From Thermodesulfobacteriota bacterium (GTDB taxonomy: Bacteria > Desulfobacterota_D > UBA1144 > Nemesobacterales > Mycalebacteriaceae), in NCBI GenBank assembly GCA_965226585.1, contig OZ245366.1:1152001-1216000 (forward strand): a DNA stretch of 64,000 nucleotides, in the 5' to 3' direction. This document shows positions 1 to 64,000 of this stretch, one piece after another. Numbering within the stretch: position 1 is the stretch's first letter; every line of letters begins with the position of its first letter. The translations under genes were made by a program, and so were the position numbers. The notes beneath the pieces are model-generated. The model searched no databases. It was not told the origin of the DNA and saw nothing but the letters and a program-made list of their open reading frames with translations.

Positions 1-235
1 CTCCGCTTTCGTGTTCGGTTCTTGAGACGAGGGAGAGAGAGACAACTCTGCAGAGAATGGTTTTGAGAAAAGGTCTGGGGTTTTCTTCATCCGCCCCTCC
101 CCTTTTCCACATTTCTGAGATGACTTCTTCATCGGTCATATCTTCGGGCAGTTCGTGAACAAGTTTCCCCGCAAGCGGGTCCGGAACCCATTCAACGTCA
201 AAAGCCCAAACCCTGTTGCGAACGGATTTAAACAT
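1..235 (-). CDS. Predicted PolB-like 3'-5' exonuclease (5' part only; runs off the window edge)
   Basis: Not in the ORF track. Manual translation from ATG at 235 gives MFKSVRNRVWAFDVEWVPDPLAGKL..., open to base 1. FDVEWVPD resembles the ExoI motif of DEDD exonucleases. Confidence 0.7.
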   Translation of the reverse strand, partial: MFKSVRNRVWAFDVEWVPDPLAGKLVHELPEDMTDEEVISEMWKRGGADEENPRPFLKTILCRVVSLSLVSRTEHESG

Positions 236-265
236 GGAGATTAGACACCCTCAAAACTTGCCTTT

Positions 266-487
266 TCAGCCCTTGTCCTTTGCCAGATGGCGCAGGCAGG
301 TTGAAAGCGCGATCATAGTGGGAGCCCATATTCCTATGAAAATTCCCAATCTCTCCGCCGAAGCGCGCATTTCAAGGTCATCGGACAGACCGCCCGTGTA
401 ATACCACGCGCCGAGAGAAATAAACACGGAAGCAATACCGCCAACAAGAGACAGTTTGCTCAAAAACATATAGATTGAACTGCTCAT
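266..487 (-). CDS. Small two-helix membrane protein, function unknown
   Basis: 73 aa with two hydrophobic stretches (LSLVGGIASVFISLGAWYY; LGIFIGIWAPTMIAL). Strong GGAGG ribosome-binding site just upstream of the ATG. Confidence 0.7.
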   Translation of the reverse strand: MSSSIYMFLSKLSLVGGIASVFISLGAWYYTGGLSDDLEMRASAERLGIFIGIWAPTMIALSTCLRHLAKDKG

Positions 488-661
488 AATGAACCTCCCC
501 TATACAATTGAGGGTATAGGAGAAGTGGGGAGAACTCAATACGGGGTTGGGTGAAGAAAATGGGTACGATCTTATCCTTGATTATTGATTCACTTTCCAA
601 TATCTTCGCCATGTACTCTCAAAAGGTCACCAACCGTGATTGCGGTAAGGATGGATAAAAC

Positions 662-1522
662 ATGGCGAATGAAAAAGATAGCTTTCCTACTGAAGCAGAC
701 CTCATGTTGCCAACTCTAGAGGCTATAAATCAACTCGGCGGTTCAGGAACTAATGAGGAGATAGTCGATAAGATTATCGAAATACAAAATTATCCCACAG
801 AGGTTCAAACCGCTTCACATACCAGAGGAAATCGTACAAAGCTGGAATATCGTGCTGCGTGGGCACGTACAAACCTTAAGAGGGTAGGGGCTATCAACAA
901 CAGCAATCTAGGTGTGTGGTCCATTACCAAAATTGGAGGGACACTCTCTGATGAAGAAATTGAGCAGCGCATTAAAAATTTCCGTACTATAGAGCGTCAG
1001 AAACGTAGAGAAACTGCAGAAACTATTAACGAGGTTAATACTGACCTAGATGACGAAACAGACCAGAACTGGAAGGTCCAGCTACTTGATGTCTTGAAGC
1101 AGATTGAACCAAGTGCATTTGAACGGCTTTGTCAGAGAGTGTTGCGCGAGTCTGGCTTTATAAAGGTACAAGTTACAGGAAAAAGCGGAGATGGTGGTAT
1201 TGATGGCATCGGTGTTTTGCGCATAAACCTTCTCTCTTTCCAAGTTTGTTTTCAATGCAAGCGACACAAAGATAGTGTCGGCTCTAGCATGGTCCGTGAC
1301 TTTAGAGGAGCCATGATTGGTCGCTGTGATAAGGGCCTGATGATGACTACCGGTTCTTTTACATTAGATGCTAGGAAAGAAGCCACACGCGATGGTGCCC
1401 CTACTATAGATTTGATAGACGGTGAATACCTTTGCGATTTGTTAAAAAAGCTCAAATTAGGCGTACAAACAGATCTTGTTGAAGAAGTCACTCCATTAAA
1501 AGAGTGGTTTGAGAAGCTATAA
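662..1522 (+). CDS. mrr: Mrr-family (type IV, modification-dependent) restriction endonuclease
   Basis: N-terminal Mrr winged-helix-like region (LEYRAAWARTNLK...GVWSIT). Catalytic domain FERLC...GKSGDGGIDG...QCKR...IDLIDG. Confidence 0.9.
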   Translation: MANEKDSFPTEADLMLPTLEAINQLGGSGTNEEIVDKIIEIQNYPTEVQTASHTRGNRTKLEYRAAWARTNLKRVGAINNSNLGVWSITKIGGTLSDEEIEQRIKNFRTIERQKRRETAETINEVNTDLDDETDQNWKVQLLDVLKQIEPSAFERLCQRVLRESGFIKVQVTGKSGDGGIDGIGVLRINLLSFQVCFQCKRHKDSVGSSMVRDFRGAMIGRCDKGLMMTTGSFTLDARKEATRDGAPTIDLIDGEYLCDLLKKLKLGVQTDLVEEVTPLKEWFEKL

Positions 1523-1586
1523 GTCTATACGAGCAAACTATGGAAATATTTGACGCTAGGAAGTGAAAGGTGGGTTCGAGTTATCG

Positions 1587-3233
1587 TTAAGACAACAACT
1601 GTTTGACTCTTGCTTCTATATTTTTATAGACGCTTTTTAGTTTTGCCTTAGCTTCCTTCGTTAGGATTGCAGTATGTGCTACGCCATCTCGTAACGGTTC
1701 ATACTCTCTTGCGTCTCTTGTGAGGCATGCCTCTATTAAAGGATCTTTCTTGTCAACTAAAGTAGCCAAGCAACCCATTGAAAGGTAATGTAGATTGTTC
1801 GCGTCTTTCCGGATTTCAATGCTGATATTTCCTTTGTTTTTTCTCTTTTCTTCCGTTTTTTTCCATTTTTCCACTTCTTTGCGTTCTCTGGTAGATAATT
1901 CAATACCTTTTTCTTCAACATATTTTCTGAGAAGATTTTCTGAGGCAAAACAATCTGCATATGATTCAAAATTAAAACTCGCATCCGTGCGCAATTCGTC
2001 ACACCACCCTTCTACTCTCCCACGCTTTACGGAATCTGTGGGCTTCTCAACACCATCAAAAACTGCTCTTGCTAATTCTTCGGATTTTCTTTGTTTTCTG
2101 GTTTTGCGTGGATTATCGGAGTCGCCATCCTCTTTGTGTTTTTCACGCAATTCATCCCATTTTTCAACAATCGCCAATGCTACACTTTTTAACTCTTCAA
2201 GAAACTTTGTGTATTCTTTGCTTTCGGCTTTGACTTCTTCCCGACTACTCGTGAAGTGGTCAGGATCGCCAGCATCTAAAATATCAAAGTGGACTTGGCC
2301 GTACAAATAAGTTTCAGGAATTCTTGCTTTAAGAGATGGTAGATGTTTAAGGATATCAGTCTCCCGCAATCTGCCATTCACAAATAAATCGATAGAGACC
2401 CTCTCACCAACTGAATAAATGTTAAGGTCTCGTGGTTTTTTAACTGAAGCGATAAAACCCTTCACCGTATCACTCATAGAAACTGGTAGCGTCTCTTTTA
2501 CTTCGGTACAAAAATTGGTTAGGTAGGGGTCTTCAAAATCATTGATGTTCCACACAAATTGTGTTTTATCAGCCAACTGTTTCAAGGATTCCAAAGTTAC
2601 CAAATCATCGTTCAAGTAAATATTGAATCCGGGGTCCACCAAAGAAAATCTGAAATATAACGCAATGACTTTTTTTAGAAAATCATCTTTGTTGTGTATC
2701 CCATCGTTTATATCTTCAAAGTAAATAATGGTTCCTTTCCTGTGACCATCCTCAAATTGTTTAAATAGAGAATCATCACATTGCCCAAGTTCATATTCAT
2801 TTGAAGAAACATTGTCTTTTATGGCTTGATCCAATCCTGCATTATCTATTGCTCCTCCTACATATTCTCCTCCCTCAGTTTTTGATTTTATGCTGACTTT
2901 TTTAGCGCATGACAAAAGGGCAAGTTTGCCGATACCTTTTCGTCCAATGTATGGCCTTCCACTAGCAGATTTATGTCCGCCAGACATCCTTTTTGAGTAG
3001 CCAATCTTCAAAAATTTATTTTCAAAATCATTAGTCGTCATTCCTTCGCCATCATCCCGTATACACAGCATATTTGTATCTCTATTCAAATAAATATGAA
3101 CATTGCGTGCGTCCGCATCCCATGCGTTAGAAATCGCCTCTCCTAAAACGGTGGTAAAACTACGGTACAAGTTACGACCTAAATGGTTGAGGATGCTAAG
3201 AGAAATATTAAATTTGAAATTCTTATTTAGCAT
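1587..3233 (-). CDS. GHKL (MORC/MutL-like) ATPase with a possible C-terminal HEPN domain
   Basis: GHKL motifs EAISNAWDADA, IRDDGEGM, GRKGIGKLA, GTII. C-terminal ENLLR...RDGVAH. ATG at 3233 overlaps the methyltransferase stop. Confidence 0.85.
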   Translation of the reverse strand: MLNKNFKFNISLSILNHLGRNLYRSFTTVLGEAISNAWDADARNVHIYLNRDTNMLCIRDDGEGMTTNDFENKFLKIGYSKRMSGGHKSASGRPYIGRKGIGKLALLSCAKKVSIKSKTEGGEYVGGAIDNAGLDQAIKDNVSSNEYELGQCDDSLFKQFEDGHRKGTIIYFEDINDGIHNKDDFLKKVIALYFRFSLVDPGFNIYLNDDLVTLESLKQLADKTQFVWNINDFEDPYLTNFCTEVKETLPVSMSDTVKGFIASVKKPRDLNIYSVGERVSIDLFVNGRLRETDILKHLPSLKARIPETYLYGQVHFDILDAGDPDHFTSSREEVKAESKEYTKFLEELKSVALAIVEKWDELREKHKEDGDSDNPRKTRKQRKSEELARAVFDGVEKPTDSVKRGRVEGWCDELRTDASFNFESYADCFASENLLRKYVEEKGIELSTRERKEVEKWKKTEEKRKNKGNISIEIRKDANNLHYLSMGCLATLVDKKDPLIEACLTRDAREYEPLRDGVAHTAILTKEAKAKLKSVYKNIEARVKQLLS

Positions 3234-4287
3234 ATTGTTCAAGGTGATGTTTTATACTCTTTCCAATAACCGATCCCATCCTAACAGGCACAGCGTTACC
3301 TATAAACTTCGCTACTTGAGTAAGGAAAAGAGGGTCCTTTGGATTGGTAAAGAGATATCCCTTCGGGAATGTCTGAAAAATAGCCGCTTCGCGTAAACTG
3401 ATAGCCCTATCTTGCTCTGGGTGTCCGAACCTTCCGTTTCCCAAGCCAATGCATTGAGTTGTCATTGTTGGAGATGGTGCATCCCAACGCATACGACCGT
3501 AAACGGTATCTCTGTAAGTTCTTCCAGAGTCTTTTTTGTGACAAGCCAAAATCAAGCTGTTGTCCCAACTTCGAGAATCGCCACCGTTGTGCGGCGTTGC
3601 TTTTATGCGCTTAGTGTTTATAGGACTTAACTTTCTTGCTCTATGTAGAGGATCAGACTTGCTCACTTCTCCAGAATTGATCGGCTCGAGATTTTTGATA
3701 GCATCTCGGACTGTTATCTTTTTATCCTTATGCGTTTTTTTTATCAATTCAATTTCACCAAAACGAGACGCCAACAGCACCAATCGTTTTCGACTCTGAG
3801 GAATGCCATAGTCTGAGACATTGACAATTTCGTATTTGCACTTGTAGCCACCCTCATCAAGCGTATCCATAAAAGTTTTGAAGACAGGATACCTTTCTAC
3901 ATCTGCAAGACCCCTCACATTTTCCATGGAAACAATGTCTGGAAGGGTTTCCTTAATCAAATGAGCAAATTTTTCGAGTGGCTCCAACTGTTTGTTGGTA
4001 ACTTGCTTCAAATTCAATCTCGAAAACGGTTGACAGGGAGCACAACCGACTAAAACTCGGATAGCCTCGTCTTTAGGACCAAACAACTTTTCTATTTCTT
4101 TCGCATTCACATCAAGAATATCACTATGTATAAACTTCGCTTTATTATTGTATTCATAACCAAACTTACAAGAATTGTCGTTGTCTACTCCAGCGATGAC
4201 ATCAAGCCCCTCTTTAATGAGCCCGTGAGATAACCCTCCTATGCCACAAAATAAATCTATAACTTTTAATTGCTCTTTCCGCCTCAT
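3223..4287 (-). CDS. DNA (cytosine-5) methyltransferase
   Basis: Motif I DLFCGIGG, motif IV GCAPCQPFS, motif VI ENV, motif VIII PQSRKRL, motif X IGNAVP. Confidence 0.95.
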   Translation of the reverse strand: MRRKEQLKVIDLFCGIGGLSHGLIKEGLDVIAGVDNDNSCKFGYEYNNKAKFIHSDILDVNAKEIEKLFGPKDEAIRVLVGCAPCQPFSRLNLKQVTNKQLEPLEKFAHLIKETLPDIVSMENVRGLADVERYPVFKTFMDTLDEGGYKCKYEIVNVSDYGIPQSRKRLVLLASRFGEIELIKKTHKDKKITVRDAIKNLEPINSGEVSKSDPLHRARKLSPINTKRIKATPHNGGDSRSWDNSLILACHKKDSGRTYRDTVYGRMRWDAPSPTMTTQCIGLGNGRFGHPEQDRAISLREAAIFQTFPKGYLFTNPKDPLFLTQVAKFIGNAVPVRMGSVIGKSIKHHLEQYAK

Positions 4288-4567
4288 GATAAAAACACCA
4301 ACTTCATTCTACATTGTCGAAATCAAACTGAAAATCTCTACTTCAAACTACCGGACAACCTTTCGCACTCCAATCAAGTGATAACGACGAAACGAAAAGC
4401 CTCTTAGCCCGCCTGCGACGTTAATGTACCTGCCAATACTGAGAATTAGTTAAGTTTTCCTCGTACAACAAAAGTTTCAAAACACCAAATCAGTGAGATG
4501 GAAGAACTTAAACTTTCAATCCATCTTTTTTGCAAGACAACATCCTCTTAGTGTAAAAGAACAAAAC

Positions 4568-5101
4568 ATGCCCACAAACACCCTATTCCTTTGCACCGGC
4601 AACTCCTACTGCTCCATAATGGCGGAATATCTGCTGAAACACTACGGCGGAAACCGTTTCGTGTCTTTCAGTGCCGGAAGTTCACCTACGGGCGAAATAC
4701 ACCCGCAAAGCATCTCCACCTTGAAAAAACGAGGAGTCTCCGCTTCGGGTTGCCGCAGTAAATCGTGGGATGAGTTCTTTGGTGTCAAAGGGAGTTGGGG
4801 AGGAAATATCAGTCTCCCTGAAGGTGAGTTCATAGCTCAGCACATTGATATCGTCATAACCCTTTGCGATAACGCCGCCCGGGATGAAACCTGTCCGATA
4901 TTTCACGGCGCGCCCGTAAAAGTGCACTGGGGCGTTTCCGACCCCGCAAAGTTTGAAGGCACGGAAGAAGAAATCACAAAAGAGTTTGAGCGCGTATGCG
5001 ACATTCTGGAAAAGCGCGTCAAAACCCTTACCCAACTGCCGGTTGAAAAAATGAGCAAAGACGAACTCCACAAAGAACTAGACGCCATAGGCAAACTGTA
5101 A
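4568..5101 (+). CDS. arsC: ArsC/LMW-PTP-family arsenate reductase with an altered active site
   Basis: LFLCTGNSYCSIMAE, SAGSSP, IDIVITLCD, TCP, HWGVSDPA. The canonical P-loop CTGNSCRS reads CTGNSYCS here. Confidence 0.8.
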   Translation: MPTNTLFLCTGNSYCSIMAEYLLKHYGGNRFVSFSAGSSPTGEIHPQSISTLKKRGVSASGCRSKSWDEFFGVKGSWGGNISLPEGEFIAQHIDIVITLCDNAARDETCPIFHGAPVKVHWGVSDPAKFEGTEEEITKEFERVCDILEKRVKTLTQLPVEKMSKDELHKELDAIGKL

Positions 5102-5162
5102 CCACCCTTCCCGCCCCGCCCTACGCAAACGGATATCAAAGTAATAACTCAATGCTCTTGTT

Positions 5163-5192
5163 TGTCAGATAAAACTATGTAATAATCTGACA
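5163..5192. promoter_or_regulatory. Inverted repeat, probable AbiEi autoregulatory operator
   Basis: TGTCAGAT (5163-5170), N14, ATCTGACA (5185-5192), directly upstream of the abiEi RBS. AbiE operons are known to be autorepressed through promoter inverted repeats. Confidence 0.6.
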
Positions 5193-5208
5193 CATAGAGG
5201 ACTTAACT

Positions 5209-5829
5209 ATGTTATCTATAACTGACAAAATTCTGCAAAGAATTAAGAACAAACGCCGTGGATGGGTGTTTGGACCGGGTGATTTTCTGGATATCGGGTC
5301 GCGAGCCGCAGTAGATCAAGTGCTTTCGCGTCTGGTAAAGCGGGATGTAATCCGCAGACAAAGCCGGGGCATATACGACTATCCTAAACATCACCCGTCA
5401 TTCGGCTTGCTTTCTCCGGACGCTGACAGCCTCGCAAGGGTGATAGCCGCAGGGGATGACATTTCTCCATCCGGTGCTATGGCGGCTAATATGCTCGGTC
5501 TTTCCACGCAAGTACCCGCAAAGCCGACCTACGTTACAAACGGTCCCTCACGCACACGCACAATTGACGGACAAATCATCACTCTGAAACATGCAAAAGT
5601 GCCGCTTCTAAAGGATGTGCCGGATAGTGTTAATCTCCTGTTGCAAGCCTTCTCATACTTGGGGAAATCAAATGTGGATGACCGGATTATCAACCACAGC
5701 GCATCAGTTCTGCCGAACAGCGATATGAGCAAACTTCACAAAAATATGAAACGACTCCCCGGCTGGCTCGCGGATGTTGTGCATAAAATTGAGGATGCAA
5801 AAAATGGACAAGTTCAACAAACTGACTGA
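5209..5829 (+). CDS. abiEi: AbiEi-type (type IV TA) antitoxin, winged-helix regulator
   Basis: DFLDIGSRAAVDQVLSRL...RGIYDYP...AANMLGLSTQVP. Overlaps the downstream nucleotidyltransferase gene. Confidence 0.8.
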   Translation: MLSITDKILQRIKNKRRGWVFGPGDFLDIGSRAAVDQVLSRLVKRDVIRRQSRGIYDYPKHHPSFGLLSPDADSLARVIAAGDDISPSGAMAANMLGLSTQVPAKPTYVTNGPSRTRTIDGQIITLKHAKVPLLKDVPDSVNLLLQAFSYLGKSNVDDRIINHSASVLPNSDMSKLHKNMKRLPGWLADVVHKIEDAKNGQVQQTD

Positions 5830-6820
5830 GGAAGACAGAAAAACCGCCTTTAAACAAGCTGCCGCAAAGCAGGGTTTTACACCCGTCATTATGGAGAAAG
5901 ACTTCTGGGTGTGCTGGACGCTGAAACAACTTTTCAGTGACGATAAGATTGGCGGTTTTTTGACTTTCAAAGGCGGAACATCCCTTTCCAAAGCATACGG
6001 TCTGATTGAGCGTTTCTCTGAAGATATCGACCTCACTGTCAACAGAGATGCCCCTTTCCTGAAGGGTGGACGGAACCCGATGGAAGACGACATTTCCGGC
6101 AAAGAACGTGGGCGGCGCATCAAATCATTAAAAGAGAACACCGGGGCTTTTGTTAAAAAGATTGTGCTTCCGGTGATGAAGAAAAGAATCAAAACCTCTT
6201 TGGGAAACCACGGGAACTGGAGTCTGAGACCGGACAAGAGTGACAACCAGACTCTTCTTTTCCATTATCCGGAGCTCACAAGTGAAGGTGGAAATGGATA
6301 CATCAAACAAACGGTTCGCCTGGAGTTCGGCGCGCGAGGTGAAATAGAGCCGAACACAAATTGTACCATCACACCCTACGTGGCTGAGCAATATCCAAAC
6401 TTGTTTGATTCTCCAAAAACCGAAGCCCGAACGCTGGCGGTGGAACGCACATTCTGGGAGAAGGTTACTATCCTCCACGCGCTTTATCATGGCGTACGTA
6501 TGCGCGACCGAATGTCGCGCCACTATTACGATACTTACACAATGGATAAGAAGGGCATAACCGGGAAGGCACTAAAAGACACCGGACTGCTGGAAAAAGT
6601 GGTTAGAAATAAGAGCCTGCTTTTCACGGATAAAAAAGCTTCCTATGAAACGGCAAAAATCGGGTCGCTCAAACTGTTGCCGGACAGCACAAAGACGGCT
6701 GAGTTAAAAAGCGACTACGGCAAGATGAGCGAGATGTTTACGGGCAAAGCTCCGGACTTTAACGATATGGTCGAGGGCTTAAAAATGCTTGAAAACAAAC
6801 TGAACTCCACCGCCCCGTAA
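5804..6820 (+). CDS. abiEii: AbiEii/AbiGii nucleotidyltransferase toxin
   Basis: EKDFWV, FKGGTSLSK, RFSEDIDL, ERTFWEK, SRHYYD. Start placed at ATG 5804 after a GAGG. Confidence 0.9.
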   Translation: MDKFNKLTEEDRKTAFKQAAAKQGFTPVIMEKDFWVCWTLKQLFSDDKIGGFLTFKGGTSLSKAYGLIERFSEDIDLTVNRDAPFLKGGRNPMEDDISGKERGRRIKSLKENTGAFVKKIVLPVMKKRIKTSLGNHGNWSLRPDKSDNQTLLFHYPELTSEGGNGYIKQTVRLEFGARGEIEPNTNCTITPYVAEQYPNLFDSPKTEARTLAVERTFWEKVTILHALYHGVRMRDRMSRHYYDTYTMDKKGITGKALKDTGLLEKVVRNKSLLFTDKKASYETAKIGSLKLLPDSTKTAELKSDYGKMSEMFTGKAPDFNDMVEGLKMLENKLNSTAP

Positions 6821-6874
6821 CCCAGCACCGGCGGTGTGTTGAACCCCTTTTTGTAATTCCAGCCCTTAAATCAA

Positions 6875-9166
<2,292 letters not shown>

Positions 9167-9194
9167 CTAACGGCTCCAATCCTGAAAACCGCGC

Positions 9195-10586
9195 TCATCC
9201 ATCTTCATTAAAAGAGATTTCAAGCAGACGCAGAGGAAGTTTGCCGCCGTTTTTAACGCGCAGAGGCACGCCGTCCGGGGCTTCAAGCAGGTCTCCCTCG
9301 GCAAGCGTAACGCTTTTGCCGCCCAGAATTGCCACCGCCTCGCCCTCAAGAACCACAACACGGGAAGCGTTTGCCTGCGGCTCATAATCCATCCTTGCAG
9401 ACACATGAACGCTTCTGACTGAAAAACCGCCGCCCTTCTCTATCATCCGCTCTGAACCCCACGCGCGTTCAGTTCGCAAGGGGCGCGAGGCTTCGGAACC
9501 GCCGCCCCGGGCAACAACCTCATCAACAATGTCTTTCACCTTGCCTGCGCGCTTCATGTCAGACACAAGCACGGCGTCTCCTTCGTCAACAATCACAAGC
9601 CCTTTCAGCCCTTCAGCCGCAACAACCCTTTCCCCGGACGAGCGCACAAGGCAGTTTTTAGAGTTCAAAACAACCGCCCCTCCGCTAACGGCGTTGCCGT
9701 CAGAATCCTTTTTCGCAAGTTTGTAGACTGACTCCCAAGAGCCCACATCATCCCACTCAAAACTCGCCGGAACAACGGCTCCAAGTTCGGTTTTTTCCAT
9801 AACGGCAAAATCTATTGAGATGTCGGGAGATTTCGCGTAACTGGCGGTGTCCGCTCCGTAAGAGTCTTCTTTTGAAAGCGATCTGCGCACGGCGGAAAAC
9901 ACACCGGGAGCGTGTTTTTTTATCTCTTCAAGCATAACGCGCCCTCTGAAAACAAAGATTCCGGAGTTCCACAGAAACGACTGCTTCACATATCTCCGCG
10001 CTGTTCTAAGGTCGGGCTTCTCAACAAAACGCCCTATTTTGAAAACGCCCTGCGGCGCGCCTTCCGCCGCATCACCCTTCTGTATGTACCCGTATCCGGT
10101 TTCGGGACGGTTGGGCTTAATTCCGATGGTAACGATAAAGCCCTTCTCAGCCGCCGCAACCGCCGTTTCAACGGCTTTCAAAAATCCGTCTTTGTCGCCC
10201 ACGTGGTGGTCTGACGGCGAAACTATAAAGATGATGTCTTCGTCCTCTTCAATGTCGGGCATGGCGCGCATAATTCCCAGCGCGATTGCCGGAGCCGTGT
10301 TTCTTGAAAGCGGTTCCGCCGCGATTTCCACTCTCGCGGATACGGAGGAATCTATGTGGGAACGGAAAGCGGCTTCCTGAGCCGCGCCAACAAGCACGGT
10401 TATGTCTCGCGCGCGGCGCGAAAGCAGGGAGATGGTCTCATTTATAAGCGAACGCCCCGAAGACAAAGAGAGAAGCGGCTTGGGATTGAGCAGACGCGAT
10501 GACGGCCACAGCCGTTTGCCCGCGCCTCCCGCCATGAGAAGGCACACCCTGTGCGGCGCTTTTACTGTTTCGTTTGAACTATCCAT
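9195..10586 (-). CDS. manC: Mannose-1-phosphate guanylyltransferase with a C-terminal cupin (PMI-like) domain
   Basis: MAGGAGKRLWPSSR..PK, EPLSRNTAPAI, PSDH, PETGYGYI, FVEKPD, WNSGIF, SIDFAVMEK, WDDVGSW. Confidence 0.9.
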   Translation of the reverse strand: MDSSNETVKAPHRVCLLMAGGAGKRLWPSSRLLNPKPLLSLSSGRSLINETISLLSRRARDITVLVGAAQEAAFRSHIDSSVSARVEIAAEPLSRNTAPAIALGIMRAMPDIEEDEDIIFIVSPSDHHVGDKDGFLKAVETAVAAAEKGFIVTIGIKPNRPETGYGYIQKGDAAEGAPQGVFKIGRFVEKPDLRTARRYVKQSFLWNSGIFVFRGRVMLEEIKKHAPGVFSAVRRSLSKEDSYGADTASYAKSPDISIDFAVMEKTELGAVVPASFEWDDVGSWESVYKLAKKDSDGNAVSGGAVVLNSKNCLVRSSGERVVAAEGLKGLVIVDEGDAVLVSDMKRAGKVKDIVDEVVARGGGSEASRPLRTERAWGSERMIEKGGGFSVRSVHVSARMDYEPQANASRVVVLEGEAVAILGGKSVTLAEGDLLEAPDGVPLRVKNGGKLPLRLLEISFNEDG

Positions 10587-12051
10587 CTTTCAAATCCTGA
10601 TGTGCCGGGGTCAACAAGTCAAAAACCGTTTTGACGGGATTGAAGCATTCCGGGGGGATTTCAACAAAAACCGTGTCCCAGCCCGCCATCGCTCCATTCC
10701 ATAAACCCGGCATCTCAAGGGTTCTAATCCGCCGTCCGTTGTGTGTTTTTTCCGTGACCATAAACGCGCCTTCGCCGGAGTCTCCGAATTCGCTCAGGCG
10801 GAAATCGCCCCGCCAGCACGCCATTTCAACGGGGTTGAAGTGTGTCGCCGAACGAAAAATCTCTTCCTGCCCGGAGTCCGAGCGGTCAACCTGCGCCGCC
10901 TCAACAATCTGCGGGGTTACGCCTCTGCCCGCGTCATCCGTCCAGAACGGGCCGCCTCCCGGCTCGCCCGTGTTCTTCACAACTCCGCAAACCCTCAGGG
11001 GGCGTTTTGGCGGTTTTTTCTCAAGTCTCTCCATCAGCAGACCGCCGAGCGCTCTTTTGATAAAGCCGGGGTTTTTCTCGCGCGATATGTGCCCGATGTT
11101 GTCTATGTTTGAGATAAAAACTATACCGCCGTCCATCTTTTCAAGATTTTCCATCAAAGCCCCGTGCCCCGCCGGACGAAAAACCAGACGCCCCTTTTTA
11201 TCCTTCAAAACGTTTCCGTCTTCATCAAGGGCAACCGTGTCTGTCGCCGGATTCTGCACGGAAAAATCCACGCGGTTGTGGAAGAAAAAAGAGTTTCCCG
11301 GCTCGTGCCCTTCATAACCGTAGCGCGCCTTCAAAATCCCGTAGTGAAGGTTGTGAGCGTGCCAATTCATATCCTCGTAAAAATCGCGTGAAACTGTGAA
11401 ATGAATGCGGGAAACACCTTCGGGCGGGTCGCATTGGGTGTAAAAACGGGCGCGGTAAATATGCTCAAGGAAGGCGGACGGAACGGGTTTGGCGGCGGGA
11501 ATATGGAACGGCGAAAGCCCCTTTTTGCCCCCAATAACCTGCCAGTCGGATTGTTTGCCGTATCTGTGAAACGGCACAACGCCCTTTGAAGCGTCTCCGT
11601 AGCCAAGCCCGTCTCGCGACAGAACAAGGCGGACGATTTCATCCTGCTTCATTGAGCGCAATCCGCCCTTCACTTTCTCTGCGGCGAGCCGCTTCAAGTT
11701 TTCATGGAAAGCGAACTTTTTTATGTTTTTGCAAAACCGCGAGACCGCTTTCCGGTCGCCGTCCGCAATGCTTGAAAACATTCTGCTTGCCGCTCCCGAA
11801 GCCGGAATAAAAGCGGTTGCCGAGTATGAGTTCCCCTTGGGGTTTGTAAAGTTTTCGCGGAACAGTTTTTCATAAGAGCGCGTTTGTTTTGCCGTGAGGC
11901 GGACTATGCCGTCTCCAACCGCGCAGGGTCTTTCAAGGCGGACAAAAGACGGATTTTTGAGGGCTTTTATTTGAGAGCGGACGGTTTTTTGCGTAACACC
12001 CCTTTGCGCAATCTGCTTTTTGGTGGTGTCGTCAAACTTGAAAGTGGACAT
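10579..12051 (-). CDS. DUF4301-family protein (nucleotide-sugar pyrophosphorylase-like fold)
   Basis: FIPASGAASRMF, FRPAGHGAL, NIDN, RVCGVVKNTGEPGGGPFW, THFNPV, LEMPGLWNGAM, FNPVKTV. Start moved to ATG 12051 because the longer ORF overlaps two tRNAs. Confidence 0.85.
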   Translation of the reverse strand: MSTFKFDDTTKKQIAQRGVTQKTVRSQIKALKNPSFVRLERPCAVGDGIVRLTAKQTRSYEKLFRENFTNPKGNSYSATAFIPASGAASRMFSSIADGDRKAVSRFCKNIKKFAFHENLKRLAAEKVKGGLRSMKQDEIVRLVLSRDGLGYGDASKGVVPFHRYGKQSDWQVIGGKKGLSPFHIPAAKPVPSAFLEHIYRARFYTQCDPPEGVSRIHFTVSRDFYEDMNWHAHNLHYGILKARYGYEGHEPGNSFFFHNRVDFSVQNPATDTVALDEDGNVLKDKKGRLVFRPAGHGALMENLEKMDGGIVFISNIDNIGHISREKNPGFIKRALGGLLMERLEKKPPKRPLRVCGVVKNTGEPGGGPFWTDDAGRGVTPQIVEAAQVDRSDSGQEEIFRSATHFNPVEMACWRGDFRLSEFGDSGEGAFMVTEKTHNGRRIRTLEMPGLWNGAMAGWDTVFVEIPPECFNPVKTVFDLLTPAHQDLKDG

Positions 12052-12062
12052 TAACTTAATGG

Positions 12063-12141
12063 TGGCGGCGTCGACGGGACTTGAACCCGCGGCCTCTGCC
12101 TTGACAGGGCAGCGCTCTAAACCAGGCTGAGCTACGACGCC
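12063..12141 (-). tRNA. tRNA-Asp(GTC)
   Basis: Cloverleaf with anticodon arm CTGCC-CTGTCAA-GGCAG, GGTTCAAGTCC T-arm, encoded CCA. Confidence 0.95.
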
Positions 12142-12180
12142 TTTATTCCTAACAGTGCTCTCCGCACGGGACGGATTGCA

Positions 12181-12255
12181 TGGTGGGCGGTACCGGATTT
12201 GAACCAGTGACATCCTGCTTGTAAGGCAGGCGCTCTCCCACTGAGCTAACCGCCC
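12181..12255 (-). tRNA. tRNA-Val(TAC)
   Basis: Cloverleaf with anticodon arm CCTGC-CTTACAA-GCAGG, GGTTCAAATCC T-arm, encoded CCA. Confidence 0.95.
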
Positions 12256-12308
12256 CGCGCAATGAACGGGCGATAATCTAACTGAAACGGGCGATATTGA
12301 AAGGGGAA

Positions 12309-13625
12309 TTAAGAACCCACTTTCTTGCGAAGGTTGTAGTGGAAAAGCGGCTTACCCTCGCCTTTTACAACCTCTTCGGTAATCACACAACGGTTCAAAT
12401 CTTTGTCTGAGGGAACATCGTAGAGTATGTCCAGCATTATGGACTCAAGGATAGATCTGAGACCGCGCGCGCCGGTTTTCCTCTTTATCGCCTCAGTCGC
12501 TATAAGGCGAAGGGCGGAATCGGTGAACTCAAGCTCAACACCCTCAAGATCCATCAGTTTTGTGTATTGCTTCACAAGGGCGTTGCGCGGCGTGGTGAGT
12601 ATGTTCACCAGAGAGTCTTCATCAAGTTCGTCAAGAGTGGCGATAACCGGCAACCTTCCAACAAATTCCGGTATCAGACCGTACTCTATCTGGTCTTCCA
12701 TCTGCACGTCTTTGATTATTGAGTAGTCCGTCCCGCTCTCCACTCCTTCGGATATGCTCGCGCCGAAGCCGATTGAGTTTTTCCCCTTTCTTCTCCTGAT
12801 GATGTCTTCAAGCCCGAAGAACGCGCCGCCGCAGATAAACAGTATGTTCGTTGTGTCAATCTGAACAAAATCCTGCTGTGGATGCTTCCTGCCGCCTTTG
12901 GGGGGAACGTTTGTTTTCGCGCCCTCCATTATTTTGAGAAGCGACTGCTGAACCCCTTCGCCCGACACATCGCGGGTTATGGACGGGCTGTCGCCGCTTT
13001 TGCGGACAAGTTTGTCTATTTCGTCTATGTAGATGATGCCCTTTGACGCCTTCTCAATGTCGTAGTCTGCGTCTTGAAGAAGGCTGACTATCATGTTCTC
13101 CACATCTTCGCCAACGTAGCCCGCTTCCGTGTAGCAGGTGGCGTCAACAATGGCGAAGGGAACTTTCAGTATGCGCGCAAGCGTTTGGGCGATAAGGGTT
13201 TTTCCCGAACCCGTGGGACCGACAAGCATCACGTTGCTTTTCTGTATCTCCACCTCGTCCGCGCTGTTTTTGGATTTGGTTTTAAGGCTGTCCGCTTCCG
13301 CCGCCTGTATGCGTCTGTAATGGTTGTGAACCGCAACCGAGATAACCTTTTTCGCGTGTTCCTGCCCTATGACGTATTCGTCAAGAAAATGCTTCAGTTC
13401 GGACGGAGTCATAAGGCTGCCGGCTGCCGGCTGTTCCCCGCGCTTCACGGAAACCTCTTTGGCTCTTTCCTTGGCGCGCTCCTCGTCAATAATCTCGTTG
13501 CAAAGGTCTATGCATTCGTCGCAGATATAAACATCATTCGGTCCCGCTATAAGTTTGGAGACGTCGCTTTTGCCTTTACTGCAGAAAGAGCAGAGCTGGC
13601 CGCTGTCTTTTCCTCCGCGTCTCAT
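12309..13625 (-). CDS. clpX: ATP-dependent Clp protease ATP-binding subunit
   Basis: Zinc finger CSFC...ICDECI, Walker [28 protein letters not shown] loop. Confidence 0.98.
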
Positions 13626-14260
13626 TTCGCCGCCTCTTCCCCTTCTGCGCTTCCAACTTCGTGAAGCGGAGCGCGGCTGTCCATTATGGAGTCAACAATT
13701 CCGTAGTTTTTCGCTTCTCCGGCGGTCATAAAGAAATCTCTGTCAGTATCTTTCTCAACATTTTCAAGTGTCTGTCCGGTGTGGGTTTCCAGAATACTGT
13801 TCAGTTCCTGCCGCACGCGCAGTATCTCTTTGGCGTGTATTTCTATGTCGCTTGCCTGCCCCTGAACTCCGCCCAGAACCTGATGAATCATGATGCGGGA
13901 ATGAGGAAGGGCGTGTCTGAGCCCCGCCGCGCCGCCGGCAAGCAAAACCGCCGCCATACTCGCCGCCTGCCCTATGCACATTGTGGAAACGTCGTTTCTT
14001 ATGTACTGCATCGTGTCGTAAATCGCCAGACCCGCCGTAACATTTCCGCCCGGAGAGTTGATATAAAGATAAACTGTCTTGTCCGGGTCTTCGGATTCAA
14101 GAAACATAAGTTGAGCTATAACAAGGTTGGCAACCGCGTCATCAATCACAGACCCTATGAAAACTATCCTGTCTCTCAAAAGACGGGAGAAAATATCATA
14201 GGAGCGTTCACCTCTTCCTGTCTGCTCCACAACAAATGGAACGTAGTTAGACATACTCAC
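13622..14260 (-). CDS. clpP: Clp protease proteolytic subunit
   Basis: [36 protein letters not shown]. Confidence 0.98.
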
Positions 14261-14296
14261 ACCCGCAGCTATTTTATGTTTTCCGGACGGGAAATG

Positions 14297-15601
14297 TCAA
14301 TCCTGTTTTGGGGAATCCGGCGGCGGATTTTCGGTTTTAATGTTCGCGTTTTCTCTGATAAACGCGATAACTTTTGAGCTTACAATCTGAGAGTTCAGAC
14401 CGTTCAGCATACTGTTTTTTTCGTAATATTCCCTCACCTGTTCGGCTTTAACCCCGGACTGCGCGGCAACCGCTTCAAATCTTTCCTGAAGGTCGCTTTC
14501 CTGCGCCTCGATGGATTCTGCTTCGGCAATTTTGCTTATAACGAGAGACAGTTTCACATTGTCACCCGCTCTGCGCGTCATGCTTTCGGACAGTTTTTCA
14601 TTTTCTTCCGCTGAGAGGGCTTTGCCGCCGCCCGCAGAGTGTTCTCTTTTGAACTCCTCTTCCATGCGGGTTTTTTCTTCAAGCACAAGGCGTCCGGGAA
14701 CTTCAAACTGCGAGCCGCTGAGTTTTGAGCATATTTGTTCTTCAAGGCTTCTGCTTCTGAGAGATTCAAGGCGCGCTTTCAAGTCTTCTTCTATTTTGCC
14801 TTTGAAGTCCGCAAGGTTTTCGCTTCCGGTTTTTTTCGCGAATTCGTCATCAAGCGCGGGTGCTGTTCTGTCGAAAACCTGTGTTACTTTCAGCGTAAAT
14901 TTGACGGATTTTCCCGCCGCCTCTTCAATCTGAAAGTCTTCCGGGTAGGCGATTTCAAATTCTTTTTCATCTCCGGCGGACATACCGAGGATGTTTTTCT
15001 CAAACTCCTCTAACAACTGCCCTTTGCCGAGCAGAAATCTCACGCCGTTTTTTGCGAGTCCTTCCACGGTTTTTCCGTCAAGCGTTCCGTTGTAGTCAAC
15101 TTCAACAACGTCTTCCGCCGCGCAAGGTCTTTTATCTTTGGTCGGCTCCACGGTTGCCGAGCCTTCAACAATTTGTTCAATGGCGCGGTCAACATCTTCG
15201 GGGGTAACTGATATGGGGCTTTGTTTCAGTTCAAGCCCTTTATATTCGGGAAGTTCAAAATTGGGGAGAACATCAAAAACCGCTGAGTAGGAAAACTCTT
15301 TTTCCTGATCAACATCGCCCGGAGTAATCGCGGGTCTGCTGACGGGAGCGGCGGAGACTTCTTTAAGGGCGTCCGCAAAGCTGTTTGAGACGAGGTTTGA
15401 GACAAGTTCCTCTTTAATTTCGTCTGCGAACCGTTTGTGTATTTCGTGTTCGGGAACTTTCCCTTGTCTGAACCCGTCCACTTTGGCGTTGCGTCTGATT
15501 TTTCTAACAATCCCTTCGCGTTCAAGGCGAACGGTTTCCGCCGGAATCACCACATTAATTTGTTTTTCCGTGGAACTGCGGTCTTCAATGCTGACTTTCA
15601 T
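14297..15601 (-). CDS. tig: Trigger factor
   Basis: GFRQGKVP ribosome-binding signature, FKBP-like middle domain, tig-clpP-clpX synteny. Confidence 0.95.
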   Translation of the reverse strand: MKVSIEDRSSTEKQINVVIPAETVRLEREGIVRKIRRNAKVDGFRQGKVPEHEIHKRFADEIKEELVSNLVSNSFADALKEVSAAPVSRPAITPGDVDQEKEFSYSAVFDVLPNFELPEYKGLELKQSPISVTPEDVDRAIEQIVEGSATVEPTKDKRPCAAEDVVEVDYNGTLDGKTVEGLAKNGVRFLLGKGQLLEEFEKNILGMSAGDEKEFEIAYPEDFQIEEAAGKSVKFTLKVTQVFDRTAPALDDEFAKKTGSENLADFKGKIEEDLKARLESLRSRSLEEQICSKLSGSQFEVPGRLVLEEKTRMEEEFKREHSAGGGKALSAEENEKLSESMTRRAGDNVKLSLVISKIAEAESIEAQESDLQERFEAVAAQSGVKAEQVREYYEKNSMLNGLNSQIVSSKVIAFIRENANIKTENPPPDSPKQD

Positions 15602-15659
15602 AAAAACACCTCACCTGCCTAAAAACAGGGGTGAATGATACATCCGTAAACGGAAAAGT

Positions 15660-16259
15660 TCAAACTCCAGTCCAACTTCCCCAACTATCCTGAAAAACAC
15701 AAGGCACCCCTTCTTTCTTGCATGCTCTGATGGTGTGCCCGGTTCCGCCGGCTTCGGGGTCTTGCAGGTTGACATAGAAAAGAGCGGCAACCGGTTTGGG
15801 GAAAGACTTTGAGTGTCCCGCCGCTTTCATAGTGTCTCGCACGAGATACGCCCCTTTTGCGGCGAGGCGGGTTCCCTCTTTTGCGTCTTCAACGAGACTT
15901 TTGTATTTCGGTGTTGCTTCCACTGTTTTGGAGACAATTTTCTTCTTTGCTGATGCGGAGAGTGATTCGGGAGAGTCGTAGAGGGCTTTTTCGTAGCGGC
16001 TTTTTTCTTTGTGTGTTTTATAGGGGGCGATTATCTGAAGCCGTTGGGCATCTATTTCCGCCACGCCTGAGGAGAAGGATTCATCCGAGCCGGATGCGTT
16101 TCCCGAGCGAAACCGCAAACCGGGGAAAATCCGCGCAAGGCGTTTTCCCGTTTCTTTTGCCTTCGCCGCATATTTGCGCGGTATCTCCCTGCGCCCTTCC
16201 AGAAGCACAACAGGGTCAGGGTGGTTTTTTATAAGTTCGGTGAATTGGGTGAGGGTCAT
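15660..16259 (-). CDS. Hypothetical protein resembling the SLOG/DprA-like nucleotide-binding fold
   Basis: LEGRREIP, RSGNASGSD and GGTGHT resemble SLOG-family motifs. ATGA overlap with the upstream hicB-like gene. Confidence 0.55.
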   Translation of the reverse strand: MTLTQFTELIKNHPDPVVLLEGRREIPRKYAAKAKETGKRLARIFPGLRFRSGNASGSDESFSSGVAEIDAQRLQIIAPYKTHKEKSRYEKALYDSPESLSASAKKKIVSKTVEATPKYKSLVEDAKEGTRLAAKGAYLVRDTMKAAGHSKSFPKPVAALFYVNLQDPEAGGTGHTIRACKKEGVPCVFQDSWGSWTGV

Positions 16260-16429
16260 GGGGCGGAATCTCCGTCATCTTCAAGAGAGGCGATATATCC
16301 TTCAATCGCTTCTCTGATATTGGAAATGGCTTCCGGTTTTGTCTTCCCCTGAGATACGCAACCGGGCAGACTCGGACATTCGGCAACCCAGTAGCCGTCT
16401 TCACCGGGGTAAATCATTACTTGTCTCAT
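16256..16429 (-). CDS. Short HicB-family antitoxin-like protein
   Basis: EDGYWVAECPSLPGCVSQGKTKPEAISNIREAI is a typical HicB N-terminal domain. GGAG RBS before ATG 16429. No hicA is visible. Confidence 0.8.
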   Translation of the reverse strand: MRQVMIYPGEDGYWVAECPSLPGCVSQGKTKPEAISNIREAIEGYIASLEDDGDSAP

Positions 16430-16549
16430 CGCTTTGTCTCCACCTCTGAACATACATCAAGAAGCGGAGAGTTTGAAGCACAATCAGCTAAGTGGGGAAC
16501 GGGGGAAGTTCAAATCTCACGAACGGAAGTTGTGTATAATTCGCGCATT

Positions 16550-16645
16550 ATGAAGTCGGAAACCGTTCTTGAACCGGAAGAAGTGGAAATCTGCAGGCTC
16601 TGTCTGCAAAAGAAAAAACTGGTCAACTCCCATATCATTCCAGAA
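16550..16645 (+). pseudogene. Probable 5' remnant of an HNH-like nuclease gene abutting tRNA-Leu
   Basis: MKSETVLEPEEVEICRLCLQKKKLVNSHIIPE (CxxC...SHIIP) runs straight into the tRNA 3' end. TATAAT at 16535-16540. Confidence 0.5.
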
Positions 16646-16730
16646 TGCGGGAGGAGGGACTTGAACCCCCAAGGGATATAATCCCACCGGATCCTAAATC
16701 CGGCGCGTCTGCCAATTCCGCCACTCCCGC
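16646..16730 (-). tRNA. tRNA-Leu(TAG)
   Basis: GCGGGAG acceptor stem, anticodon arm CCGGA-TTTAGGA-TCCGG, long variable arm, GGTTCAAGTCC T-arm. CCA not encoded. Confidence 0.93.
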
Positions 16731-16784
16731 GTGGAAAGTCTCAGATAATAACAGGTTTCCTACTGCCGAAAGTCCACTCTTTAC

Positions 16785-16920
16785 GTCATTCCGTGCCTGA
16801 CACGGAATCCAGTATTTGTTGGCTGTGTAATACTGGATTCCTGCTTTCGCAGGAATGACGGAAGGGGGCAGGAATGACGGAAGGGGGCAGGAATGACGGA
16901 GAGGGGCAACGGAATGACGG
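16785..16920. repeat. Composite palindromic element (75 bp, B-to-A orientation) plus ~19-bp partial tandem copies
   Basis: GTCATTCCGTGCCTGACACGGAATCCAGTATT-N12-AATACTGGATTCCTGCTTTCGCAGGAATGAC (16785-16859), then repeated GGAAGGGGGCAGGAATGAC. Confidence 0.9.
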
Positions 16921-16973
16921 GAGGGAAGAATGGGAACAGCGGGTCTATGGCTTTTGCGGAAGTAAAGGGAAAA

Positions 16974-17046
16974 TGGGCCGCGAGGGATTCGAACCCCCGA
17001 CCATTTGATTAAGAGTCAACTGCTCTACCAACTGAGCTAGCGGCCC
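16974..17046 (-). tRNA. tRNA-Lys(CTT)
   Basis: GGGCCGC acceptor stem, anticodon loop CTCTTAA, GGTTCGAATCC T-arm. CCA not encoded. Confidence 0.93.
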
Positions 17047-17077
17047 CTGAAGAAACTATCCGCATAGCGGGGCAACA

Positions 17078-19717
17078 CTAACCGCCGCCTTCGCCTCTTA
17101 CCACCGATACAACCCGCGAATCAAGATTTATGTATTTCTTCGCCACTCGCAAAACATCTTCCGCCGTAACCGCAAACACCCTGTCCACAAAATCCCTGTA
17201 CTCATCCCAGCCCACGCCGTATAACTCATCAAAACCCATAACAGACGCCTGCGCGGAATTGCGCTGAAGCCCTATCTCAAAATCACCCGCCATTCTCCTC
17301 TGCGCCCTCTTTACCTCTTCTGTGCTTACCCCACTATCAAGAACCGCTTCCAACTGCTCAATTATTCCGCCTATCGCCTTCTGCTCTTTCTGCGGAGCCG
17401 TGCCTATGTGAACACCGAAAATACCGGACTCCACCCGCGGAGCGTAAAATGACGAAACCGAATACGCAAGACTCATCTCGTCTCTGAGTTTTATAAACAG
17501 CCGCCCGCCCTGACCTGATAAAACGGCGTTCAAAACCTGAACCGGATAGTGATCCGCATGACCAAACGGGGGAGCCGTGAAACCCACAACTATGTGCGTC
17601 TGCTGTTTTGACGGCAGTTTCTTTACCGCCTCAACGGGCTTGCCAGCCGGTTTGACTCTAACGGGCAGAGGGATTGCCTTTTTTGCCGCCCGCAGAGAGG
17701 AAAAATCATCTTCCAGACGTTTTAACACTTTGCGTGTGTCAACATCGCCAACCACAACCAGAACCATCTTCTTCGGGTTGAGAATCTTTTTGTAAAACTT
17801 CTCCGCTGAGGAACGCGTGAAACTCCGCACGTTTTTCTCCGTTCCCGTTACACTCCGCGAATACGGCGTGCCTTTGAAAAGTGTGGAAAGAAAACCGTCA
17901 ATGCAAACCGATGAAAGGTCGTCTTTCCTTCTGTTTATCGCGGCAAGAATTTCCCGCTTCGCCCTCTTTATCTCCTCATCGGGAAATGAAGGGTTGAGAG
18001 CCACATCGGAAAAAATGTCCATCGCCGCGTCAAAGTTTGAACTGAACGCCTCCATTGAAACACCCGCGCTGTCTCTGCCGGAAAAACCCTCAACATATCC
18101 GCCGAGAGATTCCATCTCCGCCGCTATCTGCTCCGCCGAACGGCTCTGTGTTCCGCGTGTGAGCATATTTGCCGCAAAGTTTGAAATGCCGTTTAACTTC
18201 TCATCCTCAAACCGCAATCCCCCCGGAAAAAGCAAACGCGCCGAAAAAAGCGGAACAGACTTGTTCTCTTTTACGATAACCCGCATCCCGTTTTTTAATC
18301 TGTGGACACCGGTTTTGCTCCGCCTCTGCGCGCGGACGGAAACCGGCTTTACACTCCGCACCGCCTTCTTCAAACCCCTTTCGCTTACCCCTGAAGACTG
18401 CGGAACAAGAGCAACCGCAGACAGGTTTGAGGGCTTGAAATACTTTGCCGCAACCCTGCGTATATCCTCCGCGCTCACCGAACGCACCCTGTCCATATAC
18501 TCATCCTCAAACATGTAGTCTCCGGCTATCGCCTCATAAAACCCAAGCGTGCGCGCCCTTCCCTGTGTCGTCTCATCGGCGCGGATGTTTTCGCTCTCAA
18601 TGTTCAGTTTCGCCTTGTCAATCTCGGACGGCTGAACCCTTCCGTCCGCAAGTGCGTAAAACATCTTCAAAATCTCCTCAAACGCGGGAGACGAGTTTTC
18701 CGGCTTCACCGTTCCGCCCACAACAAAAATACCTCCGCCTGTGGGAGCGTAGGCGTATGAATAAACGCTGTTCACAATGCCCTTCTCCTCCTTAACCGTT
18801 CTGAAAAGGCGCGAACTCTCACCGCCGCCCATTATCTCTGAGATAACTTCAAGGGCGGCTATGTCTTCATCTCTTGTGCCGGGAATTCTGAACGCGAGAG
18901 AAAAATATCCCTCCTGCACACGCCTTTTTAAGACAGACACCGCCGGAGCGGAACGCCGGGGCGGGGCGGTTTGCTCAAAACACTTTGGAACTGCGCGGCT
19001 TTTGAGAGAACCGAACCGCTTTTTGACGCGGGAGAGAACCTTGTCCGTCTCAAAATCTCCCGTTACCACAACAACCATATTGCCCGGCACATACCACTTG
19101 CGGTAGAAATTCAAAACCTTTTCGCGTGTGAACGCGCGCACGCTTTTCTCCGTGCCGAGAATGGGAAACCCGTAGGGATGTTTCTTGTAGGCGGTCTCAA
19201 AAAGCCGCTTGCCCGCAACATCAGACGGATTGTCTTTTGAGCGGCGAATCTCCTCAACCACAACCTCTATCTCTCTGTCCAGCTCTGCGGGGTCAAAAAC
19301 CGAATCCGTAACACTGTCTGCAAGCAGGTCTATGCTTCTGCCGAGAGAACGCGCCCCGGACACTATGAAATACACCGTCTGGTCAAAAGATGTGTAGGCG
19401 TTTATGCGACCGCCCGCAGACTCCACTTCAGACGCCAACTCACCGGGACCCAGTTTGTTCGTCCCCTTGAAAAGCATATGCTCGTGAAAATGGGCAAGCC
19501 CCCTCTCATCATCGCGCTCGCACGAACTGCCGACCTTTACCCAAACATTTATCGCCGCCACCGGAGCTGCGGAATTCGGCTCAAGAATTACGGTAAGCCC
19601 GTTTTTCAGTTTTACCCTTTTGACCGGGGAATTATCTTTAGCCACAGAAACGCCTCCCGCGCAGAAAATCGCGCAAATAAAAATCAGGAAAAGAAAAACC
19701 TTGTGTTTCAAAAACAC
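17078..19717 (-). CDS. M16 (pitrilysin-family) zinc protease, secreted, two fused halves
   Basis: N-terminal signal-like segment, HFHEHMLFKGT (HxxEH), NAYTSFDQT. The second half has a degenerate site (SNFAANMLTRGT). Confidence 0.92.
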   Translation of the reverse strand: MFLKHKVFLFLIFICAIFCAGGVSVAKDNSPVKRVKLKNGLTVILEPNSAAPVAAINVWVKVGSSCERDDERGLAHFHEHMLFKGTNKLGPGELASEVESAGGRINAYTSFDQTVYFIVSGARSLGRSIDLLADSVTDSVFDPAELDREIEVVVEEIRRSKDNPSDVAGKRLFETAYKKHPYGFPILGTEKSVRAFTREKVLNFYRKWYVPGNMVVVVTGDFETDKVLSRVKKRFGSLKSRAVPKCFEQTAPPRRSAPAVSVLKRRVQEGYFSLAFRIPGTRDEDIAALEVISEIMGGGESSRLFRTVKEEKGIVNSVYSYAYAPTGGGIFVVGGTVKPENSSPAFEEILKMFYALADGRVQPSEIDKAKLNIESENIRADETTQGRARTLGFYEAIAGDYMFEDEYMDRVRSVSAEDIRRVAAKYFKPSNLSAVALVPQSSGVSERGLKKAVRSVKPVSVRAQRRSKTGVHRLKNGMRVIVKENKSVPLFSARLLFPGGLRFEDEKLNGISNFAANMLTRGTQSRSAEQIAAEMESLGGYVEGFSGRDSAGVSMEAFSSNFDAAMDIFSDVALNPSFPDEEIKRAKREILAAINRRKDDLSSVCIDGFLSTLFKGTPYSRSVTGTEKNVRSFTRSSAEKFYKKILNPKKMVLVVVGDVDTRKVLKRLEDDFSSLRAAKKAIPLPVRVKPAGKPVEAVKKLPSKQQTHIVVGFTAPPFGHADHYPVQVLNAVLSGQGGRLFIKLRDEMSLAYSVSSFYAPRVESGIFGVHIGTAPQKEQKAIGGIIEQLEAVLDSGVSTEEVKRAQRRMAGDFEIGLQRNSAQASVMGFDELYGVGWDEYRDFVDRVFAVTAEDVLRVAKKYINLDSRVVSVVRGEGGG

Positions 19718-19734
19718 AGCCGCTCAACTATTTG

Positions 19735-20586
19735 TCAGACACCGCCGCCGGTTTCATCTTCCGAAACCGCAGAGTCTCCCCCTTGTTCATTTTCCGTCTC
19801 AAGAACGGCTTCACCCCCGGAACGCAAGGGCTTTAGTACCTGAAACAGGGGACCCGACAGAAAATATAAAACCGAAACAACCGCGAGAGACAAACCCGGA
19901 TTGATGGCCACAACCACTATCAGAACCGATGAAGTCGCCAGAAAATCAAACCTCTTGCCGCCGCTGAATCTTCCAAGACTGAAAAAACCCACCTTGCGAT
20001 ACCTTATCGCGCTAACCATAAAAAACCCGGCAACCGGAGCCGCCACGGCGTAGAAAAGAGCCATCTCATCGGGAAACGGAACCGCGCCCAGCGCGCTCGC
20101 CACAAAAATCGGGGAAACAAGAAAACCCGCCGCCATCGGGCTTGGAAGCCCCATAAAACTTCTCTTCTCTTTTGATGCGGACTGTATGTTGAACCTCGCA
20201 AGCCTTAGGGCAACGCAAACCGTGTATATCATAAGCCCTATGTTGAGAACCGGACTGGCAAGCCCGCCGAAAAGAGAGAACACAAGGGCGGCGGGAGCAA
20301 CTCCGAAGCAAACCGTGTCTGACAGCGAGTCGTAGATAACGCCGAAACGGTTGTCAATTCCGAAGGCGCGCGCGACCCTGCCGTCAAGCATGTCAAGAAC
20401 CATCGCTATGCCGATAAACACCGCGCCGCGCCACGCGAGTTCAGAGGGATATTCCACACCCGCCGCTATGCGGAACGAAACGCCGATTGAAAGCAAACCG
20501 AAGCACAGCCCCGCCGTTGTTATCAAACCCGGCAGAAAAGGCGCGACCCTCCGGTCTATTTCTCCGCGAAACTTTCTTTTTTTCAT
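19735..20586 (-). CDS. pssA: CDP-diacylglycerol--serine O-phosphatidyltransferase
   Basis: CDP-alcohol motif DMLDGRVAR...G...DSLSDTVCFGVAP, ALRLARFN. Adjacent to psd. Confidence 0.92.
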   Translation of the reverse strand: MKKRKFRGEIDRRVAPFLPGLITTAGLCFGLLSIGVSFRIAAGVEYPSELAWRGAVFIGIAMVLDMLDGRVARAFGIDNRFGVIYDSLSDTVCFGVAPAALVFSLFGGLASPVLNIGLMIYTVCVALRLARFNIQSASKEKRSFMGLPSPMAAGFLVSPIFVASALGAVPFPDEMALFYAVAAPVAGFFMVSAIRYRKVGFFSLGRFSGGKRFDFLATSSVLIVVVAINPGLSLAVVSVLYFLSGPLFQVLKPLRSGGEAVLETENEQGGDSAVSEDETGGGV

Positions 20587-21248
20587 TCGCCGTCTCCTCC
20601 CCGCGCAAGCCGGGCAACCACAGACTCCGCGCCCGTGAGAATATCACCCTTTCTCACCTCCACCTTGTATTCGGGCGGAAGAAAAAGGTCTATCCTTGAA
20701 CCGAACTTTATGATGCCGAATCTTTGCCCTCTCTTCAAAACATCTCCGCGCGAAGCGTGCGAAATTATCCTTCTCGCCACAAAACCCGCCACTTGAACCA
20801 CAACCAGTTCGGGACCGCCGCCCGAAGGTTTGATAACGGTGGCAAGACGCTCGTTCTCTCTCGACGCGGCTGAGGAAAACCCGAAACCGAACTTTCCGTC
20901 CACCCGCTCGCGAGCCGTAACCTCTCCCGAAACCGGAAACCAGTTCACATGGCAGTCAAAAAGCGAAAGGAAAACACTCACCCTCGTAACCTCGCGGTTA
21001 AGAAAACTGCTTTCAGTCTCCGTTACAACCTCAAGAACTTTTCCGTCTGACGGAGCCGTGAGGCAGTCATCAGGGGAGTCGCTTTCCCTTTCGGGGTCTC
21101 TGAAAAAATAGAGGGAAAAACCGAAGGCGAGAAGGCACAGAAACGAAAAAACGCCAAGCCCCAGAAATGAGAAAATCCACCCGCACAGAGCGAGAACGAA
21201 AAGGATGGATATTCCTTCGGGAGCAATTCTCAAAAAAGGCGTGTTCAT
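20583..21248 (-). CDS. psd: Phosphatidylserine decarboxylase proenzyme
   Basis: FFRDPER, APSDGKV, NER, VAGFVARRI, self-cleavage motif FGSRID. Confidence 0.93.
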   Translation of the reverse strand: MNTPFLRIAPEGISILFVLALCGWIFSFLGLGVFSFLCLLAFGFSLYFFRDPERESDSPDDCLTAPSDGKVLEVVTETESSFLNREVTRVSVFLSLFDCHVNWFPVSGEVTARERVDGKFGFGFSSAASRENERLATVIKPSGGGPELVVVQVAGFVARRIISHASRGDVLKRGQRFGIIKFGSRIDLFLPPEYKVEVRKGDILTGAESVVARLARGGDGE

Positions 21249-21289
21249 ATCCCCTCCGGACGGCTTTGAAAATCCGTCAGCAAAAAACC

Positions 21290-22827
<1,538 letters not shown>

Positions 22828-22856
22828 AGAAAACTCCGGGGCGGCTGTCCGCGCTC

Positions 22857-24572
22857 TCACGCGACATCAACCGGGTCAAATATCATCTGATTCATCGCCT
22901 CTCCGGGCTCTATCATCGGATAGACCATCTCTTCGGGGTCAACTTTGATTTCCATAAGAACAACCCCTTTTGTCTCAAGCCCCTTTTTCAGAACGCCCTC
23001 AAGATCTTCGGGTCTTTCGGCTTTGAAGCCGGTCGCGCCGAAGGATTCCGCAAGTTTAACAAAATCGGGAAGAACTTTGAACTTTGAACATGAGTAGTTT
23101 CCGCCAAAGAACATTGTCTGCCACTGCCTCACCATTCCGTGATGCTCGTTGTTGAAAACGATGATTTTGAGGTCAAGGTTGTATTCAACGGCAACGGCGA
23201 GTTCCTGCATATTCATCTGAAAACTGCCGTCTCCCGAAACGCAGATAACAAGGTCGTCCGGCTTGGCGAACTTCGCCCCCATCGCGGCGGGAAAACCAAA
23301 GCCCATTGTTCCGAGACCGCCCGAAGTGATGTGACTGCGGGGGCGGTTGAACTTGTAGAACTGCGCCACCCACATCTGGTGCTGACCAACGTCTGAAACA
23401 ACTGTCGCTTCTCCCTTAGTCATTTTGTGAAGCATATCTATCGTGTAGGTTGTCTGGATTTTGTTCTCATCCTCCCTGTATTTGAGAGGGTGCTCTTTGT
23501 CCCACTTGGCTATCTGCTCTCTCCACGCATCCCGCCCGGAAAGGTCAATGTCTGCCGGAAGCATATCCATTATCTGATCCAGAACCTGCTTGGCGTCTCC
23601 AACTATGGGGCAGTCAACGTGGATGTTTTTATCTATCGTTGACGGGTCTATGTCTATGTGGATTATGTTCGCGTTCGGGGCGAACTTGTCGAAGTTTCCT
23701 CCGGTCGCCCTGTCGTCAAACCGCGCTCCGATGGAAACAACAAGGTCGGACTCGTGAACCGCGAGGTTGGCGGCGTATGAGCCGTGCATCCCCAGCATAT
23801 CAACAAACAGCGGGTCGTTCGCGGGAAATCCGCCAAGCCCCATAAGGGTTGAAGTAACGGGTATGCGGAGACGGTGCGCGAACTTCTTGAGATGTTCGGT
23901 CGCGTTTGAGAGTATGACCCCTCCGCCCGAAAAGATTATCGGTTTCTTCGCCTTTTCTATGAGGGAAACCGCTCTTTTTATCTGAGCGGTGTTGCCCTTC
24001 ATTTTCGGTTTGTAGCCCCTGATGTTCAAGTCATCGTTGATAACAAACTCGTCTTCGCCGATAAGAACATCTTTGGGCATATCAACCAGAACCGGGCTGG
24101 GTCTTCCCGTTGAAGCGATGTGAATCGCCTCTCTGATTGCCATCGGCAGGTCTTTTGTTTTGCGCACAAGACTGTTGTGCTTTGTGCACGGTCTTGTTAT
24201 GCCGATGTGGTCGGCTTCCTGAAAAGCGTCACTGCCGAGATACTGTGTGGGAACCTGTCCGGTGAAAATAACAACCGGCGCGGAATCCATTTGCGCGGTG
24301 GCTATTCCCGTTACGGTGTTTGTTGCGGCGGGACCGGAAGTGCAGAGCACGATTCCGGGTTTGCCCGAAGCCCGCGCATAGCCGTCCGCCATATGGGTCG
24401 CCCCCTGTTCATGGCGCGCCATAACGTGGAGGAATTTCCCCTCCTCTTCGTAATCGGTCATAACGTCATAGACTTTGAGGACATAGCCTCCGGGCAGACC
24501 GAAAACAACTTCAACTCCCTCATGTATAAGGGTCTCGAAAAACATCTGCGCCCCGAGCATTTTTTTGGACAT
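22857..24572 (-). CDS. ilvB: Acetolactate synthase large subunit
   Basis: FGLPGG, RHEQGA, TSGP, DAFQE, DVGQHQMW, GDGSFQMN, GMVRQWQ. Confidence 0.96.
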   Translation of the reverse strand: MSKKMLGAQMFFETLIHEGVEVVFGLPGGYVLKVYDVMTDYEEEGKFLHVMARHEQGATHMADGYARASGKPGIVLCTSGPAATNTVTGIATAQMDSAPVVIFTGQVPTQYLGSDAFQEADHIGITRPCTKHNSLVRKTKDLPMAIREAIHIASTGRPSPVLVDMPKDVLIGEDEFVINDDLNIRGYKPKMKGNTAQIKRAVSLIEKAKKPIIFSGGGVILSNATEHLKKFAHRLRIPVTSTLMGLGGFPANDPLFVDMLGMHGSYAANLAVHESDLVVSIGARFDDRATGGNFDKFAPNANIIHIDIDPSTIDKNIHVDCPIVGDAKQVLDQIMDMLPADIDLSGRDAWREQIAKWDKEHPLKYREDENKIQTTYTIDMLHKMTKGEATVVSDVGQHQMWVAQFYKFNRPRSHITSGGLGTMGFGFPAAMGAKFAKPDDLVICVSGDGSFQMNMQELAVAVEYNLDLKIIVFNNEHHGMVRQWQTMFFGGNYSCSKFKVLPDFVKLAESFGATGFKAERPEDLEGVLKKGLETKGVVLMEIKVDPEEMVYPMIEPGEAMNQMIFDPVDVA

Positions 24573-24714
24573 CGGAACACCTCCTGTGAAGACTCGGCTC
24601 CGAAACAACCGCGATGCTTTCGCCGCGTTCCGGCAGAACCGAAATTTGCTCCCGTTTGCTACGGAAGCGAAAGGATTATATGCGTAAGAGAGAATTTTTC
24701 AAGCGGAATTCCGG

Positions 24715-26655
24715 TCAAACGGCGAGAGACACCGCCACGAGGATGACAATCGCCGCCGCCATTGCCGCCGTGTACGCCCTTACAAAACCGGTTTGGAGAA
24801 TACTCAGAAAACCCGCAAAACCTTTTGCGATACGCGCAAGCCCGTTCACCGCGCCGTCAACAACGAGGAGGTCAAACCGCGCGAGAGCGTCTGAAAAATG
24901 GCGGAACGGGGCGACAAAAACAGAGCCGTAAAACTCATCCAGTTGAACACGGGAAAGGGAAAAACTCTTGAGCGAGGAAACCGGGGAGAACTTGAGCAGA
25001 AAACCGCAGATGCGGCTGTTTGTGCAAATAATAAGGGCGGAAACTATGCCCGTTGCCGCCGCGCCGGTTGAAACAACGGCAAGCGTCTCATGGCTGAGAC
25101 CGGAAGACGAATAGCCGTAATCGGGAACCATCGCGGCAAGCGGCTCAAGAAAGTGCGAAAGCATCTCCGTTTTAACCGGTATGAACTCCCCGATAAAATG
25201 CGGAACCGAAAGAAAGCCGCCGCCCGCTGAAAGCGCGGCAAGCAGTATCAGGGGGAAAGTCATCACAAACGGGGATTCGTGAATTTTGGAAGCGGCGGGA
25301 GCGGGTGTGTTGTTTTTCCCCTCAAAAATGCGGACGTAAAGCCGCGTCATGTAGAAACCCGTAAGCAGAGCGGCAAAAACCGCCGCGCCCCAGTGAATAA
25401 AAAATCCCGCGTCATAAAGAGAGGCGAGAATGGAATCCTTGCTGAAAAATCCCGCAAAAAGAGGCACGCCGGAAATCGCCAGAGTTCCGATGAGAAAGGT
25501 GAAAGCGGTAAGCGGTATCTTCTTTCTGAGACCGCCCATATCGCCCATATCCTGCAAACCGCCCAGAGAGTGAATCACGCTTCCCGCGCCGAGAAAAAGA
25601 AGCGCCTTGAAAAACGCGTGAGTTACCAGATGAAAAATCGCGACCGCAAACGCCCCCGCCCCCGCCGCCATAAACATAAATCCCAACTGGCTGACGGTTG
25701 AATACGCGAGAACCTTTTTTATGTCTGTTTGAGACAGCGCGATAAAAGCCGCTATCAGCGCGGTGGCAACGGCAACCGTAAGGACAACAAACTGCGCGTC
25801 CGGCGAGGCGGAAAACATAACCGCGCCGCGAGCAAGCATATAAATTCCGGCGGTTACCATAGTGGCGGCGTGTATAAGCGCGCTAACGGGCGTGGGTCCC
25901 GCCATTGCGTCGGGAAGCCACACGTAGAGCGGAAACTGAGCCGATTTGCCCGCCGCGCCGAAAAACAGGAGAAGGCATATCGCCGTCAACACCGCCGTGT
26001 CTGCCTGACCGACTGATGAGAAAACTTCAGAGAACTCAAGAGTGCCAAATGTAACAAACACGAGGAAAATGCCGAGAAGAAAACCGAAATCCCCTATCCT
26101 GTTCACAACAAACGCCTTCCTTCCCGCGTCCGCATTTTCCGTTTTGTTGAACCAGAAACCGATAAGCAGATAAGACACAAAACCAACCCCTTCCCATCCC
26201 GCGAACAGAACCGCGAAACCGGACGCGAGCACAAGCACGAGCATAAAAAACACGAACAATCCAAGCAGGGTGAAGTATCTCGCGGCGGAACGGTCTCCGT
26301 GTATGTAGCCGATTGAATAGAGGTGGATAAGGAAGCCAACCCAGGTGATAACAAGAGACATAACGGCGGAAAGGCGGTCAAAAACAAAACTGAAACTTAC
26401 CGACAGATCGCCCGATGAAAACCAGTTGAACATCTCAAACCGTGTCGCTTCGGCGCCCGTGAAAATGCCGTAAGTGAGAAACCCAGCCGCGGCGGCGGAC
26501 ACAAGAACCGCAAGGGCGGCGACCGCTCCCGAAGCCCTCTCCTCAAAAGCGGGGGAAACACCGAACACCCGCCGGGCGAGGCCGCTTGAGAGAAAAGCCC
26601 CGTTCACAAACGCGCCCGCAAGCGGGGCAAAAAGCAGTAAGGCAAAGACAGTCAT
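24715..26655 (-). CDS. nuoL: NADH-quinone oxidoreductase subunit L
   Basis: GWEGVG, NRIGD, GKSAQFPLYVWLPDAMAGPTPVSALIHAATMV, DIKKVLAYSTVSQLG, HAFFKALLF. Confidence 0.95.
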   Translation of the reverse strand: MTVFALLLFAPLAGAFVNGAFLSSGLARRVFGVSPAFEERASGAVAALAVLVSAAAAGFLTYGIFTGAEATRFEMFNWFSSGDLSVSFSFVFDRLSAVMSLVITWVGFLIHLYSIGYIHGDRSAARYFTLLGLFVFFMLVLVLASGFAVLFAGWEGVGFVSYLLIGFWFNKTENADAGRKAFVVNRIGDFGFLLGIFLVFVTFGTLEFSEVFSSVGQADTAVLTAICLLLFFGAAGKSAQFPLYVWLPDAMAGPTPVSALIHAATMVTAGIYMLARGAVMFSASPDAQFVVLTVAVATALIAAFIALSQTDIKKVLAYSTVSQLGFMFMAAGAGAFAVAIFHLVTHAFFKALLFLGAGSVIHSLGGLQDMGDMGGLRKKIPLTAFTFLIGTLAISGVPLFAGFFSKDSILASLYDAGFFIHWGAAVFAALLTGFYMTRLYVRIFEGKNNTPAPAASKIHESPFVMTFPLILLAALSAGGGFLSVPHFIGEFIPVKTEMLSHFLEPLAAMVPDYGYSSSGLSHETLAVVSTGAAATGIVSALIICTNSRICGFLLKFSPVSSLKSFSLSRVQLDEFYGSVFVAPFRHFSDALARFDLLVVDGAVNGLARIAKGFAGFLSILQTGFVRAYTAAMAAAIVILVAVSLAV

Positions 26656-26955
26656 TTATCCGCGAAAGTTCCTTATAAGGTCTATGTTCAAACTTTTCAG
26701 CCCGGAATGGAGAACAACCACAAGGGCGAGCCCAAGGGCGACTTCAGACGCCGCGACCGTTATGGAAACAAGCACCAGAATATTTCCCGCGCCGTCTTCA
26801 AGAAGCCGCGAAAAGGTTACAAGGCACAGGTTTGCGGCGTTAAGCATAATCTCAACCGACATCAGCACAACAAGTATGTTTTTGCGCGTAAAGACACCGA
26901 AAGCGCCGATAACAAAAAGCGCGAAAGAGAGCGCGATGTATCCGTCCGGGGTCAA
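26656..26955 (-). CDS. nuoK: NADH-quinone oxidoreductase subunit K
   Basis: LMSVEIMLNAANL, VAASEVALGLAL. Lies between nuoJ and nuoL. Confidence 0.93.
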   Translation of the reverse strand: MTPDGYIALSFALFVIGAFGVFTRKNILVVLMSVEIMLNAANLCLVTFSRLLEDGAGNILVLVSITVAASEVALGLALVVVLHSGLKSLNIDLIRNFRG

Positions 26956-27449
26956 CGAAGCCCCCTTGAAACGGCAACTGTTCCAATAATCGCCGCCACT
27001 ATGAGAAGCGAAGTTACTTCAAACGCCAGCAGGTATTCGGTGAGAAGCAAACGCGCCACGCCCGCCGCGCCGCCGTCAAACTGCCCTCCCCCGCCTTCCG
27101 CCGCGAAGGGAACTATCTGTTTTCCGAAATACGCCGCCGCCCCGGCGGCGGGGATAAGAAAGGTCAGTTTTTTCGCCGCGCCTGAGGAGCCGAATTCCTC
27201 CCCGCTTTTGCGCGCATTGAGAAACACGATTGTGAAAAGAAAAAGCACAACTATCGCCCCCGCGTAGACCAGAACCTGAACCGCCGCCAGAAAGTGGGCG
27301 TCAAGAATTCCGAACAGAACGGCGGATGAAATTATTGTCGCGACAAGAGCTATCGCGCTGAACGCGGTATTTTGAAGTAGAACAACGGCTATCGCCGAGA
27401 CAACGGCTGCCGCTGAAAAAATGTAAAAGAAAAGCGACTCGGCGGGCAT
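26952..27449 (-). CDS. nuoJ: NADH-quinone oxidoreductase subunit J
   Basis: AHFLAAVQVLVYAGAIVVLFLF, YLLAFEVTSLLI. Confidence 0.93.
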   Translation of the reverse strand: MPAESLFFYIFSAAAVVSAIAVVLLQNTAFSAIALVATIISSAVLFGILDAHFLAAVQVLVYAGAIVVLFLFTIVFLNARKSGEEFGSSGAAKKLTFLIPAAGAAAYFGKQIVPFAAEGGGGQFDGGAAGVARLLLTEYLLAFEVTSLLIVAAIIGTVAVSRGLR

Positions 27450-27553
27450 TTGGTTGAAACTTTACAGAAACCAGGCTTATAAATCAAAGCGGGCGCGCGC
27501 TTGTTTGACTTCGCCGATGTGTGTTATCATACACCGACAGGGGGAGAATTAAG

Positions 27554-27796
27554 ATGACCTCATTAAACGTAGCCGAAGCCCGCAAAATGCTGGCAAAGTT
27601 GATGGACAAAACCACAGAGACGCATGAGCCGATTCTTATCACAGGAAAGCAGTCAAACGCGGTTCTTGTCTCGGAAAGCGACTGGAACGCGATAGAGGAA
27701 ACCCTTCATCTCCTTTCAATAGAGGGAATGAAGGAGTCAATCACAAAGGGAATGAAAGAGCCGGCAGGCAAGTATTCAAAGGAACTTGACTGGTGA
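27554..27796 (+). CDS. yefM: Phd/YefM antitoxin
   Basis: EARKML...HEPILIT...AVLVSESDWNAIEETLHLLS. GGGAG RBS. GTGA overlap with the toxin gene. Confidence 0.9.
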   Translation: MTSLNVAEARKMLAKLMDKTTETHEPILITGKQSNAVLVSESDWNAIEETLHLLSIEGMKESITKGMKEPAGKYSKELDW

Positions 27797-28053
27797 GTTG
27801 GCAGGTAGTCTATGCAAAACAGGCGCAAAAAGACGCGAAGAAACTCTCGCAAGCCGGACTTAAAAGCAACGCCGAAAAACTGCTAAAACTTCTTGAGAAA
27901 AACCCCTTTCAAAACCCGCCCCCTTACGAAAAACTCGTCGGAGACCTTTCGGGAGCGTATTCGCGAAGAATAAACATCCAGCACAGACTTGTTTATCAGA
28001 TTTTGGAAAAGGAAAAAATTGTCAAAGTTCTGCGTTTGTGGACGCATTACTGA
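27793..28053 (+). CDS. yoeB: Txe/YoeB toxin
   Basis: NPFQNPPPYEKLVGDLSGAYSRRINIQHRLVY...LWTHY. Confidence 0.93.
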   Translation: MSWQVVYAKQAQKDAKKLSQAGLKSNAEKLLKLLEKNPFQNPPPYEKLVGDLSGAYSRRINIQHRLVYQILEKEKIVKVLRLWTHY

Positions 28054-28724
28054 CTGTTCACACCAACCCTCATACATAACTTTCTCACCGGACACTCTCC
28101 GCACTTGGGCGAGACGGGTTTGCACACCGTCTGCCCGAACGCCACAAGCAAGCCGTTGTATTCAATCCAATACTTGCGGGGCAGTTTTTCGCGCAGGGCG
28201 CACTCGGTTTTGTCGGGCGTTTTTGTGGAAACATACCCAAGACGGTTTGAGATTCTGTGGACGTGTATGTCAACGCAAATCCCCGGCTTTCCGTAGCCGA
28301 GAGTTACAACAAGATTGGCGGTTTTCCTTCCCACACCCCGAAACTCTGTCAACTCGTCTATCGTGTCCGGCACTTTGCCGCCGCAATCAGATTCAAGACG
28401 CGCGCAAAGTTCAATGATGTTTGCCGCCTTTGTTTTGTAAAAACCAACCGGATAGATGAGGGCACGCAACCTTTTCTCTCCAAGGGCGATGATGCCGCGC
28501 GGGGTTTTTGCCTCGGCAAACAGCCTTGCCGAAGCGGCGGCGGTGGTTTCATCTCTTGTTCGCAAACTGAGAACCGTTGACACAAGTATTCTGAAAGGGT
28601 CTCCGCCGTGGACGGAATTAAGACTCATAACCGGCGGCTTCCAGGCGCGAGACTCTTTTCTGAGAATGGAGACAACCTTTGATATGTCAGAATCTTTGAA
28701 CACGCGCTTTGATGACTGCCGCAT
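28047..28724 (-). CDS. nth: Endonuclease III
   Basis: PFRILVSTVLS, HhH motif GVGRKTAN, VDIHVHRI, Fe-S motif CKPVSPKCGECPVRKLC. Start placed at ATG 28724. Confidence 0.93.
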   Translation of the reverse strand: MRQSSKRVFKDSDISKVVSILRKESRAWKPPVMSLNSVHGGDPFRILVSTVLSLRTRDETTAAASARLFAEAKTPRGIIALGEKRLRALIYPVGFYKTKAANIIELCARLESDCGGKVPDTIDELTEFRGVGRKTANLVVTLGYGKPGICVDIHVHRISNRLGYVSTKTPDKTECALREKLPRKYWIEYNGLLVAFGQTVCKPVSPKCGECPVRKLCMRVGVNSQ

Positions 28725-28753
28725 TTGAAAACTACCGGAGCGGCGCGGGAAAC

Positions 28754-29797
28754 TTACGCTCTGAAAATCTCGCGTGTAACAATCTTTGTAACCCACTTTT
28801 CCAGTTTCTCCCGCGACATCCTTCCGCCCAGCATTTCTCTTACGCCCCTGACCGGAAGAACAACCTTCGCCGCAGACCTGTGTCCGCCTCCTCCGCCCTG
28901 TTTCAAACGCTCGTGCAGAACCCGTCCGCTTCCGCCGTCTGACGCGAATATATGGAATATATCCCGCGCCACTTTGCCCGCGCTTTTCACATATCCCACG
29001 TTTCGCAAAGACATAACAAAATGAGAATCGCGGAGTATGCCGAACGAAACCACCCATTCAGAGTCTTTCGCCTGCATACAGAAATCCGCCATTTTGGGAA
29101 TCATATATTCCCTTTCCACCTTGCCGAGGTTGACGAAAATAACCTTGCGCTTTACCCAGTGGCGGGCGAGAGAGTTGCCGAAAATTGTCAGTTCCTCAGA
29201 CGGCATTTCCGCCTTTTCAATCTTTTTGAGCAGTCCGAGATTCGCCTTTTTATACAGAAAAGTGAACGCCTCAACATCTTCGTCATCGGCGTCTCGGGCA
29301 AGGGAAAAGGTGTCTGTCTTTATGCCGTAGAGAAGCGCGGTCGCGAGCCGTTCTGAAATCTCAACATCAGAAGCCCTCAACAGAGCGGTCATGATTGTTG
29401 AAGTCGCGCCCTCTGAAACGCTTATCTTTGAAAAAACCGCTTCATAACTTCCCACTTCGGGATGGTGGTCTATAACGGAGTCAACCTTTGTTAAAGCCCC
29501 TCTGAAAAACGGCGGCTGAACATCAACCATCGCCACGGAGTCAAACTCTGAAACGCGGTCAACCGTAAGCGGGGTAATGTCTATCTCAAGCAGTTCCATC
29601 ATCGCAACATTTTCGGGGCGCGAAACGGTTGCGCCGAAATGCCCTATGGTGGCGGTCTGTTTGTTTCTTCCGAGCACCGCTCTGAGGGCAAGCGCGCTCG
29701 CCATCGCGTCCGGGTCGGGGTGGTCGTGAAGAAGGATAAGAATTCTGTCTTTGCCTTCGTGCGCCTTTCTCAGTTTCTTCACAAGAGATTTGCTCAA
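28754..29797 (-). CDS. DHH-family phosphoesterase
   Basis: HDHPDPDA, VD, IDHH, GIKTDT, GGGH. Confidence 0.88.
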   Translation of the reverse strand: MSKSLVKKLRKAHEGKDRILILLHDHPDPDAMASALALRAVLGRNKQTATIGHFGATVSRPENVAMMELLEIDITPLTVDRVSEFDSVAMVDVQPPFFRGALTKVDSVIDHHPEVGSYEAVFSKISVSEGATSTIMTALLRASDVEISERLATALLYGIKTDTFSLARDADDEDVEAFTFLYKKANLGLLKKIEKAEMPSEELTIFGNSLARHWVKRKVIFVNLGKVEREYMIPKMADFCMQAKDSEWVVSFGILRDSHFVMSLRNVGYVKSAGKVARDIFHIFASDGGSGRVLHERLKQGGGGGHRSAAKVVLPVRGVREMLGGRMSREKLEKWVTKIVTREIFRA

Positions 29798-30612
29798 TTC
29801 GCGCCTCCCCTTTCACACGCCCCGGAAAGAGAGGAGACAAACTGCCCGATTTTTTCGGGAGCGGATGAGGGGTTTTCCTCAACAATTTTCATTATCGCGC
29901 TTCCCACTATCACGGCGTCTGCGAAAGACGCCACTTTGCCCGCCTGCGCGGGAGTTGAAATTCCGAAACCCACTCCCACCGGAAGCCCGGTGCTTTCCCT
30001 GATTTTACCGACAAGCGGTGAAAGCGAATCGCCTCCCGCATAATCCATATCGGGGCGCGCTCCCGTAACTCCGGTGATTGACACAAGGTAGATAAACCCT
30101 CCGGCAACATCGCGCACGGCGGCTATTCTGTCGTCATTTGTGTTGGGGGAAAGAAGAAACACCTGATCCATTCCGTTCTCTTTCAGGCGGCTTGAGAACT
30201 CCGCCGCCTCTTCGGGCGGAAGGTCAACCGCGAGTATGCCGTCTGCTCCGGCGGCTTTGGAATCAGAGGCAAGCCGCTTTGAGCCGTAGGTGAGAAATGG
30301 GTTTGAGTATCCGAAAAGAAGGATTGGAATGTCTGAGTTTTCCCTGATGTTCCGCACGGTTTGCAAAACCTTTTCAAGGGTGGTTCCCGATTCAAGCGCC
30401 CTTTCGCAAGCCCTTTGTATAACGGGACCGTCCGCCATCGGGTCTGAAAACGGGATGCCGATTTCCAGTATGTCGGCTCCCGCCGCCGCAATCTCTGCGG
30501 CAATTTTCTCCGTCATCTCAAGAGACGGGTCTCCCGCCGTCAGGTAGCACACAAGCGCCGCCCTGTCGCGCTTTTTCAGTTCGGAGAACTTTTTTCCTAT
30601 CGCGCTGGTCAT
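29794..30612 (-). CDS. trpA: Tryptophan synthase alpha chain
   Basis: YLTAGDP, EIGIPFSDPMADGPVIQ, GVTGAR, VGFGIS, IVGSA. Confidence 0.97.
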   Translation of the reverse strand: MTSAIGKKFSELKKRDRAALVCYLTAGDPSLEMTEKIAAEIAAAGADILEIGIPFSDPMADGPVIQRACERALESGTTLEKVLQTVRNIRENSDIPILLFGYSNPFLTYGSKRLASDSKAAGADGILAVDLPPEEAAEFSSRLKENGMDQVFLLSPNTNDDRIAAVRDVAGGFIYLVSITGVTGARPDMDYAGGDSLSPLVGKIRESTGLPVGVGFGISTPAQAGKVASFADAVIVGSAIMKIVEENPSSAPEKIGQFVSSLSGACERGGAN

Positions 30613-30715
30613 ATGTTTTAAGAAAAGAGCCGGAAATGGCAGTATCGCCCGCCTCCTCATGCGGACGGGTGGAGTATATCTGTAAAAGGGGATTGGTCAA
30701 TTAAAAAGCGGGGTG

Positions 30716-32149
30716 TTACCACTTCCTCACGCGTAACTCCTCATTGCCTGATGAAACCAGCACTTGATACCGCTCGTAGTTGTTAATCACAAACTCATCA
30801 CTCAGAGCCGATATAAGGGATTTATTGCCTCCCGGAGCAACAAGAATAATCTTCGGGGGATTCTCTTTGATTATCGCCAAAGCGTCATAATCGTAGTCGC
30901 GGAAAGTGTGGTAGGCATCAAGGCAATATCCCCGGTGCGTACAAAACCAGAAAAAATCCGCGTCTTTTCTGAAAAGATTTGCCGGGTATCCGATATAAGT
31001 GTCTTGAGGGGAAGAGTTGACGCGCACAAACTCAAGAACAGCCAGCCTTCCCGCCTTTTCTTTTCCAAGTTGCGCCGCCCCCGATATCAAAGAAGGAGCG
31101 GAAAGTATCACAAGAAACGCGAGACATATTTTTATTGTTAAATCACCGGAAATACGGCGCAGAGATGAAGCGGCAACTATCGCGGCGAACGGAGACGCGG
31201 CAAGCAGATATTGCGGAAACGGTGTTTTTACAAGAAAGATTGACAAAAGAAGCCCCGCCGCCGCAACTGCCGTGAGGTTGTGAAGGGCTCCGGCTCTCAA
31301 AAGACAGCCGCGAATAAGCAGGAATACAAAAATCAGCATACTCAACGCCAGAGAAGTACCGTGAAGGGACGACAGAGGAAAGAGCGAGGAAAGCGGGGAA
31401 AACTCTTTAATCAGTCTCATATTTATCAGCCAGTTAAAATCAATATAATTTCCCAAATCCCCGTTGATAAAAAGATGCCCGGCGTAAACCAAACACAGAC
31501 CGCAGAAAATCAGCCAGTATAAGACGAACTGTTTGAGCGGCATTTTTCCGTCATAGACAAAATACAGTTGCCCGATTCCAAAAATGGCGACAAGAAAGAC
31601 GGTTTTTTGAAGGGCAAAAAAGGAAAGAAAAAGACAAACCGCGCTTAAAATCAAATGTTTTCTTGTTCCGCCCGTCATAAAAACAGCAAAGAAATAGAAA
31701 GACGCAACATTAAAAAACACCTGAATAACATCCGGTCTAATCTCCGTTCCCTTGAGTATAAAATAAGGAAACGAGAGCAGAAGAATGACGGAAATTAAAG
31801 ATGTTGTTTTGTTACGATATATTCTGCCGGCAAGTAAAAATGTAACAAAAACAGTCGCCAGAAAAACCAGATAAACAAACAGTTCCGACAGGTGGAAAGC
31901 GAGAAGCGTTTCTCCGCCCATTTTTACAAAAGGAATAAGGGCATAGTAGGAAAGAGGATGATGGTGCTGAAAGAAATCCCTGTATATTGTTTCACCGGCG
32001 GATATTTTCCATGCCGTATGGACGCCTTCAACCTCGTCATGGTCTATTCTGCCAAACAGGGCGTAGTAGGCGGAAAGCAGAGCCAGAAAACCCGCGAGGA
32101 AATAAAGGTATGACAAATTTCCAATCGCTTTTCGTAACACCCCTTTCAT
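30716..32149 (-). CDS. Polytopic membrane glycosyltransferase (GT-C/ArnT-PMT-like)
   Basis: Many transmembrane segments, early loop DHDE...YRDFFQHHHPL, and EIRPD. Directly downstream of a GtrA-like gene. Confidence 0.7.
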   Translation of the reverse strand: MKGVLRKAIGNLSYLYFLAGFLALLSAYYALFGRIDHDEVEGVHTAWKISAGETIYRDFFQHHHPLSYYALIPFVKMGGETLLAFHLSELFVYLVFLATVFVTFLLAGRIYRNKTTSLISVILLLSFPYFILKGTEIRPDVIQVFFNVASFYFFAVFMTGGTRKHLILSAVCLFLSFFALQKTVFLVAIFGIGQLYFVYDGKMPLKQFVLYWLIFCGLCLVYAGHLFINGDLGNYIDFNWLINMRLIKEFSPLSSLFPLSSLHGTSLALSMLIFVFLLIRGCLLRAGALHNLTAVAAAGLLLSIFLVKTPFPQYLLAASPFAAIVAASSLRRISGDLTIKICLAFLVILSAPSLISGAAQLGKEKAGRLAVLEFVRVNSSPQDTYIGYPANLFRKDADFFWFCTHRGYCLDAYHTFRDYDYDALAIIKENPPKIILVAPGGNKSLISALSDEFVINNYERYQVLVSSGNEELRVRKW

Positions 32150-32178
32150 TTTCTTCGTATTTCTCCGCTCTTAATTTC

Positions 32179-32682
32179 TCAATAATCGCTGAAAGCGTAG
32201 TATTTTGTGAGCGCGAAATTGACGAAAAACCCGACTGCAATGGAAAAACAGTTCGCAAGAAATATGCCGTCAAACGGAATCAGGGGCAGTTGGGTAACCT
32301 CGCTCAAGTGGAGACCCTCAACAAGGGTTATCAGCACCACAAGGCTCACCCCAAGCGTAACAAGCCCTGAAACCAGTTTGCGCCAAGACGCTTTTATAAT
32401 CGAACGCCCTTTCAAATCAAAAACGAACTTCACGCAAAGAGCAAAGTTTATTGATGTGCCGATGGCAAATGACGCCATTTTCGCAATTGAATACTCAATC
32501 TCAAAACTGTGCCCAAACAGAACCAGATGGCTTTCAATGTCGGAAACCTCTCTTATCCCCTGAAAAATCAGCACATCCACAACGGCTGAAACAGCCCCGA
32601 CCGCAAAATACTTCACAAATTGCACAAACCATTTTGGCATCTTCCCCGACTTTGAAACCGCGTCTGTTGTAGTCCCGTTCAT
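32179..32682 (-). CDS. GtrA-family lipid-linked sugar translocase
   Basis: QFVKYFAVGAVSAVVD...NFALCVKFVF...NFALTKYYAF, four-helix pattern. Confidence 0.8.
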   Translation of the reverse strand: MNGTTTDAVSKSGKMPKWFVQFVKYFAVGAVSAVVDVLIFQGIREVSDIESHLVLFGHSFEIEYSIAKMASFAIGTSINFALCVKFVFDLKGRSIIKASWRKLVSGLVTLGVSLVVLITLVEGLHLSEVTQLPLIPFDGIFLANCFSIAVGFFVNFALTKYYAFSDY

Positions 32683-32716
32683 AACCTTTTCCGCATCCGC
32701 CCGCAGGCGGGCAAAT

Positions 32717-33904
32717 CTACACCCGTTCCCGCGCCTCCGCAACAATGTCCATATCTTTGTCGCCCCTTCCCGAAAGGCAGATAACTATATTTGAATCCGC
32801 CGCCATATCGCCCGCGACCTTCACAACGTGGGCAACCGCGTGAGAGCTTTCAAGGGCGGGAATAATCCCCTCAGTTGCCGAAAGAAGATAGAAAGCGGAA
32901 AGAGCCTCGTCATCGGAAACGGAAACATAAGACGCAAGCCCGGACTTGCTGAAAAACGAATGTTCGGGACCCACTCCGGGGTAGTCAAGACCGGCGGCGA
33001 TTGAGTGCGCCTCGTTTATCTGCCCGTCCGTGTTTTGGAGAATAAAGGTTCTGCTTCCGTGAAGTATTCCCTCTGAGCCGGTTGTTATGGCGGCAGAGTT
33101 AAGCCCCGCGCCCGCGCCTTTTCCGCCCGCCTCAACGCCAACTTTCAAAACGGCGGGGTCGTCCATAAACGGATGAAAAAGCCCCGCCGCGTTTGAGCCG
33201 CCGCCAACACAGGCAACAACCATATCGGGCTTTTTCATTCCGAGGTCTGCCGTCTGCCATTTAACTTCAGAGCCGATAACAGATTGAAAATCCCGCACCA
33301 TCGTGGGATACGGATGAGGTCCCGCCACGCTTCCTATCACGTAGAAAGTGTCGTCAACATTTGTTATCCAGTCTCTCATCGCCTCGTTCAGAGCGTCTTT
33401 CAAAGTTGCCGTTCCGGTGTCAACCGGATGCACTTCCGCTCCGAGAGACTTCATCCGCAAAAGGTTTGTTTTCTGCCTTTGCGTGTCTTTGCGTCCCATG
33501 TATATCTCGCATTTTTTTCCAAGCAGGGCGCAAACTGTCGCGGTGGCAACGCCGTGCTGTCCGGCTCCCGTTTCGGCGATAATCCTTTCCTTGCCCATTC
33601 TGTCTGCGAGAAGAACCTGCCCCGCCGTGTTGTTTATCTTGTGCGCTCCCGTGTGGGCAAGGTCTTCGCGTTTGAGCCATATTTTTGCGCCGCCCAGTTT
33701 TTCCGTCAGTCTTGCGGCGAAATAAAGCGGCGTGGGTCTGCCGACATAATCTTTGAGAAGTTTTGCCACAGATTCCGCAAAAGCGTCATCCGCCTTTGCT
33801 GAGGCATACGCCTTTTCCAGTTCGGCAAGCGGCGGCATAAGCGTTTCCGAAACAAAACGCCCGCCGAACTCACCGAAAAAACCGTCTTTATGCGGTGTCG
33901 GCAA
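32717..33904 (-). CDS. trpB: Tryptophan synthase beta chain
   Basis: [51 protein letters not shown]. Confidence 0.98.
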
Positions 33905-34511
33905 TTTGAACTTCCTCCATAAAACGCCTCAATTTTTCGGGGTCTTTAACGCCCGCCTTTTTCTCAACGCCCGAACAAACATCAACTGCGTAGGGGCGCG
34001 CGGCTTTAACGGCGGCGGCAACATTGCCTGAGTTAAGTCCGCCCGAAAGGAAAAGGTTTTTCCCTTTCAAATCCAAATTGTTAAGCAAATCCCAGTCAAA
34101 AACCCTGCCCGTTCCGCCGAACTGCCTGTCTGCGAAAGTGTCAAGCAGAACGAAGTTGGAATCGTAGAGGTCTATCTCCTTCAAACTGTCTCTGTTTTTC
34201 ACCCTGACCGCCTTCATATACGGAACCGGAATTCCTTTGCAGAACTCCGGAGTTTCATCGCCGTGAACCTGAACCAGATCCAGCCCCGCCGTTTCCGCTG
34301 CGGACACGATGAAACCGATATCCTGATTCACAAAAACGCCCGCTTTTACAACCTTTGAGGGCAGAACCGAAGCGGCGCGCCCCGCGGCGGACGGCTCAAT
34401 GTGGCGGCGGCTTCCGGGATAGAAAATAAAACCCACCGCGGCGGCTCCCATGTCTGCCGCCATTTGCGCGTCATCTGCGCCCGTTATTCCGCAAACTTTC
34501 ACTCTGGTCAT
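33888..34511 (-). CDS. trpF: Phosphoribosylanthranilate isomerase
   Basis: [36 protein letters not shown]. Confidence 0.96.
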
Positions 34512-34652
34512 ATCGGCAGGGGCTAATATAACACAGACACAGGATAAAGCGGATTGCGCGGCGGGTGAGAATTATTGCGGAAAAACCGCTTGTCGTATAA
34601 ATTGCGGCGGAGAAACGGACGGATATTTCTCCAAAGTTGACAGAGAGCAAAA

Positions 34653-35863
34653 ATGGCGGCAAACGAAAAAACCCCTGAAAAAGCGAAACCGGCGGCGATG
34701 TTCTGGCCCCTGATGAAAGACACCGTGAATGCGGAAGACAGAAAGTCGCTTTCCGATTTTGTTCTCACCTCCGAGCGTCTGACAAACGGGCCCAAAGTGC
34801 GGGAGTTTGAAGAAACCTGGAGCCGGTGGCAGGGCGCGCCGCAGTCTTTGTTTGTGTCATCGGGAAGCACGGCGAACTACCTTCTGCTTGCCGCCGTTAT
34901 GGAGCGTTACGGCATAGAGCCGGGCTCAAAAGTCGCCGTTCCCGCAGTTACGTGGTCAACCAATATCGCGCCGGTAATTCAGTGCGGGCTTGAGCCCGTT
35001 TTCTGCGATGTGAGCCGCTCGCATTTCGGCATAGAGACTGAAGATTTGAAAAAAGCCGCCAAAAAGCACGGCGACATCAAGATTGTTTTTGTAACGCATC
35101 TGTTCGGTATTCCGGCTCCGGTTCACGAGTACCGCGAGGTTTTGCCCGATGCCGTTTTCCTTGAAGATGTGTGCGAATCGCACGGCACGCAGGTCGGGGG
35201 AGAGAAAGCCGGAAACTTGTCTGAGGGTTCAACTTTCAGTTTCTATTTCGGTCATCACATGACGACTGTTGAAGGCGGAATGGTCTGTTCGCAAGATGGG
35301 CATTTGCACGAAATTATGCGGGCGAAAAGGTCTCACGGGCTTGCGAGAGAGCGCGGGGCGGAGGGGTTTGAAAAGTTCAGAAACCGGTACCCGGAAGTGG
35401 ACAAAGAGTTTCTTTTCAGCACCGGGGGTTTCAACTTCCGCAACACGGAAATCGGCGCGGTTCTGGGGCTGAGCCAGATAAAACGGCTGGACAAATTCAT
35501 AGAGCGCAGAAGGGAGATTTTCGGGCGGTTCACAAAAATGACATGGGAGAAACGCCCCGACCTGTTCAGCAGTTTTGATACTGAGGGAAACAGCAGTTAC
35601 TGCCTGCCGTTTGTGTGCAAAACGCGGGAAATGCGCGGGAAGATGCAGAAGTATATGACTGAAAACGGCGTTGAGACGCGCCCTCTTTGCGGCGGCAATA
35701 TGCTCCGCCAGCCGTTTTTAGAGGGAAAATACGGAAACCCGTCAGATTTTCCGAACGCGGACTGCCTCCATTATCATGGGTTTTTCATAGGAAACAACCA
35801 TCTGATAACGGACGGCGAAACAGAGAAACTGGAACAGTTGATTGACAGTTTCGTGAAAAAACT

Positions 35864-35867
<4 letters not shown>
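34653..35867 (+). CDS. DegT/DnrJ-superfamily PLP enzyme, ColD/RfbH-like sugar-nucleotide dehydratase
   Basis: VSSGSTAN, EDVCESHG, SFYFGHHMTTVEGGM with His at the usual Lys position, GFFIGN. Confidence 0.8.
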
Positions 35868-37156
<1,289 letters not shown>

Positions 37157-37280
37157 TTGTTTATCCCTCCTTACAACAACTGCAAAGCCGGAACGATAGA
37201 ACGTTTTGAATCCGGCTCAAAATCAACTTCCCCTATTTTAACAGCAATGCGGGTTTTATCAAAATTCCGCCCCTTCCCTC

Positions 37281-37476
37281 GTCATTCCGTTGCCCCTTTT
37301 CCCGTCATTCCTCTTTCCCCGTCCATTCCTCTTTCCCCGTCATTCCTGCGAAAGCAGGAATCCAGTATTAATTAACCAGTTGAATACTGGATTCCGTGTC
37401 AAGCACGGAATGACGGAATAGAGAAGTGTCATTCCTGCCCCTTCCGTCATTCCTGCGAAAGCAGGAATCCAGTATT
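37281..37476. repeat. Palindromic element cluster: partial units, one complete 76-bp element (37339-37414) and a lone A half (37446-37476)
   Basis: A = GTCATTCCTGCGAAAGCAGGAATCCAGTATT, spacer AATTAACCAGTTG, B = AATACTGGATTCCGTGTCAAGCACGGAATGAC. The lone A half overlaps the AT1 stop codon. Confidence 0.95.
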
Positions 37477-40400
37477 AAAACCTGTAATTAACTCCGCCTC
37501 TGAACTGTTGCACAAAAGTATCAACCGAAGAACTCACTCCGCCGCCATATTCAAAACTCACATTAAACTTCTCATAAGGGCTGTATTCAAAACCCGCGCC
37601 GTAGGTGAACATCACCCTGTCCATTGTGCCGTCAACGGGAACATTATCCCTCTCAAGCCTTCCTTCAATCTCCGACTCTGGGTTAAGCACCTGTATATCC
37701 GCCCCTGTTCTTATCCACATGTTTATTGTCTCATTGAGAGGACTCCGCGCCTCTATTGACGGACTCACGTACACAAGCAACTCGCTTATCTCATCTACCC
37801 CAAAGGCATCCATCGCCGCGTCTGCCGCACCTGTTCCTGTTGTAAGCGAAGTCTCATTAAACTTATCCGCCGTTATTTGCGATGCGCCAACCGCTACGCG
37901 GGGGAAGAAAGCGAACTCTCCCATTAAGAACGGTCTTGCCGCGCCTATTTCACCGCCAAATACTGTTGCGTCCACATCCGCAGAGTAACTGTTGCCCGCC
38001 GTTCTGGTCGCTTCCCAACTCGTTGACCCATAACGCAGGTTGCCATCAAGAACAAACTCATCAACCAACGCCTCAGCGAATATACCGCCCATGAACCTTG
38101 TTGCGTCTCCGCTTGCTTTGCCCAGTCCTTTTGTGTCCGCCGCAGTCTCTGTTTCTGAACTCGCGTCTATATCCGATATCTCATATCCGCCCGCGATGGA
38201 AACAAGCACTCCGCTGAATGGCGCGGAAAAACCGCCGGTGAAGGAATAAACATCCTCGTTATATTGTATCGCCGATGTGTGCCTTGTGTATCTCCCGCCG
38301 GATGTTGCCCATACGCATCCAGTCCAGAAATCTCCGCCCACCTCATCACTCGCCGCTCCGCCGGTTCCGCATCCTCTTGCCAACTTGTCCGCAAAGTTTC
38401 TGTCTGAACGATAGGCGGACTGTATCAGCGCGTCATATACATCCAAACTTGTGTCTTTGTGCGATGTCGCTATTAAAAACAAATTGCCGTTTTCGTCTGT
38501 CTCAACACTTACCCTTTCGCCTGTCTCCGCATTCAGGCGGTCTACAAATTCCTGCCTTTCTTCGCCTTCGGGCAGGTCATCCGCTTCAAAAATTGTGTAT
38601 TCGTTTATGTGCGTTCCGGGGATATCAACCCTGACATTAAAGCCTTCAATATCTTCCGCGCTTATCGTACCTTCAAGGTTTATCAGCGGGTCGCCCGTCA
38701 TGCTTTCAGGGTCTGCCGTGATAACAAGGGTTGAATTTTCCCCAAAGGTTATTTTCTCCAGTCCCGCAAATCCGCCTGTGTCTTGAATTACGATTGTGCC
38801 ATTGTTTATGAAACGGTCATCGCCATCGCCGAAGTTTATGGTTGCGGTTGTGTCCTCAGGGGCAGGGTCTGCAGAAGAAAGGCGGAAACGGCTGTCGCCG
38901 CTTGCTGCCCCCTCCGTCACTCCTGCCACCTCCGTCATTCCCGCCCCTTCCGTCATTCCCGCCCCCTCCGTCATTCCTGCGGAAGCAGGAATCCAGTATT
39001 GATTAGCCAGTTGAATACTGGATTCCGTGTCAGGCACGGAATGACGGGAAGGCGAAGATTGCGCTCCCGATGAGAGAGGGAAACTCCCGGTTCCGCCTGA
39101 AGACGGCTCGTTTTCCGCATTCTCAAGCATGAAAGCGCCAACAAGGAATGTTCCCGTGCCTTCGGTCGCAACGGTGTCATCGCCTGCGCCCATATCAAGG
39201 TCGCCCGTAAGCGTGAATGTCCCGCCGTCTTTAACGGTAATTGAGTCATTACCGGCTCCGGTTGTTCCCCAGCCCGTGAAAGTTCCCTCGTTTATAAAAG
39301 TGTCGGCGTTGTCGGAAAGTTGTATTCTGCCCGTTATGCTGCCGGTAGGGTCGGTTGTTATCCTTGAGCCATGGGTCGGGGAATCAACACTCACGGCATA
39401 GCCAACCTCCGTGCAGACAGAACCCGAAAGTTCACCGCCGCACACAACCGCGCCTCCTCCTACCGTCAATTCCATTAATGCCGTTCCGTTTCTGAGAGAT
39501 ACCGCCGAACTTGTGCCGCCGTTAGCCCACACTTTTGCGCCGTGAATGTTTGCCGCTGTTGTCGCCTTCACTGTTGAACTTCCCGAAGCGTTAGACCAGA
39601 CCTGCCCCGTTCCGTCTCCTGATATGACCGTAATCCCTCCGCCGGCTTTCGCTGAAATTGCCGAACTTCCAGAAGCGTTAGACCAGACTTTTCCGTCATT
39701 TGAAACATTGACCGTTTCCGCCACTATCGTGTTGCTTGTCTTGCCTTCCCCAATTGTGTTGGCTGATGTTTCGCCTACCCACACTTTTGCACCGTCAATT
39801 TCAACCGTGCCGTTTGAGATAATCGCGGAGTCTGAGTTGAACGCCGACACATTTACGCCGCCCGATACGGTTATTGTTCGCCCGTTGATTGCCGCGAACC
39901 CGTTTTCCGTCTTGACACTTAACCCGTTGTCTTCTCCCGTGCCTCCGGTTACTGACAAGGCTCCACCCGCGCTTGACGCTTCAATGGCGACTGCGCCTCT
40001 TCCCGCCACCTTGATTGTTGAGTTGGCATCTCCGGTAACGATTACATCTCCGCTTATTGATGTTGCCAAAATGCCGATTCCGCCGTCACTGTCGGTTCCC
40101 CTTCCAATAATTACCCCTCTTGACATGGTGAGGGTAATGTCTCCTCTAACCGTGTTGGCTATAACTCCGGTTTTGCCGATTATGCAGGAAAGTCTGTTCG
40201 CAATTATTACATCTACCGTTCCGTCCTCTCCGGTTACCGCCGCCAGACCGTAGGAATCTCCCATGGATGAGGAGAAGATTACCGCCCCGTTTATCAGCGA
40301 GGTCGTCAGGTCGCCGCTTGAACTCGTGAGAGTGGCGGATTTAGAGTCCGAGGTTGAACTCCACCTGACATCTCCGGGAATGCTTCTGTAACTGACAATT

Positions 40401-41001
40401 CCCGCCTCAGAACTGGTAAAAGTTAAATCAATGTTTCCGGCGTCCGTTTCCGCCACAAGACTGTTCACACCGCCCGTCTGCCGCGAATCCATTTTGCTGT
40501 ACCCGCTGAAATTTATGGCTATGCTTCCGCCCGTGCTTTTCGCTACAATTCCGTTGCCTCCGCCGGTTCCGTTAAGCCTGATACGCGAACTGCCCGTAAT
40601 CTCCATGACCAAATCGCCGCCGCCCGACACATCAATAATATTCCCGCCGGACCCTTTGGTAACGGCGTCCACATCGCCCATAAAAAAGGAAACATTGCGC
40701 GCCGCGCCAACTGTTATGGCGGGGTCTCCGTCTCCCGTTGTTGTTATATTCACTCCCATCGCGTTAAAAGCGGCATCCGTTCCGACCGCCTGAGCGTTGA
40801 CTGTAATTCCGGCTCCTGATGAAGTTTCTATGTCTCCGCCGCCCGTAAGAGCTAATGTTGCGTCTCCGGTTGCCGGAGAGCAGTTAAGAGCGGCTGTGGC
40901 TGAAGTTGTTAAGTTGCCGCAATCTGTTTGTGCATAAGCGGGCGGCGCGGCAAGCGTGAGTAAGAGAGAAAGCAGAATAAGGGGGGGGTGGCTTTAGACA
41001 T
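37475..41001 (-). CDS. Autotransporter-like adhesin AT1, frameshifted at a C8 tract near the start
   Basis: Gly/Ser/Thr-rich passenger and C-terminal beta-barrel-like region ending GGVNYRF. The main frame extends upstream of 40759 through a signal peptide (LILLSLLLTLAAPPAYA-Q). The RBS-preceded ATG at 41001 is one base out of frame. Confidence 0.85.
38907..39045. repeat. Complete 76-bp element (38970-39045) plus 18-bp tandem units, in frame inside AT1
   Basis: Translates on the minus strand as RHSVPDTESSIQLANQYWIPASAGMTEGAGMTEGAGMTEVAGVTEGA with no stop. Confidence 0.95.
40981..40988 (-). other. C8 homopolymer (G8 on +) in codons 5-7 of AT1; candidate slipped-strand switch
   Basis: ATG TCT AAA GCC A-CCCCCCCC-TT ATT CTG. 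C9 (or C6) restores the frame. Confidence 0.6.
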
Positions 41002-41065
41002 TTTAGGTGCTCCAAACTTTATTAAAGTGTAGTCTATGGACAAAAATGGGGTTAGGTCAAGTTCC

Positions 41066-41141
41066 GTCATTCCGTGCCTGACACGGAATCCAGTATTCAA
41101 CTGGTTAACTAATACTGGATTCCCGCTTCCGCAGGAATGAC
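41066..41141. repeat. Complete 76-bp element in reverse (B-to-A) orientation between the divergent AT1 and AT2 starts
   Basis: GTCATTCCGTGCCTGACACGGAATCCAGTATT-CAACTGGTTAACT-AATACTGGATTCCCGCTTCCGCAGGAATGAC. Confidence 0.95.
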
Positions 41142-41247
41142 GTTTTTTCCCTTTTCGTCATTCAAATCCCCCTCTCTCCTCTTTACAAAACCCCTTAAAC
41201 CATTAAACTAAACCCCGTATTTTCAGTCAAAAACCGGAACAATTTTT

Positions 41248-44200
41248 GTGGTCTTAAAAATCCAAAAGGCTCTCTTCACCGCTTTAACCGCGATTCTGCT
41301 CATCTCGGCAATTTCGCCCTTCCCCGCCTACGCCCAAGACTGCACAACCGTATCCTCAGTGAACTCATCAACATCCTGCACTTCAGCAACAAGCGACATC
41401 ACCGTAACCATGCAGGGCGCGATTATCACCCTTAAACCCCCCGACAGAGACGGAATAACCACAGAAACCGGCGGAAGCGGAACCATTACCGCAACCTTTA
41501 GCGAAGAAGGCAGAATCGCCTCCCGCCTGCACGACGGCGGAAACGGATTCAGAGCAACAACAGACGCCGGTAATATCACCGTATCCGTTGACGCCAGAAA
41601 CGCGGGAATCTTTATGTACCTCCCGCGTGAACAAAACAACTTCAGAGACAACAAAGGCGCGACACTCACAAGCGCGACAGGCGATATCTCCGTCTCTGTG
41701 ACCAACACATCCGCAATCCTCGCCTCCGCCGTGGGAGACTCCTACGGTCTGGCGGCGGAAACAACCGGAGCCGAAGGAACCGTCAACATTGTGCTGAGAA
41801 ATGACAATGCCTGCATTGTCGGCAGAAATGGCGTTATCGCCAATACAGTCGGCGGCGGAACCAACCTTCTGCTCTCACACTCCCTTATTGTCGGCACGGG
41901 GGCGGACGGAAAGGCGTTTGCGGCAAAATCAACCGGGGCGGGCGGCATATCAGCCACAATCGCCAACGAATCATCAGTCAAAGCGCGCAAAAGAAATTCG
42001 GCGGCGTTTGTCGCGTCATCGGCGGGCGGAGATGTGTCTCTCGTCATCACAAACTCGGCGGGAGTGGGAACTAACAGAACCGGCTCGTCAGCGGTCAACG
42101 TAAGCGCGGGCGGGTCGGGGAAAATAGTGATTGATGTAACAGGAAACGGAGGCATAAACGGCTCTAACATAATCGCGCGCGGCTCAGGCTCAACGGCGGT
42201 GGACGCAAATACGCAAACCGGAGCAATTTTCTTCAATGTTGTTGACACCAACTCCATCGTTGAAAGCGAAGGCGGTGAAAACGCCGTCTCTCTCACCAGC
42301 GAAAGCGGAGACATAAACATAAAAGTCAGCGGCGGCACGGTTGAAGGCGGCGCGTCCACAAAAAGCGTCATAAAAGCGGTTACGGGCGGCGGCGGAGCCA
42401 TAACCGCCCTGTTTGAAGGGGCTTCAAACATAAGAACAAAACCGGAAACTGTGGACGCATGGGCGGTTGACCTTTCAACCGAAAGCGGAGATTTAATGGT
42501 TCAGGTCGCCAACGGTTTTACCTTCCGGACGGAAAAAGGTGTTCGCGCCGTTTCGGATTCCGGCGATGTTACGGTGAACGGATACAGCGGATACTCCCCT
42601 GCGGGCGGATACGCCTATGTCTCAAGCAATTCAGGCACGGCATCTTTCGTAACGAACGCGCAATTCAGCCATTTTTTCAACGTATTAGGCGCGACGGCGG
42701 TTACCGCCAACACGGTTGACGGCAACGCGAGTGTGATGATTGTCGGCACGCCTTCCAGCCCGTATCTTCCCGATGCCGTGGACGCGAGGTTTATTGTCGC
42801 CACCGCAACCGGCAAGGGAAACGTGTCGGTTGAGTATGACCCCGGAAACCCCGGCGCGTCCATAACTCTCGGACATAACGCGGTCGCGGTCGCAACAAGC
42901 GCGGACAGCGGCAACACATCCATCAAATTCGGGTCGTCAAGGGTAACCACCTTAGCCAAACAGAATCAGAAAGTTATTGACGCAACTTCGGGAACGGGCG
43001 ACATAAACCTTGAATTTGAAGGCTCGTCCGCCTCTCTCGGAACCTCATCGGGAACGCGGCTTGCCGATGTAACATCCACAGGCGGCGACATAGCCGTAAC
43101 TGTCAGCCAAACACCGTCTTCTTCGGGGCTGAACTTCGCGGGCGGCAGGGGGCTTTCGCTCTCAACCGGCGGAACGGGCAACATAACGGCGGTATTTACG
43201 TCTGCTCTGCTCTACACCGGCTCTTCAGCCGTGGACGCGAGTTCGGTGGACGGCAACATAATCGTTTCAGTTGCAAGCGCGTCAACTTTGGAAACACGGG
43301 GCGCGGGCGGCGAGGCGGTGAAGGCGGCAACACAAACCGGAGATATTTTCTTTAATGTTACAGACGCGCTTTCCACTGTCATAAGCCTTGCGGGAACAAA
43401 CGCAGTTTCTCTCGCCAGCGCAAGCGGAAACATCAGCATTGAGGTAAAAGGCGGCGGAGATGTGAGGGGCGGCGCAACAACAGACAGCGTTATAAGAGCG
43501 AGCACGGGCGGAAACGGAACCATAACCGCCCTTCTTGACTCAGCCGCCTCAAACATACAAACGCCGTCAGGAACAGACGCCTACGCCCTCAACCTTTCAA
43601 GCGAAAGCGGGAACATATCCGTTAAGTTTGCCAACGGTTTCCAGACAAGGACGGTAAAAGGCGCGCACGCCGTTTCGGATTCCGGCGATGTTACGGTGAG
43701 CGGAGGCGGTTTCTTCGCCGTTGCGGGCGCGAGCAGATACGCCTATATTTCAAGTAATTCAGGCACGGCGTCTTTCGTGCCGGACTCAACTTTCAGTCAG
43801 GTTTATGAAGCTGTCGGAGCCACCTTTATTGAAGCCAACACGGTTGACGGCAACGCGAATGTGTCAATTTCGGGCATATCTTTCGGTATTGATATCGTTT
43901 CCGCGGGCGGAAGGGCGTTTGTCGCCTCCGCAACCGGCAGGGGAAACGTATCAGTCGCCTTCACGCCCGCCAATCCGTCCTATTCCTCCAAGTTAGACCT
44001 TGGGCATAACGCAGTCGGAGTTGAAACAGTTGCGGACAGCGGCAGCACAAACATAACGATTAGCGTGCCCTTTATACAACTTTCAGGCGAGAATGAACAC
44101 AACCAGAAGATTGTTTCCGCGACTTCGGGAACGGGAAATATAAGTGTTGTGTTTGAGCGCGTCAGCGCGGCTTTTGGAGGCTCAACAGGAACCCGGCTCG

Positions 44201-47200
44201 CGGATATAACATCTGCGGGCGGCAACATATCCGTGCTTGTTGACAGAACAAGTTTCCTTAACAGAGGAATGAACTTCGCGGGCGGCAGAGGGCTTTCGCT
44301 CTCAACCGGCGGAACCGGCAACATAGCGGCGAATTTCCTTTCAACCAGCGTTTTCACAAGCGAGGAAGCCGTGAACGCAACTTCAGTGGACGGCGACATA
44401 ATCGTTTCTCTTGCAGATATGGCGCGGCTGGAAACGCGGGGCGCGGGCTACTCTGCGGTGAACGCGACTTCAGTGGGCGGCAACATAACCGTTTCTCTTG
44501 CAAATCTGGCGCGGCTGGAAACGTGGGGCGCGGGAAACCCTGCGGTGAACGCAACCGTTTCGGGCGCGGGAAACATAGTTATTGATGTAAAAGGAGTGGG
44601 CGGAAGAAACGGCTCAAATATAACCGCTTTGGGCGCGGGCGCGGAGGCGGTTAAGGCGGAAACGGCAAGCGGAGACATATTTTTCAATGTTCTTAACAGA
44701 GACTCTTTTGTTAAAAGCGCGGGCGGAACAAAAGCGGTGTCTCTCACCAGCGCGGGCGGAAACATCAGCATTGAGCTCAAAGGGTCGAGAGCCAAAATTG
44801 AAGGCGGAACGGAAGCGGACAGCATTGTAAGGGCGCACACGACCGGAAGCGGAGCCATAACCGCAGTTATTGACGGGTCGCTGTCAACCATAAGAACGCC
44901 GACCGATACTGTGAACGCTTACGCTCTTAACCTCTCAACCGAAAGCGGAAACATATCCGTTACAACCTCAGGCGGGTTTCAATACAGAACTCTCAAAGGT
45001 ATCTACGCCGTTTCAGATTCAGGCGATATTACGGTGCACGACACTCCGGCATTCCCCTCCAAAGGCGGACACATCTATCTTTCAAGCAATTCAGGCGCGG
45101 CATCTTTTGTGGCGGGCGGAACCGGTTTTTTCAGCCCTGAACTGAGCGGCGAAGGCAGTGTGGGAGCCGCGATTATTGAAGTCAACACGGTCAGCGGCAA
45201 CGCTAACGTGTCAATTGCGAACATAACTTCCAGTATAGGCGCGGCATCGGCGGACGGGAGGGCGATTGTCGCCTCCGCAACCGGCACGGGAAACATAAAC
45301 GTTGTGTACAGACCCAACTTCGGCGCCGCGTTAAGGCTGGGACATAACGCGGTGGGCGTTTTAACGGTCGCAGACAGCGGCGACACAAGCATAGAATTGT
45401 CGCCCACCCAGATAATTGGCAGTCCGCAAACGCAAAACCAGAGGGTTATTTCCGCAACTTCGGGAGCGGGAGACATACGAATTGTGTTTGACCGCGCATC
45501 CATTGATTTGGCGGCAAACCCGGGAGCGCACCTCGCCGATATAACATCCGCAAGCGGCGACATAAACTTCTTTCTCGCGAACGGAAGCGGGGCTATAGGC
45601 GGAGCGAATTTCGCTCGGGGCAGAGGGCTTGTGCTGAAAACCGGCGGAACCGGAAGCATAACCGCGAATTTCGCGCCCGCTTTTGTTATGGCGCGCGAAA
45701 CGGCGGCGGAGGCGAAAACAGACGCGGGCAAACTGATTTTTGAGATAAGTTCCAGACTCACATCCACGGGAGACAACGTGGAAACGGTTTCAATGAAAAC
45801 CGGTTCGGGAACCGCCTTTGTCAACGCGGCTTCGGGAACAAACATTCTGGCAACCGGCTCAAGCGGCTCAACCGCTCTCGCGGTGGAAACGGGAACGGGA
45901 ACGATTACCGCAAACGTTTTACCGGGCGCGCGCATAGAATCGGTCGGCGCGGCTGAAAACGCCGTTTCACTTATAAGCGGAGGCGGAAGCGTCCTGCTTC
46001 TGATTAAGTCCGGCTATGCGGTAAGTGAAGACGACACCTCAAGCACTCCGGTTCCAAACGGCATTGTGTCAACGGGCGACAATGCTAACACGGTCGCCAT
46101 ATCATCGCAATCCGGCAGTGTATCCGTTAGAACCTTGAAGGCGGAAGGCGCCGAACACGGCGCGTATGTCAGGGCTTCGGGAACCGGCTCAAGGGCGTTC
46201 TCGGTTTCAACCGGCTCAAGCGGCGGAACATCAATTTATATGAGAGAGGAAGCCACCGTGCGGGCTTTCGGACGCGACTCCACAGTGCTTTCGGCAAATA
46301 CTGACGCGGGCCTGCTGATTCTCCAGTTTGACGACGCGGATGCGCGCGCGCGCGGAGAGAACGCGCACATTGTGGAAGCGCAAACAAACAGCGGAACTAT
46401 GTCAATCCAGTTCAAAGACACAAATATTGAGACCACAGACGGAGACGCTGTTGTGTTCAGCAGTAATTATGACATTGAGAAGGATGACAATATTGAGAGG
46501 AATGCGATGACCGGGAAGAAGGATAAGAAGCCGACGAATATTAACGGGGTTCTGGCAATTGACATTCTTAACGGCGCGGCAATTAAGGCGGGAGGAGACG
46601 ACCGGAACGCGGTAAGAGTGTCAACAGTCAGCGGAAGTGTGCAGGTTTCCCTTTACTTAGGCGTTGCAGGCGCAGTAAGCCCCCCGTCTCTCAGGTCTAC
46701 GGGAAAAAACGGTCACGCCATTGCCGTCTCAAGCAACAGCGGAGACTTGAGAGTATCATCCACGGCGCCGCAGGGAAGGTTTGAGGGGGATGAAACGGAT
46801 GTTCTCATGAACACAATCAGCGGCGACATAATATTTACTATGGTGGACCCGCAAGGATTCGGCCAGAACGGATTCCTTCGCGCGGTTACCAATTCGGGAG
46901 ATATATCCGTTAGGACCGTCAACGCAAGTCCTTTTCCGAGTCAGCCGGACTCGGTGGCATACGACCTAATCGCGACCACCGGTAATGTGTCCGCAAATAT
47001 CATCCGGGGCGGCGGGGTAACGGGAGATGACAGAGGAATCTACGTCAACGCCTCAACCGTGTCGGGAGAGATATCCCTCACGTTTGATGACGGAGACCCT
47101 CCCAGCACCGTTGTTAGAACATCATCCATTCGGGTGGGAGGGCACGGGGGATCAACGGATGAATCCGCCATAGCGACAAGCACGTCTTCCGGCGATACAA

Positions 47201-49704
47201 AGATTATCTTGTATAACACAACCGTAACCTCACAGGCAGACGGGAGCAGGTCTCAGGTTATCAACGCGAGCAGTGTTTCCGGAAATATGTTGCTTGACGT
47301 ATTCGGCGGAAGCGTGACTGTCGGCGGAGATGCAAGCAACTTTATAAGAGCGGTTTCCGGCAGTGGCGATATTGCCCTCAAAGTAAAAGATCACACTCCC
47401 AGTCTGGGAGTGGACGCGGACGTAACGAACGGCGGGATGGCGGGGGCGCATCTAATTCATATGGAAACGGCAACGGGCAATGTGAGCGCGTCTTTTTCAA
47501 CCATGCTGTCCTCTCTGGACAGGTTGCAATCCACCTTCGCTGAAATGATAAGCGGCACAGATGATGTAACAGTGAGTATGAGCGGAGGGAGTATCAGAAC
47601 GGAGTTTAGAGGCTCCAACATGTTTGTGATGTCGGCGGGGGGGACGGGTGATGTTGTATTTGAAATGACGAGCGCGGCAAACATTCGTTCCGCCAATTCC
47701 TCAATAGTGAGCATTAACGGCATTAACGCCTCCACAGACAGCGGCGATATATTTGTGAACGTAAGCGACGGGACGGTGGCGGACGGAAGCGCAAGCATAA
47801 CCGCGATTCACCTGACGGGGACGGATTCAAGCGCCATTTACGCCGTCAGTAAAAGCGGAAGCATAAGAGTAAATATTGACCAGTTCTCAAAAGTTGAGGC
47901 GACCCGCGCCGCCATAGAATTGGATTACGGGACGGGAGCGACCGGGGAAAGGGTGATTATCAACAACGGCGCGATTATAGGTCCCGTCATAACAACGGCG
48001 ATGGGTGATGTTTTCCAGAACAACGGAACTTTCACGGGTTCGGGCGATATGGGAGCGGGTGATGACTTCTTCAACAATGTGGGAACGATAACCTTGACGG
48101 CGGCTTTTGATATGGGAGCCGGAAGCGACACTTTCATCAACACCGGCACAATAGACGTTTCAAGCACGGGAACGGTTATAAACAACGAGCAGACAAGCCG
48201 GCGGTCGCCTCCTCAAAGCGGCGGCGCGGTTTTCTCATCCGGCGGGGAAGAGCGTTTCCGGCTGGTATCTGCGGAAGCGGATGACGGCTCTCACCGTCCG
48301 ATGACGATAGACATGGGAGACGGAGACGACACCATTGAAAACGAGGGAACTTTCCGGCTGGCTGTGGGAATGGATTTCGGCAGGGGCGATGACGCATTTG
48401 TGAACAACGGAAACATAGTGTTTGAAGACGGCGGGCGGATTGAAAATCTGGAAAGGGTGTCTTTTGGCGGCAATGCCGTTCTGACGGTTGCCGCAGACCC
48501 GAATTCCATGAGCAAGCCGCTTATCAGTATGGAAGGCGAGATAAGCGCGGAAGATTTGCCGGATGGATTACAGATAGCGGTAAGGGGAGACGGCATTTTC
48601 CCTCTGTTTTCTGCGGAATCTCTGCCTCAAGACGCGGGCGAATTGAATGAAATTCTGAATATGGTGCGGCTGGGCGTTGGGCGCGGAAACGGCGCGGGGA
48701 TTGACGGAGACGGCAATCTGTTTTTCACTTTCAGTCATCACACTGTTTCCGGTTTGCTTGCCTATGACGCGCTTATGCAGTCGGGTTTTTATTCCGCGCG
48801 CAATTTCGGCGGTTCGGCTTTGCGCGGAGAGTGCGGATATGCGGGAGAGAAGAGAGCGGAGGAGGAGACTTCATTCGGCGGGTGTTTGTGGGCTTCATCG
48901 GGAGCGCGTTACACGAGGCACAACACTTCGCTTGAATACGGGGAAGACGCTTACTTTTTCATGGGCGGGGTAACTTTTCCGGTTGCGAATTTCCTTATCA
49001 CCGCCGCCGGGGGGTATGAGTCATCAAATCTTGACATAGACGCCGAAGTGATGGACGGCACAATGGGGGCGACTTCCGACAGGTTTGTTGCGGGTGTGGG
49101 AGTTGCCACGGTAATAGCGGACGGCGCGTTTGGCGCGGATATGCGCTTACAAGCGGGGCACACGGAGTTAACGGCGCGGCGCGGTGATGGCGGTGTGTAT
49201 TCTTCAAGCCCTGATTTGCGGACTGTTGGAATATCCGGCGGTGTGGAGAAGCCGATGTTTGCGGGTGAGTTTGTAATAGTCCCGCGTTTTGAGGCTGGGG
49301 TTGTGTATTTGTCTGTTGACGGTTTTACGGAGCAGACACAAACCGGCGCGGATGCGGCTAAATCGCTTGCCGTTGAAGACACGACAGAGTTTTTGATGTA
49401 TTTGAATCCTTCCGTTGAGTTGTTCTACCCTGCGGGAGAGTATGTGGGATTATGGGCGCGGGGCGGCGCGGATATATTGTCAACGTATTACCCTGAGACA
49501 AGGTGGAGAGGAACGATAGACGGCGGCGCCACCGCCGCGAGGAACAACGGAACGATAGACCGTGTTATGTATGACTACGGCGCGGGTTTTGATTTTACCC
49601 CGATGAGCGGAGTGAGTTTGCGTGTTGAGTATGACGGCGGGGTGAGTTCTTCGTTTGATACTTTTATTCAGGAGTTCACGGGGAAAGTTAACGTGGCGTT
49701 TTAG
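41248..49704 (+). CDS. Giant autotransporter-like adhesin AT2 (2818 aa)
   Basis: Signal peptide ending PAYA-Q, repetitive beta-rich passenger, DMGxGDD motifs, C-terminal barrel-like domain ending KVNVAF. Confidence 0.88.
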   Translation: MVLKIQKALFTALTAILLISAISPFPAYAQDCTTVSSVNSSTSCTSATSDITVTMQGAIITLKPPDRDGITTETGGSGTITATFSEEGRIASRLHDGGNGFRATTDAGNITVSVDARNAGIFMYLPREQNNFRDNKGATLTSATGDISVSVTNTSAILASAVGDSYGLAAETTGAEGTVNIVLRNDNACIVGRNGVIANTVGGGTNLLLSHSLIVGTGADGKAFAAKSTGAGGISATIANESSVKARKRNSAAFVASSAGGDVSLVITNSAGVGTNRTGSSAVNVSAGGSGKIVIDVTGNGGINGSNIIARGSGSTAVDANTQTGAIFFNVVDTNSIVESEGGENAVSLTSESGDINIKVSGGTVEGGASTKSVIKAVTGGGGAITALFEGASNIRTKPETVDAWAVDLSTESGDLMVQVANGFTFRTEKGVRAVSDSGDVTVNGYSGYSPAGGYAYVSSNSGTASFVTNAQFSHFFNVLGATAVTANTVDGNASVMIVGTPSSPYLPDAVDARFIVATATGKGNVSVEYDPGNPGASITLGHNAVAVATSADSGNTSIKFGSSRVTTLAKQNQKVIDATSGTGDINLEFEGSSASLGTSSGTRLADVTSTGGDIAVTVSQTPSSSGLNFAGGRGLSLSTGGTGNITAVFTSALLYTGSSAVDASSVDGNIIVSVASASTLETRGAGGEAVKAATQTGDIFFNVTDALSTVISLAGTNAVSLASASGNISIEVKGGGDVRGGATTDSVIRASTGGNGTITALLDSAASNIQTPSGTDAYALNLSSESGNISVKFANGFQTRTVKGAHAVSDSGDVTVSGGGFFAVAGASRYAYISSNSGTASFVPDSTFSQVYEAVGATFIEANTVDGNANVSISGISFGIDIVSAGGRAFVASATGRGNVSVAFTPANPSYSSKLDLGHNAVGVETVADSGSTNITISVPFIQLSGENEHNQKIVSATSGTGNISVVFERVSAAFGGSTGTRLADITSAGGNISVLVDRTSFLNRGMNFAGGRGLSLSTGGTGNIAANFLSTSVFTSEEAVNATSVDGDIIVSLADMARLETRGAGYSAVNATSVGGNITVSLANLARLETWGAGNPAVNATVSGAGNIVIDVKGVGGRNGSNITALGAGAEAVKAETASGDIFFNVLNRDSFVKSAGGTKAVSLTSAGGNISIELKGSRAKIEGGTEADSIVRAHTTGSGAITAVIDGSLSTIRTPTDTVNAYALNLSTESGNISVTTSGGFQYRTLKGIYAVSDSGDITVHDTPAFPSKGGHIYLSSNSGAASFVAGGTGFFSPELSGEGSVGAAIIEVNTVSGNANVSIANITSSIGAASADGRAIVASATGTGNINVVYRPNFGAALRLGHNAVGVLTVADSGDTSIELSPTQIIGSPQTQNQRVISATSGAGDIRIVFDRASIDLAANPGAHLADITSASGDINFFLANGSGAIGGANFARGRGLVLKTGGTGSITANFAPAFVMARETAAEAKTDAGKLIFEISSRLTSTGDNVETVSMKTGSGTAFVNAASGTNILATGSSGSTALAVETGTGTITANVLPGARIESVGAAENAVSLISGGGSVLLLIKSGYAVSEDDTSSTPVPNGIVSTGDNANTVAISSQSGSVSVRTLKAEGAEHGAYVRASGTGSRAFSVSTGSSGGTSIYMREEATVRAFGRDSTVLSANTDAGLLILQFDDADARARGENAHIVEAQTNSGTMSIQFKDTNIETTDGDAVVFSSNYDIEKDDNIERNAMTGKKDKKPTNINGVLAIDILNGAAIKAGGDDRNAVRVSTVSGSVQVSLYLGVAGAVSPPSLRSTGKNGHAIAVSSNSGDLRVSSTAPQGRFEGDETDVLMNTISGDIIFTMVDPQGFGQNGFLRAVTNSGDISVRTVNASPFPSQPDSVAYDLIATTGNVSANIIRGGGVTGDDRGIYVNASTVSGEISLTFDDGDPPSTVVRTSSIRVGGHGGSTDESAIATSTSSGDTKIILYNTTVTSQADGSRSQVINASSVSGNMLLDVFGGSVTVGGDASNFIRAVSGSGDIALKVKDHTPSLGVDADVTNGGMAGAHLIHMETATGNVSASFSTMLSSLDRLQSTFAEMISGTDDVTVSMSGGSIRTEFRGSNMFVMSAGGTGDVVFEMTSAANIRSANSSIVSINGINASTDSGDIFVNVSDGTVADGSASITAIHLTGTDSSAIYAVSKSGSIRVNIDQFSKVEATRAAIELDYGTGATGERVIINNGAIIGPVITTAMGDVFQNNGTFTGSGDMGAGDDFFNNVGTITLTAAFDMGAGSDTFINTGTIDVSSTGTVINNEQTSRRSPPQSGGAVFSSGGEERFRLVSAEADDGSHRPMTIDMGDGDDTIENEGTFRLAVGMDFGRGDDAFVNNGNIVFEDGGRIENLERVSFGGNAVLTVAADPNSMSKPLISMEGEISAEDLPDGLQIAVRGDGIFPLFSAESLPQDAGELNEILNMVRLGVGRGNGAGIDGDGNLFFTFSHHTVSGLLAYDALMQSGFYSARNFGGSALRGECGYAGEKRAEEETSFGGCLWASSGARYTRHNTSLEYGEDAYFFMGGVTFPVANFLITAAGGYESSNLDIDAEVMDGTMGATSDRFVAGVGVATVIADGAFGADMRLQAGHTELTARRGDGGVYSSSPDLRTVGISGGVEKPMFAGEFVIVPRFEAGVVYLSVDGFTEQTQTGADAAKSLAVEDTTEFLMYLNPSVELFYPAGEYVGLWARGGADILSTYYPETRWRGTIDGGATAARNNGTIDRVMYDYGAGFDFTPMSGVSLRVEYDGGVSSSFDTFIQEFTGKVNVAF

Positions 49705-50136
49705 TTGCGCCTTCCGTTTTAGTTGCGTCTTTTCCGTTATTCCCGCCCTCTCTGTTATTCCCGCCCTCTCCGTCATTCCCGCCCTCTCCGTCATTCCGTT
49801 GCCTTCTCCGTCATTCCTGCGAAAGCAGGAATCCAGTATTGGTTAGCCAGTTGAATACTGGATTCCGTGTCAAGCACGGAATGACGGAAAGGAAAAAAAG
49901 CACGGAATGACACTCTTCCCCGTCATTCCTGCGGAAGCAGGAATCCAGTATTAATTAACCAGTTGAATACTGGATTCCGTGTCAGGCACGGAATGACGGG
50001 AAGGGGAAAAAGCACGGAATGACACACTCCTCCGTCATTCCTGCGGAAGCAGGAATCCAGTATTACCCAACCAGTTGAATACTGGATTCCGTGTCAAGCA
50101 CGGAATGACGGAAAAGGGAAAAAGGCACGGAATGAC
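49697..50136. repeat. Palindromic element array between the convergent AT2 and AT3 genes
   Basis: 18-20-bp tandem partial units (49697-49809), then three complete 76-bp elements starting at 49810, 49922 and 50034 (period 112). Confidence 0.95.
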
Positions 50137-50141
50137 GGGTC

Positions 50142-53100
50142 TTAAAACCTGTAATTAACCCCGCCCCTGAACTGTTGCACAAAGGTATCTACCGAAGAAC
50201 TCACTCCGCCGCCATATTCAAAACTCACATTAAACTTCTCATAAGGGCTGTATTCAAAACCCGCTCCGTAGGTGAACATCACCCTGTCCATTGTGCCGTC
50301 AACGGGAACATTATCCCTCGCAAGCCTTCCTTCAATCTCCGACTCTGGGTTAAGCACCTGTATATCCGCCCCGGTTCTTATCCACATGTTTATCGTCTCA
50401 TTGAGAGGACTCCGTGCCTCTATTGACGGACTCACGTACACAAGCAACTCGCTTATCTCATCTACCCCAAAGGCATCCATCGCCGCCGCCGCCGCATCTG
50501 TTCCTGTTGTAAGCGAAGTCTCAACAAACTTGTCCGCCGTTATTTGCGATGCTCCAACCGCTACACGGGGGAAGAAAGCAAACTCTCCCATTAAGAACGG
50601 TCTTGCCGCGCCTATCTCGCCGCCGAATACCGTTGCGTCCACATCCGCAGAGTAACTGTTGCCCGCCGTTCTGGTCGCTTCCCAACTTGTTGACCCGTAA
50701 CGCAGGTTGCCGTCAATAACAAACTCATCAACCAACGCCTCGGCAAATATGCCGCCCATAAACCTTGTTGCGTCTCCGCTTGCTTTGCCCAGTCCTTTTG
50801 TGTCCGCCGCAGTCTCTGTTTCTGAACTCGCGTCTATATCCGATATCTCATATCCGCCCGCGATGGAAACAAGCACTCCGCTGAATGGCGCGGAAAAACC
50901 GCCGGTGAAGGAATAAACATCCTCGTCATATTGTATCGCCGATGTGTGCCTTGTGTATCTTCCGCCCGATGTTGCCCATACACATCCGCCAGTCCAAAAC
51001 TCCCCTTCTATCTCATCACTCGCCGCTCCGCTGATTCCGCATCCTCTTGCCAACTTATCGGCAAAGTTTCTGTCTGAACGATAGGCGGACTGTATCAGCG
51101 CGTCATATACATCCAAACTTGTGTCTTTGTGCGATGTCGCTCTCAAAAACAGGTTGCCGTTTTCGTCTGTCTCAACACTTATCCTTTCGCCTATCTCCGC
51201 GCTCAGGCGGTCTGCAACTTCCTGCCTTTCTTCGCCGTCCGGCAGAGCTTCCGCTTCAAAAATTGTGTATTCCGTTACATGCGCGCCGGGAACTTCAACT
51301 TCAACATTGAAACCCTCAACATCTTCGGCGGTTATCGTCCCCTCAAGGTCTATCAGCGGGTTGCCCGCAACGCTTTCAGGGTCTGCCATAATAACAAGGG
51401 TTGAGTTTGCACCGAAAGATATTTTCTCAAGCCCGTTAATCGTTTCCCCGCTCCTTATTACCAAAGTTCCGTTGACTGTCAGAGTGTCTCCATCGCTATC
51501 TCCAAAGTTCAGAGAACCGCCGCCCGATTTCTCCGGCTCCGTTTCCACAAACTCAGCGGTTCCCGCAGAACCGAGACGGGAACGCCCGTCTCCGCCGGAT
51601 GACACAGAACGCCTGCCGCTACTACTGCTGGTGGTAGTAATATTCGTGCCGTCATACACCGCGCCTGCGGCTATGGTAACACTTGCGCCGCCCACAACAG
51701 CCGATGTGTCTATATCGCCATACACCTTGCCGGTGCCGCCAACCGTAACTTCTCTCTTGTCGTAGCCAAGGGTTCCTGTTCCCACCTTCGCGCCCGCAGA
51801 CATTTTTATCGCCACGCCGCCCGTTACGTTCACGCTTCCGTTCACCCAAACAAAAGCCCCGCCGTTTGCCGTGTTCGCGGAAATCCCGGTTCCCGAAATA
51901 ACCGCCCCGCCGTTTGCGTACACCGCCGAACCTTCTTCAATAATTACATTTGCATATCCGGTATCAGCCCGCGCTATTATCGCCTTCGCGCCGTTTCCAC
52001 TCGCGTTCACAACTGCCTGTCCTGAAACGGTAATGGCAACATTCCCGCTTCCGCTTGACGCGCCCCGGAACGCGCTTGACCTGTCAGGGATGACTGACAG
52101 CCGCGAGTCTTCGCTCATTGAAAAAGAGATGTCTCCGTTTTCCGTCTCCGCGACAATCGCGTCTGAAGCGGAATGCCCGCGCATAATCACCTGAGAGGTG
52201 TTGGCAAGCGCAATGTTTATGTTTCCGTCCGCGCTGTTCGCGTAGATGGCTCCGGCGGTGGTTCCGTGATCCGGCAATCCGGCTATGACCTGCGCGCCGC
52301 CTTTCAAACTGACGGTTGTAACCCCGTTAATCATTTCCGACACGATGCCGCTTGACAGGTCTCCTGCCGCCTCTATCCGGGAGTTGTCTGATGCGTTAAG
52401 GAAAAAGTTCACATCATCGCCGCCCGCGACTGCGCGAATGGCTGTGCTGTTCCCCGCGCTTGTCCGAATACGCGCGTTTGCGGACATATTGAAGATTATA
52501 GACCCTCTGTTCTGGCTTGCATCCACGCCGCCGGAGTCAGCCGCGTTTGTGAAGACCGCCGCATTGCCTCTTATGTTGAGGCGGAACAAGTCTCCGTCAT
52601 TTATTTCCGCCAGCAGAGCCGTGCCGGAGACCCCTTCCGTGTAAATTTCCGTGCCGCCTTCCAAAACCGCAACGGCGGCTACATAGCCGTATCCCCCGCC
52701 CGGCCGGTGTGTCTTTATGCTGAGGGCTGAACTGTTTTCCCCTTCGCTGAATATTTTCGCAGAGTTTCCGCTTGATCTGAAAAATACGTCAAATGATTCC
52801 TGGGAAGCGGTTGTTATCTCAACTGCGGAGGCATTCGCCCCGTTTGACCACACTCTCAAGGGTCCTCCCATAAGTCTCACCTCAATATCTCCGAAGGGCT
52901 GAGAGGCGTTCACCTCCATAGTGTTCACATTATTGCCGGTTGTCCATACATCGGTGTCTCCCCGAACGTTAAGCCGGACTGTACTCGTTTCTTCAGTTGC
53001 AATCGCGCTTGCGCCGCCGGTTGCCCAAATTGTGGAATCCTCAACCGTCATGGATACGCTTCTCGCTATGACGATATCACCCGGCACGGTGCGGTTTGCC

Positions 53101-56100
53101 GAGTGCGCGGCAACGGCTCTTACACCCTCCGCCACCCGCGCCGAGGCGTTCACGTTGTTCATATAGACATCAGTGGAGGAAATAGCCTTGCCGTCTCTTC
53201 CGTTTGCCCACGCTGTTACTCTATAGACACTAACGCGGCGGGGCAGAAAAAAGCCGGGGGAACTGCTGGTGTAATGGCTGATGGCGACAGAGTTCACCCC
53301 CTCCGCCCAAACTTCTGACGATAGGTCACGGGAGTGGATGCTGTTCCCCGTAATCGTTACGGAGTTCGCCCCGTTTGACCACATTTTTGAACCCTCGCTC
53401 ATGTCGAACCTGCCGGATATGCTTGCCGTTACGGATGAATTGCCTTCAGTCCACAATTCCGCCGACTTCGTAATCTCAAATCTTTCCGCTAAAATCGCCG
53501 CGCTTCCCTCGCCGTTTGCCCACACTTTCGTGTCCGCCCCGCGCACGGTGGCTTCGGAACTTACAACAGTAACGCTGGTGTTTCCCTCAGACCACACTTT
53601 TGAGCCGCCTCTGATTCTCACATTCCGCGCGATGGCGGTGGTGCTGAAATCGCCGTTTGACCAGACACGGGGATCTGAGGCGGCGACAAAGGTTACGGCG
53701 GAAATGGTGTTGCTGTTATCCCCCTCCGTCCACACACTCGCTTGCCCTCTTGTTACACTAATCTCACTCGCCAAAGCCGCCCCGCTTCCGTATCCGTTAG
53801 CCCACACCTTTCCTCTGGAAAGTTTCACGTTAATACCGGGCGCCGCCGCAACGGTTGTGCTGTTCGCCCCTTCAGACCAAATCCTCTGCCTCACACCCGA
53901 GGTTTGATCGTCCACAGTAAAACTTCCGTTCTCGCCAACCGCGCCCGCCCTGTCTATGCGGAGGGTTACGCTTTCACTGCCTTTTGACCACACTTTTATT
54001 CGAGACGGCGCTCTGAGCCGGAGGGCGGTATTGCTGTAAATGGTGATTGTCGCGCTGCCCGCCCCCGTGCTTCCCAACTCTTTTGCGGGCAGATACCCCG
54101 CCATTTGTCCAACTGGAAGCCAGGCGTAGTTGAACGCGAGGGCGGAGCTGTTTTCGCCTGTTGTCCATACGGCGTTTGTCTTTTCAAAGGTGATAACTGA
54201 TGAATCTCCCAGCGGGATGAACCCGTCAAAGACAGTTATCTCCTCCGGGTTTGGTCCGGGGAAACTTTCGTCTTCCTGAACCGTTGTTGAGAATAATGTC
54301 CAGTCAGATCTTCCCGTCCAGAACGAAGAGTTGTAGGAGGCAACGGTAACTGTTCCTCCTTCTATGTTGGCGGCATGAAAAAACGCTCCCAGTTGGTGTT
54401 CAAATCCGATGGTTGAGTTGTGAAGGTTGAGGGTAACGTCCTTTGCCGCCGCCTTAATTTCAAAAGGCGTGGAGAAATCCCCCTTAGCCCACACTTCCGA
54501 GTTGTTCACGGTTATATTTTCGTCAACCGAAACGGCGTTGCTTGGCGACGACCCGTTTGCCCATATTTTCACGCCGTCAATTACTGAGGGTCCGCCCCTT
54601 ATGATAACGGTTGTGCTGTTTGCCCCTTCCGTCCAGAACTCCGCCCTGTCTCCTTCGGTGGAGGAGATAAAAACAGCTCCGCCGCCGCTTGAGACATTCA
54701 CCGCCGAACTTTCCTCTCCCTCAGCCCACACCTTGCCCGCAGTGGTGTACGCAACAGGTCCGCTTCCCGTTTCCAGACGGACTGTCGCGCTTCTGTATCC
54801 TTCCGTCCATGCCTTTCTCACGTTGAAGTGGCCGCCCAAGTCCGCCGGGCTTGCTCCCTGATTTTCAAATACGATGGCTGAACTGCGGAAGCCGTTTGCC
54901 CAAACCGAGTCTATGTTCTCAAAACTCATGCGGCTTGTGATTACCGTGTTGTCAATCCTTGCCGTTGCCGTTCCGCTTCCCGCGACTACCGCCGAGAATA
55001 CTCTGGCTATATCTTTTCCCATCCAGAAAGAGGAGTTTTCCGAAGCAACCGATACTGTTCCGCCGAGTCCTTCCGTGATTCCAAAAAACGCGCCTTGAGC
55101 CGTATCAGAGCCGACAACCGAGTTGTAAAGTTTGAAGTCAACCTCTCCGCTCCGCAGTCCGGACAGTCTGAAAATTGTTCCCTGCCCCACAGCGGAAAGG
55201 TTTGACGAGTTCACGATTACGGTTGCCTTTTTTCCGCTTCCCGACACAGTTGCGTCAACCGCGACCGTCCTGAGTCCCTCAGTCCACAAGGTTGAGTTTT
55301 CTATGGTAACGGATGTTTGCGCGGAAATGGCGTTGCTGTCTGCCCCGTTTGCCCACACTTTCAAGCCGGTAACCGTTGCGATGTTTGCTTTTACGGCTGA
55401 AGAGCGGGCTCCCTCCGCCCAAACTTCTCCCGTTCCGTCTGTTGAACTGATGGCAACCGTTCCCGAACTGTTTCCCGTAACCGCCACATCTCCCGCCCCG
55501 TTTGCCCAGACCCTTGATCCGCCGAGCAAGTCCGCCGTTCCCGCCGCCATCGCGTTTGCCATTTTACCCGCGCCGGTTGCCGCCCATATATCCGAGCCCT
55601 TTATTGTCGCGCTTTCTTCCGATGAAACTGCGTTGCCGCCTGACCCCCCTTTTACCCACACTTTCAAGCCGGTAACCGTTGCGGTGTCTGCTTTTATGGC
55701 TGAAGCCCGGAAGCCCTGCGCCCAAATTCCTCCCGTTCCGTCTGCTGAACTAACGGCAACCGTTCCCGAACCGTTTCCCGTAACCGCCACATCTCCCGCC
55801 CCTTTTGCCCAGACCCTTGCTCCGCCGAGTAATTCCACCACTCCCGCCGCTACCGCTTTTGCCGTTTTACCGTTGCCGGTTTGCGCCCATAAAGTCGCGC
55901 CGTTTATTGTTACGCTTTCTTCCGATGAAACTGCGCTGCCGCCTTCTCCTCTCGTCCAAATCTCTCCCGTTCCGTCAGATGATGTGATGGTTACCGCGCC
56001 CGAATCTTCCGCCCTAACCGCAGACGCGCCCACGCCTCTAGCCCAAACTTTTCCCATGGTTGAGATGTTGACCGTCTCAGCGATTACAGTCGTGCTGTTA

Positions 56101-57005
56101 TCGCCTTGCGTCCAAACGGATGCGGCGGCAACCTTTGCCGTATCCGCAACCACCGCCGCTGAGTTGGTTCCGGTTGCCCAAACTTGTGTGTTGTTGTGGA
56201 TGACTGCCAGTCCTTCAACAACAACCGCGCTGGTGTCTGTGCCGTTAGACCGGATTTCTGACTGTGAAATTGTTACGCCGTCTGATGCTTTGACTGCCGT
56301 GCTGTTTGCGCCTTCCGTCCACACATCAAGCGATGTAATGGACGCGCTTCCGCCTCCGCCCGTAATGTTGACGGCGTAACTGTCATCGCTGAGTGAGTAG
56401 ATTTCGCCCGCTGAGGTGTTGCCTGAGATAGAGATAAGTTCTTCGGATTCAACCGCCAGAGCCGCGCCGCCTGCGGAGCCTGCTTCCAGCGCGAGTTTTG
56501 AATTGTTGCCCACCCAAAAGGTGATGGATGTGTTCACGCCTTTGAATTCAGCGGTGTTCACGCTACCGCCGCCTGAGGTAACAAGCATATTGTCTGTTAT
56601 TCTTGCGGCTATATTTCCCTGTCTGATATTTACGCTAATCGCCGCGCTTCCGCCTGAGTTTATAACGTCTGTTTTTCCGTCTCTTGAGCGGACATCCAGA
56701 TCAAGGTTTGTAATGATACTGGTGTTTGTGTTTGGGTCTCTTGCGTAGGTAATTGTGGAACTAATTCCGTCTCCTCCGATTAGCGGAACGGGGTTTGCGG
56801 CTTCAATGATGAAGGGGGTAGTGGTTATGTTGTATGTAATAACCCCGCGTGTGTGTTTTTCATCAAGAATTTCGAATTGTTCAGAGGGAGACTCCGGAAA
56901 CGGGAGGATTGTCACGGGAGAATTTGTCTGGGAATAAGATACGCCCGGCACGATGAGGGTGAATAAAAGAGCAATCAGGGAGAGGGCGAATGAGCGTTTA
57001 AGCAT
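50142..57005 (-). CDS. Giant autotransporter-like adhesin AT3 (2287 aa)
   Basis: Signal peptide MLKRSFALSLIALLFTLIVPGVSYS-Q, many VWxxGxxSxAV repeats, C-terminal domain nearly identical to AT1, ending GGVNYRF. Confidence 0.88.
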   Translation of the reverse strand: MLKRSFALSLIALLFTLIVPGVSYSQTNSPVTILPFPESPSEQFEILDEKHTRGVITYNITTTPFIIEAANPVPLIGGDGISSTITYARDPNTNTSIITNLDLDVRSRDGKTDVINSGGSAAISVNIRQGNIAARITDNMLVTSGGGSVNTAEFKGVNTSITFWVGNNSKLALEAGSAGGAALAVESEELISISGNTSAGEIYSLSDDSYAVNITGGGGSASITSLDVWTEGANSTAVKASDGVTISQSEIRSNGTDTSAVVVEGLAVIHNNTQVWATGTNSAAVVADTAKVAAASVWTQGDNSTTVIAETVNISTMGKVWARGVGASAVRAEDSGAVTITSSDGTGEIWTRGEGGSAVSSEESVTINGATLWAQTGNGKTAKAVAAGVVELLGGARVWAKGAGDVAVTGNGSGTVAVSSADGTGGIWAQGFRASAIKADTATVTGLKVWVKGGSGGNAVSSEESATIKGSDIWAATGAGKMANAMAAGTADLLGGSRVWANGAGDVAVTGNSSGTVAISSTDGTGEVWAEGARSSAVKANIATVTGLKVWANGADSNAISAQTSVTIENSTLWTEGLRTVAVDATVSGSGKKATVIVNSSNLSAVGQGTIFRLSGLRSGEVDFKLYNSVVGSDTAQGAFFGITEGLGGTVSVASENSSFWMGKDIARVFSAVVAGSGTATARIDNTVITSRMSFENIDSVWANGFRSSAIVFENQGASPADLGGHFNVRKAWTEGYRSATVRLETGSGPVAYTTAGKVWAEGEESSAVNVSSGGGAVFISSTEGDRAEFWTEGANSTTVIIRGGPSVIDGVKIWANGSSPSNAVSVDENITVNNSEVWAKGDFSTPFEIKAAAKDVTLNLHNSTIGFEHQLGAFFHAANIEGGTVTVASYNSSFWTGRSDWTLFSTTVQEDESFPGPNPEEITVFDGFIPLGDSSVITFEKTNAVWTTGENSSALAFNYAWLPVGQMAGYLPAKELGSTGAGSATITIYSNTALRLRAPSRIKVWSKGSESVTLRIDRAGAVGENGSFTVDDQTSGVRQRIWSEGANSTTVAAAPGINVKLSRGKVWANGYGSGAALASEISVTRGQASVWTEGDNSNTISAVTFVAASDPRVWSNGDFSTTAIARNVRIRGGSKVWSEGNTSVTVVSSEATVRGADTKVWANGEGSAAILAERFEITKSAELWTEGNSSVTASISGRFDMSEGSKMWSNGANSVTITGNSIHSRDLSSEVWAEGVNSVAISHYTSSSPGFFLPRRVSVYRVTAWANGRDGKAISSTDVYMNNVNASARVAEGVRAVAAHSANRTVPGDIVIARSVSMTVEDSTIWATGGASAIATEETSTVRLNVRGDTDVWTTGNNVNTMEVNASQPFGDIEVRLMGGPLRVWSNGANASAVEITTASQESFDVFFRSSGNSAKIFSEGENSSALSIKTHRPGGGYGYVAAVAVLEGGTEIYTEGVSGTALLAEINDGDLFRLNIRGNAAVFTNAADSGGVDASQNRGSIIFNMSANARIRTSAGNSTAIRAVAGGDDVNFFLNASDNSRIEAAGDLSSGIVSEMINGVTTVSLKGGAQVIAGLPDHGTTAGAIYANSADGNINIALANTSQVIMRGHSASDAIVAETENGDISFSMSEDSRLSVIPDRSSAFRGASSGSGNVAITVSGQAVVNASGNGAKAIIARADTGYANVIIEEGSAVYANGGAVISGTGISANTANGGAFVWVNGSVNVTGGVAIKMSAGAKVGTGTLGYDKREVTVGGTGKVYGDIDTSAVVGGASVTIAAGAVYDGTNITTTSSSSGRRSVSSGGDGRSRLGSAGTAEFVETEPEKSGGGSLNFGDSDGDTLTVNGTLVIRSGETINGLEKISFGANSTLVIMADPESVAGNPLIDLEGTITAEDVEGFNVEVEVPGAHVTEYTIFEAEALPDGEERQEVADRLSAEIGERISVETDENGNLFLRATSHKDTSLDVYDALIQSAYRSDRNFADKLARGCGISGAASDEIEGEFWTGGCVWATSGGRYTRHTSAIQYDEDVYSFTGGFSAPFSGVLVSIAGGYEISDIDASSETETAADTKGLGKASGDATRFMGGIFAEALVDEFVIDGNLRYGSTSWEATRTAGNSYSADVDATVFGGEIGAARPFLMGEFAFFPRVAVGASQITADKFVETSLTTGTDAAAAAMDAFGVDEISELLVYVSPSIEARSPLNETINMWIRTGADIQVLNPESEIEGRLARDNVPVDGTMDRVMFTYGAGFEYSPYEKFNVSFEYGGGVSSSVDTFVQQFRGGVNYRF

Positions 57006-57038
57006 TAATTTATTACGGGTAAGGGCTGATTTGTAGAA

Positions 57039-57066
57039 ATTGTATTGCGTAGGTGTTTTTTGTCAA
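57039..57066 (-). promoter_or_regulatory. Sigma70-type promoter for AT3
   Basis: Minus strand TTGACA (57066-57061), N16, TACAAT (57044-57039), about 33 nt upstream of the ATG. Confidence 0.65.
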
Positions 57067-57332
57067 ACGGGCGGGGGTAAAAGGGGGTTTTTGAAGCAGG
57101 AATCCAGTATTGGTTAACCAGTTGAATACTGGATTCCGTGTCAAGCACGGAATGACGGGAAGGGGAAAAGGCACGGAATGACGGGAAGGGGAAAAGGCAC
57201 GGAATGACGGGAGTGGAGAAGCGTCATTCCGTTGCCTCCTCTGTCATTCCTGCGAAAGCAGGAATCCAGTATTGGTTAGCCAGTTGAATACTGGATTCCG
57301 TGTCAAGCACGGAATGACGGAAGTGGAGAAAC

Positions 57333-57715
57333 GTCATTCCTGCGAAAGCAGGAATCCAGTATTATTTAACCCGATGGACAAAAATCCCGCAGTCTACATA
57401 ATGGCGAGCAAGCGAAACGGAACACTTTACACAGGTGTAACCAGCAACCTGCCCGCCCGCGCTTGGGAGCATAAGAACAGCGCGACAGAAGGTTTTACAG
57501 ACAAATACAGTGTCCACCTGCTTGTGTACTTTGAAGTGCACGAGGATATGAATTCAGCAATTGAACGCGAGAAGCAGATAAAGCAATGGAAACGCCAGTG
57601 GAAATTGGAACTTATAGAGAAAGACAACCCTGAATGGAAAGATTTGTATGAGGATATTGTTTGAGTAGGGGTTTCGCCAGTTGAATACTGGATTCCGTGT
57701 CAAGCACGGAATGAC
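57333..57715 (+). mobile_element. Candidate autonomous element: hairpin A - GIY-YIG gene - hairpin B (383 bp)
   Basis: A half 57333-57363, then ATTTAACC (spacer-like), ORF 57374-57664, then GCCAGTTG (spacer end) and B half 57684-57715. Mobility is inferred from structure only. Confidence 0.6.
57374..57664 (+). CDS. Stand-alone GIY-YIG nuclease-family protein (96 aa)
   Basis: AVYIMASKRNGTLYTGVTSNLPARAWEHK...GFTDKY...LVYFE...AIEREKQIKQWKRQWKLELIE..NPEWKDL. The two Tyr, the Arg and the Glu expected for catalysis are present. Confidence 0.92.
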   Translation: MDKNPAVYIMASKRNGTLYTGVTSNLPARAWEHKNSATEGFTDKYSVHLLVYFEVHEDMNSAIEREKQIKQWKRQWKLELIEKDNPEWKDLYEDIV

Positions 57716-58496
57716 GGGAAGGAGAAAAGGCACGGAATGACGGGAGTGGAGAAACGTCATTCCGTTGCCTCCTCCGTCATTCCTGCGAAAGCAGGAATCC
57801 AGTATTAATTAGCCAGTTGAATACTGGATTCCGTGTCAGGCACGGAATGACGGGAAGGGGAAAAGGCACGGAATGACGGGAGTGGAGAAGCGTCATTCCG
57901 TTGCCTCCTCTGTCATTCCTGCGAAAGCAGGAATCCAGTATTAGTTAGCCAGTTGAATACTGGATTCCGTGTCAAGCACGGAATGACGGAAAGGGGAAAA
58001 GGCACGGAATGACGGGAGTGGAGAAACGTCATTCCGTTGCCTCCTCTGTCATTCCTGCGAAAGCAGGAATCCAGTATTAGTTAACCAGTTGAATACTGGA
58101 TTCCGTGTCAAGCACGGAATGACGGGATGGGGAAAAAGGCACGGAATGACGGGAGTGGAGAAACGTCATTCCGTTGCCTCCCCCCGTCATTCCTGCGAAA
58201 GCAGGAATCCAGTATTAGTTAGCCAGTTGAATACTGGATTCCGTGTCAAGCACGGAATGACGGAAAGGGGAAAAGGCACGGAATGACGGGAAGGGGAAAA
58301 GGCACGGAATGACGGGAGTGGAGAAACGTCATTCCGTTGCCTCCCCCCGTCATTCCTGCGAAAGCAGGAATCCAGTATTAATTAACCAGTTGAATACTGG
58401 ATTCCGTGTCAGGCACGGAATGACGGAAAAAAAACAATCAACGGAATGACGGAATGGTGGAAAGCACGGAATGACGGAAGCGGCAGGTATCCAGTA

Positions 58497-61400
58497 TTAA
58501 AACCTGTAATTAACCCCGCCTCTGAACTGTTGCACAAATGTATTAAAACTCGCGCTGGTTCCGCCGCCGTATTCTATGCTTATGTTCAAACTGTCGTAGG
58601 GGTTGTATTCCATTCCGGCGGAGTAGGTGAACATCACCCTGTCCATTGTGCCGTCTCTGAGGACATTCTCGGGAACATCAGGGTCGCCGTCATTTGCGCC
58701 GTCTCTTATAAGCCGCCCCTCAATCTCAGATTCAGGGTTTAGCACTTGCACATCCGCTCCGGCTCTCATCCACATGCTTAACATCTCACTCACAGGACTC
58801 CGCGCCTCTATTGACGGATTTACATACACCAACAACTCACTCGTATCTTCTACATAAAACTTGTCCATATCCGCCGCCGTTTCCTCATTCACGCTGTCCG
58901 TATCGGGGTCATCCACCGCAAGCGAATTCTCAACGAACTTGTCCGCCGTTATGTACGATGCTCCCAACTCAAGACGAGGCAGTAAGGCAAACTTGCCGGA
59001 TAAAAACGGCTTGGTAACGGCTATCGCGCCGCCGAATACTGTCGCGTCCACATCAGCCGAATAACTGTCGCCGTCCGCCGTTCTGGTCGCCTCCCAACTT
59101 GTTCCCGCATAACGCAGGTTGCCGTCAACAACAAACTCATCAATAACACCCTCGGCAAATATGCCGCCCATAAATCTTGTTGCGTCTCCACCCGCTTTGG
59201 CAAGCCCCCTTGTGTCTTCATCAAATGCCGTCTCCGCGCTTGCGTCTATTGTGGATATCTCATATCCGCCCGCTACTGAAACAAGCACTCCGCTGAACGG
59301 GGCGGATACTCCGCCGGTGAAGGAATAAACATCCTCGTCATACTGTATCGCCGATGTGTGCCTTGTGTATCTTCCGCCAGATGTTGCCCATACGCATCCA
59401 GTCCAGAAATCTCCGCCCATCTCATCACTTGCCGCGCCGCCGGTTCCGCATCCTCGCGCCAACTTGTCGGCAAAGTTTCTGTCTGAACGATAGGCGGACT
59501 GTATCAGCGCGTCATATACATCCAAACTTGTGTCTTTGTGCGATGTCGCTCTCAAAAACAGATTGCCGTCTCCATCTGTCTCAACGCTTACCATTTCACC
59601 CGCCGCCGCGCTCAGGCGGTCTGCAACCTTTTGCCTTTCTTCGCCGTCCGGCAGGGCTTCCGCTTCAAAAATTGTGTATTCCGTTACGTGCGTTCCGGGA
59701 ACATCAACTTCAACATTGAAACCTTCAATGTCTTCAGCGGTTATCGTTCCCTCAAGGTCTATCAGCGGGTCGCCCGCCACGCTTTCAGGGTCTGCCATGA
59801 TAACAAGGGTCGCGTTTTCACCGAAAGTCATTTTCTCCAAGCCGTTCATAGATGTTCCCCGGTCAACCTCCCAAGTTCCGTCAAACATGAAACTGTCTTC
59901 GCCTTCTCCAAAGTCTAAAAGAATGAACGCAGATTCCGGCTCAGTTTCCACAACCTCAACGGGTTCCGCAGAACCAAGACGGAAACGCCCGTCTCCGCCG
60001 GATGACGCAGACCTTCTTCTGCTGGCGCACAAACTTGACGTATGGCCGCCTAATTCCACACTGCTAAAGCAACCTGTGCCACTGTATGAGGCACCGGAAA
60101 GAGAGAGCGTGTCATCTCCATCTCCCATAGCAAAAGTTCCCGTAAACCTCCAACCGGCGTTTTTTATGGAAACAATGTCAGCGCCCCTGCCCAAATCCCC
60201 GCTTCCCGTGAATGCTATTATTGATGAACCACTTAGTCCGTTCACGTAAATTTGGTCAATGTGTGACGTTCCACTAATATGACCGTGTATCCCGCCCTGA
60301 CCAGTACTTGCCAACTCCATAATAATTTTTCTGCTGACTGCCGGCCGCAGACTTGGCTGCACTCTCGCTTCGGCTACCAGATTTACCGCAGTCGCGCCCG
60401 GCGCGTACACAAACCCTCCCTTTATGTGAACCAGAATGCCCCCGTCACTCGTTTGCGCTTTAATCGCGGTTGAACTGCTTTGCGATACCTTCACAAACGA
60501 CCCCCTCTCCATAATCACGTTCGCGTGTTCTCTGACGCCGCCCGCCACAAATTTGTTGGTCGCGCTTCGCGCCAATATTCCTATCGCGCCCGCGCCGGTT
60601 AAGTTCAAACCCATGGTTGCTCCAATGTTCACAACCGCGTCTCCGACACGCCCCCCATTCGCGGTAATTCCGACCGCCCTGTCGCCATTCAACTGAACTA
60701 TCTGGTTGTTGGCATCCTGATTTTGGGTTCTTCTGTGGTGAAAATCAACTCTCGCCAATGCTCCGGATTCCGTAAGCACTGAAACAAACTTGCTGTCATG
60801 TCCGTGCGCGTGAAATCTGTTGTCGAAGCCCGAAAGCCCTACGCCGCGAGTAGAAACAATATTTCCCCTCACGCTTCCGCCGTCAACTACTTGCGCATGA
60901 AAAGCCGTGCTCCTGTCGCCTGTTACAAACAGGTCTCCCCGCACATCAAACCCTATGTTTCCCTTTCTGGCACTTATAAGCACCCCGTAACTGTCTGCGC
61001 CGGCGGCGGAGACGGTGGTGTTGGAATTCTGGCTATACACAACATCCGACGCTTTGGGGTTTGGACCCAAAGTGCCCAATCTTACCGCAGTACTGCCCGT
61101 CCCGTTTGTCCACACTCGAGCCCGATGCGCGGTGTCTGTGCCGAGGGTGAATGTTAAGGGTGTTCCGGATTGCGCATGCAGTTGAAGGGCAACGGCAGTG
61201 CTGTCTCTCGCCTCCGTCCACACTTGCGCACCCCCGCTAATGGTGGCTGTTACAGTTTCCGACAGACTGTCTGCGCCCAAGGCGGTGCTTGAGTGCCTTG
61301 TCGCCCACACTTTTGCCGACCCTCCAATGTTAATGTTAATTTTTCCGAAGTCCGTAACGGCGCTGAATGCGCTTGACCTGTCAGTCTGGATTGACAGCCG

Positions 61401-64000
61401 CGCACTTCCGCTCATTGAAAGAGTAACGTTTCCGCCCCGTGTGCCCGTGGTAATCGCGTCTGCAAGGAAATGACCGCGCATAGTTACTTGAGAGGTGTCG
61501 GCAAGCGTAATGTTTATGTCTCCGTCCGCGCTGTTCGCGTAGATGCCTTTGGCGGCGCTTCCGTATTGCGGTTGTCCGGCTACCACCTGCGCGCCGCCTT
61601 TCAAACTGACGGTTATAACTCCGTTGCGGCTTTGCAGTCTGACGGTATTGGTATTCGACTGCCCTGAGGAAACATACGCCGAATCCGGATTCCCCACCGC
61701 CGCGCCTGCCGCCGCCGCCGCGCCGTTGATATAAAGCCCTATGTCTCCGTCCAGCGATAACGCTCGTATGGTGTAGCCGTGCTTACTGGAGAAAGAGACT
61801 TTCGCCTTGTCGGAAATGATTATTTTTGTCTCCCCGTTAACCATTTCCGACACAATGCCTCTTGACAGGTCTCCTCCCGCCTCTATCCGGGAGTCGCCTG
61901 ATGCGGTAAGGAGAAAACTGGTCTCAGTTCCGCCTCGCGTTCCGGTGGTTTTGGCTTCCGCCCTGACGGCGTTGCTCGCCCCGCCGCCAACTTTTATCCG
62001 CGCTCTGTCTTCCAGATTAACTCTTATGCTTCCGATGTTCATTTTTACATCAACCGCGTCTGACATTCCGGCGGCTTCAATTAGTGAGTCGTCTTTCATG
62101 CTGAGGGTGAACCCGGTTCCGTCATCCATATCCGCCCGTACCACCGCGCTTCCCGTCCCGCCCGCGTATGCCCGCGCCGTGCCATCCAAACTTACTCCAA
62201 ACGAGATGCCGCTTCTTGCCGCGCCCGTGTATGTTTCATCTATGTTGATGACGGAACTGCCCGCTCCGTTTGCGAACACCCTTGCGCTGTCAGTAATGTT
62301 CAAGTTGAAACTGGTTTGGCTGATGCGGTGAAAATGGCTAATCACTTTGCTTCCCGTGCCTACCGCATACACTTGCGCGGAGCCCTCAACGCTTATGACT
62401 GATGCCGGTCTGGCGAGCGCGAATCCGAGCGGGGCTGTTGAATTCGTTATTATCACGTTACTGTCCGCCCCGTTTGTGAAAACCCGCGCCGTGCCTTTAA
62501 CGGTTACGTCCACGGGTCTGACATCGTCTCTTGTATAATTTGAGGTTATATCCAGCGCGCCACTGCTTCCGGCGGCGGCGTAAATTTGCGCGCTTCCCGC
62601 AACAGACACATTTGCCGCTCCGTTGGTTCGTATCACAACCGCGTTTCCCGTTTGCTCCACAAAAATCTTTGCGTTCTCTTTTATGGAGAGGTTGGCGCCT
62701 TCGGTTCCGCTTCCGGCGTCGGCTTCCATAAAGAGCGCGTTCGCTCCGATTCCGACCGCGCCAATAAACGCGCTGTCTTCAAGCGTAACGGTGATTCCCT
62801 GCGCGCCCTTAGTGCCTGTCGGCATAACGCGATTGGACGATAAGTGAACACCGCTTTTCTTTCCGCCATTGGTGAATATGCTTGAAGAGTCTTTCATGGA
62901 CAGGATGGCAAAGGAAGATCCCGAATGAATTCGCACTCCCGTTCCGCCTTCCTCAATGGTTGCGGGGGTGGAGGAAGGCAGGGCGGCTGTGTTCACAACC
63001 GCCGTGCCTGTCATGTCCATACGGGCTGTTCCGGTTCCCGCGAAAGCGCGTATGGCGTTTGACCCCGCGCTCGTGTTCACGGCTGAAGAATCCACAGTTA
63101 TTGTCGTGCTACCCGAACTTGCCGCGTTGACGGCGATTGCGCCGCGCTGTTGGGCTCTTTGTATCCAGGTTCCGTTGTATATTCCCACCGTTGTAGAGCC
63201 GCCCGCCGACATCTTAATGACGTTGAATGAAGCAAGCGTTCTCACCAACGTGTTGGAGAAGAGAACTGACATGGCGCCGCTGCCGGCTGTCGCTTCCATT
63301 AATATCGGAACGCCGGCTCCGTTTGCGACTATGTTTGTATCGTAGATTTCCATTCTAACTGTGTCGTTTGTTACCTGTATCATTTCGCCCGCGAGCGTTT
63401 TCCAGATATCGGACTGGTTGGCAATCAACTGCCCCGCCACAATCGCCGTTGACCTCGTGCCGTTTGTGTGCACACGCGACCGTGTGATGGTTACCCCTTT
63501 GGTTGTGGAAATTGCGTCTGCCCCCGAACTGCCTTGTGAGTACACTTCCGAGTTGTTCACATTCACGCTTCCCCCCGCAGAAACCGCGATGCTTATGAAT
63601 CCGTTTGACCACACTGTTGAGTCCGTTATATCCACGTCTCCCGGCGTTCTGATTGTTGCCGCTTGCGTTCCGTCTGACCAAACTTTCGCGCCGGTCTTGA
63701 TATTCACATCTCCGCCGGCGGCAATCGCGTTTGATTTATCGCCGCTCGCGCCCACTGTCCCGCCGTTGACTAAAACGGTGGTCGCTGAAACGGCATTGCC
63801 TCCTGCGCTGTCAGTCAAAACTGAGGCGCCGTCATGAACTGACACGGTTGTTGCCTTAACGGTTGACGCATTGGTTCCGCCGCCCGTCCAAATCTCTCCC
63901 ATTCCGTCTGATGAAACGATGGTTACACTTGCCGAAGTTCCCCCCGTAACCGCAGACGAGTTCGCGCCGCCAGCCCAGATTCTTGCCCCGCCGGACACAT
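58497..64000 (-). CDS. Giant autotransporter-like adhesin AT4 (5' end beyond the window)
   Basis: At least 1833 aa, open to the window edge. Same passenger style and C-terminal domain, ending GGVNYRF. Confidence 0.87.
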   Translation of the reverse strand, partial: VSGGARIWAGGANSSAVTGGTSASVTIVSSDGMGEIWTGGGTNASTVKATTVSVHDGASVLTDSAGGNAVSATTVLVNGGTVGASGDKSNAIAAGGDVNIKTGAKVWSDGTQAATIRTPGDVDITDSTVWSNGFISIAVSAGGSVNVNNSEVYSQGSSGADAISTTKGVTITRSRVHTNGTRSTAIVAGQLIANQSDIWKTLAGEMIQVTNDTVRMEIYDTNIVANGAGVPILMEATAGSGAMSVLFSNTLVRTLASFNVIKMSAGGSTTVGIYNGTWIQRAQQRGAIAVNAASSGSTTITVDSSAVNTSAGSNAIRAFAGTGTARMDMTGTAVVNTAALPSSTPATIEEGGTGVRIHSGSSFAILSMKDSSSIFTNGGKKSGVHLSSNRVMPTGTKGAQGITVTLEDSAFIGAVGIGANALFMEADAGSGTEGANLSIKENAKIFVEQTGNAVVIRTNGAANVSVAGSAQIYAAAGSSGALDITSNYTRDDVRPVDVTVKGTARVFTNGADSNVIITNSTAPLGFALARPASVISVEGSAQVYAVGTGSKVISHFHRISQTSFNLNITDSARVFANGAGSSVINIDETYTGAARSGISFGVSLDGTARAYAGGTGSAVVRADMDDGTGFTLSMKDDSLIEAAGMSDAVDVKMNIGSIRVNLEDRARIKVGGGASNAVRAEAKTTGTRGGTETSFLLTASGDSRIEAGGDLSRGIVSEMVNGETKIIISDKAKVSFSSKHGYTIRALSLDGDIGLYINGAAAAAGAAVGNPDSAYVSSGQSNTNTVRLQSRNGVITVSLKGGAQVVAGQPQYGSAAKGIYANSADGDINITLADTSQVTMRGHFLADAITTGTRGGNVTLSMSGSARLSIQTDRSSAFSAVTDFGKININIGGSAKVWATRHSSTALGADSLSETVTATISGGAQVWTEARDSTAVALQLHAQSGTPLTFTLGTDTAHRARVWTNGTGSTAVRLGTLGPNPKASDVVYSQNSNTTVSAAGADSYGVLISARKGNIGFDVRGDLFVTGDRSTAFHAQVVDGGSVRGNIVSTRGVGLSGFDNRFHAHGHDSKFVSVLTESGALARVDFHHRRTQNQDANNQIVQLNGDRAVGITANGGRVGDAVVNIGATMGLNLTGAGAIGILARSATNKFVAGGVREHANVIMERGSFVKVSQSSSTAIKAQTSDGGILVHIKGGFVYAPGATAVNLVAEARVQPSLRPAVSRKIIMELASTGQGGIHGHISGTSHIDQIYVNGLSGSSIIAFTGSGDLGRGADIVSIKNAGWRFTGTFAMGDGDDTLSLSGASYSGTGCFSSVELGGHTSSLCASRRRSASSGGDGRFRLGSAEPVEVVETEPESAFILLDFGEGEDSFMFDGTWEVDRGTSMNGLEKMTFGENATLVIMADPESVAGDPLIDLEGTITAEDIEGFNVEVDVPGTHVTEYTIFEAEALPDGEERQKVADRLSAAAGEMVSVETDGDGNLFLRATSHKDTSLDVYDALIQSAYRSDRNFADKLARGCGTGGAASDEMGGDFWTGCVWATSGGRYTRHTSAIQYDEDVYSFTGGVSAPFSGVLVSVAGGYEISTIDASAETAFDEDTRGLAKAGGDATRFMGGIFAEGVIDEFVVDGNLRYAGTSWEATRTADGDSYSADVDATVFGGAIAVTKPFLSGKFALLPRLELGASYITADKFVENSLAVDDPDTDSVNEETAADMDKFYVEDTSELLVYVNPSIEARSPVSEMLSMWMRAGADVQVLNPESEIEGRLIRDGANDGDPDVPENVLRDGTMDRVMFTYSAGMEYNPYDSLNISIEYGGGTSASFNTFVQQFRGGVNYRF

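Follow-up and report, generated by a model that had tools for sequence, protein, structure and literature searches.

Introduction

The closest described counterpart of the locus reported here is SsnA, a single-domain GIY-YIG nuclease that is specific for single strands (Chenal et al., 2025, Nat Commun, PMC11893778). According to that paper, SsnA binds the NTS hairpin, an extended version of the Neisseria dRS3 repeat, only as single-stranded DNA (ssDNA) and in an orientation-specific manner, cutting just upstream of it and leaving double-stranded DNA (dsDNA) uncut. The Neisseria mutants Y6A, Y17A, and E64A lose cutting, and activity is abolished when the sequence of the stem is changed with its structure kept. 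The motif lies near 71% of SsnA homologues and flanks 42% on both sides, with NTS-ssnA-NTS as the typical layout. A transformation phenotype of SsnA is demonstrated for N. meningitidis, and the Discussion of the same paper likens NTS-ssnA-NTS to an insertion sequence (IS) and draws an analogy to IS200 and RAYT-REP systems (PMC11893778).

The dRS3 repeat also belongs, together with Rickettsia RPE-6, to the CGTC-tagged REPs (CGTC-1/CGTC-2), which are defined by a CGTC or TGTC tag, an 8–9-bp stem starting with AT, a 4–5-nt loop, and a CCA-type tail (Di Nocera, 2013, PMC3733652). These repeats occur mostly as head-to-head dimers with conserved spacers, and some intragenic copies are in frame; REPs are often transcribed and located downstream of genes. 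The 2013 account found no enzyme dedicated to them (PMC3733652).

Here we describe a locus of this kind within a 64,000-nucleotide stretch of DNA (the window) from an uncultured bacterium. The association of nuclease and hairpins, the enzymology, and the IS/RAYT analogy were all published in 2025, and the locus is a further example of the Ssn/NTS system. New here are a 307-bp difference between filled and empty units, a burst of hairpin dimers, a gain of a unit in a tRNA spacer, a transfer of a whole unit across phyla, and hairpins missed by the published search pattern. In the literature beyond PMC11893778, we found no paper tying GIY-YIG proteins to bacterial REP or MITE mobility.

Results

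A GIY-YIG gene enclosed by inverted hairpins

The gene-bearing unit (57332–57716) consists of an intact GIY-YIG gene enclosed by both hairpins of the gene-less units described below. Its parts are as follows, in window coordinates (genome coordinate minus 1,152,000):

57332–57359, plus strand: hairpin A, CGTCATTCCTGCGAAAGCAGGAATCCAG, an NTS-type, CGTC-tagged REP with tag CGTC, 8-bp stem ATTCCTGC/GCAGGAAT, loop GAAA, and tail CCAG
57360–57373, plus strand: left inner linker, TATT-ATTTAACC-CG
57374–57664, plus strand: ssn gene, encoding a single-domain GIY-YIG nuclease (Pfam PF01541), 96 aa plus stop codon
57665–57687, plus strand: right inner linker, GTAGGGGTTTC-GCCAGTTG-AATA (GTAGGGGTTTCG-CCAGTTG-AATA)
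57688–57716, minus strand: hairpin B, inverted relative to A, CGTCATTCCGTGCTTGACACGGAATCCAG in minus-strand reading, with tag CGTC, 8-bp stem, 5-nt loop, and tail CCAG

An earlier sequence-only reading had placed the A and B halves around an intact 96-aa GIY-YIG gene, with the ends of the usual spacer flanking it, and the sequence is as claimed. The 13-nt spacer of gene-less units is represented on both sides, its left part by TTAACC in the left linker and its right part by CCAGTTG in the right one; TATT on the left pairs with AATA on the right. Folded as ssDNA, hairpin A forms an 8-bp stem with a 4-nt loop (−7.8 kcal/mol, z −6.6) and hairpin B, read on the minus strand, an 8-bp stem with a 5-nt loop (−7.8 kcal/mol, z −4.7); for each, 0 of 200 shuffles folded as well. 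The fold of a whole 78-nt unit reaches −21.5 kcal/mol (z −7.6). No Rfam family matches positions 57000–58600 at E up to 0.1.

A second gene-bearing unit, at 1333265–1333647 of the genome, has the same NTS-ssn-NTS layout and the same junctions. The two differ at 2 of 383 positions, and on the left side their identity ends within 1 nt of the CGTC tag.

The intact open reading frame (ORF) runs from an ATG at 57374 to a TGA at 57662–57664. GIY-YIG is the sole Pfam domain of its product (PF01541, E 7.8e-16, residues 6–78 of 96), in agreement with the size and domain content of Ssn nucleases (∼94–100 aa, no extra domain). The protein has at least 8000 homologues, mostly of 96–97 aa and, among the top 120, with 67–80% identity. 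Because 96–97 aa is typical of most of the 120 homologues listed, we retained the ATG as the start; an alternative in-frame TTG upstream, at 57272, would extend the protein to 130 aa. Residues Y8, Y19, R29, H33, E66, and N85 are kept in 34–37 of 37 aligned homologues, with the catalytic-type residues Y8 in 34, Y19 in 36, and E66 in all 37; these three are equated with Neisseria Y6, Y17, and E64 by an inferred two-residue offset rather than by alignment. No NCBIfam model matches the protein, and a PDB sequence search returned no match at E up to 0.01. Upstream of the gene, a promoter and terminator scan gave nothing specific (2 promoter-like sites, versus 1.1 expected).

Correspondence to NTS and CGTC-tagged REPs

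The NTS consensus CGTCATTCCCGCGMAVGCGGGAATCYRG differs from hairpin A by two mismatches, which compensate each other as a T-A pair in the stem, and at up to three mismatches it has 15 sites in the window versus 0 in 100 shuffles. The resemblance of hairpin A to dRS3 and to CGTC-tagged REPs, first noticed from the window alone, is borne out: the repeats combine a CGTC/TGTC tag, an 8-bp stem starting with AT, a 4–5-nt loop, a CCA-type tail, head-to-head dimers, and a conserved spacer. By these sequence features, the gene-less unit consists of two CGTC-tagged REPs joined head to head. It shares tag, stem, loop, tail, dimeric form, and occasional in-frame intragenic copies with the published repeats (PMC3733652), and differs in being a heterodimer of one 4-nt-loop and one 5-nt-loop unit. 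Unlike the CGTC-REPs of 2013, the repeats here and in the 2025 paper are accompanied by an Ssn nuclease.

The literal degenerate search string that PMC11893778 gives for the Ssn-related motif (SRM) has 7 matches in the genome, versus 6–10 in five Markov-1 simulated genomes, and matches neither hairpin A nor hairpin B of the gene-bearing unit. The string misses both because their stem bases are variant, not because of their architecture, so the published motif search would miss hairpin variants of this kind.

As in the SsnA/NTS system described in PMC11893778, a single-domain GIY-YIG protein of ∼95 aa is encoded between inverted CGTCATTCC...GGAATCCAG hairpins, the genome holds hundreds of such hairpins near surface-protein genes, and the distribution is patchy over many phyla. 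In contrast to that system, the stems here are variant, with the T-A pair in A and GTG/CAC in B, and the hairpins on the two sides of the gene are not identical. The gene here occupies the spacer of a unit from a family of tight head-to-head dimers that has expanded to 138 gene-less copies, and the host is a small-genome uncultured bacterium, known here from sequence alone, rather than Neisseria.

We consider it probable that the 96-aa ORF encodes an SsnA-type GIY-YIG protein lying between inverted CGTC-tagged hairpins, which, to judge from its homologues, is predicted to bind hairpins A and B when the DNA is single stranded and to cleave the strand outside the CGTC tag, at a distance of a few nucleotides. 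The sequence-only reading had likewise supposed that the nuclease nicks these hairpins, and purified homologues do cut ssDNA beside such hairpins (PMC11893778). Given the sensitivity of the Neisseria enzyme to stem sequence, this assignment assumes that the variant stem is recognised and that one enzyme recognises both the A and the B stem.

Gene and hairpins in homologues and relatives

The nuclease gene and the repeat were suspected to belong together, and the flanks of homologues agree: inverted GTCATTCC-type hairpins, counted at a flank inverted-repeat score of 14 or more, occur at 18 of 45 homologue loci and at 1 of 273 control ORFs. The tag points outward in at least 14 of the 18. The gene-between-hairpins layout recurs in many phyla with unrelated linkers, and homologues with NTS-like hairpins in their flanks, drawn from many phyla, are 45–73% identical to the protein described here. 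These results bear on the view that the repeats are ordinary REP-like structural elements of RNA or DNA (terminators, mRNA stabilisers) among which a nuclease gene lies by chance. The frequent transcription of REPs and their frequent location downstream of genes (PMC3733652), together with the position of the arrays here at gene boundaries, would suit such a role; the cross-phylum association, the identical junctions of both genomic copies, and the lack of a matching Rfam family make it extremely improbable.

In a congener (G001), a 68%-identical gene lies between perfect 28-nt inverted NTS copies; the proteins of the two congeners have 65 of 97 aligned positions in common. The G001 unit is ∼85% identical, as read from the alignment and with linkers and hairpins included, to a unit from a gammaproteobacterial member of the Poriferihabitaceae (L047). 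This similarity indicates that the whole hairpin-gene-hairpin unit has been transferred across phyla.

Among relatives, gene and hairpin go together, as proposed. Across 41 related genomes, the pattern GTCATTCC-N8-16-GGAATCCA is present in all 17 with a strong homologue, versus 7 of the 24 without a detected gene (G002, 24 sites; G004, 30; G005, 12; G006, 15; G035, 11; G028, 3; G008, 2); the reversed-pattern control gave 0 throughout. The G006 assembly is a single contig.

Gene-less units in the window and the genome

We scanned the genome for A and B halves, allowing up to five substitutions per half and substitutions only. All 13 palindromic units of 75–76 bp listed in the sequence-only reading were recovered:

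16785–16859, minus strand: one gene-less unit between tRNA-Leu and tRNA-Lys, accompanied in this spacer by half-site copies
37339–37414, plus strand; 38970–39045, plus strand; 41066–41141, minus strand: three single gene-less units
49810–50109, plus strand: array of three gene-less units (starts 49810, 49922, 50034)
57243–57318, plus strand: gene-less head-to-head dimer (A-spacer-B) that immediately precedes the gene-bearing unit
57776–58424, plus strand: tandem array of five gene-less units (starts 57776, 57912, 58048, 58186, 58349)

Within the array of five, the linkers measure 61–88 nt and contain half-hairpin fragments. The array of three lies just downstream of the stop codon of a 2287-aa autotransporter-like ORF (50142–57005, minus strand), and the unit at 38970–39045 lies inside an open frame (37475–40993, minus strand).

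Genome-wide there are 148 A and 148 B halves. They form 138 gene-less A-B pairs with spacers of 11–25 nt, exactly 13 nt in 120 of them, the commonest forms fitting RRTTARCCAGTTG. Exactly two pairs have a 320-nt spacer, which is the ssn gene in both. Units sit at 58 clusters in the 1.48-Mb genome, 33 of them singletons, and most units lie in tandem arrays of a single orientation. The pattern GTCATTCC-N8-16-GGAATCCA has 278 sites in the 1.48 Mb; its reversed control has none.

The gene-bearing and gene-less forms are related by a single 307-bp indel bounded by CC microhomology. The suggestion that the empty units are internal-deletion derivatives fits this indel, as would an insertion. One insertion model would have a free-standing GIY-YIG gene enter the centre of a pre-existing hairpin dimer by homing, the dimer being target rather than product. 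In its favour, homing endonucleases of the GIY-YIG type are an established class, the gene is bordered precisely by the two halves of the spacer, and the 2-bp CC could be a duplication. However, only 2 of 140 dimers are filled, and the protein is a bare 96-aa core. I-TevI-type enzymes, with which it shares this core and an association with mobile DNA, have a separate DNA-binding domain and dsDNA targets. Characterised homologues leave dsDNA uncut and cleave ssDNA upstream of the hairpin rather than in the spacer (PMC11893778). Because many phyla show this layout with linkers that are unrelated, the same precise insertion would be needed many times. Homing therefore seems to us very unlikely.

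A unit gained at a tRNA spacer

Filled and empty sites, a comparison that the sequence-only reading called for, were compared at one position. The tRNA-Leu/tRNA-Lys spacer measures 243 nt with its unit here, versus ∼8, 70, and 90 nt without a unit in the congeners G001, G003, and G004, respectively, which indicates that a unit was gained at this orthologous position. This is the one orthologous site at which insertion polymorphism was examined, and its intergenic alignment is too diverged for exact junctions to be visible. Tight dimers occur in this genome alone among six of the genus searched, plus G006; if the units are mobile, the dimer burst would be lineage specific and recent.

The gain and the burst would both be accounted for if NTS-ssn-NTS were an autonomous IS with the GIY-YIG nuclease as its transposase, and the 76-bp dimers MITE-like internal-deletion derivatives moved in trans. 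This is the model of the sequence-only reading, and the Ssn authors raise the idea as well (PMC11893778). Such an element would be expected to look as the unit does: a single gene enclosed by terminal inverted hairpins, two near-identical gene-bearing copies beside 138 gene-less ones with ends and spacer ends common to both, and a whole unit that has crossed phyla, in a genome in which classical transposase families were not found. Against this, GIY-YIG enzymes hydrolyse DNA, and to our knowledge neither covalent intermediates nor strand joining occur among them. The inverted hairpins offer one cleavable site per strand, unlike the ends of IS200/IS605 elements. The flanks of the 140 units show no evident target-site duplication, and neither a circle nor an excision joint was seen. 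None of the 138 gene-less units has the AT-TTAACC spacer variant that the gene-bearing ones carry, and in relatives three loci (L003, L006, L009) have head-to-head dimers with 14–15-nt spacers beside, not around, their ssn genes. Since dimers are the usual form of CGTC-tagged REPs, they need not be deletion products. We regard an autonomous IS of this type as unlikely.

Clusters near giant autotransporter genes

Half of the clusters (29 of 58) lie inside or within 500 nt of frames of at least 900 aa, versus a random mean of 12.9 and maximum of 23 in 1000 draws; long paralogous frames contain 14 of the 140 units, several of which have identical flanks; and the genome has 16 autotransporter-domain matches. 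Together with the tandem, single-orientation arrays, this enrichment at and inside giant ORFs would suit a domesticated host system of the type proposed for Neisseria, in which arrays mark surface-protein genes, the nuclease trims ssDNA during transformation or recombination, and the repeats spread only by slippage, unequal exchange, and duplication along with the paralogous genes. The N. meningitidis transformation phenotype (PMC11893778) and the presence of ComEC and DprA homologues here are in line with it. As ComEC and DprA also match in 10–11 of 14 control genomes, they say little about competence. The 33 singleton sites are harder to accommodate, as is the gain of a unit in the tRNA spacer, a long way from any autotransporter gene, and the patchy cross-phylum distribution of the gene, with hairpins travelling along, looks selfish rather than vertical. 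Domestication is possible, although on balance we doubt it.

Other candidate enzymes

The genome has a single Y1_Tnp-like gene, and no repeats lie in its flanks, in accord with the expectation that no RAYT is tied to the repeat. Of 17 hairpin-free relatives, 14 have this gene, and none of three hairpin-rich g20 genomes does. Its repeat-free flanks and this inverse distribution rule it out as the transposase of the repeats. IS110-type enzymes target dRS3 in Neisseria phages; such an enzyme was ruled out as a repeat-linked factor here, as none is present, and neither rve nor DDE_Tnp_1 has a match in the genome.

Discussion

Our preferred assignment of the locus to the Ssn/NTS system carries predictions about how its units might be cut and copied. 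Since the hairpins are inverted, each strand would have one cleavable site, and both predicted cuts would fall just outside the unit. Since a hydrolytic GIY-YIG enzyme is not known to rejoin DNA, copying of the unit would depend on host recombination or on fold-back repair of single-strand breaks; tandem arrays and new sites might arise by these routes rather than by RAYT-like transposition. The arrays near giant autotransporter genes may make incoming or exposed ssDNA there a substrate, so that recombination would be modulated as in Neisseria. Most units, on the other hand, lie in tandem arrays of uniform orientation; such arrays could arise by slippage or unequal exchange without a nuclease, which speaks against nuclease-driven copying, and the nuclease is at most a candidate mobiliser of the units. 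We hold it unlikely, if worth stating, that NTS-ssn-NTS represents a new class of mobile element that is still active, in which a hydrolytic GIY-YIG ssDNA nuclease works with host repair and the CGTC-REP dimers are gene-less derivatives.

The interpretation that prompted this work, a RAYT-analogous system built on a minimal nuclease, is partly supported. As in RAYT/REP-REPIN-BIME systems, a nuclease gene lies amid hairpin repeats (whose recognition as ssDNA is predicted here), doublets form larger hairpins, and arrays are mosaic and clustered. RAYTs, however, are HUH Y1 enzymes that act through a covalent tyrosine intermediate on GTAG-tagged REPs, whereas the protein here is a hydrolytic GIY-YIG nuclease. 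Literal RAYT-like transposition by the GIY-YIG protein alone is unlikely because such hydrolytic nucleases have no known cut-and-rejoin chemistry. The unit likewise resembles the "peel and paste" elements of the IS200/IS605 family in its subterminal hairpins recognised as ssDNA, its small single-gene design, and its possible gene-less derivatives; in IS200/IS605 the ends are not inverted and both cuts are on one strand, whereas here the ends are inverted with one site per strand.

The locus extends the Ssn/NTS system to a small-genome uncultured bacterium. With hardly any other mobile-element enzymes, this genome is an unusually clean test bed for a question left by the Ssn authors, that of a nuclease spreading the very hairpins that it recognises: the genome offers two intact gene-bearing units, 138 gene-less dimers, matching junctions, and at least one datable gain, that in the tRNA spacer. 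If the nuclease drives copying, the multiplication of CGTC-tagged REPs (dRS3, RPE-6, and relatives) would be explained; if it does not, this is simply another Ssn locus. Were the units indeed a mobile element, the genome would supply its filled and empty forms as a natural pair whose junctions are exact (2 versus 138 copies, separated by the 307-bp indel).

Representation in contig sets

Four contig sets (X1–X4) represent the region in ways that bear on neither expression nor mobility. In X4, coverage extends to the repeats and not to the interval of the ssn gene. In the other three (X1–X3), the ssn gene forms a 368-nt contig (57335–57702) whose joints are solely repeat mediated and ambiguous.

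Structure of the Gene-Bearing Unit

The ssn gene, encoding a 96-aa GIY-YIG nuclease, lies intact in the spacer between two inverted hairpins, as the sequence-only reading had claimed. The genome is a single contig of 1,484,247 bp (51.6% G+C), of which the window covers bases 1,152,001–1,216,000.

Features of the gene-bearing unit, in window coordinates and 5′ to 3′ order
57332–57716: gene-bearing unit (hairpin A, left linker, ORF, right linker, hairpin B)
5′ end of the unit: hairpin A, CGTCATTCCTGCGAAAGCAGGAATCCAG
Between hairpin A and the ATG: left linker, TATT-ATTTAACC-CG
57374–57664, plus strand: ssn ORF, 96 aa (ATG at 57374, TGA at 57662–57664)
Between the TGA and hairpin B: right linker, GTAGGGGTTTCG-CCAGTTG-AATA
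3′ end of the unit: hairpin B, reading CGTCATTCCGTGCTTGACACGGAATCCAG on the minus strand

The only Pfam match of the protein is the GIY-YIG catalytic domain (residues 6–78, E 7.8e-16), and no NCBIfam model matches it. Residues Y8, Y19, R29, H33, E66, and N85 are conserved in 34–37 of 37 aligned ssn homologs. Folded as single-stranded DNA (ssDNA), hairpins A and B have 8-bp stems with loops of 4 and 5 nt and a stability of −7.8 kcal/mol each, matched by none of 200 shuffles. The complete gene-less unit folds into a three-way nested palindrome (−21.5 kcal/mol).

Gene-less and Gene-Bearing Units across the Genome

Scanning the genome with the A and B halves, with up to 5 substitutions tolerated, recovered 148 copies of each half and all 13 starts of the complete palindromic units reported from the sequence alone. 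A-B pairs with a spacer of 11–25 nt number 138, the spacer being exactly 13 nt in 120 (most commonly GGTTAACCAGTTG, AATTAACCAGTTG, or GGTTAGCCAGTTG). A 320-nt spacer occurs in just two pairs, the second gene-bearing unit lying at genome positions 1333265–1333647. These two 383-bp units differ at two positions, one a synonymous change inside the gene; their identity extends leftward to within 1 base of the CGTC tag and rightward ∼26 nt past hairpin B, into a linker of a common type. A single 307-bp indel distinguishes the gene-less from the gene-bearing form: TTAACC to the left of the gene and CCAGTTG to the right, with CC overlapping, make up the 13-nt spacer, so that the start and end of the normal spacer do flank the gene.

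The 140 units fall into 58 clusters, and within one array all share the same orientation, which is what slippage would give. Fourteen of the 140 lie inside frames of at least 400 aa, always antisense to the A-to-B orientation. In the window, the 76-bp unit at 38970–39045 sits within a minus-strand open frame (37475–40993) and leaves it unbroken.

Association of ssn with Hairpins in Relatives and Other Phyla

Among 41 genomes of the same order, this one included, 17 have a strong ssn homolog (E ≤ 1e-20) and all 17 carry GTCATTCC-N8-16-GGAATCCA, at 1 to 278 sites each, a comparison we treat as an association rather than a statistical test, since the genomes are related to one another and several of them are fragmented. 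Among the 24 genomes lacking ssn, 17 have no hairpin sites, and seven have some (G002, 24; G004, 30; G005, 12; G006, 15; G035, 11; G028, 3; G008, 2). The reversed-pattern control gives no sites in any of the 41. In the congener G001, a 68%-identical ssn is flanked by perfect inverted copies, 28 nt long, of CGTCATTCCCGCGCAGGCGGGAATCCAG.

We also compared 48 loci from named public records, Cyanobacteria, Rickettsiales, Dehalococcoidia, Patescibacteria, and Cloacimonadota among them, keeping the 45 with 150-nt flanks on both sides (L032, L050, and L054 have short flanks). In this sample, which a peptide pre-filter skews to close relatives, upstream and downstream flanks form an inverted repeat scoring at least 14 at 18 of 45 ssn loci versus 1 of 273 other ORFs (≥70 aa) from the same loci, bearing out the proposed pairing of homologs with flanking hairpins. 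At no fewer than 14 of these 18 loci, the CGTC/TGTC tag faces outward.

Relation to the Ssn/NTS System and CGTC-Tagged REPs

The main lines of this association are already published (Chenal et al., Nat Commun 2025, PMC11893778). There, SsnA is a 94-aa single-domain GIY-YIG protein (CDD cd10448), and its target NTS (CGTCATTCCCGCGMAVGCGGGAATCYRG) is defined as an oriented superset of the Neisseria dRS3 repeat. SsnA binds NTS only as ssDNA and in one orientation, and cleaves a few nucleotides upstream of it; Y6A, Y17A, and E64A keep binding and lose cutting, and altered stem sequence abolishes activity. The motif occurs near 71% of ssnA homolog genes, on both sides in 42%, and the gene is present in 81% of genomes holding more than 200 motifs. 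In N. meningitidis, SsnA reduces integration of transforming DNA bearing NTS. The Discussion likens NTS-ssnA-NTS to an insertion sequence, IS200/IS605, and RAYT/REP/BIME; the words “MITE” and “tandem” are absent from the text. CGTC-tagged REPs, as described by Di Nocera et al. (2013, PMC3733652), have an 8- to 9-bp stem starting AT, a 4- to 5-nt loop, and a CCA tail, form mostly head-to-head dimers with conserved spacers, are in some copies intragenic, and “apparently lack a dedicated transposase.”

Hairpin A differs from NTS at two positions, which compensate each other as a T-A pair, and the NTS consensus (≤3 mismatches) has 15 sites in the window versus none in 100 shuffles. Because these definitions match the hairpins here, the 76-bp unit is, as read from its sequence, a head-to-head heterodimer of a CGTC-1-like and a CGTC-2-like REP. 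The published degenerate SRM search string fails to match, because the stem bases are variant: it finds 7 matches in this genome versus 6–10 in simulated genomes, and a survey relying on it would rate the genome motif-poor despite its 278 hairpins. Given the stem-sequence dependence of the Neisseria enzyme, the 96-aa protein would need its own specificity, and it would have to act on inner stems of two different sequences (A and B).

To the published system we add the filled/empty junctions and this escape from the published motif, together with a lineage-specific burst, a tRNA-spacer gain, and cross-phylum unit transfer.

Evidence Bearing on Dispersal of the Units

The spacer between tRNA-Leu (16646–16730) and tRNA-Lys (16974–17046) is 243 nt here, with one unit and three half-site copies, whereas its orthologs in G001, G003, and G004 measure about 8, 70, and 90 nt and hold no unit or half-site copy. 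Downstream of the unit in this spacer (16731–16973), a ∼19-nt segment, half a hairpin with a G-rich linker (GCAGGAATGACGGAAGGGG-like), occurs three times in tandem; such half-site copies also flank many units elsewhere in the genome. Tight head-to-head dimers (GGAATCCA-N0-30-TGGATTCC) are absent from G001–G006, G017, and G034, with five in G011 and one in G037, so that, of the genomes searched, this one alone shows the dimer burst. Over its full length, linkers as well as hairpins, the G001 unit is ∼85% identical, as read from the alignment, to a copy in Poriferihabitaceae (Gammaproteobacteria; L047:2950–3330). The ssn of that copy is frameshifted and its coding sequence is close to that of G001, not to that of this genome, and its hairpins are identical to hairpin A of the window; the ssn proteins of the two congeners, G000 and G001, agree at only 65 of 97 aligned positions. 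Together, the burst, the tRNA-spacer gain, the G001-Poriferihabitaceae likeness, and the 33 units that stand as singletons speak for dispersal. Unit flanks and contigs from sequencing runs showed neither a target-site duplication nor an excision joint.

The widespread gene-between-hairpins layout favors reading the 307-bp indel as a deletion, consistent with the earlier view of empty units as internal-deletion derivatives. The spacer variant AT-TTAACC, present in the gene-bearing units, is absent from all gene-less units. In L003, L006, and L009 (from G025, G011, and G029), dimers with 14- to 15-nt spacers adjoin ssn and do not surround it; dimers therefore need not be deletion products.

Candidate Enzymes and Proposed Mechanism

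A RAYT/IS200-type enzyme tied to the repeat was looked for, and none was found in this genome; the IS110, rve, and DDE_Tnp_1 transposase families have no match. One Y1_Tnp-like gene (274 aa, C-terminal HTH) lies outside the window, at genome positions 1393314–1394138 (L061:615–1439). It is single-copy in most relatives, present in all eight genomes of genus g8 and in 14 of 17 hairpin-free genomes, and not found, with the query used, in three hairpin-rich g20 genomes. We rejected it as the RAYT of these repeats because its flanks hold no repeats and its distribution does not follow the hairpins; it looks like a domesticated HUH protein, not an active IS.

The RAYT-analogous interpretation is partly supported: the gene-repeat pairing and the lack of a competing enzyme stand, but a literal RAYT-like mechanism is unlikely. 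GIY-YIG superfamily enzymes hydrolyze DNA, and no rejoining by them is known, so any copying of units would have to go through host recombination or through fold-back repair of breaks. Characterized homologs bind the hairpin extruded in ssDNA and cut just 5′ of the tag (PMC11893778). By analogy, the 96-aa enzyme would bind the ssDNA hairpin and cut just 5′ of the CGTC tag. Since A and B are inverted, each strand would have one cleavable site, A on the plus strand and B on the minus strand, with both predicted cuts immediately outside the unit.

Frames of at least 900 aa contain, or have within 500 nt, 29 of the 58 clusters versus 12.9 expected, and the genome has 16 autotransporter-domain matches and homologs of ComEC and DprA, which are common genes. 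These features make a Neisseria-like role, trimming ssDNA around surface-protein genes, possible by analogy.

Additional Observations

In G001, four to five tandem copies of ∼113 bp (L002:2280–2790) lie between two full ssn copies. Each comprises the upstream hairpin and the first ∼73 nt of ssn, and all end at the same coding position; they may have been left by repeated breaks close to the hairpin and their repair. In G025, G011, and G029, an ORF starting MEKVLVFDIWGDYGHF or similar lies ∼100–150 nt downstream of ssn. We take this start to resemble the Cas5 N terminus, and ssn may border a CRISPR-Cas locus in this family.

The promoter region of the autotransporter-like gene is adjoined by a unit without the left arm of hairpin A (57085–57158), its first base falling within GCAGGAATCCAG. 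The stretch from the repeat array to the beginning of this 2287-aa ORF (50142–57005) holds a near-consensus promoter-like site on the minus strand (57039–57066; TTGACA-16-TACAAT, 11/12).
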